The position numbers and the translations under genes are program-made. The notes under the pieces were generated by a model that searched no databases, was not told where the DNA came from, and saw only the letters and a list, made by a program, of their open reading frames with translations. Shown piece after piece: positions 1 through 64,000 of a DNA stretch of 64,000 bases (position 1 is the first letter of the stretch; each line of letters starts with the position of its first letter). This DNA is from Ectothiorhodospiraceae bacterium (lineage in GTDB: Bacteria > Pseudomonadota > Gammaproteobacteria > Nitrococcales > Aquisalimonadaceae), in contig PXAT01000060.1 of the NCBI GenBank assembly GCA_003565775.1, forward strand, positions 14,222 to 78,221. The letters run 5' to 3'.

Positions 1-1615
1 TCGGCCCCATGCCGACCGTCGAGAACCGCTTCATCAACTCGATGTTGTCGAAACCTTCCTGGCAGGCATTGAGCAGATCCTTGAGCTGCAGGTCCTCGTC
101 GAAATCGACGAAGTTCTTGGCCTTCGGATGATCGAAGATCGGATAGGGATGACTGGGGCTGGCACCTTCATGCCGCGGCTGTTCCGGGATCTGACCTGAG
201 AAGCATGCCAGTGCAACGCATGCCGCGAGGCCCGCACGCTCGCCATCGACGAGTTGTTGCTGCAATTCGTAGACGCCGTTGACACGGCCGGCGGCGTGCA
301 CGCCGTCAGGCAGTTCAGCGGGCACGAACTGCTGCACGTGGTCGGCATAGTCCATTCTGGTCCCGGCCTGATACAGCAGATTGCCGGCCGGCGCCCAGCC
401 GACACTCATCACCAGGCCGTCACACTCGAGCCGTTCGCCGCGGGAGGCATCCAGTTCGCCCTGAGCGTTGACCGGTGCAAGCACCGCCGCGCAAAGCTCG
501 CCCTGCTTGTCGGCCATGGCCTCGTAAACGCCGCAGCCCCGGCGCACAGTCACCCCGGCCTGCTCCACCAGTGTGGCCAGCGGACCGGTCTCGCCCTCGG
601 GACGGAGGTCCGCCACGGTCGCCACCTCGATACCGGCCGCAATCAGATCCAGTGCCACGCGGTAGCCGTCACTGTTGGCAACCAGAACCACGGCGCGCCG
701 GAACGGCCGGACCGCATAGCGATGCAGCAGGCGCTGCACACCGGAGCCGAACATCACACCGGGCAGGTCATTGCCGTGAAAAACTGCCGGCTGTTCGAAA
801 CAGCCGCTGGCCACCACGACCTGTCTCGCACGCATCTTGGTCAGGCGGACGTCGTCGACTAGTGCCACCCAGTTGTCCGCGTAATACCCAGCGGCGGTGG
901 TGGACATGCGCATATCGATCAGGGATTCGGCCGCCACGCGCCGGAGCAGTTCGTCCCGGATGCCCGCGGCGCCGTCGTCACCCGCCCACTGATGGGTCAG
1001 TGAGCCGCCGGCGCGGGCATTCTCGTCGACCACCACGACCCGGGCACCCCTGGATGCCGCGGCCAGGGCCGCCGACAGTCCCGCAGGGCCGGCACCGATC
1101 ACCAGTACGTCGCAAAAGTCGTAGCGTTTGGGAGTTTCCGCCCGCGGCGCGTCGCGCTTGATGGTGCCGAGGCCTGCCAGGGCGCGGATGCGCCGCTCCC
1201 AGAAAGGAAACAACCGCCGCGGCCGATGAAAGGTCTTGTAATAGAAGCCGACCGGCAGAAACTTCGCCAGGCGATTGATATGGCGATTGCGATCCGAACC
1301 CAGACCACCCTCGGTGTTGACCGCTTTCAGGGTCAGGCCGTCGTGGATCGGCAGTACATCACCGCGCAGATTGGTGCGGGCGCCGTCATCCACCATGACG
1401 TTGACGTCGTGGTTGGCAACGCTGAGCGGGCCGCGCTGGCGGTGATACTTGAAACTGCGGCCGAGCGTGCGGACGCCGGCAGCCACCAGGGCACTGGTCA
1501 CCGTGTCGCCGGCGAGACCGCGATAGGTCTTGCCCTCGAAGGAGAATTCAACGACCTGGTCGCGGTTGATCCATTCTCCGGATCGGGCCGGCAAGCGTCC
1601 GGGTGCGTCAGTCAT
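1..1615 (-). CDS. soxA: Sarcosine oxidase alpha subunit, N-terminal part (3' end beyond left edge)
   Basis: Absent from the ORF track because it runs off the edge. My own minus-strand translation from ATG 1615 gives MTDAPGRLPARSGEWINRDQVVEFSFEGKTYRGLAGDTVTSALVAAGVRTLGRSFKYHRQRGP..., later YDFCDVLVIGAGPAGLSAALAAA (GxGxxG), and is open down to position 1. The ATG overlaps the soxD stop (ATGACTGA). Gene order is soxB-D-A. Confidence 0.8.
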   Translation of the reverse strand, partial: MTDAPGRLPARSGEWINRDQVVEFSFEGKTYRGLAGDTVTSALVAAGVRTLGRSFKYHRQRGPLSVANHDVNVMVDDGARTNLRGDVLPIHDGLTLKAVNTEGGLGSDRNRHINRLAKFLPVGFYYKTFHRPRRLFPFWERRIRALAGLGTIKRDAPRAETPKRYDFCDVLVIGAGPAGLSAALAAASRGARVVVVDENARAGGSLTHQWAGDDGAAGIRDELLRRVAAESLIDMRMSTTAAGYYADNWVALVDDVRLTKMRARQVVVASGCFEQPAVFHGNDLPGVMFGSGVQRLLHRYAVRPFRRAVVLVANSDGYRVALDLIAAGIEVATVADLRPEGETGPLATLVEQAGVTVRRGCGVYEAMADKQGELCAAVLAPVNAQGELDASRGERLECDGLVMSVGWAPAGNLLYQAGTRMDYADHVQQFVPAELPDGVHAAGRVNGVYELQQQLVDGERAGLAACVALACFSGQIPEQPRHEGASPSHPYPIFDHPKAKNFVDFDEDLQLKDLLNACQEGFDNIELMKRFSTVGMGP

Positions 1616-1877
1616 GCGGCTGCTCTCCTTCGTTGTACAGATAGGTCCGCAGGAAACGGTCACGCAACGTGTCCCGCTCGGCCACGAACCAGACGCCACT
1701 GGCCAGGTGGTACCACCACTCGCGCTTCACGCCGGGCGCACCGTCACGATTGAACACGTAGTCACCCCATTCGGTGTCGCTGGCGGTAGCCGGGTCCGGC
1801 ATCTCGCGGAAGGCACCGCCGTAGGCGAACTCCTGCATCGGGCGCGGGCCGTTGACCGGGCAATGGATGATTTTCAT
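1608..1877 (-). CDS. soxD: Sarcosine oxidase delta subunit
   Basis: 89-aa ORF starting MKIIHCPVNGPRPMQEFAYGG, wedged between soxB and soxA with overlapping or near-abutting junctions. Confidence 0.85.
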   Translation of the reverse strand: MKIIHCPVNGPRPMQEFAYGGAFREMPDPATASDTEWGDYVFNRDGAPGVKREWWYHLASGVWFVAERDTLRDRFLRTYLYNEGEQPHD

Positions 1878-1896
1878 CGAATGACTCCTTGCACGC

Positions 1897-3138
1897 TCAG
1901 TGGCCCACCGAGGCCGCGCCCTTCTCGCCCACGAGCTGGTAGTTCTCGAAGCGGGACAGGGAAAAGGGCTCGATCAGTTCGTGAGGACGATCGTTGGCGA
2001 CGGTGTAGGACATGGTCTTGCCGCAGACCGGCGTTGCCTTGAAGCCCCAGGTTCCCCAGCCGGCATCCAGATAGAGGCCGTCGATGGGGGTCAGCCCCAT
2101 CACCGGCGCGAAATCCGGCGTCATGTCGGCCATCCCCGCCCACTGGCGGTTGACCTTGATCTCGGAGAGGAACGGGAACATGTCCAGCAGATGGCCCGAC
2201 AGCGATTCGGTGAAATCGAGTGTCGATCGTGTGGAATGCAGTTCGTAGGGATCCAGTGCCGAGCCCATGACCAGTTCGCCACGGGACGACTGGCTCACGT
2301 ACACATGCAGGGTTGCCGATACCAGGATCGTGTCCAGCCAGGGCTTCAGCGGCTCGGTGACGCAGGCCTGCAAGGGCTGGATCGTGATCGGCGTGCGCAG
2401 TCCCACCATCTCGGTGATGCGCGGGGTAAAGCCGGCCACCGCCGAGACCACCTTGCCGGTGTGGATGAAGCCCTTGTCCGTCTCCACGCCGACGACCTTG
2501 CCGCCTTCCACGCGGATGTCGTTCACGCGCGTCTTCTGGTGAATCTCGACGCCGCGCTTGTCGGCACCGCGGCCGTATCCCCAGGCCACCGCGTCATGCC
2601 GTGCCACCGCGCCCGGCGCATGGTAGAGCGCGCCCATGATCGGCAGGTGCCCGCCGCAGTCCAGGTCGAGTTCCGGGCAGGCTTCATGAATGGTCTCGCG
2701 GTCCACGACCTCGCTGTCGACACCCATGTGCTTGTTCACTTCGGCGCGCCAGCGCATCGTGTTCAGGGCGCTGTCGGTGTGGGCGAAGGTGAAGTGACCG
2801 CGCTCCGAGTAGAACAGGTTGAGGTCGAAGTCCTCGGAGAGGTCCTTGAACAGTCGCACGCTCTCGTCATAGAAGCGCACGCCTTCCGGGGTCAGATAAT
2901 TCGAGCGGATGATGGTGGTGTTGCGTCCGGTGTTGCCACCACCGATATAGCCCTGCTCCAGCACCGCAACATTGGTGATGCCGTGGTCGCGGGCCAGGTA
3001 GTAGGCGCAGGCAAGTCCATGCCCGCCAGCGCCGATAATGACCACATCGTAGGACGACTTCAGTGCGTCCGGTTCCCGGAACATTCTTGGTTCCGGGTGT
3101 TTCTTGTTCAGCGCGAAACGCAGCAGGCCCAAGGGCAT
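1897..3138 (-). CDS. soxB: Sarcosine oxidase beta subunit (FAD)
   Basis: Track ORF is 1897-3234. FAD fold YDVVIIGAGGHGLACAYYLA. Start moved to ATG 3138 (MPLGLLRF...), which has a GGAGA RBS 8 nt upstream. A -24/-12 element lies inside the longer ORF. Confidence 0.85.
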   Translation of the reverse strand: MPLGLLRFALNKKHPEPRMFREPDALKSSYDVVIIGAGGHGLACAYYLARDHGITNVAVLEQGYIGGGNTGRNTTIIRSNYLTPEGVRFYDESVRLFKDLSEDFDLNLFYSERGHFTFAHTDSALNTMRWRAEVNKHMGVDSEVVDRETIHEACPELDLDCGGHLPIMGALYHAPGAVARHDAVAWGYGRGADKRGVEIHQKTRVNDIRVEGGKVVGVETDKGFIHTGKVVSAVAGFTPRITEMVGLRTPITIQPLQACVTEPLKPWLDTILVSATLHVYVSQSSRGELVMGSALDPYELHSTRSTLDFTESLSGHLLDMFPFLSEIKVNRQWAGMADMTPDFAPVMGLTPIDGLYLDAGWGTWGFKATPVCGKTMSYTVANDRPHELIEPFSLSRFENYQLVGEKGAASVGH

Positions 3139-3217
3139 TTGATCGTTCTCCAGTCCGGCATTGTCAGAGCAAGTGAAGCACAGAACTTTCACCGTGGGAA
3201 ACTTTGTTTCGGTTAGA

Positions 3218-3233
3218 TACAACTTGCATGCCA
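3218..3233 (-). promoter_or_regulatory. Candidate sigma54 (-24/-12) promoter of soxBDA
   Basis: Minus strand reads TGGCATGCAAGTTGTA (GG-N10-GT; -12 is TTGT, not TTGC). It shares CTTGGCAT with the promoter at 7628-7643. It lies about 80 nt upstream of ATG 3138 and next to a sigma54 activator gene. Confidence 0.4.
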
Positions 3234-3532
3234 AGTCCGCGCGTTGTGGCAGGGAATCGCCAACGTCCCGGTTTCAGGCGGGCAAAGCACAGGTGTCATG
3301 CCCGCGAGGAATGCGAACGAAGAAGACATAACGTGACACTCTGTGTCATTTGCATGTCATTTGACCCATTTATGGGATTTCCGAGAGGCAAAAGCTCGAA
3401 TTCTTCCGAGCCTCCAGCCGAAATGCCGCGACAGATTCCTTCCGGACTGCGTCATGTAGCAAACTGTGACATTCTGCGGAAATCGACCGTCTCCGGTCGC
3501 ACGCGACGACCAGTGATCATGAGACTCCTGCC

Positions 3533-5470
3533 ATGAAACCTCGCATCGAAGACCCCGCGGAATCTGCAACCGGGTCGGAAGCCCCCCGCCTGGCGCGCGC
3601 ATGGGAGCGTTGTCGGCTTGCCGGACTGGATCCAGCCGACACCCCGCCACCTGCGGTTGCCGACACCGGAGAAAGGCTTCGCCGACAACGCTGCATGCAC
3701 GGCGTGCTCGAGGCGACCCGGATTGAACTGGTGAGCCTTGTCCGCCATATCGGCGGTAGCGGGCATGTCCTGCTGGTCACGGATGCCGGAGGCTTCATTC
3801 TCGATTACTACGGCGATCGGCAATTTAACGATACCGCCCGGCAGCTCGGACTCGTCCTCGGTGCCTGCTGGAGTGAACAGGCCATGGGTGTGCAGGCGAT
3901 TGGGCTTTGCCTGGCTGATCGACTGCCGGTTCAGATCACCGGTGCCGAGCACTATCGTCGCGATCTCGCGCCGTTAACCGGCTCGTCGACACCATTGTTC
4001 AGTCCGGCGGGAGAGCTGCTCGGGGGACTCCACGCGGTGGCGTCGCACGAGCAGGCCAATCCCCATACCCTGGCGCTGCTCCGGCTGACCTCGGATGCCA
4101 TCGAAAAACGCGTCCTTCTGGAGCGACCGGGAGCGGAGCAGGTGGTACTGCAGTTCCACAGTCGTCCCGAACTCGTTGGCGCCCCGGGCGAGGGTCTGCT
4201 GCTGGTAGACGCCGACGACCGTATCGCCGGAGCCACCGGGACCGCGTGTTTTCATCTGGGTCTGGCCGCTATCGCCGACCTGACAGGGCATACGGTCAGC
4301 GAAACCTTCAACATCCGTTGCGACGAGTTACCGCATGGAGGCGCGCGGGCTGGCCCCAGGGCGATTTACGAGACGCGGGCCGGGCGACGCTTTTATGCCA
4401 GCCTTCGGCCAGGCGGCGCGGGCGCCGCGGCAACGCAGCCCACGATGCGCAAACGCCGTCCGTCCCGTGGCCGAGCAACGCCGTCGAGGCTCGATGATCT
4501 GGACCTGGGCGACCCGACCATGACAGAGAACATCCGCCGCGCGCGGCGGGTGCTGGATCATGAGCTGCCGATTCTCATTCAGGGCGAGACGGGCACCGGC
4601 AAGGAAGTCTTTTCCAAGGCCATGCATGAGGCCAGCAGCCGTGCCGGACGCAATTACGTCGCCGTCAACTGTGCGTCGATTCCCGAAACCCTGATCGAGA
4701 GCGAGCTGTTCGGTTACAAGGGCGGGGCCTTTACCGGCGCGAGCCGCGAAGGCAACAGGGGAAAGATCGTCCAGGCGGACGGCGGCACGCTGTTCCTGGA
4801 CGAAATCGGTGACATGCCCCTCCCCCTGCAGGGCCGTCTGCTGCGCGTCCTCGAGGAGCGCGAAGTTCTGCCGCTGGGCAGCAACAACCCGATCAAGGTG
4901 GACATCCGGCTGGTCAGCGCCACGCATCGCGATCTGCAACAGCTGATCGCGGAAGGCACTTTTCGTGAAGACCTCTATTACCGCCTTCAGGGGGTGACCA
5001 TCAGTCTCCCTCCGTTACGGCAGCGCAGCGATCGCCGGGCCCTGATCGTGCATCTGTTGCGTCTGTTGAATCAGGGCGAGGCGGTGACCGTCGAACCGAT
5101 GGCGCTGGACGCTCTGGACCGCTACCACTGGCCGGGCAATATCCGCCAGTTGTTCAACGTGCTGCGCATCGCACTGGCACTCCGCGAGGGGATCAGCATC
5201 CGCCATGCCGACCTGCCGACCGAAATCCGCGAGGGCACGGAACCGACGCCAGGGGCGGCAACCGGCGAAGCGCGGGACCGCGAGGAGGCGACGCCGGTCC
5301 CGCGCGAGCAAGGGAATCCGTTGCAGGACGCCGAGCGGGAAGTGCTGCTGGCCGCACTGGAGCGGCACTACTGGAACATCACGGACATCGCACGCAGCTT
5401 CAATGTCAGTCGCAATACGATCTATCGCAAGATGAAGGCACATAACATACGACCGCCCCGGGCGCGGTGA
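3533..5470 (+). CDS. Sigma54-dependent transcriptional activator, AcoR-like (N-terminal sensory domain, AAA+, C-terminal HTH)
   Basis: 645 aa. Walker A GETGTGKEVFSKAMH, ESELFGYKGGAFTGA (GAFTGA loop), and C-terminal Fis-type HTH SRNTIYRKMKAH. Confidence 0.85.
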   Translation: MKPRIEDPAESATGSEAPRLARAWERCRLAGLDPADTPPPAVADTGERLRRQRCMHGVLEATRIELVSLVRHIGGSGHVLLVTDAGGFILDYYGDRQFNDTARQLGLVLGACWSEQAMGVQAIGLCLADRLPVQITGAEHYRRDLAPLTGSSTPLFSPAGELLGGLHAVASHEQANPHTLALLRLTSDAIEKRVLLERPGAEQVVLQFHSRPELVGAPGEGLLLVDADDRIAGATGTACFHLGLAAIADLTGHTVSETFNIRCDELPHGGARAGPRAIYETRAGRRFYASLRPGGAGAAATQPTMRKRRPSRGRATPSRLDDLDLGDPTMTENIRRARRVLDHELPILIQGETGTGKEVFSKAMHEASSRAGRNYVAVNCASIPETLIESELFGYKGGAFTGASREGNRGKIVQADGGTLFLDEIGDMPLPLQGRLLRVLEEREVLPLGSNNPIKVDIRLVSATHRDLQQLIAEGTFREDLYYRLQGVTISLPPLRQRSDRRALIVHLLRLLNQGEAVTVEPMALDALDRYHWPGNIRQLFNVLRIALALREGISIRHADLPTEIREGTEPTPGAATGEARDREEATPVPREQGNPLQDAEREVLLAALERHYWNITDIARSFNVSRNTIYRKMKAHNIRPPRAR

Positions 5471-5491
5471 CCGTGTCCCCGGGCGCAGGAT

Positions 5492-6271
5492 TCAAACAGG
5501 CAGATGCGTGATATCGGTAATGAAGCCTTCCAGTTCACTGACCTCGCCATGGGCATCACGCACCCCGCACCCCTGATCCAGAACGCGTTTCTCCTCGCCG
5601 GCCGCCGTCACCACCCGATACACCAGACGAAACGGTTCGTCGGCAGTCACTGCCGCCCGCACCTGCTGCAATGCGGGTTCAAGATCCGCGGCGGGCACCA
5701 GATCAGCGTAGGCAATGGCGCGGCTGTAGAGCAGTTCGGACGAGGCATACCCGGTCAGCTCGAAACAACCGTCACTGACGAAATGCATGTCCCATTGCCG
5801 GCTATGACTACAACGATAGGCCATTCCCTGCAGGTTGCTCACGAGACGGGCCAGTGACCCGAGGCCGTCACTGAGACGCTGCTCGGCACGCTTGCGCTCG
5901 CTGATGTCCACTGCCGTCCAGACGCGAACCGCACGTCCCGCAAACCGCCTCGGGCAGACGCTGATGCTGAACCAGTGGTCCTCGCCCCCCGGCACGCGTA
6001 ACCGGATCTGGCGACGCCGGAGCACGCTATCGGGGCTGACCGTGGATCGCAGCAGTTCGTCGAACGCCGCATGGTCGTCATTGCAAACCCGGTCGGCGAA
6101 GGTGGTGAGATCGGCCGCGTGGTGTGCCAGCAGACACCGTGCCGGTTGGTTGGCATGGGGGATGGCGGCACCGTCGCTGATAAACACGGCTGCATCGACG
6201 GCGTTGAGCAACTGCCCGAATTCTTCCTCCCCGGTCTGCGTCGACTGCAGCCCGACGGCACCCTGTGACAT
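5492..6271 (-). CDS. PAS-domain protein without output domain (two PAS modules)
   Basis: Track ORF is 5492-6496. Start moved to ATG 6271 (MSQGAV...) with a GAGGAA RBS, downstream of the terminator at 6339-6368. PAS signature SNLQGMAYRCSHSRQWDMHFVSDGCFELTGY. No kinase, GGDEF or HTH domain. Confidence 0.7.
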   Translation of the reverse strand: MSQGAVGLQSTQTGEEEFGQLLNAVDAAVFISDGAAIPHANQPARCLLAHHAADLTTFADRVCNDDHAAFDELLRSTVSPDSVLRRRQIRLRVPGGEDHWFSISVCPRRFAGRAVRVWTAVDISERKRAEQRLSDGLGSLARLVSNLQGMAYRCSHSRQWDMHFVSDGCFELTGYASSELLYSRAIAYADLVPAADLEPALQQVRAAVTADEPFRLVYRVVTAAGEEKRVLDQGCGVRDAHGEVSELEGFITDITHLPV

Positions 6272-6338
6272 GAGCGTTTTCCTCTTATCCGGCCACATCG
6301 ACACTATTCCACGTTCGCACCGCCTGCGTCTCTCCGGA

Positions 6339-6368
6339 CAAAAAAAGGACGACCCGCAGGCCGTCCTG
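6339..6368 (-). terminator. Rho-independent terminator after the GcvT-family gene
   Basis: Minus strand reads AGGACG-GCCTGCGGGT-CGTCCT followed by TTTTTTTG, about 55 nt after the stop at 6423. Confidence 0.7.
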
Positions 6369-6422
6369 AAAAAGAAGGAGGGAATGGTGATGCGGGCGCC
6401 ACATGGTGTCGACGCCCTGAAC

Positions 6423-7553
6423 TTACCCCACGGTCCGCAGACGCATGGGATCGTAGAAAGGCGTCTGCACGACGCGGGCGGCATAGCGCTTGCCACCGCT
6501 TTCCACCTCTACCTCGGTGCCGATGGCAGAAGCACCATGGTCGAGATGAACCAGTGCCAGCGACTGCATCAGATGCTGGCTGTAAACCGGGCTGTTGACG
6601 CGGCCCACATCCTTGCCGTCATGGAAGATCCGGTCACCGATTTCCACCGCGTCGTCGTGCTGCACGACGATCCCGGCCTGGGTGAACCGTTCCTTGCCCC
6701 GGGCTGCCAGGCAGGCGGCCTTGCCGCGCCATTCGCCCTTCTCCGAGACCGACCAGCCATAGTTGATTTCCCACGGCGTGGTGTCCCCCTGGGGCATGTC
6801 GAAGGGAAAGAACAGCAGCGCCGCCTCGATCCTGGAGATATCCAGTGCCGTCCAGGAACAGGGCATGACACCGTGCTCGGCGCCCTTCTCCAGAATGGTG
6901 TCCCAGAGATCCACTGCATCCGCCGCGGCACAGTAGATTTCAAAGCCGCGCTCACCGGAATAACCGCCACGACTGATGATGACCTGGCGGCCGAACAGCG
7001 TGCAGGGCGTGTGGCGGAAGTATTTGAGCGCAGCCAGATCGGCGTCACAGTGCGGATCCAGGATGGCCAGCGAGCGCGGCCCCTGCAGGGACAGGATGTG
7101 GGTGTCCTCGTCCACTTCGATCTGCACGTCCCGGCCCCTGGCGCTGTTCGCCAGGTTCTGCGGAGTCTCGCCTTCACCGTGAGTCAGACGGAACTCATCA
7201 GCCGCGTCGCGGATAACCATCACGTCGTCCACGATGTGACCCTGCTCGTTCAATTCGCTGCCGATGGCCGCCTGGCCGGGCTTGAGCGCCGTGCAGTCGC
7301 AGCTCACCAGATGGTCCACCACTGCTTCGGCGTCGGCACCGCGGATATTCGCCACGTGCAGGCCGGAGACATCAAACAGACCCGCCCGCATGCGCATCAC
7401 CGCCACTTCATCGTAGGGATCCGTGTCGTAGTTCCACGGAATCAGCATGTCGTTCCAGGTGTCCCCATCCAGGCTTGAGCCCAGTTGCCGGTGGCGCTCG
7501 TTGAGTACCGATTCCCGCATTGCAGTGCTGTCTTTCCGTTGTGCGTTGGTCAT
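6423..7553 (-). CDS. GcvT-family aminomethyltransferase (tetrahydrofolate-dependent demethylase-like)
   Basis: Track ORF is 6423-7619. Start moved to ATG 7553 (MTNAQRK...) with a GGAGAA RBS. Glycine-cleavage T-protein-like sequence (..AGLFDVSGLHVANIRGADAEAVVDHLV.., ..ISRGGYSGERGFEIY..). Confidence 0.8.
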   Translation of the reverse strand: MTNAQRKDSTAMRESVLNERHRQLGSSLDGDTWNDMLIPWNYDTDPYDEVAVMRMRAGLFDVSGLHVANIRGADAEAVVDHLVSCDCTALKPGQAAIGSELNEQGHIVDDVMVIRDAADEFRLTHGEGETPQNLANSARGRDVQIEVDEDTHILSLQGPRSLAILDPHCDADLAALKYFRHTPCTLFGRQVIISRGGYSGERGFEIYCAAADAVDLWDTILEKGAEHGVMPCSWTALDISRIEAALLFFPFDMPQGDTTPWEINYGWSVSEKGEWRGKAACLAARGKERFTQAGIVVQHDDAVEIGDRIFHDGKDVGRVNSPVYSQHLMQSLALVHLDHGASAIGTEVEVESGGKRYAARVVQTPFYDPMRLRTVG

Positions 7554-7627
7554 GTTCGTCTTCTCCTGCCACTGAACCGTTGTTGACGCAGTTATCCATG
7601 ATGCTATTGCTGCGTTCATCGGGGGAA

Positions 7628-7643
7628 TGCAATGTGAATGCCA
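7628..7643 (-). promoter_or_regulatory. Candidate sigma54 (-24/-12) promoter of the GcvT-family gene
   Basis: Minus strand reads TGGCATTCACATTGCA, a full match to TGGCAY-N5-TTGCA, about 75 nt upstream of ATG 7553. Confidence 0.6.
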
Positions 7644-8006
7644 AGAAACAATCGTAGACTGCAGCGTCGGCCAGGAATGACGTAAGCAGGAGCCAGGCCA
7701 CGATCGCAGCGTGGCACTGCCCGCGGATGTGACCCGCGTTCAAGTGTCGATCGGTGACATGTCGGGTCGCAGTTACGGGACGCCTGGTACAGACTGTCAC
7801 CGGCATAACGGAGCCCTCCGCCGAGACGGCTTGCGGTAGACTTCCGGAAATCTGAACAGAACGGATCGGTGGCTCAGGTTACGGAATTCGGCCACCGGAA
7901 ACCTGGATACCCTGACCCTGAGGATCGGCAACGCGTGAAAAAAGAACCGCTTAGGGTGGACGAGACCAAGACGCTGGCGAATCGTCGTTCCCACGACAAC
8001 CGCAAG

Positions 8007-8579
8007 ATGGAACTGGAGCAGTACATCGGCAGCGTTCTCCGGGCCCGACGCATCGAGCAGTCACTCACCATTGCCGAGGTCGCCGATCGGGCGGAGCTCA
8101 GTCGCGGGATGGTGAGCAAGATCGAGAACGGTCAGGTCGCTACCAGCCTGGACTCACTGGCGAGAATCACGGCGGCGCTGGGGATGACCCTGTCGCAACT
8201 GTTCCGTGATTACGATTCGGCGGAGGCGGATGCCCAGCTGGTCAAGGCAGGCGAAGGCATGGAAGTCGTGCGCATGGGCACGCGGCGCGGCCATACCTAC
8301 CACCTGCTGGCACACCATCGTGGTCACCAGAAGAACTTCGAACCCTTTCTGATCTCCATGGACGACGAAAGCGAGGCCTTTCCCACCTTCCAGCACGAGG
8401 GGATCCAGTTGCTCCACATGCTTCAGGGCCGCATCGACTACCGGCACGGCAAACGCGTCTATGAGCTTGAAGAGGGCGACACCTTCACCTTCGATGCACG
8501 GGTGCCGCACGGTCCGGAGCGCCTGGTGAGGGTGCCGATCCGGTTTCTGGCCATCACCATCTTCGGCAACGGCGATTGA
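8007..8579 (+). CDS. XRE-family HTH regulator with C-terminal cupin domain
   Basis: Track ORF is 7869-8579; the natural start is MELEQYIGSVLRARR at 8007. HTH_3 (LTIAEVADRAELSRGMVSKIENG) plus a cupin-like C-terminus (GDTFTFDARVPHGP). Confidence 0.75.
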   Translation: MELEQYIGSVLRARRIEQSLTIAEVADRAELSRGMVSKIENGQVATSLDSLARITAALGMTLSQLFRDYDSAEADAQLVKAGEGMEVVRMGTRRGHTYHLLAHHRGHQKNFEPFLISMDDESEAFPTFQHEGIQLLHMLQGRIDYRHGKRVYELEEGDTFTFDARVPHGPERLVRVPIRFLAITIFGNGD

Positions 8580-8634
8580 GCCGGACCCTGTCAGATGACA
8601 CGGTCCGGTCGCGAACGCCGGTCACGGGAGTCGT

Positions 8635-9708
8635 TCAGTTCCTCGCCTTTGGCAGCGCACGCACGACCTCGAGCACGGAATCGCGCTCGGTGAACATGAC
8701 GAAACCACCGAACACGGCCAGCACCAGCCCCACCAGGAAATTCCAGTCCGGTAACTGGAGCGTGAACACGGCGACGAAAAGCACCGTGAACACCGCATAA
8801 AGATCGCCCACCGCCTGCCCCCGCCCCACCCCGATGAGCGGAAAGGACTTGTACCAGGTGACCTGACCGAAGGCGAAGCTGACGCCGGCCAGCAACAGCA
8901 TGGCGAGCGTGGATGGCGTGGTCAGTGCCTGGGCCGCCATCGCCAGCAGCGGAAAATCCGTCAGCCAGACCAGCAACGGCACTACCAGAGCCACCCAGTA
9001 AAAGGCCTCGGCGGTGAAGCGTATGGTCAGCCCGGCATCGGGGTCGGAGACATCCATGACCCGGCCGGCGATAGCTCCCTCAACACCCCATCCAATGGCG
9101 GTCATGGCACCGCCCAGATAGCCGAGCCAGGCGCCCGAACCGGTACCGGAAAACTCACTGAGCAGGCCGGGAGCGAAGATCGTGACCCCGCCGGCGATGA
9201 TGATGAAGATGCCGACCGCGGAGCGCAGGGTGATTTTCTCGTGGTACCAGAGACGTGCCAGCAAGGCGCCGATGATCGGATACAGCAGTCCGGCCACGGC
9301 AGCGAACACGGCGCCGATGAAGCCCATGGCAAGGAAGCCGCCGAACAGGGCCATGGGACCGCCGAAGAAGGCCGCCAGCATGTACCAGGAACTGATCGAA
9401 CGGACTTGACGCATGGTCCGCCGGTAATCCGGAATCTTGCCGAGAACTCCGATCCAGACCAGCGCGAACAGCAGCATGGTCAGTGAATTCAGGGCCGCAA
9501 TCAGGGCCGCCGTCATCAGGAAGATCGATGCGGTGTCGTCACGCCCCGCAGCAAACGCCGGTTCATACCAGAGCGCCGTGGCCGGGATATACCAGGCACC
9601 GGCCAGCACCGCCGACCATAGCGCCCAGATGAAACCCCAACGAATCCGCGTCGCGTGATAGCGGGCGCGTGCGGCCGTCAGCGCCGCCGTGTCAGCCGTC
9701 GCGCTCAT
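8635..9708 (-). CDS. Polytopic inner-membrane transporter, DMT/EamA-like (family uncertain)
   Basis: 357 aa with about 10 hydrophobic helices. Its ATG overlaps the uspA stop (ATGA). Confidence 0.5.
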   Translation of the reverse strand: MSATADTAALTAARARYHATRIRWGFIWALWSAVLAGAWYIPATALWYEPAFAAGRDDTASIFLMTAALIAALNSLTMLLFALVWIGVLGKIPDYRRTMRQVRSISSWYMLAAFFGGPMALFGGFLAMGFIGAVFAAVAGLLYPIIGALLARLWYHEKITLRSAVGIFIIIAGGVTIFAPGLLSEFSGTGSGAWLGYLGGAMTAIGWGVEGAIAGRVMDVSDPDAGLTIRFTAEAFYWVALVVPLLVWLTDFPLLAMAAQALTTPSTLAMLLLAGVSFAFGQVTWYKSFPLIGVGRGQAVGDLYAVFTVLFVAVFTLQLPDWNFLVGLVLAVFGGFVMFTERDSVLEVVRALPKARN

Positions 9709-10139
9709 CGGACCAGCCAGACGTCACAGGCGGCATGGTGAGCTACGGCTTCACTGACCGACCCCAGCAGCCAGCGCCCCGCCCCGCCCAGACCCCGCGT
9801 CCCGATGACGATCAATCCGGCATCAAACTCGCGCGCCCGGGCTACGATCTCACCCGCCACCTTGCCGCAGGCCGCAAACCATTGCGTCCGGCTGCGAATC
9901 GCCTCGGGAACGACCGTTTTCGCCTCGGCCAGGATACGGCGCTGCGCATCCAGTGCAGCCGGCTCCGCCGCGTGTCCGGGCCGCACGCCGGGAGCAAGTC
10001 GGGGCACCACGTGGATCACGGCCAGGAAGCCGTCTGCAGGGACCATGGCAATCGCGCGCATGAGTGCCCGCACCGCAGGTTCCGAGCCGTCAAAGGCCAC
10101 GAGGACGCGTCGTATCGATTCGAGCTCCGCGGTCGCCAT
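9705..10139 (-). CDS. Universal stress protein (UspA family)
   Basis: 144 aa. ..VLVAFDGSEPA.. and the C-terminal ..LIVIGTRGLGGAGRWLLGSVSEAVAHHAACDVWLV motif typical of Usp. Confidence 0.8.
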   Translation of the reverse strand: MATAELESIRRVLVAFDGSEPAVRALMRAIAMVPADGFLAVIHVVPRLAPGVRPGHAAEPAALDAQRRILAEAKTVVPEAIRSRTQWFAACGKVAGEIVARAREFDAGLIVIGTRGLGGAGRWLLGSVSEAVAHHAACDVWLVR

Positions 10140-10142
10140 GGT

Positions 10143-10253
10143 TCAGAGCCGGTAGGCCAGAGTTCGCGCCTGGTAAAGTGCGACGGCGCATAGCAGCCCG
10201 ATACCGCTCACGGCAAGCCACGGGGCTTCCGGATAGGCCCAGAATCCATTCAT
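10143..10253 (-). CDS. 36-aa single-helix membrane micro-protein (not in ORF track)
   Basis: My translation is MNGFWAYPEAPWLAVSGIGLLCAVALYQARTLAYRL. The ATG overlaps the upstream stop (ATGA) and is preceded by GGAGGAAG. Its stop lies 3 nt before the uspA ATG. Confidence 0.4.
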   Translation of the reverse strand: MNGFWAYPEAPWLAVSGIGLLCAVALYQARTLAYRL

Positions 10254-10678
10254 CGTCCTGCTTCCTCCCGTGAGTCCGGAATCGCGCTCCTCAGGCCGCT
10301 ATCCAGCAGGCGCTGCCGGCCAAAATCGTTGAGTCGGAACCGAAACAGAATCCTTCCTCGACCGAAGTGGCCGACAGTATCGAGCACCTCGTCGACGCTC
10401 TCGATCACGCCACTGGCATGCAGGTCCACCAGGGTCAGCCGAATCACTCCACGCCAGTAGCTCCCGGATACCGAGTAATGCCGCTCCACGAGCATGGCCA
10501 GTTGCCAATCCCACATGCCGCTGTCACCGACCTCGTCGATGCGCCGCAAAAGCCAGCCCTTCATGTGCAGATCGGGCAATCGAAACCTCCAGGGTCGGGT
10601 GGAGACGTATCCCAGCCCCTCCATGCATGTCGCATGCCCGCGCGCCGCCGGAGAAGTCAGATGTTTCCTTTGGGGCAA
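10250..10678 (-). CDS. Hypothetical protein (start uncertain: TTG 10678, ATG 10624 or ATG 10564)
   Basis: 142-aa ORF with no motif I recognise. Coding-like third-position GC. First gene of a coupled hypothetical/micro-ORF/uspA/transporter string. Confidence 0.45.
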   Translation of the reverse strand: MPQRKHLTSPAARGHATCMEGLGYVSTRPWRFRLPDLHMKGWLLRRIDEVGDSGMWDWQLAMLVERHYSVSGSYWRGVIRLTLVDLHASGVIESVDEVLDTVGHFGRGRILFRFRLNDFGRQRLLDSGLRSAIPDSREEAGR

Positions 10679-10754
10679 GGATTTTGCACTGCAGGAACCG
10701 TCGTCATGGATTCATGACGTCCGACACAGCGAAGAACGACATGGAGGAGTTCCA

Positions 10755-11453
10755 ATGCAAAAGCCTTATCAGATGGTTGCCGCCGGCCGCCAGGCCCTTC
10801 TCGGCACCACACTGCTACTGGCCGGTACCGCCGTGGTTCAAGCGGATTTCAGCGCCAACATCGGCGTTACCAGCAACTACGTTTTCCGTGGCCTGACCCA
10901 GACCGATGACCAGGCAGCCGTGCAGGGCGGTCTGGACTACGCTCATGAGTCCGGTCTCTACCTCGGCACCTGGGCGTCCAACGTGGATTTCGACGGCTTC
11001 ACCGGCTACGAGCTCGACGGCTGGGTCGGCTTCGCCGGTGCCTTCGAGCAGCTCAACTACGATCTCGGCTACATCTACTACGCCTACCCGGGCAGTCGTG
11101 ATCTAAAAGACTCGGACTTCGGCGAGATCTACCTGAACCTGAATGTGGACATGCTCACCGTGGGCGTGTTCTACGTCGCTCACACCGAGAGCGCGGTACG
11201 GGAACAGTTCGATGACGCCGTCTACTACTACGGCAGCCTGGATCTGCCGATAAACGAGGACTGGTCCGCAGGCGCCACTCTTGGCCGACAGGATTTCCGA
11301 AGCAGCGCCCCGGGTGACGACTACACGCACTGGCAACTGGCGGTGACACGGCACGTCGATTTCGGCGATTTCACCTTTGCCTATGATCAGACCGATCTGA
11401 GCGGCAACGATGGTGACGCGAAGGTCAGTGCCATGTTCGTGATGACGTTTTAG
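10755..11453 (+). CDS. TorF-family putative outer-membrane porin
   Basis: Track ORF is 10494-11453. Start moved to ATG 10755 with a GGAGGAG RBS. Signal peptide ..LLLAGTAVVQA, then DFSANIGVTSNYVFRGLTQTDD..GGLDY..GLYLGTWASNVDF, with a C-terminal F. Confidence 0.7.
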   Translation: MQKPYQMVAAGRQALLGTTLLLAGTAVVQADFSANIGVTSNYVFRGLTQTDDQAAVQGGLDYAHESGLYLGTWASNVDFDGFTGYELDGWVGFAGAFEQLNYDLGYIYYAYPGSRDLKDSDFGEIYLNLNVDMLTVGVFYVAHTESAVREQFDDAVYYYGSLDLPINEDWSAGATLGRQDFRSSAPGDDYTHWQLAVTRHVDFGDFTFAYDQTDLSGNDGDAKVSAMFVMTF

Positions 11454-11481
11454 GGAGAGCTGGGAGAGACAGCAAGTCTGC

Positions 11482-11515
11482 GCCGCGATGGTGCAGTGCC
11501 ATCGCGGCCTTTCGC
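11482..11515 (+). terminator. Hairpin terminator after the porin gene
   Basis: GCCGCGATGG-tgcagtg-CCATCGCGGC followed by CTTTCGCC (weak U tract). Confidence 0.5.
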
Positions 11516-11580
11516 CTCTCGCTCCTGTCGCGTGACTGCGACCAGTCTCACGGCGTTGTCTCAGCCCTGCGACAAACCTG

Positions 11581-12771
11581 TCAGTCGCAAGACGGTGATT
11601 TCGGGGTCGCCATCAGGTCGGTGACATCGCAAACGAAGCCCTCGATGGCGACAATGGCACCCTGTCCGCCAAAGACCCCGTTGCCCTGATCGAGGACCCA
11701 TTTGCTGGTGCCGTCGGCACCGAGAATGCGGTAGGTGGAGGCAAACGGTCTTCTCCTGCGGACATCGCGCTGCACTTCCTCCCAGACCCTATCGCGGTCC
11801 TCGGCGACGATCAGGTCGCCATAGGCGACACGCCGGCTCTGCACGAGCTCCGCCGACAGGTACCCGGTCAGGTCAACGCACCCGTCACTGACAAACTCGA
11901 ACATCCAGTCCGGTTCGTTACGGCATCGATAGGCCATCCCGGGCAGATTACTGAGCAATCGGGCCAGCGCCTGATGACTCGAACTGAGCGTGTCCTCGGT
12001 CCGTTTGCGGGCGGTGATGTCCGTGATGAAGCCCTCCACGGCTTCCACGCGGCTGTCAGCGCCATACACCCCGACGCCCTGTTCCCAGACCCATTTCTCG
12101 TTGCCCTGGGCCGTTCGAATGCGATAGCTGACGCGGAAAGAGCGGCCGTCCCGCAAGGCCTGCTGGATGTCGTGCCAGACACGACCGCGATCTTCCGGAT
12201 GAATCAGCTCCAGGAAAGAAATCTCACGATCATGCAGGAGTTGCTGTTCGCTGTAGCCAGTCAGGGAACGACATCCGTCGCTGATGAAGCGCATGGTCCA
12301 GTTCCGGGTATTGTCGGCCCGATAGAAAACGCTGGGCAGATGACTGATCAACTCCTTCAGACGATGGGCTTGCCTGGTGTCGGCGTCCATGTGCTGCGAA
12401 CGGTCCACCAGCAGAAGCCATAGCTGCGGCCACCGCGCGCCCGCCTGCAGGGGCACCGTTCGCAATTCGACAATGATGGACGTTTCGCTGACAAGCCGGC
12501 ACCGGATCCGATCCGGCGGGGTCGGTTCCGCGGGCATCGACCCGGAATACGGCAGCGTCGCCGGTGCCAGCGGGCTTAGCAGATCTTCCATTGCACACCC
12601 GCACACCTGCGCGGGCATGGTTGCCAGAAGGTGACAGGCAGTTTCGTTGGCCTTGACAACCACATTCCGGTCGACAAGCAGCGCAGCGCGATCGGCCTGA
12701 TCCAGCAGGGCCAACTGCGCGTCGTGCCCGCTGTCGGCAGGTTGTTTCGGAGACGAGCTTCCAACGGCCAT
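11581..12771 (-). CDS. PAS-domain protein without output domain (three PAS modules)
   Basis: Track ORF is 11581-12795 (GTG). ATG 12771 has a GAGGG RBS. Repeated PAS signatures SHLPSVFYRADNTRNWTMRFISDGCRSLTGY and SNLPGMAYRCRNEPDWMFEFVSDGCVDLTGY. No effector domain. Confidence 0.7.
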   Translation of the reverse strand: MAVGSSSPKQPADSGHDAQLALLDQADRAALLVDRNVVVKANETACHLLATMPAQVCGCAMEDLLSPLAPATLPYSGSMPAEPTPPDRIRCRLVSETSIIVELRTVPLQAGARWPQLWLLLVDRSQHMDADTRQAHRLKELISHLPSVFYRADNTRNWTMRFISDGCRSLTGYSEQQLLHDREISFLELIHPEDRGRVWHDIQQALRDGRSFRVSYRIRTAQGNEKWVWEQGVGVYGADSRVEAVEGFITDITARKRTEDTLSSSHQALARLLSNLPGMAYRCRNEPDWMFEFVSDGCVDLTGYLSAELVQSRRVAYGDLIVAEDRDRVWEEVQRDVRRRRPFASTYRILGADGTSKWVLDQGNGVFGGQGAIVAIEGFVCDVTDLMATPKSPSCD

Positions 12772-12796
12772 GGCAACCCTCTGCACGGTAGACACT

Positions 12797-12830
12797 CACG
12801 AAACGGGCCCGATCAGGCGTCGGGCCCGGG
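12797..12830 (-). terminator. Hairpin after etfA
   Basis: Minus strand reads GGGCCCG-acgcctgat-CGGGCCC followed by GTTTCGTG. Confidence 0.4.
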
Positions 12831-12895
12831 GACATCCCGCCAAAGCGCGTCAGTTTGCCAGACTCGGCCACATGGGACGATGCGTGTCTCGATCG

Positions 12896-13861
12896 TTAAT
12901 CGAAGTGCTGGCGAAGTTCCTGACCGACCTCGAACATGTCGCCCACCACGCCATAGCGCGCCACATTGAAAATCCCTGCATTGGCATCCGAGTTCACGGC
13001 AATGATGTTTTCAATGTGCTTCATCCCGGCCAGGTGCTGCACCGACCCGGAAATCCCGAGTGCCAGGTAGAGCCGGCAACTGCTTGCGGTCTTGCCGGAA
13101 TAACCGACCTGACGCGCTTTCGGCAGCCAGCCGGCATCAGCAATCGGACGGGAACAACCCAATACCGCGCCCACCTGATCCGCGAGTTCGGCGAACTCCT
13201 CCACGTTCTCCTCTTCGCCGACGCCACGGCCGATGGACAGGATGAACTCCGCAGCCGGGATATCCACTCCACCCTCGCTGGGCGGGTCGATGAACTCCAG
13301 ATGACGACTGCGGACCGCAGTGTCAGGCACGGCCAGGGTGGTGACCGAGCAATCGGTCGCACCTTCCGCTGCGGTGAAGGCGCTCGGCCGCAGGGCCAGG
13401 ACCACACGCTCGCGGCCCGGGAACTCGATTTTCGCGTGCGCCCGCTCGCCATAGGCACCGCGCACGGCGACCACCTCGCCGTCATCGACCTGGATAGCGA
13501 AGACATCGGTGGCGAAACCGGCTGCAGCACGCACGGCCAGTGCTGCACCGTAGCCCCAGCCGTCGACACTGTGCGACATCAGCACAAGAGCCGGATCCCG
13601 CTCCTCGACCGCCTGCAGGGCCGCCGCCACATGCAGATCCGGCTGAAACTCATTTGCCTCCACCGGCAGCAGCAGCACCTCGTCAACACCATCGAGCTTG
13701 ACGCTGTCCGCCAATGCCTTCGGATCGCCGGCGATGATCGCCACCGACAGCGAGCCGCCGATGTCGGCCTTGACCGCGCGCGCCGCACCGATCAGTTCCT
13801 GCGTCACCGGGCTCATGACCCCGCGCCGCTGCTCTGCAATAACCAGAATTCCCTGTGCCAT
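12896..13861 (-). CDS. etfA: Electron transfer flavoprotein alpha subunit
   Basis: 321 aa. ..ILVIAEQRRG.. at the N-terminus, and the C-terminal FAD segment ..GCSRPIADAGWLPKARQVGYSGKTASSCRLYLALGISGSVQHLAGM. Confidence 0.9.
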   Translation of the reverse strand: MAQGILVIAEQRRGVMSPVTQELIGAARAVKADIGGSLSVAIIAGDPKALADSVKLDGVDEVLLLPVEANEFQPDLHVAAALQAVEERDPALVLMSHSVDGWGYGAALAVRAAAGFATDVFAIQVDDGEVVAVRGAYGERAHAKIEFPGRERVVLALRPSAFTAAEGATDCSVTTLAVPDTAVRSRHLEFIDPPSEGGVDIPAAEFILSIGRGVGEEENVEEFAELADQVGAVLGCSRPIADAGWLPKARQVGYSGKTASSCRLYLALGISGSVQHLAGMKHIENIIAVNSDANAGIFNVARYGVVGDMFEVGQELRQHFD

Positions 13862-13863
13862 GA

Positions 13864-14655
13864 TCAGCCCCCCATGACTTCTTTGACGATTGCCGCGATG
13901 CGCGCGGCCTGTTCCGCCGGCGTTCCCTCGATCATCTCGGCCTGCCCCTTGTCGGGCAGATACATTTCCCGGACCCGGGACCCCCTCGCCTGCTCACCGA
14001 TATCCTGATCCTCGAGGCCGAGCTCATCGGGTGACAGTTCCTCGATGGGGATGGATCGGGCCTGCTTGATTCCTCGCAGTGACGCGTAACGCGGCGTGTT
14101 GATGCCGAGCTGGATGGTCAGCACAGCCGGACAGTCCACCTCCAGTCGCTCGCGCAGACCGCCCTCCAGTTCACGTTCCACAATCGCCGTGGCAGCACCG
14201 GGAGCGTAGTCGAGGGCAACCACCACCGCTGCGTGAGGCCAGCCCATGAAGGCGGCCATGGCAACACCGGTAGCGGAAAAGCCCAGGTCCGAGGACTGCG
14301 TTCCGGCCAGCACCAGATCCGGCGCCTCGCGTTGTGCCACTGCGGCAAGAACCCGGGCAATCACCAGCGGGTCGGCATCGGCGATCACATCGTCCCAGAT
14401 CCGGATTGCACGATCCGCCCCCTTGGCAAGACAGGTACGCAGGGCGTCCTCGGTATCGTCGTCGCCCACGGTGACGGCCACCACCTCGATGCCGTCGTTC
14501 GCCTCCTTGAGCTGAAGGGCCGCCTCCAGCGAGTAGTCGTCCCACTCGTTCAGCTGCAGATCGACAAAATCGGGATCCACATCCCGTCCGTCGTCGCGCA
14601 ACTCGAAGTCATCCTCGACCAGGGCCGCCTGTTTGACGGGAACTAGAATCTTCAT
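13864..14655 (-). CDS. etfB: Electron transfer flavoprotein beta subunit
   Basis: Track ORF is 13864-14697 (TTG). ATG 14655 (MKILVPVKQ) has an AAGGAGAGGAAAG RBS. Its stop lies 2 nt before the etfA ATG. Confidence 0.9.
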   Translation of the reverse strand: MKILVPVKQAALVEDDFELRDDGRDVDPDFVDLQLNEWDDYSLEAALQLKEANDGIEVVAVTVGDDDTEDALRTCLAKGADRAIRIWDDVIADADPLVIARVLAAVAQREAPDLVLAGTQSSDLGFSATGVAMAAFMGWPHAAVVVALDYAPGAATAIVERELEGGLRERLEVDCPAVLTIQLGINTPRYASLRGIKQARSIPIEELSPDELGLEDQDIGEQARGSRVREMYLPDKGQAEMIEGTPAEQAARIAAIVKEVMGG

Positions 14656-14697
14656 GGTCTTTCCTCTCCTTGCGGTCGGCGACGCCGACATCATCAA

Positions 14698-16104
14698 TCA
14701 ACGGGAAGCCGCCAGCTCTGCCAGTCGTTTCCAGGCAAGGAACCGGATCCGTGGCTCGGGATCCCCGGTCAATGCCTCCAGGGCTGTGGCCGACAACGCG
14801 TCACAGCGCGCCACCACGAACCGGTTCAACGGGTAGGGGTCCTCGACCAGAGAGTCGAGCACGGCGACCGGAACTCGGGGGTTTAGCGCCACGGCCCGCC
14901 GTACGTCCCGGTCTCTGTGTCTCGCCAGAGCGAGCAGCGTTGGTCCGGGAGTCGAAGGGTTGGCGGCTACGGCACTCACCACGTCGACGGCCGGATCATC
15001 TGCCAGGCGCTGTAAGACGGACGGATACAGGTCATCCCGGCCGGCCGCGCCGGCCCTGACCCAGGCTTCCGGATCCGCGGCGAGACGGGCCAGCAGAAAC
15101 GCCGAGCTGGCGGGGTTCCGGCTGACCGCGCGCCGCACATCCGCTGCCGGGTCATAGGCGAGTTGTTCAAGCATCTGCCGCGGACAACGCGGGTTCCGGG
15201 CCACCCACCGCCGCAGCCAGTTGCCCGGCTGGCGCGCGAGACTGTCGAGCCAGGACGGCGGGATGTCCCGGCGCCGCGCCAACGCCCGCCGGACGCGTCC
15301 GGACGGATCCAGCAACAAGGGATAAAGCCGACTCACCGGCGTCAACGGGGACTCGGCGACAGCGGCGCGGACCGTCGCGTCGGGATCATGAAGTAACCGC
15401 TGGCAAGCGCCTTCCGGCGCTGCGGGATGACTCGCCACGCGACGACGCCAGAGGGGGAACGGTGCATGGGCTGCAGCCATCAGTAGCTGGCCCGGGCAGG
15501 CCTCCGCGCGCAACAGCTCGGCACGCACATGCCTGTCGCCATGAAGCCAGAGACGGCCCAGCAGGTCCGGAGTCAGCCCGCGACGCGCTGCCAGGATGCG
15601 CAGCACGGCGGGCCCTCCGGACTCGGCCAGGCCGGCCAGCAGTTCCGCCGGCGCCTGCGGGTGGCCGGCCACCGCCCGTGCCGTGGCTTCCTGGCCATCG
15701 CTCAGCAGATCGGCCAGCATGTTCGCGGGCATCCGCGGATTCGCGGCCAGCAACGGGTTCAGCCCGGGTTCCGGCCTCTCCCGCAGTAATCGCACGAGGA
15801 CCCCTGGCGGTGTGGCCGGGTTCCTGGCCAGGCGCCGTCGAATCGCGGCATCCGCCCGGCCGCCGAGTTCTTCCAGCAGTCCTTCCGGCGAGAACGGCAG
15901 GCCAGCGAATATCAGTCGAGTGGCGCGATCAGGCAAGGCGATCCCGAGCAGCTTGCCGGTGGTCGCAGTGCAGTTGCCGGCGATCAGGCCCGCAGCCGCG
16001 TAGGCGTCGCGCCGCTCGACAACACGCCGGACCAGTGCCGCCATGTCAGGGCTCACCTCGGGCATGGTTGCCACCTCCCGATCTGTCGCGCAGCCCCGGA
16101 CCAT
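14698..16104 (-). CDS. LRV/HEAT-like tandem-repeat protein of unknown function
   Basis: 468 aa made of about 14 repeats of 24-26 aa, consensus D..VR.AVA.NP..P...L..LA.D. The ATG is 1 nt after the Fe-S gene stop (TGA-G-ATG). Confidence 0.65.
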   Translation of the reverse strand: MVRGCATDREVATMPEVSPDMAALVRRVVERRDAYAAAGLIAGNCTATTGKLLGIALPDRATRLIFAGLPFSPEGLLEELGGRADAAIRRRLARNPATPPGVLVRLLRERPEPGLNPLLAANPRMPANMLADLLSDGQEATARAVAGHPQAPAELLAGLAESGGPAVLRILAARRGLTPDLLGRLWLHGDRHVRAELLRAEACPGQLLMAAAHAPFPLWRRRVASHPAAPEGACQRLLHDPDATVRAAVAESPLTPVSRLYPLLLDPSGRVRRALARRRDIPPSWLDSLARQPGNWLRRWVARNPRCPRQMLEQLAYDPAADVRRAVSRNPASSAFLLARLAADPEAWVRAGAAGRDDLYPSVLQRLADDPAVDVVSAVAANPSTPGPTLLALARHRDRDVRRAVALNPRVPVAVLDSLVEDPYPLNRFVVARCDALSATALEALTGDPEPRIRFLAWKRLAELAASR

Positions 16105-16105
16105 C

Positions 16106-18232
16106 TCAGGCCGCCTCCGTGGCCTGACCGTCGAGGGCGAGGGCTTCCGCCACCAGTTCGTTGAGTTCGCGAACCACGAACTGACCTTCGTAGCCGGACG
16201 TCTTCAAGGCATCCTCGAACATGGTCAGGTCCTTGGGGCAGGCCACGACGAAGACCTCTAGCCCCTCGATCCGGGCAGCCTCGTGCATGCGATTCTCGGA
16301 CGGCTTTTCCTTGCCCGGCGGATCGGCCATCCAGATACGCCCGCCGCCGGCGCCGCAGCAGAACGAGTTCTCGCCGGATCGATCCATCTCCACCAGATCC
16401 AGCCCCAGGGCCTGCATCACGTAACGCGGTGCATCGAAGCCCCGGTTGAAGCGGCCGAGATGGCAGGGGTCGTGGTAGGTGACCCGGTAATTGAGCGTCC
16501 GCTGGAAGTGCAGCCGCCCCTCCTCGATGAGCTGTTTCAGCAACGAGGTGTAGTGGTAGATCAGATACTGGCCGCCGAACTGCGGATACTCGTTGCGAAT
16601 GGTGTTCAGCGAATGCGGATCGGTGGTCACCAGACGCTCGAACTCCACATCCTCCAGTGTCGCGACATTGCCCTCCGCCAGCATCTCGTAGAGGCCCTCC
16701 TCGCCGACCCGGCGAACGTCATTGCCGGCGTTCTGCTCGGCGTCATAGAGGATGCCGAAGTCCACCTCGGCGTGATGCAGGATGCGGGCGAAATCCCGGG
16801 TCACGGACTGGTTGCGCGGATCGAACGAGGCGTAGTCGCCGACGAACCAGAGAAAGTCCACCGGCTCCTTGCGCGCGTCCTTCACCGGGAAGTCCAGCTC
16901 GTCGGCCCACTTGCCACGCTTGCGCTTGGCCTCGCCGAAGGAATTGCCGCGCTTCTGGATCTTCTGCAACGTGCCCTGCAGCATCGGATCCATTTCGCCC
17001 TGCTCCACCAGCCAGCGGCGCATCTGCACGATGATCGGCACATGCTCGATGGCCACCGGACAGATCTCGACGCAGGCCATGCAGGTGCGGCATGCCCACA
17101 GGGTCTCGGCCCGGATCTGGTGGACGCCATCGCCGTGAACGATCAGCTCGTCGGCATGCTTCGGCTTGCCTTCGAGATTGTCATGGGCGAATTCGCGCAG
17201 GGTCAGGACCAGGTCGCGGGGCGACAGCGGAAGCCCGCTGGCATTGGCCGGACAGGCCTCGTGGCAGCGGCCGCATTTGGTGCAGGCATCCAGGTGCAGC
17301 AGGTGCTTGCGGCTGAAGTCCGTGATCCGGCCATAGCCGGCATCCTCGCCCTCCTCGGGCAGTTTCGGCAGCCGCTGGGCGGCGAGCGGGTCGCGCAGCA
17401 TCAGCGAGCCGCCAGCCGTGAAGATATGCTTGACCTTGGTAAACGGGATGGCGGCGACAAAGGCCAGCGCCAGCACGCCGTGGAACCACCAGGTGGCGGT
17501 GCGCAGGACGCCGGCGCCTTCGCTGCTCAGCCCGAGCCCCGACAGGGCATAGGCGATACTGGTGCCCACCGGGGTCCACCAGCGGTAATCCCAGACCAGG
17601 GGGTCCTCGATCAGCCAGAGCTTGCGGCTGCCATTGAGCAGGAAACCGGTCACACCGATGATGATCAGTGCCCAGAGAAAGGCCCAGTCCTCGATCCGGT
17701 AGGCACTGCGATCCGCGTCCGGCTCTCCCGGCTCCCGATCGGGACGGCGGTAGTCCAGCTTGGGCGGTTTGATCCAGCCGCGCCGGACCATCATGTAGAC
17801 CAGTCCGATGATCAGGGCGAGACCGGCCAGATCCAGGGTCAACTGGAACAGCAGATAGAACTCGCCATGCCAGAAGGACAGCCCCAGCGGTCCGAGGATG
17901 TCGTAGTCGATGAAGATCAGCGACGTGCCTATGAACAGCAGCACGAAGCCGAAGAAGATTGCCGCATGGGCGCGCCCGGCCGCGGCATCCCGGCGGCGCA
18001 GCGTGCGGTGAGTGAGCATGGTCAGGCACAGGTCCCGGAAGCGTCGCAGCAGATCGGCCCAGGAGCCGTCGGCAACGCCCTGTCGATACTTGCGTATCTG
18101 CAGATAACAGCCCCAGGCGAAAATGCCCAGAGCGATGAATCCGAGAATGTAGAACAGCACGATGCCGACCGCGGAGAAATCCTGGAACAACTCCCGGGTC
18201 ACATCTGCTGAATCATGGGTCGGATTAATCAT
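16106..18232 (-). CDS. Membrane-anchored Fe-S oxidoreductase (DgcB/HdrD/GlpC-like: TM domain + 2x[4Fe-4S] + CCG domains)
   Basis: 708 aa. N-terminal hydrophobic helices, CTKCGRCHEACP and CRTCMACVEICP, then Cys-rich ..YHDPCHLGR.. and ..NSFCCGAGGG... GAGG RBS. Confidence 0.8.
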   Translation of the reverse strand: MINPTHDSADVTRELFQDFSAVGIVLFYILGFIALGIFAWGCYLQIRKYRQGVADGSWADLLRRFRDLCLTMLTHRTLRRRDAAAGRAHAAIFFGFVLLFIGTSLIFIDYDILGPLGLSFWHGEFYLLFQLTLDLAGLALIIGLVYMMVRRGWIKPPKLDYRRPDREPGEPDADRSAYRIEDWAFLWALIIIGVTGFLLNGSRKLWLIEDPLVWDYRWWTPVGTSIAYALSGLGLSSEGAGVLRTATWWFHGVLALAFVAAIPFTKVKHIFTAGGSLMLRDPLAAQRLPKLPEEGEDAGYGRITDFSRKHLLHLDACTKCGRCHEACPANASGLPLSPRDLVLTLREFAHDNLEGKPKHADELIVHGDGVHQIRAETLWACRTCMACVEICPVAIEHVPIIVQMRRWLVEQGEMDPMLQGTLQKIQKRGNSFGEAKRKRGKWADELDFPVKDARKEPVDFLWFVGDYASFDPRNQSVTRDFARILHHAEVDFGILYDAEQNAGNDVRRVGEEGLYEMLAEGNVATLEDVEFERLVTTDPHSLNTIRNEYPQFGGQYLIYHYTSLLKQLIEEGRLHFQRTLNYRVTYHDPCHLGRFNRGFDAPRYVMQALGLDLVEMDRSGENSFCCGAGGGRIWMADPPGKEKPSENRMHEAARIEGLEVFVVACPKDLTMFEDALKTSGYEGQFVVRELNELVAEALALDGQATEAA

Positions 18233-18330
18233 GTCGCTGCCTCGCCAGGGTCAACTGCGGACCCTCGTATCAGTGACTGGCAAAGGGCCGTTCCGGGATG
18301 CCGACAGGCGAATCCCGGAACGGCAACCGC

Positions 18331-21310
<2,980 letters not shown>

Positions 21311-21399
21311 CGATTCCTGCACGATCCACCTCCAGGTGTTTTGCCGAAAGCATCTGCGCATGCAGAGGCCGGGTTTCGTGTATTGCTGCAGGGTGGGGT

Positions 21400-21415
21400 A
21401 GCACTGCCTGTGCCA
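21400..21415 (-). promoter_or_regulatory. Candidate sigma54 (-24/-12) promoter of the six-gene dehydrogenase/ETF operon
   Basis: Minus strand reads TGGCACAGGCAGTGCT (TGGCAC-N5-GTGCT, GG-N10-GC), about 90 nt upstream of ATG 21310. Confidence 0.55.
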
Positions 21416-21492
21416 GATGCAGGAAAGCCCCGTCGCACAAGGGCTGCAGCCCCGGCGGGAGGGCAATGCCCACGCATGCCCCTCCTCCGCGA

Positions 21493-21537
21493 GTCGCAAA
21501 AGCGGGACTATCGATTGCGAATTCGCAGTTTTGCGAC
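21493..21537. promoter_or_regulatory. Nested palindrome, candidate enhancer (UAS) for the adjacent activator
   Basis: GTCGCAAAA (21493-21501) and TTTTGCGAC (21529-21537) flank a perfect 12-bp palindrome TGCGAATTCGCA (21516-21527). It lies about 80-135 bp upstream of the 21400-21415 promoter. Confidence 0.35.
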
Positions 21538-21600
21538 AAAAGGCTGGAATAAATGGCCGAAAAATCTCTCTGCAGGAAACGATGTTGCTTATTGATTAAT

Positions 21601-21616
21601 TGGTGCCATATTTGCA
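21601..21616 (+). promoter_or_regulatory. Candidate sigma54 (-24/-12) promoter in front of the second activator gene
   Basis: Plus strand reads TGGTGCCATATTTGCA (GG-N10-GC with TTGCA at -12) in an AT-rich patch. Confidence 0.4.
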
Positions 21617-21683
21617 ACGAACTGCTTGACAGGTGCAGTGTGACTTCGTCAATGATCTGGGCAATCAATGCGGGCGTTCGCCA

Positions 21684-23624
21684 ATGGCAGTCTCGGGACA
21701 AAGCAAGAACGATGCATCGGCCGTGAAACCGACCTGTGAGCAGGACAGTGCGGCATGGCTTCGCTGCAGGGAGGAGTACGGACTGGCTCCGGAAATGCGG
21801 CCCGCGGACAGCAAACTCGCAACCGAGCAGCTCAAGCGCCTTCAGGGCCAATTCGGGGAAACGTTCGGTGTCGCTCGCGCGGAAATGAACAGCCTGGCCC
21901 GGCGCCTGGCGGGAACGAGATGCGGCGTTGCCATTGCCGATGCACGTGGCACCGTACTGCACTACCTCGGCGACCCGGAGTTCAATGCGATGACCTCCGG
22001 CGTCAGGATGAGCCCGGGGACCGACTGGAGCGAGAAGACCCAGGGCAACTCGGCCATTGGCACCTGCGCTGCGCTGCAGCGCCCGGTCTCGGTCATCGGC
22101 GACGGACATTTCCTGGCCTGCCATCGCTGGCTGGCGGGAACCGCAATTCCCGTATTCAGTGGCGATGGTCAACTGGCGCTGGTGCTGGCACTGCTCACCA
22201 CCGCGAGGGAAAGCGACGGTTGTCAGCGCTACACCAGGGCACTGCTTGAAATGACCGCGCAGCTGGTTGATCGACGCGCCTTTCTCAAGCGTTTCGCTTC
22301 ACATACGATCCTGCGTTTTCATTCGCGGCCGGACTCGGTGGACAATATTGACGGTGGTCTGATTGCCCTGGGCCGCGAGCAACAGGTTCTGGCGATGAGC
22401 GAGACGGCGAGAAGCCTGCTCGGGGGCATTGCGCCGACCGCCCGACAGCTCGGTGAGCTGAGTGAGTTCCTGAATCTGAGCCTGGACGAGTTCCCCGAAG
22501 GTGACGCGGAACCGGCAAGCGTATTCGATTCCCGCCACGGGCGACGCTTCTATGTACTGATCGACTCGCCGGCAGTGAGATCGGGGGCCGGCACCTCAGG
22601 ATGCGCCAACGGGCATGACCCGGAAGCCCTGGAAGGGGAAGACTGCCTCACATCGCTGGAACTTGGCGACCCGGCGGTTGCCGATCATATCCGCCGCGCA
22701 AAGCGGCTGGCCGACGAGAACATCCCTATTCTGGTTCACGGCGAGACGGGCACCGGGAAGGAACTGTTTGCGAAATCCCTGCATCAGGCCTGTAATCGCC
22801 GGGATGGCCCCTTCGTCGCGGTCAACTGCGCCTCGATACCGGAAAGCCTCATCGAGAGTGAGTTGTTCGGCTACAAGGGAGGGGCTTTCACCGGTGCCAA
22901 TCGACGTGGCAACGTCGGACGCATCGTCCAGGCCGATGGTGGCACGCTGTTTCTCGACGAGATCGGCGACATGCCACTTGCTCTGCAGGCCCGCCTGCTA
23001 CGTGCCCTGCAGGAACGTGAAGTCCTGCCGCTGGGCGGTGACAAGCCAGTTCCCGTGGACATCTGCCTGATCAGCGCAACCCACCGTGATTTAAGGGAAC
23101 TGATCGCCGAGGGGTGCTTCCGGGAAGACCTGTATTACCGCCTGCAGGGCTTCACACTGACCCTGCCGCCGCTTCGCGAACGTCACGACCGCATCGCGCT
23201 GATCGAGAATCTGCTGGCCTGCAAGAGTGCGCCATGTCAGCCACCGAAAATCGCGCCGGACGCGATGCGGCTGCTGGACCGATATCCCTGGCCCGGGAAC
23301 ATCCGACAACTGGTCACATGCATCCGGACGATGGTGGCGTTGCATGAAGGAGGTTGCATCACTGTTGACGACCTCCCCGCCGAGATCCGTTGCTGCGACA
23401 GGATGCAGGCGATACCCGGGACGGAGATCGACGGCAGTGGTCCGGAGGACCGATCGTCAGTGCTGCACAAGGCGGAGCGTGATGCTCTGTTAACAACGCT
23501 CCGGCAATATCACTGGCAGGTCGCGGAGGCTGCCCAGTCTCTCGACATCAGTCGCAGCACCCTGTACCGGAAAATGAAACGCTACGATATCCACCCGCCC
23601 CGGAAGACCTCCCCGTTCGCTTAA
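21684..23624 (+). CDS. Sigma54-dependent transcriptional activator, AcoR-like (paralog of 3533-5470)
   Basis: Track ORF starts at GTG 21633. ATG 21684 (MAVSGQ..) fits alignment with the paralog (AAWLRCREEYGLAP vs ARAWERCRLAGLDP) and leaves a leader after the 21601 promoter. GETGTGKELFAKSLH, ESELFGYKGGAFTGA, SRSTLYRKMKRY. Confidence 0.85.
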   Translation: MAVSGQSKNDASAVKPTCEQDSAAWLRCREEYGLAPEMRPADSKLATEQLKRLQGQFGETFGVARAEMNSLARRLAGTRCGVAIADARGTVLHYLGDPEFNAMTSGVRMSPGTDWSEKTQGNSAIGTCAALQRPVSVIGDGHFLACHRWLAGTAIPVFSGDGQLALVLALLTTARESDGCQRYTRALLEMTAQLVDRRAFLKRFASHTILRFHSRPDSVDNIDGGLIALGREQQVLAMSETARSLLGGIAPTARQLGELSEFLNLSLDEFPEGDAEPASVFDSRHGRRFYVLIDSPAVRSGAGTSGCANGHDPEALEGEDCLTSLELGDPAVADHIRRAKRLADENIPILVHGETGTGKELFAKSLHQACNRRDGPFVAVNCASIPESLIESELFGYKGGAFTGANRRGNVGRIVQADGGTLFLDEIGDMPLALQARLLRALQEREVLPLGGDKPVPVDICLISATHRDLRELIAEGCFREDLYYRLQGFTLTLPPLRERHDRIALIENLLACKSAPCQPPKIAPDAMRLLDRYPWPGNIRQLVTCIRTMVALHEGGCITVDDLPAEIRCCDRMQAIPGTEIDGSGPEDRSSVLHKAERDALLTTLRQYHWQVAEAAQSLDISRSTLYRKMKRYDIHPPRKTSPFA

Positions 23625-23687
23625 GGAATCACCAGGTTATTCCCGCGTCTGCGCCCGAGACCGGCTCTGGTCATCTGGCAAGGCGCG
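23621..23687 (-). repeat. Intergenic repeat family, copy C (inverted relative to copy A)
   Basis: TTAAGGAATCACCAGGTTATTCCCGCGTCTGCGCCCGAGACCGGCTCTGGTCATCTGGCAAGGCGCG is a near reverse complement of 37526-37592. The TAA of its TTAAGG end is the activator's stop codon. Confidence 0.6.
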
Positions 23688-23729
23688 CTGCGCAGCGCCG
23701 GGCACTCGGTCGCAGGCGATTACAGCCCG

Positions 23730-24122
23730 TCAGGCATGCCCGGGAGTCAGTGGGATGTCGCCGGGCCGGGTGACCACGAGCTCCGTAATCAGCACGCCGT
23801 CCCGGTCCTGCAGGACGTCCGTGGACTGACAGTCGTAGATCGGATCCCGTCCGTTCTCGAAGTCGTAAACGGTCAGTGTCGCCTCCCCCGCATTGGCGAC
23901 GTCGAGCATGATGCCGGCAACGAGTTCCTGCGGAACCTGAAGGCCGGATTCCTGGGTGTGCGAGAGCACGTCGGCGCCGTCCAGCGACCCGCCATCCGGG
24001 AGCGTCCGCAAGAGGTGTCGGATGATGCGCCGGGTCTGTTCGGCATTGCCGATGTCGGTATTGCCTTTCAGCATGACCGTGTCGTCGTCGATGTTGCCGT
24101 CGTAGAACGCCATATCGGCCAT
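23730..24122 (-). CDS. Hypothetical acidic protein
   Basis: Track ORF is 23730-24251. ATG 24122 (MADMAFYDGNIDDD..) has a GGAG RBS. No recognised motif. Confidence 0.5.
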   Translation of the reverse strand: MADMAFYDGNIDDDTVMLKGNTDIGNAEQTRRIIRHLLRTLPDGGSLDGADVLSHTQESGLQVPQELVAGIMLDVANAGEATLTVYDFENGRDPIYDCQSTDVLQDRDGVLITELVVTRPGDIPLTPGHA

Positions 24123-24384
24123 AGATCTGCTCCACTGCGTTGCTATAGGTCCAAGATGCGGCCCCTTGCGGCAAATCACAAGGTTCGAGCGGACGGGAAC
24201 GTCTCCCCGATGGCCAGTCCCTGCCGTTGGCGACCTCCCGGATCCTGCCATCTACTGCCCGTTCCATACCGTTCATCGCATGCCGTTTGCGCGCAGCCGG
24301 CGAATCGTCGACTATTCAAATCAATTAGTTGAAATTACCAGCGTGTGCCGGTAGCACGCGGCCCAGTTCCCTTGAGAGAACCGT

Positions 24385-24777
24385 ATGGAAAAGGTGGAAA
24401 AGCGCCGCAATGTTCGCCTTCCCGTTACGTTGACCGGGCAGCTATCCGGTGGTCGATTGAAGGCCCGTACCGTGGAAACCCGAAATCTCAGTCTGACCGG
24501 TGCGCGGCTGGATCTCGTGCCACTGGAATCGGACGTCGAGGGTGATTGCATCCTGACCCTGTTCCTGCCGACCGACGAGATGCGCTGCGTCTCGGTCCGC
24601 TGTCGCACGAATTACAGTGATGGCGCCAGCTGCGGTCTTGCGTTTCTGAGTATCGATCAGCATGACTTCGCGCTGCTGAGCGATTATCTCGAAAGCGAAA
24701 TTGACGACCCTGCGGTGATTCGTCGCGAAATCAAACAGGGACATGTTCCCATGATGGAAAGCTGGGCCGTCCTGTGA
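24385..24777 (+). CDS. Single-domain PilZ protein (c-di-GMP receptor-like)
   Basis: 130 aa with RRNVR (RxxxR) near the N-terminus and NLSLTG (D/NxSxxG) about 30 aa later. Confidence 0.75.
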   Translation: MEKVEKRRNVRLPVTLTGQLSGGRLKARTVETRNLSLTGARLDLVPLESDVEGDCILTLFLPTDEMRCVSVRCRTNYSDGASCGLAFLSIDQHDFALLSDYLESEIDDPAVIRREIKQGHVPMMESWAVL

Positions 24778-24953
24778 GCGCGCCCTGCCTTGCTTGAACA
24801 GATCCCGGCTTTCGCCGAGTAATTCCTTTTTCGCGCCCGGGGTCGCCGGTCAGGCTCCGCCGGTGCGACCGATGCCGATCATCAGCCCTGCTGCCATGAA
24901 GACGGCCCCGACGACGGTCAGGTTCGCCCCGGACGCCACCCCGACCGGCAGGC

Positions 24954-26090
24954 TCAGCTCCCTTTTCCGGGTTCGGCCAGTTCCATGCGCAGGTTAATCA
25001 ACCGCAGCAGACGTTCCCGGTCAATCCATCCCCGGGGCCGCTCCCCCTCCATGACCGGCACCTGATTGAGGTTTTTCTCGCTCAGCAACTGAAGCACTTC
25101 GAGCGCGGGGGTTTCCGGACCTACCGAGACCAGGGCATCACGGGAGGTCATGCACTGGTCCACGGTGGTCAGGGTCCACTGCTTTCGCCCCCGGGAACGG
25201 ATATCGCTGAGCGTCACCAGTCCCAGCACCCGGTCGCCCTGGCAGACCAGTGCAGCGCGCACCCCCTGCCCCAGAGCGTCGTGCTCCACCCAGTCGGCGA
25301 CACTGGTCCCGGCCGCCACAGTCGGCGCTGCACGTTCGGCCAGATCCCGCGCCAGCACACCGGCCAGACGGTGCTGCATGTTGAATCCCTGCTGGCCGGC
25401 CTCGGCATTGGCGAGCAGAAACCAGGCGATCAGCATGATCCAGATGCCGCCCAGTACATTGCCGTGGGCAAGCATGGTCCAGAGACCCAGGGCGACCAGC
25501 AAATAGGCCACCGTTTTCCCGCCGGCTACCGCAGCGCGCATGCCCCGCTCGGCATCGCCGGTGACCTTCCAGACCAGGGCGCGAAATACCCGACCGCCGT
25601 CCAGCGGGAACCCGGGCACGAGATTGAACACGGCCACCACGAAATTGATCAGGGCGAGCCATGCGGCGGCGGCGGCGGCAGGTTCGCTGACACCGGTCAG
25701 TGCCAGCGCGAGCAGATGGAAAATCGCCGCCAGCGCGAAACTGGTCAATGGTCCGGCAATGGCAATCCAGAATTCATCGTCCGCGGTACGGGACTCCCTG
25801 GACAGCTGCGCCAGGCCACCGAACAGGAACAGCGTGATTGACCGCACGGGAATACCCTTGCGGATGGCCACCAGGCTGTGCCCCAGTTCATGGGCAACGA
25901 TGCTGGCGAAGAACACCAGAACGGTGAGCGCAGCGGTCACCATCACGGTGGCAGCGGACCAGTCCGGATACTGGTGCTGAAAACTCGCACCCAGGACAAG
26001 CAGCAGCAACGCGAAGATGATCAGCCAGCTGACATGGATCTGCATGCGAATGCCGCGGATTTCGCCGAGCACCAGAACGGAACGGAACAT
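24954..26090 (-). CDS. Site-2 protease (M50) with C-terminal CBS pair
   Basis: Track ORF is 24954-26855. ATG 26090 (MFRSVLVLG..) has a GGAGGGAG RBS. HELGH zinc motif, NLVPGFPLDGG, and a CBS-like C-terminus. Confidence 0.85.
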   Translation of the reverse strand: MFRSVLVLGEIRGIRMQIHVSWLIIFALLLLVLGASFQHQYPDWSAATVMVTAALTVLVFFASIVAHELGHSLVAIRKGIPVRSITLFLFGGLAQLSRESRTADDEFWIAIAGPLTSFALAAIFHLLALALTGVSEPAAAAAAWLALINFVVAVFNLVPGFPLDGGRVFRALVWKVTGDAERGMRAAVAGGKTVAYLLVALGLWTMLAHGNVLGGIWIMLIAWFLLANAEAGQQGFNMQHRLAGVLARDLAERAAPTVAAGTSVADWVEHDALGQGVRAALVCQGDRVLGLVTLSDIRSRGRKQWTLTTVDQCMTSRDALVSVGPETPALEVLQLLSEKNLNQVPVMEGERPRGWIDRERLLRLINLRMELAEPGKGS

Positions 26091-26119
26091 GGACTCCCTC
26101 CTTCCGGACGGCGCCACTC

Positions 26120-27337
26120 TCAGGAGGCGGTCATCCGACCACGGGTCAATACGACGATCAGGGTGGCCACCGCGAATGCCCCGCCGAACAGCAACAGGGA
26201 ACCGCGGAGGTCGCTCATCAGTTCGGGATTGAGCAGTAGTGCGCCGGCCAGAGCCAGCATGATGGTGCCGCCATAGAGCTTGAGCAACCTGCCGTGCCGC
26301 TCCTCGAAACGGTCCATGCGCAAGGTCAGCAATGCCAGCCCGAATACCAGCAACTCGATCAGAAGATAGACCAGAACATACAGGGCCAGCAGTATCGCAA
26401 AGGAGCCACCGCTGACACCCCGCTCGGCGAGGATGCCGCTCCAGAGTACCGGGAAGCCCGCCGTGCAGGGTAACTCCACCAAGGCGATGCCGCTGGCCAT
26501 GATCACGGTGGTCAGAATCAGTGCCGCACCGCCGAGCTGTTTCTGCCGCAGTCCGCGCAGTCCCCGATAGATGCCCGGTTTGCGGGACTCGGCGATGGTG
26601 AATGAGAGACCGCGCTTGTACCAGAAATAATCCTTGACGTTGACCAGCCCGAAAACCAGGGCAAAGCCGGCCACCAGCCATTGCACCCAGTGCAGATAGA
26701 GCAGGAACGACAGGACGCTGAACACGCCGGCGATGAAGGCGCCGTAGAGTAACGCGGTAGTCAGCAGAAACGTGCCGCCGACCAGCGCGATCCGGTGGCG
26801 TGAGCCGGAATTGATCACCAGCGCCAGCAACAGGGTCAGAACCCAGAGCGAACACGGGTTGAAACCGTCCACAAGGGCGATCAGCAGTGTCAGCACGACC
26901 GTCGACCCCTGGTCCTGGCGAAGCGCTTCAAGCCACCCCGTGACGGACTCGGTGACCTGCGGCGACGCCGACGCCGGATCGTGGACGGCCGCGACCGCCT
27001 GCTGCATCTGCTGCTGAATCAGCGGACTGTTACCGACCCATACCCGCTCGTTGAAGAACACTGTCGGCACCGATAGCGCGCTCAGACCACGCGCGGATGC
27101 CATGTGCCGGAAACGCTCGTGATAGCGCTGCGACCGGGACAGCTCCATGGTGATGACCGGCAGGCCCGGGTAGGCGTCCTGCAGCTCTTCGAGGAATTGC
27201 TTCTGTTCCCGGCAATGGGGACAGTCCTCACTCCAGAACACGTACAGGGTATCTGCCTCGAAAAGCGGTTCGCTCCAGCCCGGCGACGGCAGGGCCAGCA
27301 GCAGCAACAGTGCAACAAGAACGGAGGCACGCGGCAC
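26120..27337 (-). CDS. Thioredoxin/glutaredoxin-fold domain fused to a CcdA/DsbD-like membrane domain
   Basis: 405 aa. Signal peptide, WSEDCPHCREQK (CxxC), then a polytopic domain with ..DGFNPCS.. and ..ELPCTAGFP... GTG start with a GAGGAAAT RBS overlapping the copA stop. Confidence 0.7.
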   Translation of the reverse strand: MPRASVLVALLLLLALPSPGWSEPLFEADTLYVFWSEDCPHCREQKQFLEELQDAYPGLPVITMELSRSQRYHERFRHMASARGLSALSVPTVFFNERVWVGNSPLIQQQMQQAVAAVHDPASASPQVTESVTGWLEALRQDQGSTVVLTLLIALVDGFNPCSLWVLTLLLALVINSGSRHRIALVGGTFLLTTALLYGAFIAGVFSVLSFLLYLHWVQWLVAGFALVFGLVNVKDYFWYKRGLSFTIAESRKPGIYRGLRGLRQKQLGGAALILTTVIMASGIALVELPCTAGFPVLWSGILAERGVSGGSFAILLALYVLVYLLIELLVFGLALLTLRMDRFEERHGRLLKLYGGTIMLALAGALLLNPELMSDLRGSLLLFGGAFAVATLIVVLTRGRMTAS

Positions 27338-27346
27338 GGGATTTCC

Positions 27347-29806
27347 TCAGCCTTCCAGCGGCAGGCGTTTCAGTCGCAGCGCATTGGCCAACACACTGAT
27401 GCTGGAAAGGGTCATGGCCAGTGCCGCCAGCATGGGCGACAACAGCGGGCCACCAAAGGGGTACAGCAGACCGGCCGCCACCGGAATCAGCAGGCTGTTG
27501 TAGCCGAAAGCCCAGACCAGATTCTGGCGGATGTTGCGCAAGGTCGCCCGGGACAACTGCAGTGCGCCGTTCAGCCGGCGCAGATCAGTGCCCATCAGCA
27601 CCACGTCCGCCGATTCGATGGCCACATCGGTACCGCTTCCGATGGCCACCCCCACGTCGGCTTCGGCAAGGGCCGGAGCATCATTGATACCGTCTCCGAC
27701 GAAGGCAACCGTCCCTCCCCGCCGCAGTTCTCGGACCACGTTCGCTTTCTCCTCCGGCAGGGTTTCGGCCCGCACCTGATCGATACCGAGTTGCTGCGCC
27801 ACGGCGGCTGCAGTCACACGGTTGTCACCGGTGACCATGATCACCTCGCGGCCGGTATCGCGCAGGGCCTGAATCGCCTCACGGGCCCCGTCCCGGACCG
27901 GATCGGCAATGGCCAGCAGCGCCAGCGGAGCGTCTCCAAGAGAGGCGTAGAGAACGGTCCGTCCCTGCCCGGCCAGTGTCTCGGCCCGCCGCCGCAACGC
28001 GTCCACCGGGATGCCGGCCTCGGCCAGGTGGCGGGCGCTGCCAATGCGCACCAGACGCCCCTCCACGGTCCCTTGCACGCCGTGCCCCGGCCTTGCCTGA
28101 AAACCCTCGACCTGGGGCAAGGGCCCCGTTGCCGCATCGAGGATTGCCCGTCCCAGAGGGTGCTCGGAGTGCTGCTCCACTGCAGCCAGACAGCGCAGCA
28201 CCGCAGCACGGTCCATGCCCGTGCCGGGCAACGGCTCGCAGTCGGTTACCTGCGGCGAACCCACGGTCAGAGTGCCGGTCTTGTCGACGGCGATGCGGTC
28301 CACCCGCTGCAGCATCTGCAGCGCATCGCCGCCGCGGAACAGCACCCCCATCTCGGCGGCGCGACCGGTACCGACCATGATCGACACCGGTGTCGCCAGG
28401 CCCATGGCGCAGGGACAGGCGATGATCAGAACCGCCACCGCATTCACCAGCGCCAGTTGCAGGGACGGTTCGGGTCCCAGCCACCACCAGACCCCGAAGG
28501 TCAATAGCGCCACCAGCATGACGACCGGCACGAAACGAGCCGTGACATGATCCACCAGGGCCTGAATCGGAAGCTTCGCCCCCTGGGCGTCCTGCACCAT
28601 GCGGATGATCTGCGCCAGCGCGGTGTCCTCGCCGATGCGTTCCACCCGAACTTCCAGGCTGCCCCGGGTATTGACCGTTCCGCCCACTACCCGGGCGTCG
28701 ATCTCCTTGCGAACCGGTTTCGGCTCACCGGTCAGCATGGATTCGTCGACCCAGGATTCACCGGCCACGACGCGGCTGTCCAGCGGGATCCGCTCCCCGG
28801 GACGAACCAGCAGGCGCTCCCCGACGGTCAGTTCGGCGATGGGCACTTCCGTCCAGGAGCCGTCGCGATGAGCCATGGCATGGCGAGGTTGCAACTGCAG
28901 CAGGCGCTCGATGGCCTGGCCGGTGCGGCCCTTCGCCCGGTTCTCGATCAGGCGGCCCAGCAGAACCAGCGTGATGATGACCGCGGCCGGTTCGAAGTAG
29001 ACATGGGCGGCGCCTTCCGGCAGCAAGCCGGGCGCCAGGGTTGCGACCACCGAATAGCCGTAGGCGGCACTGGTGCCGATCATCACCAGCGAGTGCATGT
29101 CCGGCGCCCCGCGGCGCAGAGTCGGGAATCCCAGCCGATAAAAGCGCCAGCCAGGACCGAACTGGACCACGCTGGCGAGCAACATCTGCAGCAGCAGGAG
29201 CGGCTGCGCGCCCAGAGTGTTGCTCATCCAGGCACCGAAAGCGGGTAGCAGATGGCCGCCCATGTCGGTGATCACGATCGGTGCCGTGAGAATCGCGGCG
29301 AGCCACGTAATGCGCCGTAATCGGTCGGTCTCCCGCTGCCGGTCCTGATCTCGCTGTTCGCGTGAGGACAGCGATTGCTCCATCCGTTTCGCCGGATAAC
29401 CCGCAGCGTCCAGCGCCTGCAGAATACGACCGGGTATGACATCGTCCTGCAGGTGCTCGATCTGAAGCGAACTGACGGCGAGGTTGGCCTCGGCCGAGAG
29501 CACACCGGGAACGGTCAGAGCGGCCTGCTCGACGCGCGCAATACAACTGCCGCAGTGAATGCCATCGACCTGCAGGCGAAGGGTCTCACTCTCCAGCCGG
29601 AAACCGGCCTCATCCAGCGCTTGCCGGATCGGGGCCAGTTCGAAAAGCCCGGGTGCGACGGTGAGCCGGGCGTGACCGGTGGCCAGATTCACCTCGGCCT
29701 GCAGGACCCCGGGGGCGTCCTGCAGGATGCCCTCTACCCGCCCGACACAGGAGCCGCAGTGCATGCCGCCAACCGGCAGATCAACCCGGTTGTCGTCGGC
29801 GTTCAT
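27347..29806 (-). CDS. copA: Copper-translocating P1B-type ATPase
   Basis: 819 aa. Two HMA motifs ([24 protein letters not shown]), the CPC in [18 protein letters not shown] and [10 protein letters not shown]. Confidence 0.9.
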
Positions 29807-30288
29807 TCGGCGGGACTCGGGTCGAGCTGCATGCCGGGTCGCAGGCCCAACCGCTCCGCTTCGCCGGCCAGCAACTCCAGCGCATAACGGAATCGATGGT
29901 CGGGCTTGTACAGATCGCTGCCGGGGGTCATGCGCAACATGCTGCGCACCACCCCCTTCTCGTCGAGAAACAGGATGTCGAGGGCTACATGAACGTTCTG
30001 CATGTGGAAGGCATGCTGAACCGAACGGGTGAAAACGAACAGCATGGCGTTGTCACGGACGCTGCGCTCGCACAGGAACTGCATACCCGCGGCGCGCTGT
30101 TCCGCTGTCTCGGCGATACGAAGTCGAAGATCGATTTCGACGTCGTCGGCGCCGCGGAATGTCACGTCCCGCTGCTGCATCGACTCCAGCGCCTCGGTGC
30201 TGTCACGACAATCGGCAACCAGCGTCAGCGGCAGCAGCAGCAACAGGACAAGCAGAGCGCCGCGGCCGGCCAGACAGTGACGCATCAT
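29803..30288 (-). CDS. DUF192-family periplasmic protein
   Basis: Track ORF is 29803-30366. ATG 30288 ([21 protein letters not shown]..) overlaps the upstream stop by 1 nt, and its own stop overlaps the copA ATG (ATGA). ..[28 protein letters not shown].. is DUF192-like. Confidence 0.65.
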
Positions 30289-31664
30289 CAGCCGAACAGC
30301 CCCAGTGCATTCAGAAATACCAGCACGACCGCTGCCGGCGCCAGGAACCTCGTTACCAGCAGCCATGCTCGATATCGGAAACTGTCAGCCTGCATGCCGA
30401 GTTCCGCGAGGCGGGTCTCGGCGCTGACACGCCAGGCTGCAAACACCGCGATAAGAAGCCCGCCCAGCGGCAACATGATGTCGTTTGACACAAACTCGAG
30501 CAGATCGAAGATACCGAGATCGGCGAACGGCAGCAGGCGGACGTCCGCCCAGGCATTGAGCGACAGGCCGGCAGCGATGCCAAGCAACCAGATCGCGACG
30601 GTGATGAAACCGGCGGCGGCGGTTCGGCTCAGCCCACTGCGCTCCTTGAGATAGGCCACAGCCGGCTCGAGCAGCGAGATGCCCGAGGTGATCGCGGCGA
30701 CCGAAAGCAACAGGAAGAAGGCGATGCCGAGCAGGCTGCCGAAGGCGATCTCGGCGAACACCACCGGCAATGTCACGAACACCAGTCCGGGCCCCTGCCC
30801 CGGTTCCATGCCGGCACTGAAGACGATGGGAAAAATGGCCAGCCCGGCAATGATGGCAGTCAGGGTATCCATGCCGACAATCCAGGTCGTATTCCCGGGT
30901 ATCGAGGATCTGGCCGGCAGATACGCGCCGTAGACCATGATGGCTCCCATCCCGAGACTCAGGGTGAAGAAGGCCTGGCCCAGGGCCGTCAGGACGGTTC
31001 CTCCGTCCACGACCGAGAAGTCCGGGCGGAACATGAACGTGAGCGTTTCGGCGAAACCACTGGACGTCATGCCGTAGAGCACCAGCACGACCAGGAGCAG
31101 AAACAGCAGCGGCATCAACCAGGTCACCGCTCGCTGCAGTCCGCGCCGCACTCCCGCCGCGACGATGCCGAACAGCAACAGCAGGAAGGCGGTGTGCCAG
31201 ATCACCACCAGCGCCGGGCTCGCCACCAGCCCTTCGAACAGGGCCCCGGCACCGTCGGAATCCATGCCCTGGAAACCGCCCTGCACCGCTTCGAAGGCGT
31301 AATAAAGCGCCCAGCCGCCAACGACGCTGTAGAAGGACAGGATCATGAAACCTGCGGCCACGCCGAGCCAGCCCAGGCCCTGCCATGCGGGGCTCAGACC
31401 TTCGTCGCGGGCAATCAGGCGCAGACTGTTGATCGGGCTGTGACGTCCGCGCCGGCCGATCAGTATCTCGGCCATCATGATGGGCAGACCGACCAGCAGA
31501 ATGCACAGCAGATAGATCAGGACAAAGGCACCCCCGCCGTTGTCACCGACCAGATAGGGAAACCGCCAGAGATTGCCGAGCCCCACGGCGGAGCCGGTAG
31601 CCGCGAGCACGAAGAACACGCTGCCAGACCATTCTCCGTGGACCGATTCGCGCGCGCCGGACAT
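30288..31664 (-). CDS. Sodium-dependent transporter, NSS/SNF family
   Basis: 458 aa. LAATGSAVGLGNLWRFPYLVGDNGGGAFVLIYL signature and about 11-12 TM helices. Confidence 0.85.
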   Translation of the reverse strand: MSGARESVHGEWSGSVFFVLAATGSAVGLGNLWRFPYLVGDNGGGAFVLIYLLCILLVGLPIMMAEILIGRRGRHSPINSLRLIARDEGLSPAWQGLGWLGVAAGFMILSFYSVVGGWALYYAFEAVQGGFQGMDSDGAGALFEGLVASPALVVIWHTAFLLLLFGIVAAGVRRGLQRAVTWLMPLLFLLLVVLVLYGMTSSGFAETLTFMFRPDFSVVDGGTVLTALGQAFFTLSLGMGAIMVYGAYLPARSSIPGNTTWIVGMDTLTAIIAGLAIFPIVFSAGMEPGQGPGLVFVTLPVVFAEIAFGSLLGIAFFLLLSVAAITSGISLLEPAVAYLKERSGLSRTAAAGFITVAIWLLGIAAGLSLNAWADVRLLPFADLGIFDLLEFVSNDIMLPLGGLLIAVFAAWRVSAETRLAELGMQADSFRYRAWLLVTRFLAPAAVVLVFLNALGLFG

Positions 31665-31871
31665 ACACCGCTCCCTGTTCTCGCCGTGGATCGTTGAATG
31701 CCGCCATCCCGACCCTGTTCAGATCCCCTGGCGGGGCGTCAGGCGTGGCAACAGGCTGTCAGTCTGCCATGGCCGGACGCCGGGTCAATTCTCCCGCCAG
31801 GCGGGAGGGCCAAGCCCCGCCCCAGCGGGATTAGCGTGTCCAGGCGCGTCACCAGGGCATCCGGCGTACTT

Positions 31872-32459
31872 TCAGGAGCCCGCCTTTTTCGCGACCAGCA
31901 TTGCCTGGTCTCGTAGCCCGGAGGACAGATCCCCGAGATCGCGCTCCTCGCGATAGATCACCGGATCGAGTTCCGGAAACAATCGCAGCAGTTCACCGTC
32001 GTCAAGCAGAAAATCGGGGTTGGACGGCCCCGAATCGTTGACCTTCATACGCGTGAACGTCTGATAAAAAATCAGTCCGCCAGGCCGCAATGCCGCAGAC
32101 AGAGCGGTACACAAGGGGCGGTGCAGGAAACGGCTGACGGTGATGACATCAAGGCTTGCGGGCGCGGGTGGTCGCGCTGCGACGTCACGGATTCTGGCGG
32201 TCAGGGGTAACCGCCGTTCACGGGCAAAGCGATTGACGGCGGCAACAGCCACGTCCGAGACGTCCCAGGCCTCCGTCTCCATGCCGTGGCCGGCCAGACA
32301 GATGGCATTGGCCGCCATGCCGGCGGCCACGTCCAGGGCCTGTCCGCTTCTCGGCAGCAGATGGGCGTGCCAGGCCAGCACATCCGCCGGACGCTCGTCG
32401 TCGGGCCGGCGATCGCGGTAGCGGGCATTCCAGTGAACGTGAGTGAGCTGTTCGGGCAA
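31872..32459 (-). CDS. Class I SAM-dependent methyltransferase (TehB-like); start uncertain
   Basis: Track ORF is 31872-32528, whose 5' end overlaps tRNA-Leu on the same strand, so I moved the start to TTG 32459. ..ALDVAAGMAANAICLA.. is a motif I-like segment. Confidence 0.55.
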   Translation of the reverse strand: MPEQLTHVHWNARYRDRRPDDERPADVLAWHAHLLPRSGQALDVAAGMAANAICLAGHGMETEAWDVSDVAVAAVNRFARERRLPLTARIRDVAARPPAPASLDVITVSRFLHRPLCTALSAALRPGGLIFYQTFTRMKVNDSGPSNPDFLLDDGELLRLFPELDPVIYREERDLGDLSSGLRDQAMLVAKKAGS

Positions 32460-32498
32460 GGCAGCGTTCGCCTGTTGCGGGAATTGTGCGGTCGAAAT

Positions 32499-32586
32499 TG
32501 GTGCCCGGAGCCGGACTCGAACCGGCACAACCCTCAGGGTCGGGAGATTTTAAGTCTCCTGCGTCTACCAATTCCGCCATCCGGGC
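32499..32586 (-). tRNA. tRNA-Leu (anticodon TAA)
   Basis: GCCCGGATGGCGGAATTGGTAGACGCAGGAGACTTAAAATCTCC..long variable arm..GGTTCGAGTCCGGCTCCGGGCACCA. The 7-bp acceptor stem pairs. Confidence 0.9.
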
Positions 32587-32666
32587 AGACGGCACAAGCT
32601 TTGCCCGCGAGGCACGCAGACGTCAATGCAGCGCTCCCGGACAAGGACGAAAACACGGAGATTATA

Positions 32667-32740
32667 TGGAGGCTCGGGCCGGAATCGAACCGACGTACAC
32701 GGCTTTGCAGGCCGCTGCATCACCACTCTGCCACCGAGCC
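32667..32740 (-). tRNA. tRNA-Cys (anticodon GCA)
   Basis: GGCTCGGTGGCAGAGTGGTGATGCAGCGGCCTGCAAAGCCGTGTACGTCGGTTCGATTCCGGCCCGAGCCTCCA. Confidence 0.9.
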
Positions 32741-32820
32741 GGGTGAAAACCCTCTGACCAGGATCGTAACAGGCGGAACGGATACCGCGCGAAAAGCCGC
32801 ATGAATCCGTCCGCCGGATA

Positions 32821-32844
32821 CAGAAAACCCCGGCAATGCCGGGG
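32821..32844 (-). terminator. Rho-independent terminator after tRNA-Gly
   Basis: Minus strand reads CCCCGGC-att-GCCGGGG followed by TTTTCTG. Confidence 0.7.
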
Positions 32845-32856
32845 CTTTCGGAATTC

Positions 32857-32932
<76 letters not shown>

Positions 32933-32995
32933 TTGAGTGGCGCCTATTCTAATCGGGGCGCCCCCACTGTCAAGCCCGTCTCATCAGGGGCCGGA

Positions 32996-33553
32996 TCAGT
33001 CCCTCACCAGCACCTTCCAGGCAGCGTTCAGGTACAGCACCATCGACCAGAGCGTCAGGCCGGCCGCGGCAAACAGAAGGATCAGACCGAGAACATGCAT
33101 GGACACGCCCATGACCGGCTCGCGGTAGAGCAGCATGGTGATGGAAATCATCTGCAGGGCGGTCTTGACCTTGCCCATCATGTTGACCGCCACGTGCGCG
33201 CGCTCGCCGAGTTCGGCCATCCACTCGCGCAGTGCGGACACGGCAATTTCGCGACAGATGATGACTGCCGCCGGCAACGCGAACAGGGGCGAGGGATTGA
33301 CCGCCACCAGCGCCACCAGGGCGACAGCGACCATCAGCTTGTCGGCCACCGGGTCGAGGAAAGCACCAAACGCCGACGTCTGCCCAAGCCGTCGCGCCAG
33401 ATAGCCGTCGAGCCAGTCGGTGACCGCTGCCAGTGCAAAAATCAGGGCGGCCGCGACGTGCGCCCAGCCCACTGGCAGGAGAAACACCAGACCGAACACC
33501 GGAATCATGACGATGCGCGCCAGAGTCAGACTGTTGGGCAGGTTAAGCGGCAT
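32996..33553 (-). CDS. pgsA: CDP-diacylglycerol--glycerol-3-phosphate 3-phosphatidyltransferase
   Basis: 185 aa. MPLNLPNSLTLARI.. and DGYLARRLGQTSAFGAFLDPVADK (CDP-alcohol phosphatidyltransferase motif). uvrC-pgsA-tRNA synteny. Confidence 0.9.
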   Translation of the reverse strand: MPLNLPNSLTLARIVMIPVFGLVFLLPVGWAHVAAALIFALAAVTDWLDGYLARRLGQTSAFGAFLDPVADKLMVAVALVALVAVNPSPLFALPAAVIICREIAVSALREWMAELGERAHVAVNMMGKVKTALQMISITMLLYREPVMGVSMHVLGLILLFAAAGLTLWSMVLYLNAAWKVLVRD

Positions 33554-33591
33554 CAGAATCCCCCATCTTCTTGCTGTTTCCCCGGCAGTGC

Positions 33592-35433
33592 TTACGGTGG
33601 CGCGCCGTCGTCGTGAAAGGTGTCGTATATCCGTTGTGCCAGATCCGCACTGATGCCCTTGATGCTGGCCAGGTCTTCCACCCCGGCGCGGGCGATGCCG
33701 CGCAGGCCGCCGAACTGTCGCAGCAGGATCTGGCGTCGTTTCGGCCCGAGCCCCGCGACATCCTCGAGCCGGGATGTGCGCCGTGTCTTGTCGCGCCGCG
33801 CGCGATGGCCGGTGATGGCAAAGCGATGCGCCTCGTCCCGGATCTGCTGCAACAGATGCAGTGCCGGTGAATCCGGCGGCAGTATAACGACCTCATCGTG
33901 TCCGGCACGAAACAGGGTCTCCTCGCCCGGTCGCCGATCCGGGCCCTTGGCAATGCCCACGATCTCGACACCGGTGACCTGCAATTCTTCCAGCACCTCG
34001 GTCGCCTGAGCCAGCTGTCCCTTGCCACCGTCGATCAGCAGCAGATCCGGCAATTGACCCTCGCCTTCCCGGAGTCGCCGGTATCGGCGCTCCAGCGCCT
34101 GACGCATCGCGGCATAATCGTCGCCGGCCGTCACATCACGAATATTGAAGCGCCGGTAATCGGATTTGCGGGCGCCTTCGCCATCGAACACGACACACGA
34201 TGCCACGGTTGCTTCGCCGGCAGTGTGACTGATGTCGAAGCACTCGATCCGAGCCGGCAGCGCCTGCAGTCCCAATGCCTGCTGCAGTTCCTCGTAGCGT
34301 TGCTGCATGCCGGCCTGACTGGCCATCCGCGCCGCCAGCGCGGCACGCGCGTTGGTCACCGCCATGTCGAGCCAGCGCCGGCGTTCCGAGCGGACACGCT
34401 GGCGGATGCTGACCTGCATGCCGCTCTCCCGGCTCAGCGCCTCTTCCAGCAGGTGCTGTTCCGGCACGTCACCATTGACCAGAATTTCGCGCGGAGCCTG
34501 GCGCCCCAGGTAGTATCGGGCAAGAAAAGCCGTCAGCACTTCATTCTCGTCGGTGTCGTCGGGAATGCGCGGGAAGTAGCTGCGGTTGCCCAGATTCTGA
34601 CCGCCACGGATGTAGAAGACCTGAACACAGGCCTGCCGCCCCTGACTGACACAGGCAACCACGTCCAGGTCACCCTTCTCGCCACTGATGTACTGGCGTT
34701 CCTGAATCTGTCGCAGGCTGCTGATGCGGTCACGCAGGCGCGCGGCCTTCTCGAAATCCAGTGCCTCGGCGGCGGACTCCATCGCCGTCGCGAGCTCGTC
34801 TATCACCTCGCCGCTACGCCCCTCGAGAAACTTCACCGCGTGCTGCACGTCCCGTGCATAGTCCTCGGGACTGATGTAGCCCACACATGGCGCGGTGCAG
34901 CGTTCGATCTGGTATTGCAGGCACGGACGTGAGCGATTGCGGAAAAACGTGTCCTCGCATTGCCTGACGGGGAATACCTTCTGCAGATGGCTGAGGGTAT
35001 TACGCACGGCCGTGGCGCTCGGGAACGGCCCGAAATAACGGCCGCCCTTGCGACGACTGCCCCGATAGAACCCGAGCCGGGGAAAATCCGAGTGATCGCT
35101 GAGGACAATGAAAGGGTAGCTCTTGTCATCCCGCAGCAGCACGTTGTAGCGCGGGCTGTGCTGCTTGATCAGATTGTTCTCGAGGATCAGGGCTTCGGCT
35201 TCGGTATGTGTCACCGTGATCTCGATGTCACGGATCTGGCGCACCATGGCATCGATTCGATTGCCGCGGGTTGCGCGCGTGAAATAGCTCGCGACCCGCC
35301 GTTTCAGACGACGTGCCTTGCCCACATAGAGGACCGTGCCGCCAGCGTCGAGCATGCGGTAGACGCCCGGCTTCTCCGGCAGATTGCGGACCACGTCACG
35401 GTGGTCGAAGACCGGTTCCGTGGCCTTGTTCAT
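33592..35433 (-). CDS. uvrC: Excinuclease ABC subunit C
   Basis: Track ORF is 33592-35751. ATG 35433 (MNKATEPVFD..) gives a normal length of about 613 aa. GIY-YIG (PGVYRMLDAGGTVLYVGKA) and a C-terminal HhH. The ATG overlaps the UDG stop (ATGA). Confidence 0.9.
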   Translation of the reverse strand: MNKATEPVFDHRDVVRNLPEKPGVYRMLDAGGTVLYVGKARRLKRRVASYFTRATRGNRIDAMVRQIRDIEITVTHTEAEALILENNLIKQHSPRYNVLLRDDKSYPFIVLSDHSDFPRLGFYRGSRRKGGRYFGPFPSATAVRNTLSHLQKVFPVRQCEDTFFRNRSRPCLQYQIERCTAPCVGYISPEDYARDVQHAVKFLEGRSGEVIDELATAMESAAEALDFEKAARLRDRISSLRQIQERQYISGEKGDLDVVACVSQGRQACVQVFYIRGGQNLGNRSYFPRIPDDTDENEVLTAFLARYYLGRQAPREILVNGDVPEQHLLEEALSRESGMQVSIRQRVRSERRRWLDMAVTNARAALAARMASQAGMQQRYEELQQALGLQALPARIECFDISHTAGEATVASCVVFDGEGARKSDYRRFNIRDVTAGDDYAAMRQALERRYRRLREGEGQLPDLLLIDGGKGQLAQATEVLEELQVTGVEIVGIAKGPDRRPGEETLFRAGHDEVVILPPDSPALHLLQQIRDEAHRFAITGHRARRDKTRRTSRLEDVAGLGPKRRQILLRQFGGLRGIARAGVEDLASIKGISADLAQRIYDTFHDDGAPP

Positions 35434-36083
35434 GCCGCCTCCAGCAAGACCCTCAGCCGCCGAAACACGTCCTGAAACATGGTCGGCGTCAGCCGACGGG
35501 TCTGGGTGTTGTAGCGACTGCAATGATAGGAATCCACCAGCATCAGATCCGGCCCCAGGACGTGTTCCGCCGCATGGGCGAAGGGGTATGCGGCCGGTCG
35601 TTGGTCCAGCGCTCTCAGCACGGCCTCGTGCGCGATCCGTCCCAGGGCCAGCACCACCGAGCGAGGTGGCAGGCTCGCCAGATCGTCGCGAAGATACGGG
35701 CTGCAGGTACGGACCTCCGCCGGTGTCGGCTTGTTCTGTGGCGGCAGGCAACGCACCGCGTTGGTGATACGCGCCTGCTTCAGTTCGAGTCCGTCATCAC
35801 GAGACAGGCTCTCCGGATCTGTCGCAAAACCGAATTCGTGCAGCGTCTGATACAACAGGATGCCGGCATGGTCACCGGTGAACGGCCGCCCGGTGCGGTT
35901 GGCGCCATGCATGCCGGGGGCCAGACCGACAATCAGCAGGCGCGCGACGGGATCACCGAAATCCGGCACCGGTGCCGCGTGATAGTCCGGATGGGCCGCG
36001 CGTACCTGATCGAGAAAATCGGCCAGCCGCGGGCAGGCCCGACAGGCCGGATTGAAAGGTTTAGCGGCGACGGTCATGGGCAT
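35430..36083 (-). CDS. Uracil-DNA glycosylase superfamily protein (family 4/5-like)
   Basis: 217 aa. ..CRACPRL.. and ..LLIVGLAPGMHGANRTGRPFTGD... Confidence 0.75.
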   Translation of the reverse strand: MPMTVAAKPFNPACRACPRLADFLDQVRAAHPDYHAAPVPDFGDPVARLLIVGLAPGMHGANRTGRPFTGDHAGILLYQTLHEFGFATDPESLSRDDGLELKQARITNAVRCLPPQNKPTPAEVRTCSPYLRDDLASLPPRSVVLALGRIAHEAVLRALDQRPAAYPFAHAAEHVLGPDLMLVDSYHCSRYNTQTRRLTPTMFQDVFRRLRVLLEAA

Positions 36084-36128
36084 CTCGATGTCGTGGGCGG
36101 TTGAATACGGCTTTGCAGCAAGGTCACG

Positions 36129-37475
36129 TCATGCACCGTCCCTGCCGGCGACCAGCATGCGCTCCGCCTCGGGCATCCACCACGCCGCAGCGGCACCGAT
36201 CAGGGCGAGCATCAGCAACAGCAGGACCAGGGCATCACTACCGAAAAATTGCGCAACAAAGCCGAGACCGCCGCCGGCAATCGCCAGCAGACCGATACTG
36301 GTGTTACTGAATGCCACGTACAACGGACGTTCGTCGGCTGGCGCGGCATCGACCAGATAGGTCTTGCGACCGAGCCGCACGCCCGCCTCGGCGATGCCGA
36401 GAACCAGAAACACGCTGGTGTAGATCCAGGCCTGTTGCAGGGTGTCCGGCCCCAGTGCGATCAACAGCGCCAGCATCCCGGCGAGCGCGCCGAACAGACC
36501 GCTGAGTATCAGCACCGTGCGACTGGAATAATCCGCAAAGTAACCCCAGAACGGGCTGCTGACCACGCTTGCCAGCCCCAGCGTGACCACGAAGATGCCC
36601 AGGGCCGCGACCTCCCCGCCGAAGACCTGCTCGCCATGCAGGGCGTAGAACGGCATTGCCAGTTCCACCGACAACAACAGCCCGCGGGTCAGCATGTAGC
36701 GGCGATAGCCGGGTACATCACGGCTGATCGCCAGGCCGTGGCGGATCTCACGAACCGGATTGCGGCCGCCATCTGTCGCGCCCGGGGTCTCGTCCAGCAG
36801 CAGGAACAAGGCCGCTGCCAGAGCCCAGAGGCTCGCGGCGATCATGATCAGCACCAGGTAAACGCCGATCCCGCCAGCGGATTCGAAAAACAGGTGCAGA
36901 ATCGCTCCGGCGGCCAGGGTCAGCACGCCGCCGATGGCGGCTCGCACTGATAACAGACGCCCTCGCCGGCCCTTGGGAACCGTCTTGCCGGTAACATCCT
37001 GAAACGCCACCGAGCCAACGCCACTGCAAATCGCGAAGCCGGTGAAGAGGGCCAGAATCGCCAGGCCTGCCGCCAGTGGCGGCAGGGTCAGGGCGGCAAA
37101 AACGATCAGCACCAGCAATGCTGCCTGCGCGAGCCCGGCGCCAACCCAGGCCCATTTGCGGCGTTGCAGGCGGCGAATCTGGCCGGAGACCAGCAGTTGC
37201 GGCGCCAGCGACCCCACCTGTTTCGCCGGCATGAGAAAACCGACCAGCGCCGCCGGCGCGCCCAGCGCCGACAGCAACCAGGGCAGCACGAGATTGGGCC
37301 CCGCCAACTGTTCGGCGAGCTTGGTGGAAGCACCATTGCCAATATTCAGCAGGTAGTTGCGCGGCACATCAGAGCAGGCACTATCCGGAATGGCCTCGCA
37401 ACTGCGCTCATCGCTGTCATCGCCGCTGAGAATGCGGTAGGCGCGCTCAAGGCGCGTGTCGGGATGTTGCGTCAC
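36129..37475 (-). CDS. MFS transporter
   Basis: 448 aa, about 12 TM helices, GTG start. Confidence 0.7.
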   Translation of the reverse strand: MTQHPDTRLERAYRILSGDDSDERSCEAIPDSACSDVPRNYLLNIGNGASTKLAEQLAGPNLVLPWLLSALGAPAALVGFLMPAKQVGSLAPQLLVSGQIRRLQRRKWAWVGAGLAQAALLVLIVFAALTLPPLAAGLAILALFTGFAICSGVGSVAFQDVTGKTVPKGRRGRLLSVRAAIGGVLTLAAGAILHLFFESAGGIGVYLVLIMIAASLWALAAALFLLLDETPGATDGGRNPVREIRHGLAISRDVPGYRRYMLTRGLLLSVELAMPFYALHGEQVFGGEVAALGIFVVTLGLASVVSSPFWGYFADYSSRTVLILSGLFGALAGMLALLIALGPDTLQQAWIYTSVFLVLGIAEAGVRLGRKTYLVDAAPADERPLYVAFSNTSIGLLAIAGGGLGFVAQFFGSDALVLLLLMLALIGAAAAWWMPEAERMLVAGRDGA

Positions 37476-37517
37476 GGGGCAGCATGTCTCCGGGAAACGG
37501 GTCGGAATTCGGGCCGG

Positions 37518-37592
37518 GCCGGCCCCGCGCCTTGCCAGATGACCAAAACCGGTCTCGGGCGCAGACGCGGGAATACTTCAGTGTTTCCTTAA
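37518..37592 (+). repeat. Intergenic repeat family, copy A
   Basis: GCCGGCCCCGCGCCTTGCCAGATGACCAAAACCGGTCTCGGGCGCAGACGCGGGAATACTTCAGTGTTTCCTTAA. Homologous to 47498-47573, the reverse complement of 23621-23687, and (with an internal deletion) 38631-38675. Confidence 0.6.
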
Positions 37593-37763
37593 CCGGAATC
37601 CTGCCGATTACGGCCAGCTTCGTCCAATCGCCGTGCGCCCCTGGCAGAGTCCTGACTGCGACGTCGGGCCGGTTGCCTGCCAGTACCGCCCCGGAACTTT
37701 CTGCATATTCCGGGGCTCGACGGACAGCGTAACGGCGCAGATGCCACAGGGAGCACACTCCGC

Positions 37764-38618
37764 ATGCATGATGACCGCGTCCTTCCGCTATTCGGCTCCG
37801 GACTGCCGCTGTCGCGGCCGCTGAAAGGCCTCTACCGGGATCAGACATTCCCTGACCATGGTCGCGCAGGTCCTTGGATCTACGCCAATTTCGTACAGAC
37901 CCTCGACGGCCGCATTTCACTGATCGATGAGCTAAGTGGGGTCGAAGGTGTCGCCGCCAGCATTGCCGATCCCCGCGACTGGCGCCTGTTCCAGGAACTT
38001 GCCTCGCATGCGGACGTGCTGCTTTCCAGCGGGCGTTATCTGCGGGATCTGCAGGCCGGTACGGCTCAGGACATCCTGCCGCTCGGCGGCAGCCCCGATT
38101 TCCTGGACCTGCATGCCAGCCGCCGCGACAAGGGCCTGCCACCGCAGCCTGACGTGCTGGTGATCAGCGCCAGCCTGAATTTCACGGTGCCGCAGCTGCT
38201 TCTGAACCAGGGGCGAACCATTCACATACTGACCACCGCGGATGCCGACGCAGCTCTGCAGCGGCAACGCGAGTCCGAGGGTGCCATCGTTCATCGACTG
38301 GATGCCGGGCAGCGCGTTGGCGGTAAGGCCATCGCCCGCACGATCGGCGAGTTGGGTTATCAGCGGGCCTACTGCGCCACCGGTCCCTGGGTGTTTCACA
38401 CGCTGGTCGCCGATCGGGTGCTGGATACGCTGTTCCTGACGACCCGTCACCGGCTTGTCGCCGGCAACGGTGGCAGCTTTGTCGCCGGCCCGGCACTGGA
38501 GCCACCGGTGGACCTTGCGCTGGAAACACTGTTTCTCGACCTGAGCTCGACGGTCGGCCAGTTCTACGCCCGCTATCGCGTGCGTGAGGGCGCGGCGAGC
38601 CGTTCCGGAAGCACCTGA
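37764..38618 (+). CDS. RibD C-terminal-domain / dihydrofolate-reductase-like reductase
   Basis: 284 aa. ..PWIYANFVQTLDGRISL.. is typical of the RibD_C fold. Confidence 0.6.
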   Translation: MHDDRVLPLFGSGLPLSRPLKGLYRDQTFPDHGRAGPWIYANFVQTLDGRISLIDELSGVEGVAASIADPRDWRLFQELASHADVLLSSGRYLRDLQAGTAQDILPLGGSPDFLDLHASRRDKGLPPQPDVLVISASLNFTVPQLLLNQGRTIHILTTADADAALQRQRESEGAIVHRLDAGQRVGGKAIARTIGELGYQRAYCATGPWVFHTLVADRVLDTLFLTTRHRLVAGNGGSFVAGPALEPPVDLALETLFLDLSSTVGQFYARYRVREGAASRSGST

Positions 38619-38630
38619 GGCATCCGCGGC

Positions 38631-38675
38631 GCCGGCCCCGACAGACGCGGGTATCAAGCCATGTTTCCCTGATCA
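38631..38675 (+). repeat. Intergenic repeat family, copy D (short variant)
   Basis: GCCGGCCCCG-ACAGACGCGGGTATCAAGCCATGTTTCCCTGATCA matches both ends of copy A but lacks the central CGCCTTGCC..CGGGCG block. It fills the gap between the convergent ribD-like and fumC genes. Confidence 0.45.
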
Positions 38676-40061
38676 GTCGCGGCCCACGATCCCGCCGCGG
38701 GTCAGGGTCCAGGGATCGAGCAACCGTTCCAGTTCGGCGCGACTCAGGTCGGACTGCTCCTCGGCCACATCAATGACCGGGCGCCCCTCCGCGTAGGCCT
38801 GCTTGGCAATGGCGGCACCCTGTTCGTAGCCGATCACGGCATTCAGTGCGGTCACCAGAATCGGGTTGCGTGAGAGCGCGTCCTGCAATCGATCGGACTG
38901 CACCGTGAACCCTTCCACCGCCTGGGCGCCAAGCGCCGACGATGCGTTGGCGAGCAGCGAGACGCTTTCAAGTAATGTATCAGCCACAAGAGGCAACATC
39001 ACGTTTAACTGGAAGTTTCCTGACTGTCCGGCGATTCCGATCGTGCCGTCGTTGCCCATTACCCGGGCGCATACCATCGCCACGGACTCGGGAATCACCG
39101 GGTTCACCTTGCCGGGCATGATGCTGGAGCCGGGCTGCAGCGCCGGCAACGCGATCTCGCCGAGGCCGGCCAGTGGACCGCTGTTCATCCAGCGCAGGTC
39201 GTTGGCGATTTTCATCAGTGCCACGGCCAGGGTCCGCAGCTGACCGGAAAAGGCGACGGCGGCATCCTGGCTACCGAGGGCCTGGAATGGATCCGCTGCC
39301 GGCCGGAATGCGAGCCTGGTGCGCTCCAGCAGCGCGCGACTCACCCGAGTGCCGAACTCCGGGTGCGCATTGATCCCCGTGCCGACCGCGGTTCCGCCGA
39401 TCGCCAATGCGAGCAGGTCGTCGGCCGCATGCCGCAGGCGTTCTCGCGATGCATCGATCTGTGCCGCCCAGGCGCCGATTTCCTGACCCAGCGTTATCGG
39501 CATGGCGTCCATCAGATGCGTCCGTCCGGTCTTGGTGACGGCCTTCAGCTCTTCGGCCCGCCGGACCAGACTGCCATGCAGGCCGTCGAGGGCCGGCAGC
39601 AGGGTCTCCTGCCAGGCCAGCATGACGCTCACGTGCAGCGCCGTCGGAATCACGTCGTTGCTGCTCTGGCCCATGTTGACGTGGTCGTTCGGGTGGCAGG
39701 CAAGCCCTGAAGTCTGGTGCGCGACCCGCGCAATGACCTCGTTCGCGTTCATGTTGCTGCTGGTGCCCGACCCGGTCTGGAACACGTCCACCGGGAAATG
39801 CCGGTCATGCTCTCCCTCCGCGACTTCCTCGGCGGCCCGGATCACGGCACTCGCAATGTCCGCATCCAGCAGCCCAAGGTCGGCGTTGACCTCGGCCGCC
39901 GCCGCCTTGATCAGTCCCAGCGCATGAATGAAGCGTGGCGGCATCGGACGGCCACTGATCCGGAAGTTCTGCACCGCACGCTGGGTCTGGGCGCCGTACA
40001 GGGCCTCTGCGGGCACCTGTAGCTCACCCATGCTGTCGCTTTCGGTCCGGTAATCGCTCAT
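38673..40061 (-). CDS. fumC: Class II fumarate hydratase
   Basis: Track ORF is 38673-40109. ATG 40061 (MSDYRTESDSMGELQVP) has a GGGAGA RBS. TGSGTSSNMNANEV and GSSIMPGKVNP signatures. Confidence 0.9.
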   Translation of the reverse strand: MSDYRTESDSMGELQVPAEALYGAQTQRAVQNFRISGRPMPPRFIHALGLIKAAAAEVNADLGLLDADIASAVIRAAEEVAEGEHDRHFPVDVFQTGSGTSSNMNANEVIARVAHQTSGLACHPNDHVNMGQSSNDVIPTALHVSVMLAWQETLLPALDGLHGSLVRRAEELKAVTKTGRTHLMDAMPITLGQEIGAWAAQIDASRERLRHAADDLLALAIGGTAVGTGINAHPEFGTRVSRALLERTRLAFRPAADPFQALGSQDAAVAFSGQLRTLAVALMKIANDLRWMNSGPLAGLGEIALPALQPGSSIMPGKVNPVIPESVAMVCARVMGNDGTIGIAGQSGNFQLNVMLPLVADTLLESVSLLANASSALGAQAVEGFTVQSDRLQDALSRNPILVTALNAVIGYEQGAAIAKQAYAEGRPVIDVAEEQSDLSRAELERLLDPWTLTRGGIVGRD

Positions 40062-40126
40062 TGATGTCTCCCTGGTTCGACTGGCCTTTGCGGCCGGGTG
40101 TGGTTCCACCGTCGGCGCATCGCTAG

Positions 40127-41539
<1,413 letters not shown>

Positions 41540-41563
41540 GTGGGCCTCGCCGAGATCTCGGGC

Positions 41564-42688
41564 ATGCCGGAACCGGAGCGGTTCCTGCGCGATTACTGGC
41601 AACAGCAACCGGTGCTGATTCGTCAGGCGTTCGCGGATTTTCGCTGCCCGATCTCGATGGACGAGGTTGCCGGCCTGGCGCTGGAGGAATCTGTCGAATC
41701 ACGACTGGTTCGCGGTTCGGACAAGGTCGGCTGGGACCTGGCCCACGGCCCGTTCGACGAGGCGACCCTCACCGGACTGCCGGAGCGCGACTGGACCCTG
41801 CTGGTGCAGGACGTTGACAAGTTGCTGCCGGAACTGGCGCCGGTCCTCGATCGTTTCACCTTCCTGCCGCGCTGGCGCCTGGATGACCTGATGATCAGCA
41901 TTGCCGCCGATGGCGGCTCGGTGGGCGCGCATCGCGACCGCTACGACGTCTTCCTGCTGCAGGCGGAGGGCCGCCGCCGCTGGCTGATCGACAGTCAGCC
42001 GAACAGCGACCTGGAAGACGAAACCGGCGGACCCCTGCGGCTGTTGCGCGACTTCCGGACCAGCGACGACCTGCTGCTGGAGCCCGGCGACATGCTGTAT
42101 CTGCCGCCGGGTATCCCCCATCACGGGATTGCCGACGGCAACTGCCAGACCTGGTCGATCGGTTTCCGCGGGCCGAAACCGGCGGACCTGCTGGCCGAGC
42201 TGTTCCAGTGTCTGGTCGAGCGCTGCCCCGATCAGGTGCTCGGCGACCATCTGCAGCAGCCGGCGCCAGGAACCGTCGATCTGGATCCAGCCAGCCTCAC
42301 GGCCCTGCGGAACACGCTGCGCGCGACCATGCAAGCCGATGATGCGCTGCTCGACCATTGCATCGCGGCCGCTCTCGGCGCGCCCAGGGGCGGGCGCGAC
42401 AGTGCGCTTGACGACGTGGCCGCGATTCCCGATCCGCTTCCGCCCAACGCGCAGCTCGAACGCAATCCGGCAACCCGCTTCCTGCGGTTGCCCGAAGTGC
42501 GGGATCTGCTTTACGTCAATGGCGAGGCATGGACTGTCGACCCGGCCTGCCGCGCGCTGATCGAAACGCTGACGGTACAGCGACGGCTGCAGGTATCGGA
42601 CCTGCACCTCGAACGGCACGGCGAGGCCGGCAGAAAATTGCTGACACGCCTGCTGGAAGGCGGCCACTGGTGGATCCTTGATGACTGA
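41564..42688 (+). CDS. JmjC/cupin-4 family oxygenase (ribosomal protein hydroxylase RoxA/YcfD-like)
   Basis: Track ORF starts at GTG 41540; ATG 41564 gives MPEPERFLRDYWQQQPVLIRQAF. ..GGSVGAHRDRYDVFLLQ..G.RRW.. is the His/Asp facial-triad region. Confidence 0.65.
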   Translation: MPEPERFLRDYWQQQPVLIRQAFADFRCPISMDEVAGLALEESVESRLVRGSDKVGWDLAHGPFDEATLTGLPERDWTLLVQDVDKLLPELAPVLDRFTFLPRWRLDDLMISIAADGGSVGAHRDRYDVFLLQAEGRRRWLIDSQPNSDLEDETGGPLRLLRDFRTSDDLLLEPGDMLYLPPGIPHHGIADGNCQTWSIGFRGPKPADLLAELFQCLVERCPDQVLGDHLQQPAPGTVDLDPASLTALRNTLRATMQADDALLDHCIAAALGAPRGGRDSALDDVAAIPDPLPPNAQLERNPATRFLRLPEVRDLLYVNGEAWTVDPACRALIETLTVQRRLQVSDLHLERHGEAGRKLLTRLLEGGHWWILDD

Positions 42689-43112
42689 CGATGCGTTCGT
42701 GATTCGCGATGGCGACTGGGACAGTCTGCGCGGCGAGGCGGCGCTGATCCGCTTCGGCGTGTTCGTGCTGGAACAGGACGTGCCGGAGGAACTGGAACTG
42801 GATCTGCTGGATCCGGACTGCCGCCACTGGCTGGTGCATGACCGGAACGGCGAGGCCATTGCGACCGCGCGCCTCGCCCCGGACGGGCAGATCGGCCGCA
42901 TGGCGGTCCTCCCCGACTGGCGCGGCCGCGGTGTCGGGACCGCCCTGCTGCGGGCCATTCTCGCGCATACTGATGAAAGCGGGCATCCGCGTCCTTACCT
43001 GCATGCCCAGGAACAGGCCGTCGGCTTCTACGAACGAGCCGGTTTCGTCGCCGAAGGCCCCCTGTTTGATGATGCCGGCATCCCGCATCGCCTGATGCGT
43101 CTGCCGCCCTGA
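42681..43112 (+). CDS. GNAT-family N-acetyltransferase
   Basis: About 143 aa. ..IGRMAVLPDWRGRGVGTALLRAIL.. is the acetyl-CoA-binding motif A. Confidence 0.75.
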   Translation: MTDDAFVIRDGDWDSLRGEAALIRFGVFVLEQDVPEELELDLLDPDCRHWLVHDRNGEAIATARLAPDGQIGRMAVLPDWRGRGVGTALLRAILAHTDESGHPRPYLHAQEQAVGFYERAGFVAEGPLFDDAGIPHRLMRLPP

Positions 43113-43131
43113 ACTGCCCGGGAGTCTCACG

Positions 43132-43623
43132 ATGGAAGCTGATTCCTCGCCCCGCCGCCTGAATTCCCGCGAAGAAACCCGTGACGTGGTGATTGCCCTG
43201 GTCGAGGGTGCACGCGGGCATCTGGACATCCTGTCGCCGGTGCTGGATCCGGCCATTTTCGATCAGGCGGATGTCGTCACCGCCATCCGTGAACTGGTCG
43301 TCCGCGCCAGTGCCCGGGCGCGGGTCCGCATCCTGGTCGAGGATGCCGCCGCCGTGGCCCGCAACGGTCATCAGTTGCTTGCCCTGGGGCATCGCCTGAG
43401 CACTGCCATCGACTTCCGACGACTGGCAGCCGAGGATCGTGGTGGCAGCGACAGCCTGATCATCGCCGATCGGGACGGCTTGCTGCGCTGGGACGCAGGC
43501 ATCGGACTGCATGGCGTGGATCGCAGCAAGGATCGGGTCGCCGCCGTTGCCGAGGGGCTGGAGTTCGATCGTCGCTGGGAGCGTGCCGCCGACGATCCGG
43601 ACCTGCGCCGTCTCGCCCTCTGA
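43132..43623 (+). CDS. Hypothetical protein
   Basis: 163-aa ORF with coding-like composition and no motif I can name. Confidence 0.5.
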   Translation: MEADSSPRRLNSREETRDVVIALVEGARGHLDILSPVLDPAIFDQADVVTAIRELVVRASARARVRILVEDAAAVARNGHQLLALGHRLSTAIDFRRLAAEDRGGSDSLIIADRDGLLRWDAGIGLHGVDRSKDRVAAVAEGLEFDRRWERAADDPDLRRLAL

Positions 43624-43800
43624 GGTCGCAACTCCCGGTCCTCGTCGCCCCTCCCCGGACCGGCCTCGTCGAACCGGGAATCCGAAAAATGGAAACCATT
43701 TCCATTTTTCATGCATCGCACTGCAACATCCGCTAGACTGTCGGGCTACGTTTCTTGTTCCCACGGCGCCGGACCCGGCGCCTGCAGCGCGGAGGCTTGC

Positions 43801-45963
43801 ATGGTCGAGCGGATTGAAACAGGTGGTCTGAAAGTCGCAAAGAATCTGTATGACCTGGTCGCGAACGACATCGTGCCCGGTCTCGGAGTCGAGACCGACA
43901 CTGTCTGGCAGGCCCTGGGCGACATGGTCCGTGACCTGGGTCCGAAGAACCGTGAACTGCTGGCGACGCGCGATCGGATGCAGCAGCAGATCGATGACTG
44001 GCATCTGGCTCGCCGGGGGCAGCCGCATGATCACGCGGCCTACAAGCAGTTCCTGCAGGAGATCGAATATCTGCTGCCGGAGGGCGAACCGTTTACCGTC
44101 AGCACCGGGAACGTGGACGCCGAGATTGCCGAAATCGCCGGTCCGCAATTGGTGGTGCCGACCAACAATGCCCGCTTTGCCCTGAACGCCGGTAATGCCC
44201 GCTGGGGCAGCCTGTACGATGCCCTGTACGGCACCGACGTGATCGCCGAGGACAACGGACTGGAAAAGAGCGGCGGCTTCAACGAAAAACGCGCCGCCGA
44301 AGTGGTCAGGCGCGCCGCGCAGATTCTCGACCAAGCGGCCCCGCTGAATCAGGGCAGTCACGCGGACGCGCGCAGCTACAGCGTGCAGGACGGACAGCTG
44401 GTGGTCGCCACCGGGTCCGGTGAAACGGCACTGGCCGATGCCACCCGGTTCGTCGGGTTCAATGGCGATGCCGCTGCGCCCGAAGCCGTCCTGCTGCGCC
44501 GCAACGGCCTGCATCTGGAAATCCAGATCGACAAGAATGACGCCATTGGCAGCAAGCATGCCGCCGGGGTCAAGGATGTGCTGCTGGAATCCGCGGTCAC
44601 GGCGATCATGGATTGCGAGGACTCGGTGGCAGCCGTCGATGCCGAGGACAAGGTCGGCGTCTACCGGAACTGGCTCGGCCTGATGAAAGGCAATCTCGAA
44701 GAGACCGTCAGCAAAGGTGACAAGACCTTCACTCGCCGTCTCAATCCGGATCGTCATTACACCACGCCGGATGGCGGCTCCCTGACCCTGCCCGGTCGCG
44801 CGCTGATGCTGGTGCGCAATGTGGGTCACCTGATGACCACGCCGGCGGTCCTGGACGGGAACGACCAGGAGATTCCGGAAGGCATGCTGGACGGCATGAT
44901 GACCGCCCTGTGCTCGCTGCATGACCTGAAGGGTCTCGGCAAGCACCGCAATTCGCGCACCGGCAGCATGTACATCGTCAAGCCCAAGATGCATGGCCCG
45001 GACGAGGTCGCCTTCGGTTGCGAGATTCTTGACCGTGTCGAGGATGCCCTTGGCCTGGCGCGCAACACGCTGAAGATCGGTGTCATGGACGAGGAGCGCC
45101 GGACCACGGTCAACCTCAAGGAATGCCTGCGTGCCGCCCGCGAACGGGTCATCTTCATCAACACCGGCTTCCTCGACCGCACCGGCGACGAGATTCATAC
45201 CTCGATGGAACTGGGGCCGTTCAAGCGCAAGGACGCCATCAAGGGTGAGCCCTGGATCAAGGCCTACGAGGACTGGAACGTCGATATCGGTCTGGAGTGC
45301 GGCCTGCAGGGGCACGCTCAGATCGGCAAGGGCATGTGGCCCAAGCCGGACCGCATGGCGGAAATGATGGAGGCCAAGCTGGGTCACCCGAAGGCCGGCG
45401 CCAACACCGCCTGGGTGCCCTCGCCCACCGCCGCCACCCTGCACGCCACGCACTATTACCAGGTGGACGTGATGGCGGTTCAGGAAGAGCTGAAGAAGCG
45501 CGGTCGTGCCCGCCTGGACGATATCCTCACCATTCCGGTGGAAGCGAATCCGCAGTGGTCGGGCGACGAGATTCAGCAGGAACTGGACAACAACGCCCAG
45601 GGCATTCTCGGTTACGTGGTGCGCTGGATCGATCAGGGCGTGGGCTGCTCCAAGGTGCCGGACATCAACGATGTCGGCCTGATGGAGGACCGGGCCACGC
45701 TGCGGATTTCCAGCCAGCACATCGCCAACTGGCTGCATCATGGCATTGCCAGCGAGGAACAGGTGATGAAGACCATGAAGCGCATGGCCGAGGTGGTGGA
45801 TCGGCAGAATGCCGCCGACCCGCACTATCAGGCCATGGCGCCGGGCTTCGATGGCGTTGCCTTCCAGGCGGCCTGCGATCTGGTCTTCAAGGGTCGCGAG
45901 CAGCCCAGTGGCTATACCGAGCCGGTCCTGCATCGTCGCCGCCAGGAAGCCAAGGCAGGCTGA
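43801..45963 (+). CDS. glcB: Malate synthase G
   Basis: Track ORF is 43711-45963. ATG 43801 ([20 protein letters not shown]..) gives about 720 aa, the typical MSG length. ..[15 protein letters not shown]-like region and a MSG-type C-terminus. Confidence 0.9.
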
Positions 45964-45988
45964 GGCGGAATCGAGATAACTGGAACAA

Positions 45989-46014
45989 GGCCCGGCACTG
46001 CCGGGCTTTTTTTT
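45989..46014 (+). terminator. Rho-independent terminator after glcB
   Basis: GCCCGGC-act-GCCGGGC followed by TTTTTTTT. Confidence 0.8.
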
Positions 46015-46070
46015 GTCCGGCGTCCGACCCGCCTTGACGCAGGTGCGCGCATCCACTGGTATAAGTCGGT

Positions 46071-46991
46071 ATGGATCCGCGTATGCGCCAGCTTTTTCGT
46101 CCGTGTCGATACCTCGCCCTCGCATCGCTCTGTGTGGCGGTTTACGGCTGCATGCTTTTCGACCGCACCGGGGAACCCGAGCGAACAACTGTGCATCCGG
46201 AGGAATTGCCGGCGCTCACGGAGCTGAGCTTTGCGCATTCGTCGCTCCGGTTTCACCCGCAGAGTCCGGGATTGGCGGCACAGCTCGAAAGCCTGTCGGG
46301 TATCAGTCGGGATGTCTGGAGCCTGCCGGTCCAGCAGGTCATGCATCGCCAGGAGACTGGCCTCGGCAGCGGAGCCGTACGGTTGAGCACGCCCGGTTCC
46401 GGTGAGCCGGCTGCGGCCGGAAGCAGTCGCGCCCCGGCCCCTGCGGCGGACGGCTTTTTCTACACCGAGCATTTGAACCGGATCACCGAGCAGACCGCCC
46501 GCGCCGTGTTGCAGGGACGAACGGTCTTTGTCCTATCCACTGCAAGAGACAGTCAGCATGCCGGCTCTTCGGGCGCACAGCATGATCACGACAGGCACGA
46601 CGACCCGGTCAGGCGCCATGCGGTGTTTGCGCTGGCTGAACAGAGCGGAGCGCTTGCCCGTTTCGAGACCGACGGTGTTGATCCGGTCCGGATCGCGGAC
46701 GGGTTGCCACGGGGGCTCCCCTCCCAGGCCCTGCAGTTCGATCTGGCTAGCGGTCCGGACCGGGTGCTGATTGGCTACCGCGATCACGGTATTACCCTGC
46801 CGGCTCCGGCCACCCTTGGTGGCATGATGGTGCTATGGGGACCGGAATTCAAAGGCTCGGAAGATCGTTATCAGGATCTTGTCTACGGGCACTTGAGCGC
46901 CGATCTGCAGTTGCTGAGGATATCGTCTGCGCGGTTGCCGGGAACTGACATTCAACAGAGCGCGATCACGTCAATCGCATCGGACCGTTAG
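46071..46991 (+). CDS. Putative lipoprotein, unknown function
   Basis: 306 aa. N-terminus ..YLALASLCVAVYGC is lipobox-like. Confidence 0.5.
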   Translation: MDPRMRQLFRPCRYLALASLCVAVYGCMLFDRTGEPERTTVHPEELPALTELSFAHSSLRFHPQSPGLAAQLESLSGISRDVWSLPVQQVMHRQETGLGSGAVRLSTPGSGEPAAAGSSRAPAPAADGFFYTEHLNRITEQTARAVLQGRTVFVLSTARDSQHAGSSGAQHDHDRHDDPVRRHAVFALAEQSGALARFETDGVDPVRIADGLPRGLPSQALQFDLASGPDRVLIGYRDHGITLPAPATLGGMMVLWGPEFKGSEDRYQDLVYGHLSADLQLLRISSARLPGTDIQQSAITSIASDR

Positions 46992-47043
46992 CCAATCCAC
47001 CAATGTAAACAAGAACCGGAACTTCCTGGAGGGGACAAGGACA

Positions 47044-47388
47044 ATGATTGCCGTTATTTTCGAAGTGGAACCGAAGGCGGGCTGTCGGGATGCCTATCTC
47101 GATCTTGCCGCTGAACTGAAACCCCTGCTGGCGGATATCGACGGTTTCATTTCAGTGGAACGGTTCGAGAGCCTGACCACACCGGGCAAGGTACTGTCCC
47201 TGTCGATCTGGCGGGATGGAGAGGCCGTGCAGCAATGGCGTGCGGTCGCCGAACACCGGGTCGCCCAGGCCCGCGGACGGAACGAGTTGTTTGCGAACTA
47301 TCGCCTGCGGGTGGCGGGCGTGCTGCGGGATTACGGCATGGATCAGAGGGAGCAGGCACCGGCCGACAACCGCGCCGCGCTGGAATAG
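47044..47388 (+). CDS. Antibiotic-biosynthesis-monooxygenase (ABM) domain protein
   Basis: 114 aa. MIAVIFEVEPK.. and ..SLSIWRDGEAVQQWR.. are typical of the ABM ferredoxin-like fold. Confidence 0.7.
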   Translation: MIAVIFEVEPKAGCRDAYLDLAAELKPLLADIDGFISVERFESLTTPGKVLSLSIWRDGEAVQQWRAVAEHRVAQARGRNELFANYRLRVAGVLRDYGMDQREQAPADNRAALE

Positions 47389-47400
47389 GTCGGTGTTTTC

Positions 47401-48397
<997 letters not shown>

Positions 48398-49531
48398 CTA
48401 GAATTTCAGTTCCTCGAAGAAACGCTTCGCCTTGTCCAGCCAGGATGAGGTCTCCGGATTATGCCGCTTGCCGCCCTTGTCCAGGGTATTCCCCAGCTGT
48501 TCCAGCAGATCGCGCTGCTCGCGGGTCAGGTTGACCGGTGTCTCTACCATCACGCGACAGAGCAGATCGCCCTGCGGACCGCCACGCACCGGCTTCACGC
48601 CCTTGCCCCGGACGCGGAACACCTTGCCACTCTGGGTTCCTTCGGGGATCCGCAGCGTGACCCGGCCGGACAGGGTCGGCACCTCCAGTTCGCCGCCCAG
48701 CGAGGCGGTCACGAAACTGATCGGCATGGTGCAACGCAGGTGTTCGCCATCACGCGTGAAGATCGGATGCTCGCGCACCATGACCTGCACGTACAGGTCA
48801 CCGGGCGGGCCGCCGCGTTCTCCGGGCTCACCTTCGCCGGACAGGCGGATCCGGTCGCCGGTATCGACCCCGGCCGGAATCTTGACGGCGATTTCCTTGG
48901 TGTGTTCGGTACGGCCCTGCCCCTGGCAGTCCCCGCACGGGTCGGTGACCACCGCTCCGGTACCGCCGCAATGGGGGCAGCTTTGCTGAATGGAGAAAAA
49001 GCCCTGCTGAACGCGGACATCACCATGGCCCTTGCAGGTCGGGCAGACATCCGGCGCCTTGCCGTCACGCTGACCCTTGCCGTCGCATGTGCCGCAGGGG
49101 GTCCAGCTCGGAATGCGGATCGTGGTTTCGGTGCCGTGCACCGCTTCTTCCAGCGACAGGTCCAGGTTGTAGCGCAGGTCGGCACCGCGGAACATGCCCG
49201 CGCCGCCACCGCGGCGACCACCGAAGATGTCACCGAAGACGTCCGAAAAGATATCGGAGAAATTGCCACTTCCGCGGGGGCCGCCACCGCCCATTCCGCC
49301 GGCACCGTCCACCCCTGCATGACCGAACTGATCATAGGCCGCCCGCTTGCGCGGATCCGTGAGCACCTCGTAGGCGGTCTTCACTTCCTTGAAGCGCGCC
49401 TCGGCGTCCGCATCGCCAGGATTGCGATCCGGGTGGAATTTCATGGCCAGGCGACGGTACGCCTTCTTCAGATCGGCTTCAGACGCGGTCTTCTGGACCC
49501 CGAGAACCTCGTAATAATCCCGATTTGCCAT
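48398..49531 (-). CDS. dnaJ: Molecular chaperone DnaJ
   Basis: J domain [24 protein letters not shown], a G/F region, and four CxxCxGxG motifs. Confidence 0.95.
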
Positions 49532-49630
49532 ACGTGTCTGCGTCCTGTCGGTATCGACGGGCGGAACAGCGGCCGCCGCGCCAGCATGCGTCCGGTCCGT
49601 CGGTCAATCGTTCGATAAGCGGTGTCGCAA

Positions 49631-49665
49631 CGACAAAGGCGCAGGATGATAACGCATCCTGCGCC
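49631..49665 (-). terminator. Hairpin (partial terminator/attenuator) between dnaK and dnaJ
   Basis: Minus strand reads GGCGCAGGATG-cgttat-CATCCTGCGCC followed by TTTGTCG. Confidence 0.55.
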
Positions 49666-49717
49666 CGCTAACCTGCCCGAAGCCGCGCCGGGGCGCGGCG
49701 CGATCCCCGGGTCCGCC

Positions 49718-51643
<1,926 letters not shown>

Positions 51644-51702
51644 AATCAATGCTCCTGTTCGTTCTTGCAGCGGCTGTGCCGCAAATCAATGCGATGCCCT
51701 CT

Positions 51703-51730
51703 ACATTTGGGCTGCGCGGGGCTTTTCAAG
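51703..51730 (-). promoter_or_regulatory. Candidate sigma32 (RpoH) promoter of dnaK
   Basis: Minus strand reads CTTGAAAA-N12-CCCAAATGT. The -35 overlaps the grpE stop codon. The -10 is imperfect vs CCCCATNT. Confidence 0.4.
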
Positions 51731-52322
51731 CCCGGGTGTCAATTCCATCCTCGTCGGCGGAACGCGCAACGATGACCATGGCCGGTCGCAGCAGGCGGTC
51801 GTGCAGCGCGTACCCCTTCTGCACCACCTGCATCACGGTATTCGGCGCATGCTCGCGGGACGGTTGCATGGCCATGGCTTCATGCCGCTCGGGATCGAAC
51901 TTCTCCCCCAGAGGATCCACCAGCGCAATGCCGAATCGCTCCAGCACCTGCTCCATCATTTTGAGCGTCAGTTCCGCGCCCTCGCGCAGACTGGCGACAC
52001 TGGCACCGTCTTCCTCGGCTGCCTGCACGCCCATTTCCAGACTGTCCTTCACCGGCAACAGATCGGCCGCCAGCTTTTCCACGCTGTACTTGCGGGCCTG
52101 CTGCACATCCCGCTCGGCCCGCCGACGGATGTTTTCCAGCTCTGCACGGGCGCGCAGAAACTGATTCCAGTTGTCTTCCGCCTTTTCCTCGGCGGCCTCG
52201 AGCGCGGCCCGCAGCTCCGCTTCCCGGCCGGTCTCACCGCCCTGCTCCGCGGTATCCGCTGCGTCGGCGGAGGAATCCTGCGCCACAACATCGTCCTCGG
52301 TCCTGCGTTCTTCGTCGGCCAT
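51726..52322 (-). CDS. grpE: Nucleotide exchange factor GrpE
   Basis: Track ORF is 51726-52448; ATG 52322 gives MADEERRTEDD... GrpE-like coiled coil and a C-terminal beta domain. Confidence 0.9.
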   Translation of the reverse strand: MADEERRTEDDVVAQDSSADAADTAEQGGETGREAELRAALEAAEEKAEDNWNQFLRARAELENIRRRAERDVQQARKYSVEKLAADLLPVKDSLEMGVQAAEEDGASVASLREGAELTLKMMEQVLERFGIALVDPLGEKFDPERHEAMAMQPSREHAPNTVMQVVQKGYALHDRLLRPAMVIVARSADEDGIDTRA

Positions 52323-52500
52323 GATGACTCCTGTACTGTCCTTCTCGTCCCGCGGCCCGCAAAAAAGCACGCGGTTCCGGGGATGACGGTTTACTGCCAA
52401 TAAAACTCGGGGCACGCCACCACGCGACCATGCCGCCCGGAGAAACACCGGCGCTTTCGCATCGGGGTACGAACGAGCGGTGTTCTTCTGTCCCGGAAGG

Positions 52501-52529
52501 GAATGGGGGGTCAGTGCTTTTTATTCAAG
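52501..52529 (-). promoter_or_regulatory. Candidate sigma32 (RpoH) promoter of grpE
   Basis: Minus strand reads CTTGAAT-aaaaagcactgacc-CCCCATTC. The spacer contains the hrcA stop codon. Confidence 0.5.
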
Positions 52530-53563
52530 GCTGCGCCGAGCAGCCGCGCCGTCATGTCGACAATCGGGATCACGCGATCGTATTCCATCCGGGTGGGCCC
52601 GATGACCCCGAGCACGCCCAGCACCTCACCTTCGGCGGAGTACGGTGAGGTAACGAGGCTGCAGCCATCAAAAATCTGGTAGCCGGATTCCTCGCCGATG
52701 AAGATCTGGATGCCGTCAGCCGCCAGGCACTGATCGAGGATATGCAGAATGTCCCGCTTCTGGGTGAAGGCCTCGAACAGGCCACGCAGCTTCTCGACGT
52801 TGGACAACTCCTCGAACTCCATCAGATTGGTCTGTCCGGCAACAACATAGCCGTCGTCGCGGGCATCACCCCGATCGCTGAATACCTTGCCACCGACCTC
52901 GATGACCGATGTCATCAGGGCATTCATGCGCTCCCGGTCGTTGCTCATGCGCGCAAGCAATGCGCCACGCACAGAGTTGACCTCGCGTCCGGCAAACTCC
53001 TGGTTCAGGAAATTCGCCACCATCTGCAACTCGTCCGGCGTGTAATCCCGATCGGTGTGCACGATGCGGTTCTGCACCTCGTGCTCGTTCAGCACCAGGA
53101 TCGCCAGCACCCGACGGTCACTCAGAGGCAGAAACTCCACGTGCCGCAGCGACACCGCAGAACGGCGTGGCAACGTGACGACACCGGCCAGCCGGGTCAG
53201 CCCGGACAGCAGATTGGACGCGGAATCCACCAGCGCGTCGGAGCCCGCGCCCTCCTCCGCGTCAAGTCGGATGATGCGGCTCTTGAGATGCTCGCTGCCG
53301 AGACTCTGGACGGTGAGCAGGCTGTCGACGAAGAACCGGTAACCCTTGTCGGTGGGTACGCGTCCCGCCGAGGTGTGCGGTGCCCGCACGTAGCCAAGCT
53401 CCTCGAGATCGGACATGACGTTGCGCACCGTTGCCGGGCTGACATCCAGCCCGGACTCACGGGTCAGGGTGCGCGAGCCGACCGGCTGCCCATCACGGAT
53501 GTGGCGCTGTACCATGACCCGCAGCAGGTGACGTGCACGTTCGTTGAGATCGCCGTCCGTCAT
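52511..53563 (-). CDS. hrcA: Heat-inducible transcription repressor HrcA
   Basis: 350 aa. ..LNERARHLLRVMVQRHIRDGQPVGSRTL.. is the HrcA N-terminal winged helix. hrcA-grpE-dnaK-dnaJ order. Confidence 0.9.
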   Translation of the reverse strand: MTDGDLNERARHLLRVMVQRHIRDGQPVGSRTLTRESGLDVSPATVRNVMSDLEELGYVRAPHTSAGRVPTDKGYRFFVDSLLTVQSLGSEHLKSRIIRLDAEEGAGSDALVDSASNLLSGLTRLAGVVTLPRRSAVSLRHVEFLPLSDRRVLAILVLNEHEVQNRIVHTDRDYTPDELQMVANFLNQEFAGREVNSVRGALLARMSNDRERMNALMTSVIEVGGKVFSDRGDARDDGYVVAGQTNLMEFEELSNVEKLRGLFEAFTQKRDILHILDQCLAADGIQIFIGEESGYQIFDGCSLVTSPYSAEGEVLGVLGVIGPTRMEYDRVIPIVDMTARLLGAALNKKH

Positions 53564-53626
53564 GCCTGTACCGAACTCCGTATTACGTGCGGGAATCGCC
53601 GGATGCAGTGTCGCACGTCGACGCGA

Positions 53627-53653
53627 TTAGCACTCTATCGGAACGAGTGCCAG
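53627..53653 (-). promoter_or_regulatory. CIRCE operator (HrcA binding site) upstream of hrcA
   Basis: TTAGCACTC-tatcggaac-GAGTGCCAG vs consensus TTAGCACTC-N9-GAGTGCTAA, 64-90 nt upstream of the hrcA ATG. Confidence 0.8.
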
Positions 53654-53786
53654 ACAGTAGCAACAAGCCGGGAAGGCGTCAATCGTTCATGCAGCGCATA
53701 AGCATAAAAAACAACGACTTGGAAATTGTCTCCGGCCGGCCTACAGGCTTGAAGGCGAACGTCGGAGCAAGGCAGGGAGTGCCATC

Positions 53787-55469
53787 ATGTTGAGACACCT
53801 GGCGATTCGCGACTTCGCGCTGGTCGATCGGCTGGAACTGGATCTGGCCGACGGAATGACGGCACTGACCGGCGAAACCGGCGCCGGCAAATCCATTCTG
53901 CTCGACGCGCTGGGTCTGGCCCTCGGCGACCGCGGCAATGCCGACACCGTGCGTACCGGGGCGGAGCGGGCCGAGATTCACCTGGACTTCGATATCCAGG
54001 CCCTGCCCCATGTCCGCCAGTGGTTGTCGGAGCGTGAGCTGGATGCGGATGACGACTGTCTGCTGCGCCGGGTTATTCAGACCGGCGGCAGGTCTCGCGG
54101 CTTCATCAACGGCAGCCCCGTGCCGGTGACGCTCCTGCGCGAACTGGGTGAGCAACTGGTCGACATCCATGGCCAGCACGAGCACCAGAGCCTGCTCCGG
54201 CGGGACGTCCAGCGCGCCACGCTGGACGCGATCGCCGGCAACGGACCATTGCTGGATAAGCTGCGCGCGATCACGGAGCGGCTCACTGCGATCGAGACCG
54301 AGCAACAAAGGCTTGGCGGGGGCCATGCGGATCATGCCGAGCGTCAGGATTTTCTCGCGTTCCAGCTGCAGGAACTGGACGGGATGGCACTCGACCCCGA
54401 CGCCATCACGGCGCTGGAGGCGGAACACAAACGGCTGGCGAACGCCGGCGAACTGCTGCGGAGCAGCAATGCCCTGCTGCTCACGCTCAGTGATGACGAC
54501 GACTCGGCGCAAAGCCGTCTGGGCCAGTCCACGCGCGAACTGGAGCAGTTACTGGCCAGCGATCCAGGGCTGACAGAGGCTCACGAACTGCTGGCCGGCG
54601 CCTCGGTCCAGCTGGACGAGGCGGTCGACGCCCTGCGGCGGCGCAGTGAAGCCACCGAGCTGGATCCGGATCGGTTGCAGGACCTGGAGCAGCAGATGGA
54701 GGCCCTGTCGGACCTGGCGCGAAAGCACCGATGCCGGGTTGATGAACTGTTCGCGGTCCGGGAAACCCTGACGGAAGAACTCGAGGCATTGCAAAACGCC
54801 GGCGAGCGGCTGCGGGATTTGCAGCAGGAACGGCAAACCACCCTGCAGACTTACCACGCACAGGCACTCGCACTGCGCGAGAGTCGTCGACAGGCCGCAG
54901 CCACCCTGAACGACGATGTCACCCCGCGGCTGGAAGAACTGGGCATGGGCGGCGCGGCACTGCAAATCACTGTGACGCCGCGGGAAGACGAGCGGATTTC
55001 CCGGCACGGTATGGATGATGTCAGCTTCGACGTCCGCACCAACCCCGGCCAGCCATTCGGTCCGATGCACAAGATCGCCTCCGGCGGGGAACTGTCACGC
55101 ATCAGCCTGGCAATCCAGGTGGTGACCGTGCATGACACGGCGATACCGGTACTCATTTTCGACGAGGCGGATTCAGGGATCGGTGGCGGAATTGCAGAGG
55201 TGGTGGGCCGCCACCTCCGCCACCTCGGTCGTCGGCATCAGGTCCTGTGCGTTACCCACCTGCCCCAGGTCGCGGCTCAGGCGGATCATCATCTGCGGGT
55301 CAGCAAACGCAGTGAGCAGGACAGCACGGTCAGCGACGTCAAGCGTCTTGGCGAGGAGGAGCGCGTCATCGAAGTGGCGCGGATGCTCGGTGGCATGGAG
55401 CTCACGGATGCGACCCTGGAACATGCACGGGAGATGATAGACCGGTCGCGCGCTGCAGACTCTTCTTAA
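53787..55469 (+). CDS. recN: DNA repair protein RecN
   Basis: 560 aa. MLRHLAIRDFALVDRLELDL..LTGETGAGKSILLDAL, coiled-coil middle, and a C-terminal SGGELSRISLA signature. Confidence 0.9.
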   Translation: MLRHLAIRDFALVDRLELDLADGMTALTGETGAGKSILLDALGLALGDRGNADTVRTGAERAEIHLDFDIQALPHVRQWLSERELDADDDCLLRRVIQTGGRSRGFINGSPVPVTLLRELGEQLVDIHGQHEHQSLLRRDVQRATLDAIAGNGPLLDKLRAITERLTAIETEQQRLGGGHADHAERQDFLAFQLQELDGMALDPDAITALEAEHKRLANAGELLRSSNALLLTLSDDDDSAQSRLGQSTRELEQLLASDPGLTEAHELLAGASVQLDEAVDALRRRSEATELDPDRLQDLEQQMEALSDLARKHRCRVDELFAVRETLTEELEALQNAGERLRDLQQERQTTLQTYHAQALALRESRRQAAATLNDDVTPRLEELGMGGAALQITVTPREDERISRHGMDDVSFDVRTNPGQPFGPMHKIASGGELSRISLAIQVVTVHDTAIPVLIFDEADSGIGGGIAEVVGRHLRHLGRRHQVLCVTHLPQVAAQADHHLRVSKRSEQDSTVSDVKRLGEEERVIEVARMLGGMELTDATLEHAREMIDRSRAADSS

Positions 55470-55530
55470 AAAACGCCATGCAGCCTACTGTTTTTCCAGT
55501 TGAAAACAGCGACGAATCAGGCCGGCCGGG

Positions 55531-55971
55531 TCAGTTCCTGCCCGGGCTCGACACGGAATCCGCCGCGCGGCAGTCCGGGCAAACGCCGTAGATGATCAGC
55601 GAATGGTCGCGCATCGCGAACCCCATTTCCTCGGCAACGATCTTCTGCCGACCTTCGATGACCGGGTCGATGAACTCCTCGATGGAGCCGCATTCAATGC
55701 ACACGATGTGATCGTGATGGCCCTGCTCGTCAAGTTCGAAAACCGACTGGTTGCCCTCGAAGTGATGCCGTACCACAAGCCCCGCTGATTCGAACTGGGT
55801 CAGCACGCGATACACGGTCGCCAGACCGATATCCTCGCCGGAGTCCAGCAGGCGCCGATAGACGTCCTCGGCCGAGAGGTGCCGGTTATCACTGGTCTCC
55901 AGCATTTCCAGGATTTTCATCCGTGGCAAGGTGACTTTCAGCCCGGCCTTCTTGAGATCCTTCGACTCCAC
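55531..55971 (-). CDS. fur: Ferric uptake regulator
   Basis: Track ORF is 55531-56043; GTG 55971 gives (M)ESKDLKKAGLKVTLPRMKILEML... HHDHIVCIECG..CPDC metal sites. Confidence 0.85.
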   Translation of the reverse strand: MESKDLKKAGLKVTLPRMKILEMLETSDNRHLSAEDVYRRLLDSGEDIGLATVYRVLTQFESAGLVVRHHFEGNQSVFELDEQGHHDHIVCIECGSIEEFIDPVIEGRQKIVAEEMGFAMRDHSLIIYGVCPDCRAADSVSSPGRN

Positions 55972-56054
55972 GCCATTCCCCTGTCGATCGTGTGCATCGG
56001 TGCGCGAGTAGGTTATGATCGCTGCCAGTTTCAGTCCCGGCAAAAGAGCCCTAC

Positions 56055-56402
56055 ATGCAACGCATTTGTCTCATTGTATTACTCTCCGTGGGCAGCGTCT
56101 CCCTCGGCGCCTGTTCCCTGTCGAATATCCCGTTCACCTATCAGGTACCGGTGCAGCAGGGGAATGTCATCACCGACGAGCAGATCGCCCAGCTCCGTCC
56201 CGGCATGACCCAGCGTCAGGTGCGCTTCATTCTCGGCACGCCCGCCATCGAGGACACGTTCCGGGTGAATCGCTGGGACTACGTGCACACGGAGAGAGAC
56301 GGCGGCGGTGGCAAACCGGAGCGCCTGACGGTGATCTTCGGTGACGACGGCAATCTGCAGGAGCTGCGCGGAAACATGGCGCCGGAAGACTGGGGCGCCT
56401 GA
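56055..56402 (+). CDS. bamE: Outer membrane protein assembly factor BamE
   Basis: 115 aa. Lipobox ..SVSLGAC, then VQQGNVITDEQIAQLRPGMTQRQVRFILGTP. Confidence 0.85.
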   Translation: MQRICLIVLLSVGSVSLGACSLSNIPFTYQVPVQQGNVITDEQIAQLRPGMTQRQVRFILGTPAIEDTFRVNRWDYVHTERDGGGGKPERLTVIFGDDGNLQELRGNMAPEDWGA

Positions 56403-56447
56403 CTCCGCGACGCCCCGGGAACAATGTCTGTGTTCCCCAGGTAACGG

Positions 56448-56732
56448 TTACCCGGACATTTTCGCGCGTCGACGTCGGTGTTCTTTCGGATCGACCAGCA
56501 GAGGCCGGTAGATTTCGACACGATCTCCGTCACGCAGGATCCGGGTCAGCCCGACGATCTCCCCGAAAATACCCACCTGCTGCTCGTTCAGGTTGATGTC
56601 CGGGTGCTTCTGCAGCACGCCCGACGCCCTGATAGCGCTCTCGATCGTGCTGCCCGCAGGCACCGTCAGTTGCAAGAGTGTCTGTCGGGCCGGCAAGGCA
56701 TATGCGACCTCGATCTGCAGCATGTCGGCCAT
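56448..56732 (-). CDS. rnfH: RnfH/RatB-family ubiquitin-like protein
   Basis: 94 aa. ..IEVAYALPARQ..IESAIRASGVL..DGDRVEIYRPL..DPKE.RR. Confidence 0.8.
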   Translation of the reverse strand: MADMLQIEVAYALPARQTLLQLTVPAGSTIESAIRASGVLQKHPDINLNEQQVGIFGEIVGLTRILRDGDRVEIYRPLLVDPKEHRRRRAKMSG

Positions 56733-56734
56733 GC

Positions 56735-57169
56735 TCAGGGCCCGTAGACCTGCCGTGCACGCTTGACGAACGAATCCACCAGCCGATTCGCCAACTCGTC
56801 GAAAACGCGACCAAAGGCGAGACGCGCCAGCGTGTTGGAAAACTCGAACTCCAGGTCCAGTGAGACCTTGCTGGAGTCATCGCCGAGTTGCTGGAAACGC
56901 CAGTAACCGTCCAGCCGGCGAAAAGGACCCTCCACCAGGCGAATCTCCAGCATCTTGCCGCGTTGTGAGCGATTCAATGTGGTGAATGAGCGGCTGAGCC
57001 CGCCCTTGCTGATGGTGACCGACGCCTTGATCTCGTCGCCGTTGTCCTGCAGCACCGCGCTATCGGTACACCAGGGAAGAAATTCCTTGTAACGATCCAC
57101 GTCCTCGACCAGATCGAACATCTGAGTCGCCGAATACGGAACCAGCGCGCTGCGGGAAATGCTTGCCAT
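56735..57169 (-). CDS. ratA: SRPBCC-fold RatA/YfjG (Coq10-like) protein
   Basis: 144 aa. ..SALVPYSATQMFDLVEDVDRYKEFLPWC... Sits 2 nt upstream of rnfH as in the E. coli ratA-ratB pair. Confidence 0.8.
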   Translation of the reverse strand: MASISRSALVPYSATQMFDLVEDVDRYKEFLPWCTDSAVLQDNGDEIKASVTISKGGLSRSFTTLNRSQRGKMLEIRLVEGPFRRLDGYWRFQQLGDDSSKVSLDLEFEFSNTLARLAFGRVFDELANRLVDSFVKRARQVYGP

Positions 57170-57186
57170 GACGTCTCGCAGATTGG

Positions 57187-58542
57187 TTAAAGAGTGTGCC
57201 AGGCAAGCCCAAGGCCACTTGCGAACAGCAACAGCAGCGCGAGTGGCAGGCTTACCCGTATGGCGGCGTGAACACCGAAACGCAGAGGTGCGCCAGTCAT
57301 TCCTGTGGAAAGCGTGTCACGGGGGAGCCACCAGCAACAGTACAAGGCAGTCCCGAGTGCCAGAAGCGGGAGCAAGATAAGGCCCAGAAAACGATTCAGC
57401 AAGTCGGGCAGCGACAAGCCCGAGAGTCCCGGCAAAACCTCCCATGGTCGCCAGTCTGTCCACAGACTATAACCAAGCAGAATCACCACGGCGAGCAACC
57501 AGGCCGCCCCGACGGACAACACCGTCGCGCGCTGCAGGTCGAACGGTCCACGCTGCAGACTCGCCACCGGGACCTGCAGCAGCACCACGCCGCTGGTCAG
57601 CAGGAACAGCAGGACCAGCACGGCAAACAGGGATGACAGCAATGCAGCCATGGGCAGGCTTGCCAGCATCGGCGGTATCGCCTGGAACAGGACATCTATC
57701 CCGCCGAGCCCACGTGCACCGGACACACCCAGCAGACTCAGCACCATCACGGCGGCCAGCAGCACGAGGACGGCATGCAGCAGCAGCACAACCAGTGCCA
57801 GGCGCACGACCCGATCGCCCGGCTTCAACCCGCAGCCGAGAGTGATGCCGACACCCGTTGCAACCGCGGCGGCAAAAAACGCCTGCTGCGCGCCGGCAAA
57901 CAGCGCCGACCATGTCATCGGGCCGTTTGTCGCAACAGCCAGCAGTGCGATCGGTCCAGTCCCGGCGCGCAGGAGCACCATCGTTGCAAGGGCCAGCAAC
58001 AGCAACAGACCGGCCGGAACCGCGACCAGAAGGAACCCTTCCAGTGCGCGGCGACCGGCGGCTACCGGCAACGCCACCGCAAGCAGAAACAGGGTAAGCC
58101 AACCGAGACTCCGTTCCGGTTCGTTCACCAGATCGCTCAGTGCCCGGCTCAGCAAGGGACCCTCCAGCGGCTCGCCACCGGCTGCGAGCATGCGAAACAC
58201 AAACCCTGTCGACCAGGCAGCGATGACCGCCAGACCAGCGACAGCCAGCAAAGCTGCCAAAACCATGCCGCGCCCCAGCCATTGCCAGTGCCGACTGTGG
58301 CCATGCAAGCTCGCGAGCGATCGGAAGGCCGCCACGGGCGACTGACGAGTGACCCGACCCGCGATCAGTTCCAGACTCAGCAGGGGCAGACCGAGCAGCA
58401 GCAAGCCGACACCGTAACCCAGCAGAAAACCACTGCCCTGCTCGGCCAGCAGCACCGGGGAGCGGGACAGACTGGCGAAACCGATGCTGACGCCGAGCAG
58501 CGCCAGCGCAGGGACAAGGGGCGACGACCAGTCGCCGTGCAT
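57187..58542 (-). CDS. Degenerate NSS/SNF-like polytopic membrane protein
   Basis: Track ORF is 57187-58689 (its GTG would overlap smpB). ATG 58542 gives MHGDWSSPLVPALALLGVSIGFASLSRSPVLLAEQGSGFLLGYGVGLLLLGLPLLSLELIAGR. This aligns by eye to the NSS TM1-TM2 region, but the GLGN.WRFPY motif is lost. Confidence 0.5.
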   Translation of the reverse strand: MHGDWSSPLVPALALLGVSIGFASLSRSPVLLAEQGSGFLLGYGVGLLLLGLPLLSLELIAGRVTRQSPVAAFRSLASLHGHSRHWQWLGRGMVLAALLAVAGLAVIAAWSTGFVFRMLAAGGEPLEGPLLSRALSDLVNEPERSLGWLTLFLLAVALPVAAGRRALEGFLLVAVPAGLLLLLALATMVLLRAGTGPIALLAVATNGPMTWSALFAGAQQAFFAAAVATGVGITLGCGLKPGDRVVRLALVVLLLHAVLVLLAAVMVLSLLGVSGARGLGGIDVLFQAIPPMLASLPMAALLSSLFAVLVLLFLLTSGVVLLQVPVASLQRGPFDLQRATVLSVGAAWLLAVVILLGYSLWTDWRPWEVLPGLSGLSLPDLLNRFLGLILLPLLALGTALYCCWWLPRDTLSTGMTGAPLRFGVHAAIRVSLPLALLLLFASGLGLAWHTL

Positions 58543-58656
58543 CGACCGTCGGGGGATGGTCAAGGGCAAGCCTCTTCGCGGGAGTTCCCCGGCATTCTTC
58601 GTTATCCGATGCCATGCGGGCAAGTCCGGTAGTGCTGAACGAAGCCTGCCGTTACA

Positions 58657-59142
58657 ATGCGCCGCGTGAGCAAAAACAAGCCGAAACACGAATCCAACGT
58701 CATTGCGGTCAACCGCAAATCACGTCACGACTACTTCATCGAGGAAACCGTTGAAGCGGGTCTCGTCCTCGAAGGATGGGAGGTGAAGAGTCTGCGTGCG
58801 GGCCGGGTCAGCCTGGCAGAAGGCTATGTGGTGATGCGGCGGGGCGAGGCCTGGTTGATCGGCGGCAACATTCAACCGCTGTCATCCGCTTCCACGCATG
58901 TCGCCTGCGACCCCGTTCGCACGCGCAAGCTGCTGCTGCACGCGAAGGAGATCGCCCGACTGACCGGGGCTGCCGACCGCGAGGGCTACACGCTGGTGCC
59001 ATTGAAGATGCACTGGCGGCGCGGGCGCGCCAAGCTGGATATCGGGCTCGCCAAGGGCAAGAAGAACTACGACAAGCGCGAAACCCAGAAGCAGCAGGAC
59101 TGGAAACGCCAGAAGGAACGCCTGCTCAAGCATCGCGTCTGA
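58657..59142 (+). CDS. smpB: SsrA-binding protein SmpB
   Basis: ..[34 protein letters not shown]..; the start may instead be GTG 58666. Confidence 0.9.
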
Positions 59143-59250
59143 GCCGGTGGCGCAACATGGGCATGCGCCAATGCCTGCCCGCACTTGGGAAAGCGTCGGA
59201 CAGGCCCCACATATAACTGCGAGAAAGACTGTATACTGAAGACTCTATCC

Positions 59251-59620
59251 GGGGGCGACATGGTCTCGACGTGGATAGTGAAACCCGAGGTGCATGCCGA
59301 GGACGTCGTTCAATCCTCGTAAAACAAAAGCGACCAACTTAAACATAGTTGCCAACGACGATAACTACGCTCTAGCGGCCTAAAAACCCCGCTAGCTGTC
59401 GAACTCGGTGAATGCTTGTGGTCCTGAGTTGACAGTCGTAGAGCACAAGCTCGCAGTACCAGGGTCCGCCTGTCCGTGGTGCTGTTAAATCGACCGGGCT
59501 AGTTGATCACGTTCCCTTGCTCGCTGGGTAGTGATCGGCGAATGCTAAAAGCGGGCTAAGCATGTAGATCCAACGGTGGATCATCTGCGGACGCGGGTTC
59601 GATTCCCGCCGCCTCCACCA
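59251..59620 (+). ncRNA. ssrA: tmRNA (SsrA)
   Basis: 5' GGGGGCGACATGGTCTCGACG pairs with 3' ..CGCCTCCACCA (G3:U pair). Tag reading frame GCCAACGACGATAACTACGCTCTAGCGGCCTAA = ANDDNYALAA* at 59351-59383. T-arm GGTTCGATTCC. Confidence 0.9.
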
Positions 59621-59655
59621 AAAACCGTTTCACCGGCGTTCGGTGAGACCCTGAA

Positions 59656-59688
59656 ACCCGCGCAGCAACAGGCTTCGCGGGTTTTTTG
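59656..59688 (+). terminator. Rho-independent terminator after ssrA
   Basis: ACCCGCG-cagcaacaggctt-CGCGGGT followed by TTTTTTG. Confidence 0.7.
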
Positions 59689-59764
59689 TTGGGCGCCGGA
59701 ATTCACCGCAGTTCGGGAAACGCCCCACCATCGCCGAAAGCAGACTGTCTTCAGGCCGCCGGCG

Positions 59765-62700
59765 TCAATCGGAAGAAGCAAGGCGTCGGGCCACGTTTTC
59801 GTAGACTGCGAGCATGGCCGGCACCAGGAACAGCACGATCAGCGACGCCATGGCCAGACCGAAGGCGATGGAGATGGCCATGGGAATCAGGAACTGGGCC
59901 TGGACCGAGGTCTCGAACAGCAACGGCGTCAACCCGCCGATGGTGGTCAGGGTTGTGACCAGCACCGGCCGGAGGCGCAGCCGCGAGGCCTCCATCAGTG
60001 CCTCCTCCACCGGACTGTCAGGATTCTGGTCGCGGATCTCGCGATAGAAGGTCACGAGGATGATGCTGTTGTTCACCACGATTCCGGACAGACCGAACAG
60101 ACCGAACAGGGACAGGATCGTCAGATCCAGGCCGAACAGGTAATGACCGAAAAACGCACCGACTATCCCGAACGGGATCACTGCCATCACCAGTAGCGGC
60201 CAGCCGTAGGACGAAAAGACGAAGGCCAGGATCAGGTAGATCAGCGCCAGTGCGAGCATAAGGCCCACCCGCATGTCTGCCAGGGTTTCCTCCTGGTCGG
60301 CCGCCTGTCCGCCAAACGCCGTCTGGACCCCGTACCGTTCGCGCAGTTCCGGCAGCAGATTCTCTTCCAGATCGGCAATGATCCGGTTCGCGTTGGTCAC
60401 CTGGGAATCCACATCGGCCGTGGGCCGCACCGCCAGTCTGCCTTCATGGTGTCTCAGGGACGCAAAGCTGCGCCGGGTCTCCACATCCGCCACGTTCCCC
60501 AGGGGCACCAGCTGTCCATCCGGCGTGCGCACCCGGAAGTCTTCCAGACTGGCCAGTTGATGGCGCTGCTCCCGGGCCATGCGCACCCACACCTCCACCT
60601 CATCCCGGCCCTGCTGAAAGATCTGCGCAAGGGCACCGCTGTAGGCCTGGCGAAGCTGGTTGCCGAGATCGGCGGACGACAGCCCCAGGGCGTGGCCCTG
60701 ATCGTTGAGCCGGTAGATCCACTGCTCCGGCCCGTAGGGCAGATCGTCGGTCACGCCGGATACGCCGGGGCGTTGCCGAAGATCCGCCTGGACCTCCATG
60801 GAGGCGGCCTTGAGCTGTTCCGGCTGGGCACCGGTGATGCGCACGTCAATATCGGCCCCGGGTGGCCCCTGACCACGCTCCCTGACCACAAGGCTTTCCA
60901 GCCCCGGTGCCTGCGGTGCGTTCTCTTCGACGGCGCGGATGAAGGAACGGTTACGCACGTCCCGCTGATCCGGCGGACTCAACTGAATGAAGATGCCGCC
61001 ATAGTTTTCACCCAGCCGGGTATCGGCAGGGTCCGTCGACACGGTACTTCCCGTGCGACCCACGCGCGTCAGGAGAATGTCGCCCCCCAGTGCCTCGTCG
61101 GTGGCCACGAGGGTTTCCTCCAGCTGCTCGAGGTAGGCTTCCACGCGTTCCCTGGGTGTACCGGGTGCGAAGCTGACATTGGCATACAGGGTTTCGCCCT
61201 CGACGCTGGGGAAGAAGGTGAACGCGAGGCGCCCCGACGCTACCAGTGCCACGGCCACGATCAGCAGCGCCACCGGCACCGCCATGGTGGCCCAGGGGTT
61301 ATGGATGGCCAGCCGCACGCTTCGGCAGAACGGACCGTCCCGAAACCGGTTGAAGACAGCATCCGCTTTCTGGCGGTACCGGTTCGGCGAACTGCGCTCG
61401 GCGCGTTCAAAGGAGCGACGCAGATGGCCGGGCAGAATGAAGAATGCCTGGACGATGGCGGCGACGATCACGCACACCACCACCAGTGGAATGTCGAACA
61501 GAATGTTGCCGATGGGCCCACCGATGATCATCAGCGGCAGAAATGCGGCAATGGTGGTCAGGGATGCCGCCATGACCGGCGCGAACATCCGCCGTGCGCC
61601 GTTTACCGCCGCCTCCGCCGCACCCTCGCCGTTCTGAAAGCGACTGTAGGCGTTCTCCCCCACCACCACGGCGTTATCGACGATGATGCCCAATGCCATG
61701 ATGAAGGCGAACAGGCTCATCATGTTGATGCTGCCGCCGGTGAAGAACAGCACCGTGAGTGCGGCAAGGAACGAGGTCGGAATCCCCAGAGTCACCCAGA
61801 AGGCCATGCGCGCGGAGAGGAATGCCAGCAGGATACCGATGACCAGCAGAAGCCCGCCCGCACCGTTTTTCAGCAGCAGTGCGATCCGTTCGCTGATGAA
61901 CTGCCAGAATTCGTCGAAGACCTCGATGTTCACACCTTCCGGCAGGGTCGGCACACGCTGCTGCAGAAACCCATCCAGCAGGCGGGCGGCTGCCAGAGAG
62001 TCTTCCTGCTCGGCGCGCTCCACCACGAGCTCGACCGCGTCACCCTGTGCGGTGCGCAGTTGCACCTCCCGGTCCCTAGCCTGCTGCAGGACGGTTGCCA
62101 GAGTTCCCAGCGGGACGCTGCGGCCGCCGTCAAGGAAAATCGGCAGATTTTCGAAGGCCTGCGCCGAACGGGCCTGATCCACGCCGCGCAACTGACGGGC
62201 CACATCCCATTCACCCGCTTCCCCGCCCGGGGTGTCCCGGCTCTGGGTATCAACCCGCGTTGCCAGATCCGCGAACGTCAGCCCGAGGTCGTTGAGCCGC
62301 TGCTGATCCACTTCAATACTGATTTCCTGCTCTGCGAGACCCTTGAGCTCTACCCGGGTCGCGCCCTGCTCCAGCAACTCCTCCTCAAGCCATCGCGCCA
62401 GTTCCCGAACTTCCCGGGTGGAGAGTTCGCCACTGATCAGCACGCGCGCGACAGTGTCGTAACGCAGTACCCGCTGGATGGTGGGCTCCCGGGATTCCTC
62501 GGGCAGTCCCCGCACGCCGGCAACACGGTCCTTCACCTGCTCGGTCGCCTCGGTGATATCGGTCCCTTCGCGGAACTCGAGCACGATGGTGGCGCTGCCG
62601 TCGGCGGAGGTGGAGGTCAGCTCGCGCAGCCCGTCCAACCCCCGGAGTTCCTCCTCCAGGGGAGAGGTCACGGCGTCCACCACCTCTTCCGCCGTGGCAC

Positions 62701-62896
62701 CACGCCACTCCACCTGTACGGTGACGAAATCCAGTTCGAAGGTGGGAAAGAACTGCGTGTTGAGCTGCTGCAGGGACCACAGCCCGGAAACCATCATCAG
62801 CAGCATGATCAGATTTGCCGCCACCGGATGGCGGGCAACCCAGGCCAGCCAGGAACCTTCCGCGGTGGCGCTCATGCCGGGCTCACTGCTCGACAA
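59765..62896 (-). CDS. RND efflux pump inner-membrane permease (AcrB/HAE family)
   Basis: 1043 aa with two large periplasmic loops and 12 TM helices. Its start overlaps the adaptor gene stop. Confidence 0.9.
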   Translation of the reverse strand: MSSSEPGMSATAEGSWLAWVARHPVAANLIMLLMMVSGLWSLQQLNTQFFPTFELDFVTVQVEWRGATAEEVVDAVTSPLEEELRGLDGLRELTSTSADGSATIVLEFREGTDITEATEQVKDRVAGVRGLPEESREPTIQRVLRYDTVARVLISGELSTREVRELARWLEEELLEQGATRVELKGLAEQEISIEVDQQRLNDLGLTFADLATRVDTQSRDTPGGEAGEWDVARQLRGVDQARSAQAFENLPIFLDGGRSVPLGTLATVLQQARDREVQLRTAQGDAVELVVERAEQEDSLAAARLLDGFLQQRVPTLPEGVNIEVFDEFWQFISERIALLLKNGAGGLLLVIGILLAFLSARMAFWVTLGIPTSFLAALTVLFFTGGSINMMSLFAFIMALGIIVDNAVVVGENAYSRFQNGEGAAEAAVNGARRMFAPVMAASLTTIAAFLPLMIIGGPIGNILFDIPLVVVCVIVAAIVQAFFILPGHLRRSFERAERSSPNRYRQKADAVFNRFRDGPFCRSVRLAIHNPWATMAVPVALLIVAVALVASGRLAFTFFPSVEGETLYANVSFAPGTPRERVEAYLEQLEETLVATDEALGGDILLTRVGRTGSTVSTDPADTRLGENYGGIFIQLSPPDQRDVRNRSFIRAVEENAPQAPGLESLVVRERGQGPPGADIDVRITGAQPEQLKAASMEVQADLRQRPGVSGVTDDLPYGPEQWIYRLNDQGHALGLSSADLGNQLRQAYSGALAQIFQQGRDEVEVWVRMAREQRHQLASLEDFRVRTPDGQLVPLGNVADVETRRSFASLRHHEGRLAVRPTADVDSQVTNANRIIADLEENLLPELRERYGVQTAFGGQAADQEETLADMRVGLMLALALIYLILAFVFSSYGWPLLVMAVIPFGIVGAFFGHYLFGLDLTILSLFGLFGLSGIVVNNSIILVTFYREIRDQNPDSPVEEALMEASRLRLRPVLVTTLTTIGGLTPLLFETSVQAQFLIPMAISIAFGLAMASLIVLFLVPAMLAVYENVARRLASSD

Positions 62897-64000
62897 CCCG
62901 GACCCGCAGTCCGTGCATGGCCTGAGGGATCTGGGTTTTCACCACCTGATCTCCGGAGGCCAGGGCTTCCGCGCGCACCAGCACGCCGCGCTCCCCGTTG
63001 GCCCGGTAGGCCTGCCCCAGCCGCTCCACGGCCACGACCTCCATCCGGTCGTCCACGACCCGATAAACACGCCCGGCGTCATACAACGCCTCGTAGGGCA
63101 GCACGATGCTGTCCGGTTCGGCCGGCAGCAGGACTTCCAGGCTGGCGAACCGCCCCAGCACCAGATCCTCTCCCCCCGCGGTAACCCGGAAAAGCGCATC
63201 GACTCCACCCTGACCGCGTCCGGCCTGTCCCGCGAAACGGGACAAATCCAGCGCGACCGGCTGTTCATCCACCGTTCCCCGCACCTCAACGCCGTCGCCA
63301 GCCATGGCGAGGCGCAACGGCACCAATCCGTGGCCCGGCACCGTGGCGCGGATCTCCAGCGCATTGATGTCGTAGAGGCGTACCAGTGGTTCACCCGGGC
63401 CGACCCGGTCACCGGGCGCTACCAGCACCTCGGCGATCCGGGCCTCGAAAGGAGACTCCACCGCGATGCGCGTCAGATCCAGCGCGGCACGGTCGCGCAG
63501 GGCTCGGCTCCGTTCGAGACGCGAATCCAGCTGCTCCAGTCGCTGCTCCGCCGTATCCACTGAAAAGCGTCTCTCGGCCAGCGCCTGGCGCTGACGGGTC
63601 TGTTCCTGCTGCGCCCGATCAAGATCCGACGGCGAGGCAAACTGCTCCCGGGAAAGGTCCTGCAGCCGCGCCACCTCCCGGTTGAGCAGCTCCAGGAGTT
63701 CCTGTTCGCGAGTGACTTCTTCCCGGTCCAGCCGGATACGACGCTCCTCCACCTCGCGCTGGGAGCGTAAATCGACCAGGTCGGCTTCGCGTTCGTCCAG
63801 AGTCAGGCGCAACTCCCTGTCATCCAGCCGCACCAGTTCGCGTGCGGCAGGCGCCGTGTCGCCCTCGCGGGCGGGCACGGCAGCGACATCGGCCGTCACG
63901 GCGGCACTCAGCGTGGCAACCCGCGGTGATTCCACGTACCCCTGCAGTCGCAGCAGGGGGCGGTGAGCGGCCACGGTCACCTCGGTGGTGGTCACCGGCC
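62883..64000 (-). CDS. RND efflux periplasmic adaptor (MFP/HlyD family), 5' end probably beyond right edge
   Basis: A coiled-coil hairpin (..REQELLELLNREVARLQDL..RQRQALAERR..) flanked by beta-barrel segments. The track start at 63995 is a GTG, and no signal or TM segment is present, so the N-terminus is likely outside the window. Confidence 0.8.
   Translation of the reverse strand, partial: PVTTTEVTVAAHRPLLRLQGYVESPRVATLSAAVTADVAAVPAREGDTAPAARELVRLDDRELRLTLDEREADLVDLRSQREVEERRIRLDREEVTREQELLELLNREVARLQDLSREQFASPSDLDRAQQEQTRQRQALAERRFSVDTAEQRLEQLDSRLERSRALRDRAALDLTRIAVESPFEARIAEVLVAPGDRVGPGEPLVRLYDINALEIRATVPGHGLVPLRLAMAGDGVEVRGTVDEQPVALDLSRFAGQAGRGQGGVDALFRVTAGGEDLVLGRFASLEVLLPAEPDSIVLPYEALYDAGRVYRVVDDRMEVVAVERLGQAYRANGERGVLVRAEALASGDQVVKTQIPQAMHGLRVRVVEQ

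What the first reader, a model, noticed from the sequence alone, without database searches (positions are those of the whole stretch)
14698..16104. LRV/HEAT-like solenoid protein embedded between a membrane Fe-S oxidoreductase gene and etfB
Seen: the 468-aa product is almost entirely tandem 24-26-aa repeats with consensus D..VR.AVA.NP..P...L..LA.D (about 14 by my count). Examples are ADVRRAVSRNPASSAFLLARLAADPE and RDVRRAVALNPRVPVAVLDSLVEDPY. It has no TM helix, signal peptide or Cys cluster. Its ATG is 1 nt from the Fe-S gene stop, and its stop lies about 40 nt upstream of the etfB ATG, abutting the etfB leader. Established: such repeats resemble the leucine-rich-repeat-variant class, first seen in an Azotobacter Fe-S protein of unknown function. 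Inference: it may be a docking or assembly scaffold linking soluble ETF or the dehydrogenase to the membrane Fe-S protein. I know of no described ETF pathway that includes such a component.
Basis: partly seen in the sequence, partly recalled or inferred. Interest (0 to 1): 0.65.

Follow-up and report, generated by a model that had tools for sequence, protein, structure and literature searches.

The report
Conserved solenoid protein in trimethylamine-dehydrogenase/ETF operon
A real but uncharacterised repeat (LRV solenoid) protein is encoded between the membrane ETF-oxidising iron-sulfur enzyme and etfB in the trimethylamine dehydrogenase operon of many methylotrophs. It is therefore probably an unrecognised accessory part of a classic electron-transfer pathway, though its role is untested.

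Summary
The gene lies on the minus strand (14698-16104). It encodes a 468-aa cytoplasmic protein made of 17 (not about 14) 26-residue LRV repeats. Support: Pfam LRV E=2e-29; AlphaFold pLDDT 93.6; lag-26 periodicity z=12.9.

Its neighbours are orthologues of the classic Methylophilus W3A1 trimethylamine dehydrogenase (TMADH) and its ETF. The third neighbour is a DgcB-like member of the EtfD family of membrane ETF:quinone oxidoreductases.

The co-occurrence test passes strongly:
- In 64 of 78 informative genomic loci anchored on EtfD, an LRV gene sits between etfD and etfB.
- All 70 metagenomic loci found through an LRV-specific peptide sit in that slot wherever the contig reaches.
- Generic LRV proteins from other phyla do not.

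The family is under purifying selection (dN/dS 0.08-0.32). It evolves 2-5 times faster than its neighbours and tracks EtfD/ETF (r about 0.9) rather than TMADH (0.56). Two clades lack it, with no compensating change in the partner proteins.

Best reading: a non-catalytic, dispensable accessory of the ETF-to-EtfD step, either a docking adaptor or an assembly factor. No physical interaction was tested. No paper was found that describes such a component.

The parts
14698..16104 (-). LRV solenoid gene: 468 aa, 17 repeats of about 26 aa at residues 21-466, disordered N-terminal 15 residues, possible alternative start at Met14 (base 16065).
16106..18232 (-). EtfD/DgcB-family membrane Fe-S oxidoreductase, 708 aa. 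It has an N-terminal NarI-like membrane domain, two 4Fe-4S motifs and two CCG domains. [quoted passage not shown]
   Evidence: Pfam CCG and Fer4 hits plus a weak Nitrate_red_gam hit. PDB 9OJN M. smegmatis EtfD E=3e-67, with residue-level alignment. EtfD description in PMC13083937.
18331..20523 (-). Trimethylamine dehydrogenase, 730 aa.
   Evidence: 1295 bits, full length, to W3A1 TMADH 1DJN/2TMD. Pfam Oxidored_FMN and OYE-like second domain.
13864..14655 (-). etfB, 263 aa counted from the ATG at 14655. The mechanical ORF extends to 14697 from a TTG.
   Evidence: 330 bits to W3A1 ETF beta, 1O94_C.
12896..13861 (-). etfA, 321 aa.
   Evidence: 321 bits to W3A1 ETF alpha, 1O94_D. Pfam ETF and ETF_alpha.
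21401..21415 (-). Sigma-54-like -24/-12 element (TGGCACAGGCAGTGC) upstream of the cassette. Tentative.
   Evidence: one mismatch, and not enriched over chance in the window as a whole. It faces a divergent GAF/sigma-54 activator gene at 21633-23624.

Best explanation
The gene encodes a soluble, cytoplasmic, non-catalytic alpha-solenoid: 17 LRV repeats, with the best-conserved surface in repeats 10-16. It is made from the same transcript as TMADH, an EtfD-type membrane ETF:quinone oxidoreductase, and the TMADH-specific ETF.

The most likely role is a protein-binding accessory of the ETF-to-EtfD step. It would hold ETF, or the cytoplasmic CCG/Fe-S domain of EtfD, so that reduced ETF is delivered efficiently to the membrane enzyme during growth on trimethylamine.

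Shown: the gene is real, it is selected, and its position is invariant.

From established knowledge: TMADH reduces ETF without any third protein. ETF binds EtfD only weakly. In mycobacteria that contact is predicted to use a disordered EtfD tail that DgcB-type enzymes lack.

Inferred: the LRV protein supplies that tethering function in trans, and it is helpful rather than essential.
For: Operon position. It is tightly packed between etfD and etfB, with gaps or overlaps of -35 to +55 nt upstream and -4 to +48 nt downstream. No convincing internal terminator was found.

Context conservation. The LRV gene is present in 64 of 78 informative EtfD-anchored genomic loci across alpha-, beta- and gammaproteobacteria, including Methylophilus methylotrophus. 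All 70 LRV-anchored metagenomic loci are in the cassette wherever the contig reaches. Divergent and shortened forms occupy the same slot. Generic LRV proteins elsewhere do not.

Module affinity. The gene stays with EtfD-ETF when TMADH is moved to the far side (L015, L088, L102). Mirror-tree r is 0.90-0.91 with EtfD, EtfB and EtfA, against 0.56 with TMADH.

Selection. dN/dS is 0.08-0.32.

Fold. The confident model resembles PP2A PR65-type HEAT scaffolds and 1LRV. There is no cofactor or catalytic motif.

Partner biochemistry. This EtfD homologue has no long C-terminal region, only a tail of about 15 aa after the conserved ELxEL motif. The mycobacterial EtfD tail is predicted to bind ETF, and ETF-EtfD binding is described as weak (PMC13083937).

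Expression. Metatranscriptome contigs of a Methylophaga relative cover the LRV gene at depths similar to etfBA.
Against: No physical interaction was tested or predicted here.

Fourteen cassettes in two adjacent clades lack the gene. Their EtfD, EtfB, EtfA and TMADH show no lineage-wide indel and at most three conservative fixed differences. The pathway therefore works without it.

The protein evolves 2-5 times faster than its neighbours: mean distance 1.05 against 0.20-0.45, and 34-39% identity where EtfD is 64% identical. That is unusual for a tight stoichiometric interface.

Net charge varies from -17 to +29 and does not complement the acidic EtfD tail (rho +0.43).

The RNA evidence comes from assembled contigs, which may include DNA.
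Confidence: 0.4

Rival explanations
1. Assembly or maturation chaperone. The solenoid transiently binds nascent EtfD (heme b plus several Fe-S clusters) or apo-ETF (FAD/AMP) and helps cofactor insertion or membrane assembly. It would not be part of the working complex.
For: It is dispensable in two clades with no change in the partner proteins. It evolves fast and is under relaxed constraint compared with its neighbours. Its start lies 1 nt from, or overlaps, the etfD stop, which suits co-translational action. One generic LRV protein sits beside MoxR-type AAA and DUF2201 genes, which are chaperone-like systems.
Against: There is no homology to any known Fe-S, heme or flavin maturation factor. 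Contig depth in one metatranscriptome is similar to etfBA rather than lower, a weak point. Nothing distinguishes this rival from the adaptor model with present data.
Confidence: 0.25
2. TMADH-specific maturation factor, for example aiding formation of the covalent 6-S-cysteinyl-FMN. The analogy is with HEAT-like CpcE/F lyases, which attach bilins to cysteines.
For: All LRV-bearing cassettes contain a TMADH-type gene wherever the contig reaches. From my own recollection, not checked here: recombinant W3A1 TMADH made in E. coli is reported to be only partly flavinylated (Scrutton and co-workers, 1990s).
Against: The LRV gene never adjoins the TMADH gene, and it stays with etfD/etfB when TMADH moves. 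Its distances correlate poorly with TMADH (r=0.56; partial r -0.06). LRV-less cassettes have equally conserved TMADH with no fixed differences. TMADH flavinylation is regarded as self-catalytic (established knowledge, recalled).
Confidence: 0.08
3. Sensor or regulator. The repeats would bind a small molecule or a regulatory protein and modulate operon expression or enzyme activity.
For: LRV repeats occur fused to NACHT NTPase, HTH and hydrolase domains in other proteins, where repeats usually act as sensor or binding modules (hits P0091, P0098, P0111). PAS proteins and sigma-54 activators flank the cassette.
Against: It has no DNA-binding or signalling output domain. Dedicated regulators are already present. 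Its position is inside the structural-gene block rather than beside the regulators.
Confidence: 0.07

Closest known systems
Azotobacter vinelandii LRV protein (PDB 1LRV), founder of Pfam LRV
   Same: Same repeat family by HMM and by sequence (E=6e-6). Same local fold (Foldseek TM 0.65 normalised to 1LRV, 26% identity over 242 columns). Function is likewise unknown.
   Different: 1LRV is 244 aa; from memory it has about 8 repeats and an N-terminal 4Fe-4S domain. The protein here has 17 repeats of 26 aa, no Cys cluster and no Fe-S domain hit. It also has a fixed genomic partner set.
PP2A scaffold subunit A/PR65 (HEAT repeats; e.g. 1B3U, 2NPP)
   Same: Best Foldseek matches (E about 3e-8). It is an elongated two-helix-repeat solenoid that works purely as a scaffold holding two other subunits.
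   Different: Global TM is only 0.23-0.35 and identity about 15%. HEAT repeats are about 39 aa against 26 aa here. PR65 is eukaryotic and no homology is implied.
Disordered C-terminal repeat region of mycobacterial EtfD (M. smegmatis residues 778-1042)
   Same: Possible functional analogue. AlphaFold3 predicts that this region mediates the otherwise weak ETF-EtfD contact (PMC13083937). The EtfD homologue here lacks such a region and has a separate repeat protein encoded next to it.
   Different: The mycobacterial region is disordered, lies in cis and is not LRV-like. The protein here is a folded solenoid acting in trans. The analogy is inference only.
TMADH-ETF system of Methylophilus methylotrophus W3A1 (PDB 1O94-1O97) and Pseudomonas DgcAB/ETF
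   Same: TMADH, EtfB and EtfA here are full-length orthologues of the W3A1 proteins. The Fe-S protein is DgcB-like, lacking the D1-cluster cysteines. The M. methylotrophus genome carries the same five-gene cassette, including a 34%-identical LRV gene.
   Different: The papers retrieved here on the TMADH-ETF and EtfD/DgcB systems mention no LRV component.

Membership tests
LRV repeat family (Pfam PF01816 / PF25591) | Sequence match to the family HMM above the curated threshold | tested here: met
   PF01816 scores 100.4 bits against a cut-off of 21.6, with 5 stretches. PF25591 scores 53.6 bits against 27.
LRV repeat family (Pfam PF01816 / PF25591) | Tandem short (about 24 aa) two-helix repeats forming a solenoid like 1LRV | tested here: met
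   17 helix pairs at pLDDT 93.6. The period is 26 aa, z=12.9. Foldseek TM is 0.65 to 1LRV. DSSP output does not separate alpha from 3-10 helices.
A. vinelandii LRV protein architecture (Fe-S domain plus LRV) | N-terminal 4Fe-4S cluster-binding domain | tested here: not met
   No Cys cluster: C5, C45, C203, C233, C306 and C443 are scattered. No Fe-S domain hit in Pfam. Only C203 is conserved in orthologues.
HEAT repeat proteins | Repeats of about 37-47 aa forming antiparallel helix pairs, with an HMM match | tested here: inconclusive
   Pfam HEAT scores 38.7 bits for the whole protein but has no individually significant stretch. Top fold matches are PR65. The repeat unit is 26 aa.
TMADH / EtfD / ETF cassette (as an accessory member) | Orthologues always encoded between etfD and etfB | tested here: met
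   64 of 64 LRV-bearing genomic loci and 70 of 70 metagenomic loci, as far as the contigs reach. Also L001-L005 and L156-L158. Generic LRV controls are not in this context.
TMADH / EtfD / ETF cassette (as an accessory member) | Present in every such cassette (obligate component) | tested here: not met
   14 of 78 informative cassettes have etfD followed directly by etfB.
TMADH / EtfD / ETF cassette (as an accessory member) | Physical association with ETF, EtfD or TMADH | not testable with these tools
   The structure tool folds single chains only and returns no interface measure. No proteomic or pull-down data were found.
EtfD/DgcB family (the upstream neighbour) | Membrane domain plus two 4Fe-4S motifs plus two CCG domains, homologous to solved EtfD, next to etfBA | tested here: met
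   CxxCxxCxxxCP occurs at C317-C327 and at C381-C391. H540, C590, C625, C626 and C665 align with D2-cluster ligands. D466, N501, D538 and S541 replace the D1 cysteines, as reported for DgcB and FadF. The membrane domain matched only weakly (Nitrate_red_gam E=0.005).

The most novel reading that the evidence does not exclude
The classic TMADH-ETF respiratory branch of methylotrophs has an unrecognised third soluble component. A fast-evolving LRV solenoid would dock ETF onto a DgcB-type EtfD quinone reductase. It would do in trans what the disordered tail of mycobacterial EtfD is predicted to do in cis. This would be the first assigned function for any LRV-repeat protein, and it would help define the long-unclear physiological route of electrons out of W3A1-type ETF.
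Probability: 0.3. Interest if true: 0.7.

Novelty: new variant of a known kind. Interest (0 to 1): 0.55.

Why it matters
TMADH and its ETF from Methylophilus W3A1 are textbook models for inter-protein electron transfer. The step after ETF, and any helper proteins, have not been worked out.

This analysis gives three things:
- A concrete candidate acceptor, an EtfD/DgcB-type enzyme.
- A second, wholly uncharacterised and context-locked protein, both present in the model organism's own genome.
- The first strong functional lead, by guilt by association, for an LRV repeat subfamily.

How ETF finds EtfD is stated to be an open question in the 2026 EtfD structure paper. That enzyme class is being pursued as a tuberculosis drug target. 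Natural cassettes with and without the gene offer a ready-made comparison.

Tried and rejected
1. Acidic EtfD tail binding a basic LRV groove. Tails are more acidic in LRV+ cassettes (median charge -6 against -2). However, this contrasts only two LRV- clades. Across 107 loci LRV charge and tail charge correlate positively (rho +0.43), not in a complementary way. LRV pI ranges from 5.4 to 11.6. Rejected as evidence.

2. Partner features that co-vary with LRV presence. No group-specific indels were found. Fixed differences numbered 0-3 (EtfA I201M, S273A, M277L; EtfD S645A). Uninformative.

3. Natural fusions (Rosetta stone). The 750-771-aa hits P0019 and P0023 are generic long LRV proteins, not LRV-Etf fusions.

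4. Expression in the window's organism. The only RNA run from the same soda-lake sample gave no real coverage.

5. Literature. Seven full-text searches found no paper linking LRV repeats with ETF, TMADH or EtfD.

6. Catalytic or metal site. The near-invariant His at position 200 is Ala in the window and in Methylonatrum. The conserved Cys203 sits at the position where other repeats carry Cys or Thr before Pro, which looks like a structural repeat position (my reading of the alignment).

7. Co-folding. Not attempted, because the tool takes one chain and reports no interface metrics.

8. NCBIfam gave no family for the protein.

Full report
**Observation.** The ORF at 14698-16104 is real but lies on the minus strand.

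A BLOSUM62 autocorrelation of the sequence peaks at lag 26 (z=12.9). The multiples 52, 78 and 104 also peak (z 10-12.6), measured against 300 shuffles. An AlphaFold2 model built on 47 orthologues is very confident (mean pLDDT 93.6, pTM 0.85). It consists of 34 short helices, i.e. 17 helix pairs, from residue 21 to 466. Residues 1-15 are disordered. The protein therefore has 17 repeats of about 26 residues rather than about 14.

Pfam LRV (100.4 bits, cut-off 21.6) and LRV_2 (53.6 bits) match clearly. HEAT matches only as a summed score. The only solved relative by sequence is the Azotobacter LRV protein 1LRV. By fold, the best matches are PP2A PR65-type HEAT scaffolds, and 1LRV itself (TM 0.65 on the 1LRV length).

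There is no hydrophobic segment (maximum 19-residue Kyte-Doolittle value 1.32) and no Cys cluster. NCBIfam offers no family.

The ATG is 1 nt after the TGA of the upstream gene and is preceded by GGAGG. A second possible start, Met14, has its own GGGAGG. The stop is 42 nt before the etfB ATG, which has an AGGAGAGG Shine-Dalgarno.

**Neighbours.** The five genes on the minus strand are as follows.
- 18331-20523: a full-length orthologue of Methylophilus W3A1 trimethylamine dehydrogenase (1295 bits to 1DJN/2TMD).
- 16106-18232: a 708-aa membrane Fe-S protein.
- 14698-16104: the LRV gene.
- 13864-14655 and 12896-13861: etfB and etfA, orthologues of the W3A1 ETF that was crystallised in complex with TMADH (1O94 chains C and D).

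The Fe-S protein matches the cryo-EM structure of M. smegmatis EtfD (9OJN, E=3e-67). In the residue alignment it keeps both CxxCxxCxxxCP motifs and most ligands of the non-cubane cluster D2. It has D466, N501, D538 and S541 where EtfD has the four cysteines of the linear 3Fe-4S cluster D1. The EtfD paper reports that pattern for DgcB and FadF (PMC13083937). It is thus a DgcB-like member of the EtfD family and the presumptive ETF:quinone oxidoreductase of this pathway.

No convincing terminator lies inside the block. A sigma-54-like -24/-12 element lies upstream, facing a divergent GAF/sigma-54 activator gene.

**Is the association conserved?** The closest homologues have exactly the same five-gene order. 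They are Methylonatrum kenyense (65% identity), Methylophaga (34%) and Paraburkholderia sacchari (39%).

I then anchored on the Fe-S protein, not on LRV, and fetched 80 loci from one-genome-per-species collections. After annotating them with the window's five proteins, 78 were informative.
- 64 carry an LRV gene immediately after etfD. In 58 of these it is followed by etfB-etfA; in 6 it is cut by a contig end.
- 14 have etfD followed directly by etfB.

LRV-bearing cassettes occur in gamma- (Methylophaga, Methylonatrum, Methylohalomonas), beta- (Methylophilus including M. methylotrophus DSM 46235, Methylotenera, Methylobacillus, Novimethylophilus, Paraburkholderia, Caballeronia, Aromatoleum) and alphaproteobacteria (Hyphomicrobium).

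In the reverse direction, a scan of metagenome contigs with an LRV-specific peptide pattern returned 70 loci. In 55 both etfD and etf flank the gene. In the other 15 the one missing side is beyond the contig end. There was no exception.

More divergent hits (P0060, P0047) occupy the same slot. So does a shortened 370-aa form (P0053) that lacks roughly repeats 4-10. Generic LRV proteins from Thermogemmatispora and Streptomyces sit in unrelated contexts. The association is therefore specific to this orthologous subfamily. For that subfamily it is, as far as sampled, absolute.

**Evolutionary behaviour.** The orthologues align colinearly, repeat by repeat. Conservation is highest in repeats 10-16 and 2-3. 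It is lowest in repeats 4-9, the ones missing from the short form.

Conserved positions are mostly the structural repeat consensus (L4, L7, D10, V15, R16, R17, A20, N22). A few are family-specific residues (W296, W348, Y424-x-L-x-R428). Nothing resembles an active site.

dN/dS in twelve close pairs is 0.08-0.32 for LRV. It is roughly 0.01-0.10 for TMADH, EtfD and EtfB, and for EtfA where the ORF call was not over-extended. The gene is thus clearly selected but less constrained.

Mean pairwise distance is 1.05 for LRV, against 0.20 (TMADH), 0.33 (EtfD), 0.38 (EtfB) and 0.45 (EtfA). Window versus Methylonatrum is 95%, 91% and 65% identical for TMADH, EtfD and LRV.

LRV distances track EtfD, EtfB and EtfA (r=0.90-0.91) but not TMADH (0.56). 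In Hyphomicrobium-type loci TMADH sits after etfA while LRV stays between etfD and etfB. The gene belongs with the EtfD-ETF module, not with the dehydrogenase.

The 14 LRV-less cassettes form two adjacent clades nested among LRV-bearing ones in a midpoint-rooted EtfD tree. That suggests one or two losses, although the rooting is uncertain. Their TMADH, EtfD, EtfB and EtfA show no group-specific indels and at most three conservative fixed substitutions.

- TMADH reduces ETF directly, and the two crystallise as a binary complex (PDB 1O94-1O97). LRV is therefore not needed for that step.
- EtfD-type enzymes take electrons from ETF to quinone. The ETF-EtfD interaction is weak and its site is unknown.
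- An AlphaFold3 model suggests that mycobacterial EtfD uses its long disordered C-terminal repeat region to hold ETF, a region that DgcB-type enzymes lack (PMC13083937).

The EtfD homologue here ends about 15 residues after its last conserved helix. Two-helix solenoids without catalytic motifs are typically binding scaffolds, and the top fold match is the PP2A scaffold subunit.

Putting these together, I commit to this reading: a cytoplasmic, non-catalytic accessory of the ETF-to-EtfD step, most likely a docking adaptor (confidence 0.4). The closest rival is an assembly chaperone for EtfD or ETF (0.25). Dispensability, fast evolution and unchanged partners fit the chaperone model slightly better. 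Invariant placement between the two putative partners and apparently similar transcript coverage fit both models.

A TMADH flavinylation helper (0.08) and a sensor or regulator (0.07) are less likely, for the reasons given under rivals. No interaction was measured or predicted here. That is the main gap.

**Other evidence.** The window derives from a soda-lake population. DNA runs hold up to 91% of its k-mers, and independent contigs cover the LRV gene without indels. No usable RNA exists for it. For a Methylophaga relative, a metatranscriptome contains contigs inside the LRV gene at depths comparable to etfB/etfA. This is weak evidence of co-transcription.

**Comparison and novelty.** As a protein it is a member of the LRV repeat family: the HMM and fold tests are met. 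It lacks the Fe-S domain of the founding 1LRV protein.

As a system, a TMADH-EtfD-ETF cassette with a conserved solenoid gene is not described in any paper I could find. Databases call these proteins hypothetical. I rate it a new variant of a known kind: a known pathway type with an additional, uncharacterised, context-locked component.

Interest is moderate to good. The gene sits in the genome of the very organism in which TMADH-ETF electron transfer has been studied for decades. It also bears on the open question of how ETF engages EtfD. Against that, the function is still inferred only from context.

Noticed in passing
window 16106-18232 (-): [quoted passage not shown] It has D668 where EtfD has Cys712 of cluster D2. 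C665-P-K-D668 is invariant in the four aligned orthologues. An Asp ligand, or a different D2 geometry, is possible.
   Followed up: partly
window 20594-21499 (-), probable start near 21310: A roughly 240-aa ORF directly upstream of TMADH is 61% identical to the equivalent unannotated gene of Methylonatrum kenyense. It has no Pfam hit. Its motifs (PGDHVRL..., [11 protein letters not shown]) look to me like a ferredoxin-reductase-type flavin/NAD-binding fold, but this was not tested. It may be a further, lineage-specific member of the operon.
   Followed up: partly
window 21401-21415 (-) and 7629-7643 (-): Sigma-54-like -24/-12 elements (one mismatch each) lie upstream of the TMADH cassette and just upstream of the GcvT-like gene (6423-7619). 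Each is near a sigma-54 activator gene (21633-23624 and 3533-5470). Counts over the whole window are not above chance.
   Followed up: no
L009, L021, L034, L037, L038, L041, L043, L055, L069, L027, L107, L110: Many cassettes carry a second TMADH-like paralogue (1240-1270 bits). It is often divergent about 5 kb upstream or in tandem. It is possibly dimethylamine dehydrogenase sharing the same EtfD-LRV-ETF module.
   Followed up: no
L011 12087-13515; L070; L125; L144: In Methylophaga lonarensis MPL and three MAG or metagenome contigs the LRV gene is split into two overlapping ORFs. This is either a frameshift (incipient pseudogene) or an assembly error. It is relevant to dispensability.
   Followed up: no
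L157 8001-9113 (P0053): A 370-aa short form of the LRV protein sits in the same slot. It aligns to window residues 21-107 and 266-462, so it lacks about six central repeats. The N-terminal cap and C-terminal repeats appear to be the functional core.
   Followed up: partly
L001 55-1206 and 13232-13750 (also L002, L003): In Methylophaga a lumazine synthase gene (DMRL_synthase) directly follows etfA. A ribBA-type gene (DHBP synthase / GTP cyclohydrolase II) lies about 4 kb upstream of TMADH. This suggests flavin supply is co-located with this flavoprotein-rich cassette.
   Followed up: no
window 1-24000 vs L005: The window is syntenic with Methylonatrum kenyense AMT 1 around the cassette: sigma-54 activator, PAS protein, Gcw_chp porin-like gene, EamA transporter and HTH-cupin regulator. 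It comes from soda-lake metagenomes. TMADH and EtfD are 95% and 91% identical to M. kenyense, but LRV only 65%.
   Followed up: partly
L159 6001-10305: A generic 657-aa LRV protein of Thermogemmatispora carboxidivorans is followed by a MoxR-like AAA_5 ATPase gene and a DUF2201 gene. This is a different recurring-looking context for LRV repeats and may hint at chaperone-type roles.
   Followed up: no
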